Program-made: the position numbers and the translations under genes
Assembly (NCBI GenBank): GCA_045837725.1
Contig: JBEWZL010000041.1
Span: forward strand, 58,744-78,743
Source: Vermamoeba vermiformis
Lineage: Eukaryota
Direction: 5' to 3'
DNA: 20,000 nt
Shown: piece by piece, positions 1-20,000 of the stretch
How positions within the stretch are numbered: the first letter of the stretch is position 1
Layout: the number at the start of each line of letters is the position of its first letter
The notes under the pieces: model-generated
Told to the model about the DNA's origin: nothing
Databases searched by the model: none
The model's input: only the letters and a program-made list of their open reading frames with translations

Positions 1-1132
1 GTATCAAATCAAGACTGGATCTTACAACAATATTGTTCGTCATAACGTCTGCAAGAACACTACTGGTGTCTGCGTCTTGCTCTATGATGACTACGATCGT
101 GGAGTCAATCTCGTTGAAGGCAACGTTGTTTTGGGAGTTCAAAATGACAATGGCATTCAAGTGACTTCAGGCGTGATTGTTCGTAACAATGTTGTTATTG
201 GATGGAACGCAAGTAAGCAACAAAAAAAATTTGTTAGTTTAGTTGTTATTGTACTAATTCGTATTTGTTGCATCGCAGACGGTGTTGGTATTTATGTATC
301 TCTGAATCAAGTCAAAACAACGCCTCATCACGTCGTTGTTGAGCACAACACGATCTACGACACTAACGGATCCGGTCAAGATTGTTTGCGTGTTGCTTCG
401 CCGGCTAGTGCCGCAGGTTGGGTCATCTCAAACAATGCTCTTTATTGCCCTCAAGGAATTGCACTCGCTATTGAAGGAGGATCGTTAACGGGTACGCGCT
501 GAAATTCTAAATGAAATTTCCTCGAAACTAATTTTATTTTTAAGATGTTCCCGTTACAAACAACGCGTACTTGGGTAGCGTTCCTGCTCTCGATAGCTCG
601 AACTTTAAGTTGTCCGCTACTGTTGCTCAAGTCTTCGCTGACATCGTGAACAATAACGCCTATCCTGCTGTCGGATCCGCTCTTATCAAGGCTGGTGACT
701 CAACTCACTCGACTGAAACTGACTTCAATGGCTTGCCTCGTGGTAACCCTCCCACTGTGGGTGCATACGTATGTATCTCACTCTTATAAGATGATTACTA
801 AGTCTAACTCAATGCAGGAATTCTCGTCGAACACCAATCCTGGCTGGCAAGTCCAAGGAGGCTTTAAACAACTTGCCAATGGTACTGCGCCGCTCTCTGG
901 GTATACTCCTACTGGCTCGTCAAATGAACCTACTGCTTCGTCTAACAATCCTACCACTAGTGGTGCTCCTAACGGACCCAGTGCTGCTCCAAAAAGTTCT
1001 ACGAAAGTAACGGCTGGCGCTAACCAACTTCACTTCGGTACGTTGAAAAAAGTTAATACTACGTGACTGATTATAACTATTTCAGATTTTGCTTTATTAC
1101 TGGCTGTGGTCGTTGCTGTATTGTTCTATTAA
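1..1132 (+). CDS. Parallel beta-helix surface protein, copy 1 (5'-truncated by window); predicted GPI-anchored
   Basis: Exons <1-212, 279-491, 545-768, 818-1037, 1086-1132 join in frame through GT-AG introns. Product: YQIKTGSYNNIVRHNVC...DFNGLPRGNPPTVGAYEF...S/P/T-rich stalk...DFALLLAVVVAVLFY*. Repeated I/V-x-x-N beta-helix rungs. Intron positions match copies 2-4. Confidence 0.85.
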
Positions 1133-1454
1133 ATAGTAAGTTTTTGTGTTTAGATCGACATTTTGGATTTTGAATCATTACCGAACCATATTATGCACAA
1201 TGAATGTGGAGAATAGGCTACTAACATGTTATTTAACAGAATCTTAGCCTTTAGCCTTGATTTAATTAAATCGAAATCTTCGGTACGGATCAGATCTGCG
1301 TACTTACCAGTTACTGTCGCCGTTTCGACTATCGCTACAACGAACTCTTATTTATAAGGTATGTCTGTATGTGGATGCCGAAAATCTTTTGAACCACTGC
1401 AACCTTTATAAATGTCAAATCTCTCAGTAACTTCTGGCAACATGGTACAAAATG

Positions 1455-1474
1455 GGGACTGCAGTCCCGATTTG
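1455..1474 (+). promoter_or_regulatory. Candidate promoter element shared by beta-helix paralogues
   Basis: GCAGTCCCGATTTG at 1461-1474 recurs exactly at 3941-3954 before copy 3; CAGTCCCATTT at 6282-6292 precedes copy 4. In copy 2 it overlaps the perfect palindrome GGGACTGCAGTCCC (1455-1468). Function is inferred from position only. Confidence 0.4.
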
Positions 1475-1535
1475 AGCACAGAAAGGAGGGACTTTTTTGG
1501 TTAACGAAGTATTATTTACTTTTATTTCTCGCAAG

Positions 1536-3491
1536 ATGCAACAACTCGTGGCTATTGTATTCTGCGCTTTGGTGGCTTTTTCGGCTGCTGCGCCAAAAGA
1601 GATCCGCCCAACTGACACCAACCCTCCTTGGCTAACAACCCTCAGTGGCCTTCAAGCAGGCGATGTATTGACTGTTCACGAAGGCACATACACTCTCAAT
1701 GGAAAGTTCGCGGCTACTTGGACCGGAACTGAAACGAATCCAATCGTCGTTCAAGCAGCTTCAGGTGAAGGACGTCCAGTGTTCAAACAAACAACTCAAG
1801 AAAATATTTGGAACCTCAACGGTGCATACTTCACTGTCAAGGGTCTCGAGTTCACTGGTGGAAGTCGTGGTCTCCGTTTGGGCGAATCTTCGGGTAAGCA
1901 AACTAAATAAACTTTTCATAATCACTTTGCAATGATTAATCCGTCATTCGAAGTAACATAATTAACGTAATTTGATAGACACTTCGCATGTTGTGTTCGA
2001 TAGCATCTACATCCACGACATTAGTGCCAACGCTTTCAGCGCCAACGACTACAATAGAAATTACGAGAACATTACTTTGAGATACAGCGAGTTCAGCGGC
2101 ACAGGTAAATACTCCGTCATGCAATCCACGCTTTCCTGATTTATTCGTTAACCGACGAAATTTCAGCGGTAGAATTCCCATTTTAGTAATTTAAGTTTAT
2201 GATTTTACGGTGGCATGGATTAATGACACTTGAATATTAGCTGCAACTGGTGAATGCGTCTATTTGGGCTGCTCAAGCGATGGCTGCAGAACATTCAACT
2301 CGCTCGTTGAGTTCAACTACTGCCATGATACAACCACTGACGGAACTGGCTCCGCTGGATCTGGTTTCCAAATCAAGACCGGATCTCACAACAACATCGT
2401 CCGTAACAATGTCTGCAAGAACACTCCTGGTGTTTGCATCTTGCTCTATGACGACTATGATCGCGGAGTCAACCTCGTTGAAGGCAACGTTGTTTTGGGA
2501 GTTCAAAGCGACAACGGCATTCAAGTGACTGCTGGTGCTATTATTAGAAACAATCTTATCGTAGGCTGGAATTCCGGTAAGAAACAAAAATCAATACTTT
2601 TTCGCGATCCGCAGTTGTTGTTAACTCATATGTATTTTTTGTAGGTAGTGGAGGTATCTCTGTTATTAGTAACCAACCTATGAGCGGCAAAGGTCCTCGT
2701 AATGTCGTCATCGAACACAACACTATCTACGACAACAGATCCGGTCGCCAAGCCATTTATGCCAACTCTGTTGCTAGTGGTGAAGGCTGGGTCTTCTCTA
2801 ACAACGCTCTTTACTGCCCTCAAGGAAGCGCTTTAGTTATTTCCGGTGATTTGACTGGTAAGTCATGACTAAGTTAGTGTCGTAGATCTGACGTTCAAAT
2901 TAAAAGGTGTTCCCGTGACTAACAACGGTTACTTGGGCTCAATGGCCTCTACTGATAGCACGAACTTCCAATTGTCCTCCACCGTCGCTCAAGTCTTCGC
3001 TGATGCTGCGAACGACAACTTTTACCCCGCTGTCGGATCCGCTCTTATCAAGGCTGGTGACTCAACTCACTCGACCTCACTCGACTTCAATGGATTGCCT
3101 CGTGGTAACCCTCCCACTGTCGGCGCATACGTAAGTAAATCAGTCTTATATGATAATTACCAAGACTAACATAATGCAGGAATTCTCAACTGATACCAAT
3201 CCTGGTTGGTCGGTCCAAGGAGGCTTCAAACAGCTTGCTGCTGGCGCTAACCCTTCTAGCGGTAATAATGGCGGCTCACCCAACGGACCTACCTCTTCGT
3301 CGAACGGTCCTAGCTCTTCGTCAAACGGTCCTAACTCTTCTTCTCAAGGTCCCAGCGGTACTAAGACTTCCAGCGCTACTAATGTTCACTCCGGTACGTT
3401 CACTCGTTATTATGCCTTAGTACTCGTTATTAACCTCTTATTTTAAGGTGTCGCTTTGTTCGCCGTAGTCGGTGCCTATTTGTTATTTTAA
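1536..3491 (+). CDS. Parallel beta-helix (pectin lyase-like fold) surface protein, copy 2; 504 aa, signal peptide and GPI-like tail
   Basis: Exons 1536-1893, 1979-2104, 2241-2576, 2645-2857, 2907-3130, 3180-3393, 3448-3491 sum to 1515 nt with an open frame. Signal peptide MQQLVAIVFCALVAFSAA. Beta-helix cap LQAGDVLTVHEGTY and GTETNPIVV. C-terminus GVALFAVVGAYLLF*. Confidence 0.9.
3282..3356 (+). repeat. 21-bp coding tandem repeat (about 3.5 units) encoding the NGP[T/S/N]SSS stalk of copy 2
   Basis: aacggacctacctcttcgtcg / aacggtcctagctcttcgtca / aacggtcctaactcttcttct / caaggtcccagc. Confidence 0.85.
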
Positions 3492-4007
3492 ATTTACCAG
3501 GTGTATTTGATTAATAAAACTAGGTCTTGATTGCCTCGAGCAAACTTGATCTAGTTGCACAAATTTATGTTTCATGCTAGCACTAATCAGTACTACTCGT
3601 CGACATAGTATACACCGCTACGAAGAATGTAACCGAACTTGAGGTACGTACCCGTTACATTATTATTGCAAGCTTATTTCAATAATAATTCATATCAATA
3701 ATATAAGGTAAGGTTTTAATAACCGACAACCTTCTTGTCTTTTTCTTGCATAATTAAATTTTTTGATCTAATTTTTAATTTATCGGATGCACGGTTATTG
3801 ACCTGCACCACGCGAACATAATGGTCAATAAATAGTATTATAATTTGTTAGGTGGTTTCGTAATTAATATAATCTTCTAACGAGTAACTGACAGGAAGGA
3901 GAATCTTCAATGTGATTCCTAACAGTATCAGCACTGGGAGGCAGTCCCGATTTGCAGTAGAAAAACGGGTGTAATTTCCGTTCTTTTACATTTAATTTAC
4001 TCACGAA

Positions 4008-5960
4008 ATGCAACGCTTCGTGGCTATCGTACTCTGCGCTCTGGTGGCTTTTGCTGCTGCCACGCCAAAGGAGATCCATCCTACCGACACCAACCCGTCA
4101 TGGCGCTCAGTCCTTCAAAGTCTTCAAGCTGGCGACGTCGTTACGGTTCATGCAGGAACATATGTCTCATCGAGCAAGTTAAAGCTGGTGCTTGTAGGAA
4201 CAGAAACGAATCCGATCGTCATACAAGCGGCATCCGGAGAAGCTCGTCCAGTGTTCCAACAGACTTCTGGAGAAAACGTTATTGATATCGATGGCGTTTA
4301 CTTCATGATCAAGGGCCTTGAATTTACCGGCGGCAGTCGCGGAGTTCGTTTGGGCGAAGGAAGAGGTACGTGTCAGATCAACAAATCAAATTGCGCCAAT
4401 ATACGCGCTATTCAGTCAACCGCTGTTATGTTATAGATACTTGATGATCATAATACTAATTTGGTTAAAGACACTTCGCACGCCATCTTCGATAGTATCT
4501 CCATCCACGATATTGGTGCCAATGGGTTCAGCGCTAACGACCACGGTAGAAATTACGAGAACATTACTTTGAGATACAGCGAGATTAGTAAAACAGGTAT
4601 ATACATCTGTCAAGTCTCTTCGAAAGATTTTGTATTGGTTGTTTGATCCAACTGACCGGTTCTAACTTTAGCTGTGACCGGTGAATGCGTCTATATGGGC
4701 TGCCAAACTGATGGCTGCAGAACATTCAATTCTATCATTGAGTTCAACTACTGCCACGATACTACAACTGACGGTCACGGGTCAAAGGGATCAGGTTTCC
4801 AAATCAAGACCGGCTCTCACAACAACATCGTCCGAAACAACGTCTGCAAGAACACTCCTGGCGTTTGCATCTTGCTTTACGACGACTATGATCGTGGAGT
4901 CAATCTCGTCGAAGGCAACGTCGTGATTGGCGTTCAAAATGACAACGGCATTCAAGTGACTGCTGGTGTTATAATTAGGAACAATATTATCCTTGGTTGG
5001 GCTTCAGGTACGGTCACAACGTTCAAAGGACTTTTCTCGAGATTTCTCGTTCGTTCATGAATTTCGAACTGCCTTCAAAACTAATTTTATCATCTCCGGT
5101 TAGGATCCTTTGCTGGTCTTTACGCAATTAGCAACGAGCCTATGCCTGGCAAATCCCCTCGTAACATTACTGCCGAGCACAACACCATCTATAACGCTGC
5201 ATCCGGAAAGACTTGTTTGAGGATGGATAGCATTGATGCTGGTGAGAATTGGGTCGTTGCTAATAACGCCGTTTATTGCCCGAGCGGAACTGCATTTGCC
5301 GGTGATTTCAAAAGTAAGTTAGGATCCGATCGCTTTTGGATGCACCGTACTAAGTTCATCTTTAAGATGCTATTGTGAGCGAGAACGGCTACTTAGGCAC
5401 TGCTCCAACACTTGATAGCTCAAACTTCAAGTTGTCCGCTACTGTCGCTCAAGTCTTTGCTGATGCAGCCAACAACAACTTTTACCCTGCTGTCGGATCC
5501 GCTCTTATCAAGGCTGGCGATCCCACTCACTCGACCTCACTCGACTTCAACGGCTTGCCTCGTGGTAACCCTCCCACTGTCGGTGCATATGTATGTATTT
5601 TACTCTTATACGATGATTACTAAGACTAACATAATGCAGGAATTCTCGACGAACACCAACCCTGGTTGGCAAGTCCAACCCGGCATCAAAGGGCTCGCCA
5701 ATGGTGCTGCGCCACTCTCCAATACTATTACTCCTTCTGCCCCATCAGGCTCGTCTAACGGTCCTTCCTCGTCTGACAGCCCTAGCTCTTCTAATAGTCC
5801 CAACGGCTCCAACCCTCCTAGTTCCAGCCTGACTTCTGCCGCGACCACTGTTCACTTCGGTACGCGGAAATTTAATTTCTCTATTTTGAGTCCTTAAGTA
5901 CTAATTACGAGTAATTTAGGCGTTGCTACTGTCTTGTTGGCTGTATTATCATATATTTAA
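4008..5960 (+). CDS. Parallel beta-helix surface protein, copy 3; 504 aa, signal peptide and GPI-like tail
   Basis: Exons 4008-4365, 4471-4596, 4672-5007, 5104-5313, 5367-5590, 5640-5859, 5920-5960 sum to 1515 nt with an open frame. Same motifs as copy 2; ends GVATVLLAVLSYI*. Confidence 0.9.
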
Positions 5961-6334
5961 ATTTAATTAGATAGTAGTAATAAACCAGATCTCGTTCGCC
6001 TTTTAGGCAGAACAGATCCGGTTCAGAAGATTAGCCCGAGCCTGTATCCTACAGTGATTTCCTATAATTACCATCAGTTCATGGTTTGGGTAGGTCAAAC
6101 TTTGATTTGTGTCGCATAACGTCTTTTTCAGTACTGAATCATGATTATCCAGGCGACTTGACATATCGAATATATCTGTTAGGAGTATAGCGCAGGTAAA
6201 TTTTAATATAAACGCTTCTTTCTGACGCAGTTTTTCAAATTAGAATCTATGTGATTCTGTCCGGTTCCCGCGTCCTCAAATCAGTCCCATTTTATTATTT
6301 TTTTTTGGTAATTATTATTTTATTTGCCCGTAAG

Positions 6335-8209
6335 ATGCAACGACTCGTGGCTATTGTATTCTGCGCTTTGGTGGCTTTTTCGGCTGCTGCGCCAAAAGAC
6401 ATCCATCCAACTGACTCAGACTGGTTAGCAAAACTCAGTGGCCTTCAAGCAGGCGACGTATTGACCGTTCATGAAGGAACATATACTCTCAATGGAAAGT
6501 TCGCGGCTACTTGGACTGGAACTGAAACAAATCCGATCGTCGTTCAAGCAGCTTCAGGTGAAGGACGTCCAGTGTTCAATCAAACAACAGGAGAAAATAT
6601 TTGGAATCTCAACGGTGCCTATTTTGCGGTGAAGGGCATTGAATTTACAGGCGGAGGTCGTGGAGTCCGTTTGGGCGAAACTTCAGGTAATTTTGAATCA
6701 GAATCAAAAATAATCTGTATTGTTAGGAAAATAATTTTACTAAATTATCTAATTTAATTATGGCAGATACTTCGCATGTTGTGTTCGACAGCACGATATT
6801 GGTGCCAACGCTTTCAGCGCCAACGATGGCGGTAGAACCTACGAGAACATTACTTTGAGATACAGCGAGTTCAGTGGCACAAGTATGTAAAAAGCAACAA
6901 GAATTAATCGTGATTCGCCCTCGAGCGGAGTTTGGATGGAGAACTTTGACTGACTAATGAAATTTCAGAGCTTAGCGGTGAATGCGTCTATATGGGCTGT
7001 TCAGCCGATGGTTGCAGAACGTTCAATTCTATTGTCGAGTTCAACTACTGCCACGATACAACGACTGACGGATCTGGCTCAGGCGCATCTGGCTTCCAAA
7101 TCAAGACCGGATCTCACAATAACATCGTCCGCCATAACGTCTGCAAGAATATTCCTGGTGTTTGTGTGCTTCTCTACGACGACTATGATCGCGGAGTCAA
7201 TCTGATTGAAGGCAACGTTGCTTTGGGAACTCAAAGCGACAACGGCATTCAAGTGACTGCTGGTGCTATTGTTAGAAATAATCTTGTTATTGGCTGGGGC
7301 CCTAGTAAGCATTATTCAATTCTTTTTTCTTGATCCGGAAGTACATCCAACAAGTTTCTAACTTTGTTTTTATCGTTTCTAATCCCCTTAAATAGAGGCT
7401 GCTGGAATTTACATCTCTGTCAACTCGGTTACGACTAATCCTCGTAACATCGTAATGATCCACAATACGGTCTACAGTACCAACATGGCGGCCAGATGCT
7501 TAAATGTTGAAAGCAGTACGACCAACTCCGTGATCTCAAATAACGTTTTCTATTGCCCTGGTACTGCTGCGATTAACGGAGGCCCATTCAACAGTAAGTA
7601 GCGGCTCACGTCTTTCCGATGAAATTTCGAAGAAGAACTGATCCAATTTCGAAGGTGTTACCGTTACAAACAACGGTTACTTGGGATCTGTGCCTACTAT
7701 CCCCAGCTCAAACTTCTTATTATCCTCAACCATTGCTCAAGTCTTTGCTGATGCAGCCACCAACAACTTTTATCCTGCTGTTGCATCCGCTCTTATCAAG
7801 GCTGGCGATCCCACTCACTCGACTGAAACTGACTTCAACGGCTTGCCTCGTAACAACCCTCCCACTGTGGGTGCATACGTATGTATATCAATCTTATATG
7901 ATAATTACCAAGACTAACTCAATGTAGGAATTTACGATGGATACCAACCCTGGCTGGCAAGTCCAAGGAGGCTTCAAACAACTCGCCAATGGTGCTGCGC
8001 CACTCTCCGATACTATTACTCCTTCTGCTACGCCATCAGGCTCATCTAACGGTCCTTCAGCTTCTAACAGCCCTAGCGCGCGCACTTCTGGCGCTACAAC
8101 TTTCGGTTCGTTATTCTATCTTATTGTTATTTTGGTAATCTCATGCTAATGCCAATATATATTAGGTCTTGGTTCATTGGCTGTAGTTGCCCTCCTGGCA
8201 TTCTGCTAA
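6335..8209 (+). pseudogene. Parallel beta-helix surface protein, copy 4; frameshifted in exon 2 (probable recent pseudogene or sequence error)
   Basis: Exons 6335-6686, 6767-6882, 6969-7304, 7396-7593, 7655-7878, 7928-8105, 8166-8209. Exon 2 is 116 nt versus 126 nt in copies 2 and 3. Ten nt (atctacatcc in copy 2) are missing after 6792, giving TGA at 6856-6858. All other exons are open. Confidence 0.75.
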
Positions 8210-8455
8210 TTCGATCAAATAAACCTTGTCACGTGTTACTCTTTTGTTGACCGGTGGTTGCTATGTTGTTATTTTAATAATAGTAGTTATTAATAAACTG
8301 CAATTGTACGCTACCTTAACAAAGAGAGACTTGAATATCAAAAGCCCTTGTTGCGCCAAACCAAAAAAGGATCGCTAAATTTATTTCATTTATTTTTTCT
8401 CGCCAACCAAAAGCAACTAATGTTAATACATTTCTATATTAGTAACGCATAGATC

Positions 8456-10933
8456 ATGAGTTCTAAGTAAGTTTCAGACATAAACAAGCTCTGGAGGCTG
8501 ACAGAATTATTAATTCAGATCGAATGGAAGTCCGAAAGGAGCGGACAATGTCATCCGCCAAATGGAGCAAAAAATGAAGGAATATGAATCCGAATTTAAA
8601 TTCATTTTAGGTACGGGAGGGAAATTGATCTGGATCCGAGAAATTTTGACATAGATATTTTAGAAAAATTATTAATCGCATGATTATAATACTATATCCA
8701 TAAATAAACGTTATAGAACGGTTTTCTGACGTCTATAAATTATTTTGAATTTAGATTTTAATTTTCTATTTTCAGATCCAAAACCTTTCATCGCCAGATT
8801 GGATGGCAACCGATTCTCGAACTTTATGAAAGGCTTTCGTAAACCTAATGACTATAGAGGTACCAATACTCGCTTATTTAAGTCTTTATTTCATTCTGAC
8901 GCTAGTTTTAAGTGGATACCGCAATGATTTTGACTGCTCAAGACGCCATCATTAGATTTCATTGCGTATCAGCTTATGTTCAAACCGACGAGATATCTTT
9001 AGTAAGTTTTACATATTATAATGATTCAATTTGACTAACCACCAATTTTCTCGATCAGATCTTTCAGAAAAATGAAAACAATAAAGAGCGAGTTTTGCGC
9101 TTAGTCTCAATGATATCAGGCTATTGCAGCGTTAGGTAAGTCATATCGAGAATTATTTAAGATTCTGGATTAAAGTCCTTTATTTCCAAAATAGGTTCAA
9201 CTTCCATTTAGCGAGGCAACAATTTGATAGCGCGACTGAAAAAGACGTAAGATCATTTCATATAATATATAACGCTTATTTGATATATAAATAATCTAAT
9301 CATGTTAATAGCTCATCGAAAAAGTCAACAGCAATGTCGCTTTTTTTGACTGCCGGATCTTCACTTTGCCGACCGAACTTGACGTTACGGTAAGTCTAAC
9401 GATATAATAATATGCCACAATAGCTCATACTTGACGGTAGCAAAACATTTTCTTGCGAGCAGCCTATGCACGAAGAAACAGCAAGTCAGTTCTTGGTCGC
9501 GCAGTGCTCGGTCATCAAGCCATTCAAAATTTGCCCTCGGACCTTGTAAGTTTCTACGACAACTTTTTAAAGCTGCAAAATCATTGGAATTTCCTTTTTT
9601 GGATGATTTTTAAATACCGGAAGTTGTACTCAAAATAGAGCGAGTGGATTTTTTTTTGAACTTTTCGGAATTCAAACCGACTTGTTTATTGACCGCTTTA
9701 TTTATATTAGATTGCAAAAAGGATCCGAGAAGAAGAAGACGTGAATTGGGCTGATTTTGCACCGTTCTTCAAGTACGGCGTGGTCCTCAAACGACAGAAA
9801 AAAGCGAACAACACGTGCGTGATTAGCTCCGGTCAATTTTTGCTACTCAGCTCACAACTTTGCGGACAACGCGTGATGGACTTTGACAACAGAACGGACT
9901 TCACGGAACAAGAAGTTGTTGCGACAGTAATGGGCCACGACAGCAGCGATGTGCCTGTGGGCATGAGTCGATTGTTCACGACTATCAGCGACTTTGTGGC
10001 CATGACTCAGAGCATTGAAGAGGTAAGAGTACTTCACTTCACTCAACTTTGTAGGACACGTGTCAAAACGAAACATTTCGAGTTCTCTTGACACGTGTCA
10101 ATTTGACGTTAAGAAATTTCTTCGTGGTACTTGTCAACGACAGAAATTAACGGCCCTGCAGTGAACAGCAAAACAACTTTTCAGCGTTGCTGGCTGGCAG
10201 AAAATACACGTAAAGTACTAACGTCTTGTTTAGAAAGTGGAATCAAAGTACGGGCATCATTTCAAAGAGATTGAGCCAGAGCCTTACGAAGCCAAGTTAA
10301 ATCGCATCGATGAGTTCTTTGAAGGCATGGAACTCGAGCTCAAGAAAGACATCAATATGAATTCCCCGCCGCCAAAGAACAATAATAACAATTCGAAGAA
10401 TTCATTAAGCCCTGTTGCCTTAAACATTAATAGACCAGTGCCCATGCAATTAGAAAATACACAAATGATCGTTGAAGAGAATAGTTTGAACGTTCTTGAA
10501 TTGTGGCACGAAACTCCGAACGTCGTTCAAATCGCGCAAAATGAAATCTCCGAAGATAATCCGAAACAGATCATCGATAAATGGATCAGTTCGATTGGCC
10601 AATCTTCTTCGCAAATAAGTAAGGAAATTTTATAGCATATCTTATGACATAAGTTATTAATAACTTTATTAGGGATTGATACGGCAAGGTGGAACAATGG
10701 CGAAACAACTACGTTCATTACGAAGGTAAACGAAAAGAAATTTGATGTTGATAAATATTTGCCTAATTAGGAAATTTTCATAGGTCATTTTGCCAATTCG
10801 GCTGGACCCGTGTCTTGGCGTTAGTGGCGGTCTTGGTGAAAGTACGACGAGTGCCGATGAATCTTTGCAGCTTGCGTACAAAGACGCCGTGGATCTGCTC
10901 TTAGAGCAACATCTCATTCAAATTGTCCAGTAA
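8456..10933 (+). CDS. Thg1-like protein (TLP; tRNA-His guanylyltransferase / 3'-5' polymerase family) with a C-terminal extension containing a dsRBD-like domain; about 495 aa
   Basis: Twelve exons (8456-8466, 8519-8610, 8776-8859, 8913-9001, 9059-9135, 9195-9246, 9312-9389, 9441-9545, 9711-10022, 10234-10618, 10673-10725, 10784-10933) sum to 1488 nt with an open frame. Thg1-family motifs in order: MKEYE, ARLDGNRFSNF, RKPND, YVQTDEISL, AFFDCRIF, RRNS, VNWADFAPFFKYG. The HINNLY motif of true eukaryotic Thg1 is absent. The first micro-exon is the least certain. Confidence 0.88.
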
Positions 10934-11112
10934 TTGTAGCTGGTCAACTATTGTACCTAGAAGTGTATTATAAGCCTTGTACATTGTAAATTTTTGAATT
11001 TTTATTGAAACAGAAGAAATTGTTGCTGGTCTAGCATCATTAAAATGGAATTGGAATACAATATAAAAAAATAATAGAGTTAGTATTTAATGGTAATAGT
11101 ACAAAATATTTA

Positions 11113-12893
11113 TTATCCTTCGTTTGCCTCACGCTGCAACAAGACACGGATCGAGTTTGCGAGTTCGTTCTCAAAATCAACGTGAGCGCCTTTATACACG
11201 TCTTTGATTATGCCTTGCTTATTTAAGACGTATATCGTTGGATAAGAACGAACGTGGCACTTTGTAGCGAATTTTTTGGATCCGATCAGATTCGGATAAT
11301 TCAATTTCATATTATTTAGGACTATCATGGCGTCGCTTTGCTTAGTATCTGTATTTACGCCATAAACTACCAATTTTTCTTGCTGAATTTCGGTTTGAAA
11401 CTGATTGACGATAGCTTTCATGCTCGGCATCATTTTTATGCAATAAGAGCAATCTCGATGCCAAAAATCTAGTATAGCGACTTTACCTATATAATTGTAT
11501 TAATATAAATAATACTTGAATGCGGTATTAAAGTTAAAGGCTTACCAAGCAGATCGGCAGAATTTACGATTTTTTCTTTGTCTTCGAAGCAGTGTAATTG
11601 CCATGGCGCTAATTCCATATCTTTCGTTTCTATTATTTCTGCGAAATCCCATTTCATATGATCAATATTATCTTCGTGCATTTGAATAAATCCGTCGAGA
11701 ATTTCTTTGGTCAGATCCAACTCCAACTTGTTTTTTGTTGAAATTAATATCTCTTTGGCCTTATCGATCAAAGTCTGTACATTAATGCTTATTTTGTCCA
11801 ATTTGTTGCAAAACACTTCGTATTCTAATGTCGCATCCAGACAAAGTTGAAATTCTTTCTCGATCGCTAAACAAGTTTGCTCATCAATTGTTGTTATATC
11901 AATAAGCTTAGTTAATGACTCTTTAGTAGATGCTACTGGATATCCTTCGCTAATTTGGCTTGATATTTCGACGGGCAAGCATTGCTTCAAATCGAATCTG
12001 ATCTTTTGCGTACAAGTTCGTAAGTGGATCCGATCTATTGGGCCTTCAAACTATAGATATATTAGAATATATTTTATATATGATATTTATCGGATTCTTA
12101 CCCTCGATTCAAGCAATAAAATGTCTTGATCCGAACTTTTGAAAGTGTACACGAATTCTTTTTCCAAAAGAGTGTTTGTAACTTTCCCTTCCATTCTGTA
12201 TATTATATGCCTATATTAATACATACTTATAGGCTTAATTACTCAATTGTTAATGTTGTACTTACTCTGAGGTCGGATTCAGAGGCAATGCTGAAAAAAT
12301 TTCTTGTGGATCGAAGTCCGTACCCATTTTAGTGTTGTAAATTACTGCTCCGTCATCTTTTAAGTAGAAATATCCGATCTTTTGTCGCGGCTTGGTTTGT
12401 TCAATCAACTGGCCATTAATTATTGAGAAAATTCGATTGATCCTGCAGAGAACGATGAAAAATTAATATTTGAATACAAATAGTATTACTTAAATATACA
12501 AGTTCAATTTTGCGCTTCTATAATGAATTAGTCAAGCTTGATTACCTTCTAAACCAAATTTTGACTCGATCGGTCTCCTTTTGCGTGATCCAAAACGAAA
12601 TATCCGCGGTCCAAGCTGAGCTTTTATTGTTCTTATAATTAAGTCGACCTAGGAACCAAATAAAAGTTAGTTTGCGTGGAAGGAATTTCGCAATTTTCAA
12701 TAAATAGATTCATTTATTTGCTTTAAGGCTTTCATGGCTATTAATCATATGGCACAATGTAAATAATAAAAATAAAGACTATATTATTGTGCGCAGCGTA
12801 ATTTATAAGCGCTAAATGTTTGAAAGTACCTTCTTCACGGTAGATTAATACAGTGCCAGGCTTCAGCGTGTATTTTACGTGCGAAGTATTCAT
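11113..12893 (-). CDS. TlpA/ResA-like thioredoxin-fold (redoxin) protein with a long uncharacterised N-terminal region; about 438 aa
   Basis: Minus-strand exons 12893-12830, 12648-12546, 12442-12266, 12195-12102, 12050-11546, 11486-11113 sum to 1317 nt with an open frame. C-terminal domain GKVAILDFWHRDCSYCIKMMP...GVNTD...LNYP...VRSYPTIYVLNKQGII has CxxC and the cis-Pro loop. Confidence 0.85.
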
Positions 12894-13312
12894 ATTGATA
12901 GTGATAATAAAATGGCCGCATTAAGTCGCTAGAAACATTGTTTCGGAGTTGTCTACATTAATTTTCAGTGAAATTACTGCACATCTCCGGCTTAGATATT
13001 ATCTAAGGGAACAAATCAGCCAATTATAACAAATTATTATTATATAATTTATTAATTTACCTGATGTTGATAGTAACAAGACCGTTAGATCGGCAGATCA
13101 AAAAAGTGCGCGAAAAGTTGTAAATAAGTACTGGCGTTTTCTGAATCGATTTGGAACCTCTAAACCATTTTATAATGCATGTGCACTATTTGTCTCATTT
13201 CTAGTGTATTGTTCAAATAATTAGGACACTGCAATTTTATTCGTCCGCAGATCTTTTCAGCCAACACCACAACGGTCCATTATTATTACCCTGCGTAGTA
13301 CCAGCATAAATA

Positions 13313-16300
13313 ATGTCCAAAAAAGTCAATTTTAATAAGCTATTGGAACAATCCAAGCAGCTCACGACCCAGTTCCAAGATCAAGGATTCCTCATCCAAC
13401 GAAATATTGAACAGATCGATGAAGCTTCGAGGAATTTAGTTCAAAAAGTCAGCCAAGAAGAGAAAAAATCACATCCCAAAGCGTAAGTCCACAAATAAAA
13501 TAGAAAAATTTAAAAATTGAAGATCGCGCGCATTATTTTTTTCTGGTCTGTCTCCCTAATAATTCAATAAATAAATGTTTAAGTTATGCTAATAATATGT
13601 AAATAATTATAGTAATTTTATTGAGGCTGAAGGATCAGATTCAAAAAATATCAAGCGTTACTAATATTATTTTATTACAGACAAATACTATTGGCCCGCC
13701 AAGGCTTTGATACAGAAAAATTGACTCAGAATTTGAGTTCTATCGATTTAAAAACAACTTTTGAACCATTGGAATCGATCTCGGAGACCGATCTCGAAAG
13801 TTATTTGAAACATGAACACGAATTGATTGTATTGAGCGCTATTGAAGAGGCGAAGAAAGAGGTAATATTAATTATAACAAAAATATAATTATTGAATTTT
13901 TTCATTATTTTTAAAATTAATTTTTCGATCGGATCTCGATCTCCGTTACATGTCATTAGCGGACAACTAACACTCATATTATTTGTGTATATAGACTATT
14001 GAACAATATAACTCGAATTTTATCTCACGTATGGAAGATGAATGGGAAGAGAAAAAGCGCGAAATTATCGAAATGTTAACGCAGACTGGTCCTGCTTGGG
14101 AAGGCTTGCAAAAAACAAAAGAGAAGCCCAAAGGTACATAATATAGTGTATTATACTCTATACTACTATTACTTTCAATATAACTATAATGCAAATTGAT
14201 CTTTCGTTCAATAATTTTTTTCTATTTATTGTGCTGCAGTACCGATAATTTTATCAATTTTATTAACGGACTTTCCTAATTTAGTAAATTTCCAAACCTC
14301 AATGGACATGAAAATGCTGCACTACGCCAAGGTTATTTGCGACTTGAACAACTTTAGACTGCAAAAGAAACCTTTCGGCCTTGCTACCCGATTGCTAGAT
14401 GTCGCTAAAAATTTTGAAGATAAGAATATGGTACGTACAATATACTAGTCTCAATTGACTTAACGAGAATAATTTGGATCTTGAGATCTGGCACAGGATC
14501 CAAACTCGGTCAATTCATTTTAACTTTAATATTTGTTGCTCGGTTTATTACGGATTTTTAAAATCAATTTTACTAATTTGGTTGTTTTTTTTAGCAACGC
14601 AAATTGGAGTTGATTGACTGTTTTGATCTGCTGCGAAAAATGATCGGCGAAGGAGGTGTCTTGCCTGACGGTACTATTACGTAAGTACCACTTTCCAATA
14701 ATAGGAAATCATTATTATAGCAAAAATCGAACTTTTAACTGGCATATCGTGAAAAAAGTTTGCAAAAATTCATTTAACCATATTTGGCTATACAGACGAT
14801 CGCCGAGCCGCAACGAGCGAGATTTCGAGCAAGATTTGAAAGTTAATCCGAGTGAAGTGAAAAGATATTTCTTGAAAGGCGCACGTGACTTTTTGGAAGA
14901 GCAGTACAACAACATCATTCAGACCATGACCAAGAACAATCTGCAAAAGGCACAGCTCGGAGGTCGTCCGACTACGATTGCGTTCGTCAAGGGCTACTTG
15001 AACATATTGTTTAATATTCCTACACAGCCTTTCCCTGATGAATACGAGGTACTTGATCCCACATCCAAAATTTTTTCACGGACATTTTTTAAAACAAATT
15101 AACTCCTAAATATTATTTAATATCAATATATTACAATATATACTGCGCGCTTATATATTTTAATATTTAAGTAATACCATTGCAAATATTTTTTTGCCCA
15201 TTCGCATCTGACATTTTATTTCCTAATTTAGAAATCACCCGACGGTTATCCCATGTGGGCAGTGATCTACTATTGCATTCGTTGCGGAGATTTGAACGCA
15301 GCCATTCAATACGCCGCGTCAGTACCAGTGCTCGCGAACTTTGTGACCTACATGAAATCGTACACGGACAATCGCGACAGAAAATTGCCCGATCAGATTG
15401 CAGTGCAAATATTGCAAGAATACAGACAGTTGAGAAACGATCAAGATCCGTACAAATCGATCGTGTTCAATTTGCTTGGTCGTTGTGACGCCACCAAGTC
15501 GTACAACGCTATTAGACGATGGACGACACAAGATTTTATGTGGTTCAAGGTACGTAATATATATATAGAATAGAAACATAGGACCTTTTGCCATATTATT
15601 ATTTAACAAGGCCCAAAAAAACAATTAATTTCAAACAAAAAAAGTTTCACGGCAAATTTTTTCCCACCAATTTTATTGCATTTTTCTTCGTTCAGTGAAC
15701 GAATTTTTTCAGATAATCGACGAAATTTATTCCTTTCCTAAACAACGGAACACTTAGAGTGTTTATATCGTGCTCGGAGGTACTAATTAATCCTGCTATT
15801 CACAGCTGAATATGATCACGTCAGTCGAAGAAGTAGCCCCCGCAGTCTCAGTGCTGTCACTGCCGCGCCTTCAATCGTTGTTGCGCGAGTACGGCCCTGC
15901 TCACTTCAACAAGGACGGACAACATCCGCTGTTGTACTTCCAGATCTTGTTGTTGACGCAGCAATTTGAAGTTGTAAGTACAAATACACTTGCCTTAAAA
16001 GGAAATAGGACCAGAATCTTTTCCGAACCCAAAAAATATTGATCTGACCGTTGAAATTTATTTTGGTTTCCAAATAAGGAAATCTTGATACTTGATGGAG
16101 TAGTGCTAATTTGATGCTATTTTTAGGCCATTCAATACCTCGAAAGCACGGGTCAATTCTTCGTTGAAAATCTTCATTTCGCGCATTGCCTCTATTACTA
16201 CGGAATTTTGCGACAGCCGCCAACCGTTGCATCGCCTTGTAAGTCAACATTAATAGAATTGCCAAATAAGGAAATAATGTCCTAACTTCCGTCGTAGTGT

Positions 16301-17680
16301 TCGGTGAAAACAACAGATTGCCGTACTGCAACTTCATCAAGTTGTTGACGCAATACGTTAAGAGTTTTATGGTCACTGACTCACTTGCCGCACTGCACTA
16401 TTTGTTCCTTATTCAAGACGAGGCAATCAGGTAAGCTATTATGAGTTACCAAAAATGGAAATTTCCTCTTTAGGACTTAAACTATCCTGAGCTCAAAATT
16501 AACTTTTTTTCGTAGAAATCATGCTATTAAAGATCTCGTATTGACTACGGGAGATTTCGATACTTTGTTGGGCCGTACTCAGCCAGACGGATCTCGCGCT
16601 GAAGGTGATTTGGAGAAGTTTGTCAGCCGTGAACAATGGCAACATATTGTCGAATTGGCTGCAAATGACAGTGAAAACAACGGCAAATACGAAGAAGCGA
16701 TTAAACTCTATGACTTGTCGCAGGTTCGTATTGACTACATTTCCTTTTTTGGAAATTTTATGCCACGTGCTTTAACGTACCTGCCGGCTACTACCAGTGA
16801 TCCCTACATTCGGTCCTAATATCAATTATTATACAGCACTACGATAAGGTGATGTTGCTGATGAACAAGTGTTTGGGCCGCGTGTTGGTCTCCAGCGATG
16901 ATTTGAGCAATTTGGGCAACACCACAGCTCTCGAACGCAGCAAATTGATCGAGCTTTCAAATGTCCTCGTCGAGAAGTACAAACGTGAATTGGTATGTAT
17001 ATGATACGACTATTACTAAGACCGAAAATATTGGTACAAGATCCGGATCTGATCCAAAAAAAAATTTTCACAGGCGCGCCCAGAAATGATGAACAAGATT
17101 GACGAGCACAATATGATCACTTTTAAGCAACTCAAAGCTTTGTTAGCTTTCTTCGATTATTACAACAATGGCAGATACTACGAAGCCAGCGAGGTACGGA
17201 CAAAATATTATTTTTTATTTAGTAAATTTGCTAATTTTAATATTTTTATGCCATAGTTGATCAAGTCATTGAACATTATTCCTTTCAATACGAAAGAATT
17301 GGAAGATAAGGTCAATAACTTTAAGACATTGAGCGAGTCAATCAGACGAAACTTTGCAGAAATTTTGCTCGCAACGATGACTTGCCTATTTAAGATTTAT
17401 ACGAACGTCAAAGCTGAAGCCGCTGTTGATCCAAGCCGCGTTCAGGTAACAAAATATACCTTACTAAACAATCGTATAATATCACTCCGGTTAATTTTTA
17501 TTAAGACTGCCAGTCTTGAAACTATGATATGGTTATATATTAATTTTAATGCTATTATAGTTCTTGGAACGATTGAAGACTGAAGCACGAGCGTTGATCA
17601 TGTTTTCGGGCATGATCCAGTTCAGAATGCCCGGCGACACGCACTCCAAGTTGTTGCGCATGGAAGTTTATATGAATTAA
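13313..17680 (+). CDS. NUP93: Nuclear pore complex protein Nup93/Nic96
   Basis: About 15 exons join in frame. N-terminus FNKLLEQSKQL...QRNIEQIDEAS; internal FEPLE...TDLESYL and PMWAVIYYCIRCGD; C-terminus ARALIMFSGMIQFRMPGDTHSKLLRMEVYMN* is characteristic of Nup93. Confidence 0.95.
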
Positions 17681-17878
17681 GATTATTGCTAAACTGATAA
17701 TCAGCAAGCTAATAAAATAAATGTTTTTTAACTTTTGAAAGTTTCAACAACATCCGCAAAAAATACTAATTTTTTTTACGACCAACGAAGACTTTAATAA
17801 CGGAGCTCATCAACAAGCAGCCATAGTAAATTTGTGATTTATTATTAACATTTAAGCTACAGTATGAATACGACTAAC

Positions 17879-19590
17879 TTACAAATTTGCAGTGGCTACC
17901 AAAGATCCGCCGTCAACGGGGATGACAATACCGGTGACGTAAGCAGATGCCTAAATTAACATTCATTAATATGATAATCAAACATAATGCATATTTAAGT
18001 GAATATCAAGCGAGTGCGTACCTTGGAACATAAATACAAAGTCACGCCTGCAATGTCGTTCGGATGGCCGTATCGCTTGAAGACTGTTGAATCTTTGTAT
18101 CGTTCGCCCGTCATTTCAATAATACCCTAAATTATATTATACATTAGTTCCTACCCCTCTAATAAATTTTCATTTAAATCACTAGATCTTTCAAAAAATT
18201 GATCCGATCCGAAATTTAGCAGATCCGGAACGAAAATTTGAGAATTAGACTTACCTTTGACATTTTTGTGGGGAACATGCCCGGAGCAATAGCATTGACA
18301 GCAATATTATCGTTTCCTAAATGTCTGGCCAAAATTCTGGTGACTTGATTGACCGCTGATTTGCTCGCAGCGTACGCAATGACCCACGCTTCAGTCACGC
18401 CCAATCCAGCCACTGAACTCGTGTTGATCACGCGAGCGGGGTCTTCTGGCGTACCTGCTGCCTTGAGCAGTGCGTGGCACTCACGTGTCAAGAAGAAAAT
18501 CGCCTAAAAGTGACACCTGTCAGTTGGCTCCAACACGAAAAAATTTCTTATTAGAGCTCCGATAATAAGATCGATATTATTTATTATAATGATAAAATAA
18601 TAGCGCTAATAAAAATATTATATCGTTATAATTTTGTGCTTAATTCAAGATCCACAGAAACCGACATCCGGAAGTAAATCCGGATTCCAGTTCCAATCAT
18701 TTAATATTAATATTTAATTACTATTTATATGTTTATATTATCGTTACCTTAACGTTAATAGCGTGAATTTTGTCCCAAGCTTCATTTGGATAAGAAAAGA
18801 AATCAGCTCCCCATGTAGCGCCTAAAAATTTCAGATCAGATAAACGATAGAGGATATATTATAACTTATAATATTAATATAACATACCTGCGTTGTTGAT
18901 TAAGAAATGAAGGTTGTTTTCATGTTTTTTTAAGTCTTCGGCAAGTTTCTTGCATCCTTCTTCGGTCGACACATCCGCTGGCAATGCCTTAGCTTGACCA
19001 GGGACTATAATATATTGTTTAATTAGTATATTTAAATATAATTTGATATTTTGATATAGCAAATTATTCATTGTTATTGATATTTACCGATCTTGTCCAA
19101 AGTTTTTACAGCGGATTCGCATTCACTGGCTTTACGAGAGCTAATATACACTTTAGCTCCATTGGTTACGAGTGCTTCAGCCATCTATATAATAATAACA
19201 TTAGTAAGTAAGCACCGGATCTTGAGGCAACAAAATTTCGGATCTTGGGTAAAATAAAAAATACCAAAATTACTAATGCGAGATTATAGTGCCCAATATA
19301 AATAGTAATAATATTTTTATATAATACAGTCCTTATTGTTCATTTTTGATTGCACCCAAAAATTTCCGTAATTGAAATAAAAAACAATTTGACCGTTAAT
19401 ATTTACACAAGACACAACATACTAATAGCGAACACTAAGGAACATGTATATATTAATATATTTAAGAAGTTTGTACGATGGTGCGCAAAGCAACTTCAGT
19501 TTGAAATCTTACCGCCAATCCCAAGCCACGACTTCCACCAGTAATCAAAGCGACTTTGCCTTTTACTGAGAACAAACTTTGAACGTCCAT
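17879..19590 (-). CDS. Classical short-chain dehydrogenase/reductase, RhlG-like subgroup; possible peroxisomal targeting
   Basis: Seven minus-strand exons. MDVQSLFSVKGKVALITGGSRGLG (TGxxxGxG), INNAGATWG, PARVINTSS, catalytic YAASK, VNAIAPGMFPTKM, YVTGIVIPVDGG; ends ATANL*. Confidence 0.92.
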
Positions 19591-19742
19591 AGTAAGGTAT
19601 GTAATATAATTAGCAACTTATGGTCAACGACTTCAAATCCAACAAACACAAAATAGATTTTTTATTTTACAAATTTATGCGGGCAGATATTTTTACATCT
19701 TTCTTGTTTTAAAGTATTGCATATTATTTTTGGCTTAATAAG

Positions 19743-20000
19743 CTATTTGTTTGGCTTTTGCTGTTTATCTCTCACTTTCCAAATCTCGATCAATTCTTCC
19801 ATGGGCGGGTGTCGCCATCTACATTTATCTCCGAATCGACAATATCCATATGTAACTAACGGATTGCAATTAGATGGGATAATAACCTTGACTGGATTTG
19901 GCGGTGACGGTGGGAATTCGCATTCTAAAACTAATTCCTTCAGCGGGCGCTCTTCTTCTTTAATTAGGGTGTTAGTAAATTGGGTGCGTTGAGGGGTGAG
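19743..20000 (-). CDS. 3' end of a CCCH zinc-finger protein gene (5' part outside the window)
   Basis: Minus frame is open from 20000 to TAG at 19745-19743: ...SNCNPLVTYGYCRFGDKCRWRHPPMEELIEIWK...; C-x8-C-x5-C-x3-H at 19868-19809. Absent from the ORF track. Confidence 0.8.
   Translation of the reverse strand, partial: LTPQRTQFTNTLIKEEERPLKELVLECEFPPSPPNPVKVIIPSNCNPLVTYGYCRFGDKCRWRHPPMEELIEIWKVRDKQQKPNK

Follow-up and report, generated by a model that had tools for sequence, protein, structure and literature searches.

Thg1-like proteins (TLPs) are, to our knowledge, the sole polymerases that extend nucleic acids in the 3'-5' direction, and we know of largely no established biological roles for them outside Dictyostelium. 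The related eukaryotic enzyme Thg1, the tRNA-His guanylyltransferase, carries a KPND loop that is termed absolutely conserved and Thg1-specific in the accessible text of PMC12632743. According to that text, residue N46 of Dictyostelium discoideum Thg1 (DdiThg1) is tied to non-templated addition and residue D150 is a gatekeeper, for which DdiTLP2, with Arg, is the only reported exception. Substitution of D150 in DdiThg1 by any residue tried raised adenylylation 10-40-fold with a Watson-Crick substrate, as described there (PMC12632743).

The gene analysed here lies in a 20,000-nucleotide stretch of Vermamoeba vermiformis DNA (the window). Its product joins a TLP core, in which both the loop and the gatekeeper position differ from those of the TLPs compared, to a long acidic C-terminal tail. 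All coding features given below lie on the forward strand (+).

One gene and a single transcript

A model built against the ortholog P0001 placed a single gene at 8456-10933, with a product of 495 residues, a stop codon at 10931-10933 and 12 exons (8456-8466, 8519-8610, 8776-8859, 8913-9001, 9059-9135, 9195-9246, 9312-9389, 9441-9545, 9711-10022, 10234-10618, 10673-10725, and 10784-10933). All 11 introns were of the GT..AG type and ranged in size from 51 to 211 nt. The frame of exon 9 (9711-10022) stayed open for about 75 codons beyond the TLP landmark NW...KYG and ended with TQSIEE in front of GTAAGA. Intron 9 (10023-10233; 211 nt, GT..AG, phase 0), the longest of the gene, divides the core and the first tail segment from the remaining tail; TACTAAC was located 17 nt upstream of its acceptor, and exon 10 opened in phase 0 with KVESKYG. 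The original prediction that the TLP frame crosses this intron agreed with the letters and was borne out by RNA. A 263-nt contig from run X7 joined 10020 to 10232, which with the cut moved by +2 is 10022/10234, with 82 nt on its shorter side, and six raw reads from the RNA run X12 crossed the same junction, with ACTCAGTCTATTGAAGAG followed directly by AAAGTT. The RNA belonged to three RNA-seq runs that carried the same species label and were only 90-95% alike to the window, X12 being from such a relative. Read or contig support was found for the splice joints matching introns 2, 3, 4, 5, 7, and 9, whereas introns 10 and 11 were placed from the intron-free orthologs, since no run had a read on 10488-11300. 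The downstream peptides of the original prediction (NPKQIIDKWISSIG from 10558, IRIDTARW, TTFITKVILP, SGGLGES, and TSADESLQLAYKDAVDLLLEQHLI, up to 10933) were all present at the places given, encoded across the introns 10619-10672 and 10726-10783 (both GT..AG).

The ortholog P0001 (491 residues) aligned end to end with the spliced window product, with about 96% identity over residues 1-300. Four of the eight members of its cluster were 491 residues long and came from intron-free contigs of just 1550-1753 nt; genomic ORF fragments in the same cluster (P0012, 123 residues; contigs up to 459 kb) instead ran into intron 9, and the read-through tails differed between species and were not conserved. 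The metagenome contig L001 contained a more distant ortholog with the same intron positions and the same tail; the first exon of 11 nt and the intron behind it were also kept there. It was confirmed that the TLP and its extra C-terminal tail are one gene with a single transcript.

The palindrome GACACGTGTC occurred twice without mismatch in intron 9 (10055-10064 and 10090-10099). No other exact copy was found in the 20 kb, where 0.35 matches were expected with one-mismatch matches included. The orthologous intron of L001 likewise had exactly two exact copies of GACACGTGTC, the remainder of that intron being barely alignable, and the two copies paired with one another in the MFE folds. A scan of 8300-11100 against Rfam at E<=1 gave no match, and a tRNA scan of the 20-kb window found none.

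A divergent TLP core with an altered active site

The catalytic core (residues 1-262; 8456-9908 including introns) was basic, with a pI of 9.3 and a net charge of +8, and its homology to TLPs extended over residues ~21-262. P0001 scored 93.3 bits against PF04446 (cut-off 29.2) over residues 21-155, which places it in the Thg1/TLP superfamily, while two exon pieces of the window gave E values of 1.2e-5 and 0.015 with 25.7 and 15.6 bits, below the cut-off as pieces. The separate Pfam model for the Thg1 C-terminus (presumably PF14413) did not match the full ortholog P0001 at E<=10. The best solved relative was the TLP of Bacillus thuringiensis (4kgk; E 5.7e-13), in which residues 6-205 of 245 aligned with query residues 21-225; matches to the solved Thg1 chains were weaker (E ~1e-4) and covered only residues 39-122 in the N-terminal half. 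The core helix read A-R-R-N-S, with the TLP-type [KR]-N-S second half, and overall the core was closer to the solved TLPs than to Thg1.

For comparison, 81 other TLPs were used, of which 76 were translated from prokaryotic genome contigs and five were database proteins of unstated origin; four of 80 loci (L033, L037, L068, and L079) were left out because of in-frame stops. Seventeen columns were identical across the 81 proteins, and the core kept 15 of them, including D44, D88, E89, R167, and N174. Four invariant or near-invariant positions were changed (S87T, K106R, W166L, and D170Y). In a tree with the 81 other TLPs, the branch of the query measured 2.93 changes per column, compared with a median of 0.24, and the query received no supported placement, so no claim about a donor or horizontal transfer is made; a literature search found no paper that brings together tRNAHis guanylyltransferase, TLP, and horizontal gene transfer. 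Between the window and L001 the core was the most constrained part of the protein, with pN of 0.000 in exon 3, 0.038 in exon 8, and 0.042 at the core end. Judged by its sequence, the core is a very divergent yet catalytically equipped Thg1-like 3'-5' nucleotidyl-transferase with intact metal ligands.

The metal-binding carboxylates were Asp44 in RLDG (8802-8804), the first of them, and Asp88-Glu89 in QTDEISL (8987-8992), the corresponding columns being D, D, and E, respectively, in all 81 other TLPs. The residue just before Asp88 was Thr87, compared with Ser in 81 of 81. RNA reads of the relative differed from the window at Asp88-Glu89 only by synonymous third-position changes (8989 and 8992). 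The loop formed by residues 57-60 (8841-8852) was KPND, the Thg1-type form of KPxD, with Asn at position 59, where the 81 other TLPs had Phe (50), Tyr (30), or Trp (1) and never Asn. An aromatic residue or His at X of KPxD marks the TLP subgroup, as does templated 3'-5' addition that includes no non-templated G-1, and the Asn of this core departs from the loop rule; among the solved chains listed, KPND was present in three Thg1 chains and KPFD or KPYD in the TLP chains. The gatekeeper position equivalent to D150 of DdiThg1 was occupied by Tyr170 (9465-9467), in the helix R167-x-x-Y170-x-x-x-N174. In this column all 81 other TLPs had Asp, and R167 and N174 on either side of it were invariant among them; the five solved chains listed all had Asp or Glu. 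Tyr170 was common to the window product, P0001, and L001. Since the helix of the superfamily reads R-x-x-[D/E]-x-x-x-N, the Tyr at 170 makes this protein an atypical member. With Tyr instead of the inhibitory gatekeeper carboxylate and the Thg1-type Asn in the KPxD loop, the core probably gates its substrates differently.

The acidic C-terminal tail

The tail (residues 263-495, ~230 residues) had a net charge of -13 to -18 and a pI of 4.6-4.8 in three of three orthologs. Its first segment (residues 263-300; 9909-10022; net charge -6) shares an exon with the end of the core and showed pN of 0.136 vs pS of 0.573 against L001. The following block (residues 301-343; 10234-10362; pN 0.105 vs pS 0.84) includes NRIDEFFEGMELELKKD, which was invariant in four of four aligned orthologs, with one L>V change in L001. 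In the ortholog alignments, a variable linker rich in Pro, Asn, and Ser (residues 344-384; 10363-10485) enclosed the invariant island NRPVPMQLE, and all tail indels between orthologs were confined to this linker. The terminal domain (residues 385-495; 10486-10933, across introns 10 and 11) had a net charge of -8 and a pI of 4.5, and its exon 12 showed pN of 0.128 vs pS of 0.638. In all tail segments pN was far below pS between the window and L001, a pattern indicating that the tail is under purifying selection and is functional.

In a database search over 1.84 billion representatives, the tail was found only in a handful of close relatives within a small eukaryotic clade, and among prokaryotic TLPs the best 80 of 365 relatives all ended by query residue 255. 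No paralog of the tail was present elsewhere in the 20-kb window. A match of the tail to P0010, a bacterial repeat protein of 1534 residues (E 1.8e-14 in eight weak stretches), was rejected as an artefact of repeats and composition, the protein being rich in Thr, Gly, and Ser and the identity 29%. The original prediction of a conserved extra C-terminal module on a TLP, in an architecture unfamiliar among described TLPs, thus holds: the same tail occurs in the 491-residue orthologs and in L001, and the architecture, once searched for, was absent outside these relatives and from the best 80 prokaryotic matches. A literature search found no paper pairing Thg1-like proteins with a C-terminal extension, and a 2019 review (PMC6471195) uses none of the terms C-terminal, fusion, fused, and additional domain. 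Within the literature searched, this tail would be the first module for targeting or regulation known to be appended to a TLP.

Within the invariant block DEFFEGME of the tail, residues 327-333 (10312-10332) form the FFAT-like core EFFEGME. The pattern [DE]FF[DE][AGSCT]x[DE] was present in seven of seven sequences covering the region; of 200,000 shuffled tails, 24 contained it. FFAT motifs, which are VAP/MSP-domain ligands, follow the consensus EFFDAxE, in which D or E is accepted at position 4 (PMC8306308). EFFEGME, invariant in the orthologs, fits five of the six positions that the consensus specifies, with Glu standing in for Asp at the fourth and Gly in place of Ala at the fifth; its upstream flank, EAKLNRID, contains Lys and Arg plus one adjacent Asp and no acidic tract. 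FFAT motifs bind the MSP domain in an extended form, from a disordered cytosolic setting and with an acidic flank, and EFFEGME was helical in the low-confidence AlphaFold model. The seven-residue core is thus described as FFAT-like, close to the consensus and a candidate VAP ligand.

The original prediction had assigned the end of the tail to a double-stranded RNA-binding domain (dsRBD) or Dicer-dimerisation-like domain. Pfam searches with the window exons (E<=1) and with the full ortholog (E<=10) placed neither PF00035, PF03368, nor any other family on the tail, and a profile of the tail gave no match at E<=10 among the sequences of solved structures. Alignment by hhalign with 34 bacterial RNase III dsRBDs gave a probability of 0.2% (P 0.3) over only 10 columns of helix 1. 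Against the dsrm HMM, the three terminal domains did no better than shuffles: two of the three real sequences were unscored, and the sole score obtained was reached by 298 of 500 shuffles. The reference set consisted of bacterial RNase III domains only, which degenerate eukaryotic protein-binding dsRBDs could escape. Canonical dsRBDs contact RNA through a His in loop 2 and Lys-Lys where helix 2 begins, and the alignment of the 34 dsRBDs displayed the corresponding motifs GP.H and S[KR][KR].AE. In the three orthologs loop 2 read NNGETTT, TEGGLNT, and SQGGKIT and helix 2 began with SADES, SADES, and SEEES; all three canonical contact regions were without the basic or His residues of dsRBDs. The terminal domain had a net charge of -5 to -8 in the orthologs vs a mean of +1.1 (range -2 to +5) in the 34 dsRBDs. 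AlphaFold2 models reached a mean pLDDT of 31.5 (full P0001, alignment of eight rows) and 38.0 (191-residue tail, alignment of five rows), both unusable; as low-confidence models, they gave the order β-β-α1 (PKQIIDKWISSIG)-β (IDTARW)-β (TTFITKVIL)-loop (LDPCLGVSGGLGES)-α2 (ADESLQLAYKDAVDLLLEQ). A Foldseek search of the PDB with the pLDDT-38.0 model returned nothing at E<=0.001 (best E 0.19; the sole listed dsRBD at rank 35 with E 1.1) and was uninformative either way, and ESM Atlas look-ups with residues 385-491 and 263-491 gave no usable match.

Alternative readings, proposed function and related enzymes

The features of the locus also admit other readings. The length of intron 9, its two conserved palindromes with a CACGTG core, which are possible promoter elements, and an in-frame ATG at 10327 would suit two genes wrongly joined in the model, namely a TLP whose frame ends in intron 9 and, downstream of it, a small gene whose start is the Met of EGMELE. 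Such a pair of genes is, however, largely refuted by the spliced junction in RNA reads and contig and by the four intron-free ORFs of 491 residues; the search of 1.84 billion representatives gave no homolog of the tail on its own, KVESKYGHHFK, encoded 5' of that Met, shows the conservation of coding sequence, and the probability left to it is negligible. Of more weight is the possibility that the polymerase activity has been lost and that the protein is a scaffold or an RNA-end-binding factor working via its tail. The four changes at near-invariant positions, one of them at a universally conserved Asp, together with the very long branch, make a loss or a change of catalysis possible. A pseudo-enzyme would nevertheless be a distinctly unlikely outcome, as K57, R167, N174, and all three metal ligands are retained, the core is the part most constrained against L001, and in DdiThg1 non-carboxylate replacements of D150 raised rather than abolished activity, as described in the accessible text (PMC12632743).

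The terminal domain allows two further readings, both built on a dsRBD. That it is a working dsRNA-binding domain steering reverse polymerisation to duplex or small RNA appears very improbable: a loose resemblance in motifs and the ability of TLPs to act on non-tRNA RNAs, as published for Dictyostelium (PMC5041481, in the part available), would agree with it, but neither sequence nor profile comparison gave a signal, the contact regions lack the basic residues and His of dsRBDs, with acidic residues at the start of helix 2, and the net charge of -5 to -8, outside the range of the 34 dsRBDs, argues against retargeting to duplex RNA. It is doubtful, although a real possibility and the second option of the original prediction, that the domain is built on a degenerate dsRBD-like fold (α-β-β-β-α), no longer binds RNA, and now mediates protein binding or dimerisation, as do the Dicer dimerisation domain and those dsRBDs of Dicer partners that do not bind RNA. 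An acidic surface would suit protein binding, a G-x-G-x-S element can be read ahead of the last helix, the sole local hhalign alignment set helix 1 on helix 1 of the dsRBDs in the expected register, and the low-confidence models contained a helix (PKHVIEKWIAS), two strands, a Gly-rich loop, and a long helix in dsRBD order. The third strand was absent from the prediction, though, two extra strands ahead of helix 1 bring the domain to ~110 residues vs ~66 for a dsRBD, and none of the searches gave statistical support. The tail is predicted to be non-RNA-binding. The assignment to either family and the proposed retargeting to duplex RNA found no support in these comparisons, and on present evidence neither dsRNA nor small-RNA pathways are linked to reverse polymerisation; the caveat attached to the original prediction, that the KKxA contact motif is replaced by acidic residues, was upheld in the orthologs.

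The reading preferred here, to which we assign a probability of roughly 60%, takes the protein to be a 3'-5' polymerase that is active but re-specified, with a tail that would serve protein binding, localisation, or autoregulation. The core would activate an RNA 5' end and add template-paired nucleotides in the 3'-5' direction, as TLPs do in 5'-end repair, with substrate gating shifted by Tyr170 and the KPND loop. The tail would act via proteins, its FFAT-like motif and end domain bringing the enzyme to a partner or a membrane; in addition or instead, judging purely from charge, the acidic tail could fold over the basic face that binds RNA and so inhibit its own enzyme. No presequence-like N-terminus was read from the sequence, which makes a cytosolic or nuclear role, resembling that of Dictyostelium TLP4 on non-tRNA RNAs, more likely than mitochondrial tRNA editing. 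A more far-reaching proposal is that a TLP convergently gained KPND and lost the gatekeeper carboxylate and may extend 5' ends that ordinary TLPs refuse, possibly without a template, while its private tail, with an FFAT-like VAP ligand and a new end domain, would confine 5'-end editing or repair of non-tRNA RNAs to a membrane or partner; or else the protein could be a lineage-specific replacement of Thg1. Taken as a whole, this proposal is rather unlikely. A KPND loop together with the loss of an Asp called universally conserved, both in a natural TLP, bears on how non-templated G-1 addition originated from a templated ancestor, a question raised in the accessible text of PMC12632743, and provides a natural variant ready for the assay of Thg1 evolution. 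The FFAT-like block, the RPVPMQLE island, and the end domain offer handles on the partners and the place of action.

Compared with the bacterial and archaeal TLPs (B. thuringiensis 4kgk; Methanosarcina 5axk), the core has PF04446, the metal ligands, and the TLP-type helix end R-N-S in common, and by analogy the same chemistry would be expected, with activation of the 5' end followed by template-dependent 3'-5' addition. Identity to the core is 26-36%, with the very long branch on the side of the query. The present protein is about twice as long, its 230-residue acidic tail occurs in none of the best 80 prokaryotic matches, its gene has 11 spliceosomal introns, and KP[FYW]D with an invariant Asp/Glu in those enzymes is replaced here by KPND with Tyr. 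With eukaryotic Thg1 (3otb, 3wbz, 5xox, and 7cv1) it shares the KPND loop, whereas the H-I-N-N-L-Y-N of the Thg1 chains listed and the gatekeeper Asp are both missing. Relative to the dsRBD (PF00035) and the Dicer dimerisation domain (PF03368), the order of elements in the models may be similar, including a turn rich in Gly ahead of the last helix, but the terminal domain is acidic instead of basic and longer (~110 vs ~66 residues), and relatedness was undetected. The published descriptions of DdiTLP2 and DdiTLP4, in the parts available, mention no tail like that of the present protein. DdiTLP4, described as a TLP of the cytosol with non-tRNA RNAs as its substrates (PMC5041481), is one precedent for a re-specified eukaryotic TLP. 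The other precedent is DdiTLP2, which is described as having Arg for the conserved Asp, a degenerate KPxD loop, and a changed specificity (PMC12632743); the protein of the window has Tyr at that position and an intact Thg1-like loop, and would be a further re-specified eukaryotic TLP.

Gene structure and splicing

The TLP gene at 8456-10933 (+) was modelled with the guidance of P0001, a full-length, intron-free ortholog, as 12 exons encoding 495 aa. The region is that of a eukaryotic gene whose introns are short: the 11 in the model measured 51-211 nt, and all carried GT..AG ends. Intron 9 (10023-10233, +; GAG/GTAAGA ... TACTAAC ... TTTAG/AAA, phase 0) had precisely the boundaries and branch motif of the original prediction, and the peptides quoted there were all present, distributed over exons 10-12 and interrupted by two more modelled GT..AG introns at 10619-10672 and 10726-10783 (+). 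RNA reads and contigs were aligned to positions 8200-11300. A 263-nt contig from X7, an RNA-seq run under the same species label, connected 10020 with 10232; a shift of the cut by +2 gave 10022/10234 with GT..AG ends, and the shorter side of the contig was 82 nt. Six raw reads from a second such run, X12, had a clipped part before 10246 that read ACTCAGTCTATTGAAGAG followed directly by AAAGTT, placing TQSIEE, the last residues of exon 9, immediately before KVE. The 10022/10234 junction was therefore found spliced in both runs. Zero reads fell on 10488-11300, and the runs were silent on intron retention because their source was a relative only 90-95% alike. Many differences between the species-labelled reads and the window, mostly at third codon positions, were seen at 8572-8573, 8786-8992, 9320-9509, and 10254-10308. 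Since the reads were only 90-95% alike to the window, two or more diverged lineages or gene copies seem to share the label.

A search with exon 10 returned 204 candidates, of which one longer protein was P0001 (491 aa, PF04446, on a 1585-nt contig). It and the spliced product of the window gene aligned over their whole lengths, with ~96% identity over residues 1-300, lower identity in the linker, and high identity again at the end. Four of the eight members of its 90% cluster were 491 aa; their contigs, 1550-1753 nt long, would leave no room for introns that total ~1 kb. The others were one protein of 440 aa and three 123-aa genomic ORFs in which exon 9 reads on into the intron. Of 400 pattern matches in a metagenome scan, one was confirmed: the contig L001, which carries an ortholog that is further removed (63% identity in exon 10). 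Its model, which lacks part of the mid-core, had the same 11-nt first exon, the same tail, and matching intron positions in the modelled parts. Peptides read through intron 9 were unrelated among the three species, as expected of a true intron. On the grounds of the RNA junctions, the end-to-end alignment of P0001, the 491-aa cluster members on short contigs, and L001, 8456-10933 is one gene, and the junction reads and orthologs upheld the proposed single frame running from the TLP across the intron into a C-terminal module.

The first exon was a micro-exon of 11 nt, of which 8 follow the ATG (8456-8466 in the window, 954-964 in L001), followed by an intron of 52-53 nt. The micro-exon was kept in L001 and fitted the N-terminus MSSK/SNGSPKG of the intron-free ortholog, and its joint lay outside the read coverage. 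Within intron 9 the palindrome GACACGTGTC, with a CACGTG core, occurred twice in exact form (10055-10064 and 10090-10099), and the orthologous L001 intron likewise contained exactly two such copies (2517-2526 and 2640-2649). No further exact copies occurred in the window or L001, and the rest of intron 9 was barely alignable. In minimum free energy folds the two copies paired with one another (window, z -1.1; L001, z -4.0). The pair may be an enhancer or internal promoter, or an RNA stem.

The 5' third of the window (1-8210, +) held a tandem array of secreted beta-helix genes, one partial and three complete paralogs, with a signal-peptide-like start, a right-handed beta-helix/chondroitinase-B-like body, a Ser/Thr/Pro-rich tail, and a hydrophobic end (pieces matching PF13229, E 0.001, and PF14592, E 2.4e-5). 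Downstream of the TLP gene, a convergent thioredoxin-fold gene (11113-11499, -; AhpC/TSA E 5.5e-11, Thioredoxin_8 E 9.2e-10) with a C-x-x-C-like site, WHRDCSYC, had its 3' end ~180 nt beyond the stop codon of the TLP gene. Nup93/Nic96 nucleoporin exons followed at 14644-16819 (+; PF04097, up to E 7.4e-28), one of which was nearer to vertebrate Nup93 (82 bits for human Nup93 versus 56 for yeast Nic96; fungal Nic96 38-56).

The TLP core and the acidic tail

In Pfam, P0001 matched PF04446 with 93.3 bits, and the exon pieces of the window gene also hit this family. Of the solved structures, 4kgk, a TLP of Bacillus thuringiensis, scored best (E 5.7e-13), with query residues 21-225 aligned to residues 6-205 of its 245-residue chain; Thg1 chains reached an E of only ~1e-4 over residues 39-122. 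A scan of prokaryotic genomes found 365 relatives; the best 80 were 26-35% identical to the query and none aligned past residue 255, so the core ends near residue 262 and the rest is extra. In a quick tree, the branch leading to the core was 2.93 changes per column long (median, 0.24), and none of its neighbours had support.

The tail (residues 263-495) consisted of a short acidic segment, a conserved block, a variable linker, and an end domain of ~110 aa. The centre of the block, NRIDEFFEGMELELKKD, was invariant in all four orthologs that were aligned, and L001 showed a single L>V change there. The Pro/Asn/Ser linker contained all the indels and carried an invariant NRPVPMQLE island. Between the window and L001, pS was near saturation (0.57-0.84), while across the tail segments pN stayed at just 0.10-0.26 (in exon 12, pN 0.128 and pS 0.638), which indicates that the tail is maintained as protein.

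Possible functions of the tail

The original prediction read the end of the tail as a dsRBD or Dicer-dimerisation-like domain. Pfam gave no tail family for exons 9, 10, and 12 at E<=1 and nothing except PF04446 for P0001 at E<=10, and the tail profile matched no solved-structure sequence at E<=10. Word-indexed protein searches with the tail recovered P0001 alone. An exhaustive HMMER scan of the last 191 residues against 1.84 billion representatives found five proteins, four of them ortholog exon fragments; the fifth, a bacterial repeat protein, was discarded. Against 34 RNase III dsRBDs from bacterial genomes, hhalign gave a probability of 0.2% (E 0.3) with only 10 columns of helix 1 aligned, and an HMM of these dsRBDs scored one of three end domains, at -2.2 bits, a value reached by 298 of 500 shuffles. 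The end domains had a net charge of -5 to -8, and the dsRBDs -2 to +5 (mean +1.1). Where the dsRBD alignment has S-[KR]-[KR]-x-A-E, the last helix started with SADES or SEEES, in agreement with the earlier remark that acidic ADES replaces KKxA. Two AlphaFold2 models of low mean confidence (pLDDT 31.5 and 38.0) both contained two short strands, a helix (PKHVIEKWIAS), the strands IDTARW and TYITKVIL, and a long last helix. A dsRBD-like topology is thus possible, an RNA-binding role is unlikely, and with no dsRBD signal and an acidic end domain the proposed link to double-stranded RNA or small-RNA pathways falls away.

The whole tail was acidic in all three orthologs (net -13 to -18, pI 4.6-4.8) and the core basic (net +8 or +9, pI 9.3), a charge contrast that would allow an autoinhibitory fold-back of the tail on the core. 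The invariant block also held EFFEGME, directly preceded by Asp. A conventional FFAT motif has the core EFFDAxE next to an acidic flank and tolerates Asp or Glu at position 4 (PMC8306308). The pattern [DE]FF[DE][AGSCT]x[DE] was present in all seven sequences covering the site and in 24 of 200,000 tail shuffles. EFFEGME differs from FFAT in the Gly at position 5 and in the K and R of its upstream flank. The tail is a candidate VAP/ER tether through this FFAT-like block, a lead to which we give roughly one chance in four.

Active site and comparison with known enzymes

P0001 was aligned with 81 other TLPs (76 loci and five database proteins, P0002-P0006; four loci with in-frame stops were left out). 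Seventeen columns were identical in all 81, and P0001 kept 15 of these, among them R167, N174, and the three metal ligands (D44, D88, E89). The two changes were S87 to Thr and D170 to Tyr. The variable residue of the KPxD loop (X, position 59) was Asn, and in the 81 others Phe (50), Tyr (30), or Trp (1). Among the solved chains displayed by HMMER with the same profile, KPND was found in three Thg1 chains and KPFD or KPYD in two TLP chains, the residue equivalent to Y170 was Asp or Glu in all five, and H-I-N-N-L-Y-N was restricted to Thg1. The corresponding helix of the window gene, R-A-A-Y-A-R-R-N-S, was of the TLP type. KPND together with Tyr170 was common to the window enzyme, P0001, and L001, and the active site is thus a natural hybrid.

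According to a 2025 preprint, KPND is Thg1-specific and absolutely conserved there, and N46 is linked with non-templated G-1 addition (PMC12632743). The preprint also describes the Asp (D150 of DdiThg1) as invariant across the Thg1/TLP enzymes studied, with DdiTLP2, which has Arg, as the sole exception, and its carboxylate as a negative gatekeeper, any tested substitution of which gave 10-40-fold more adenylylation with a Watson-Crick substrate (PMC12632743).

Text searches of limited reach turned up no TLP described as carrying an appended domain, and sequence searches, likewise limited, found a TLP with this tail nowhere outside its own clade, consistent with the originally suspected novelty of the architecture. 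By its sequence, the protein belongs to the Thg1/TLP superfamily and probably works like a TLP. Two features treated in the literature as defining are absent: X in its KPxD loop is not aromatic as in TLPs, and its NTP-facing helix lacks the D/E regarded as universal among Thg1/TLP enzymes.
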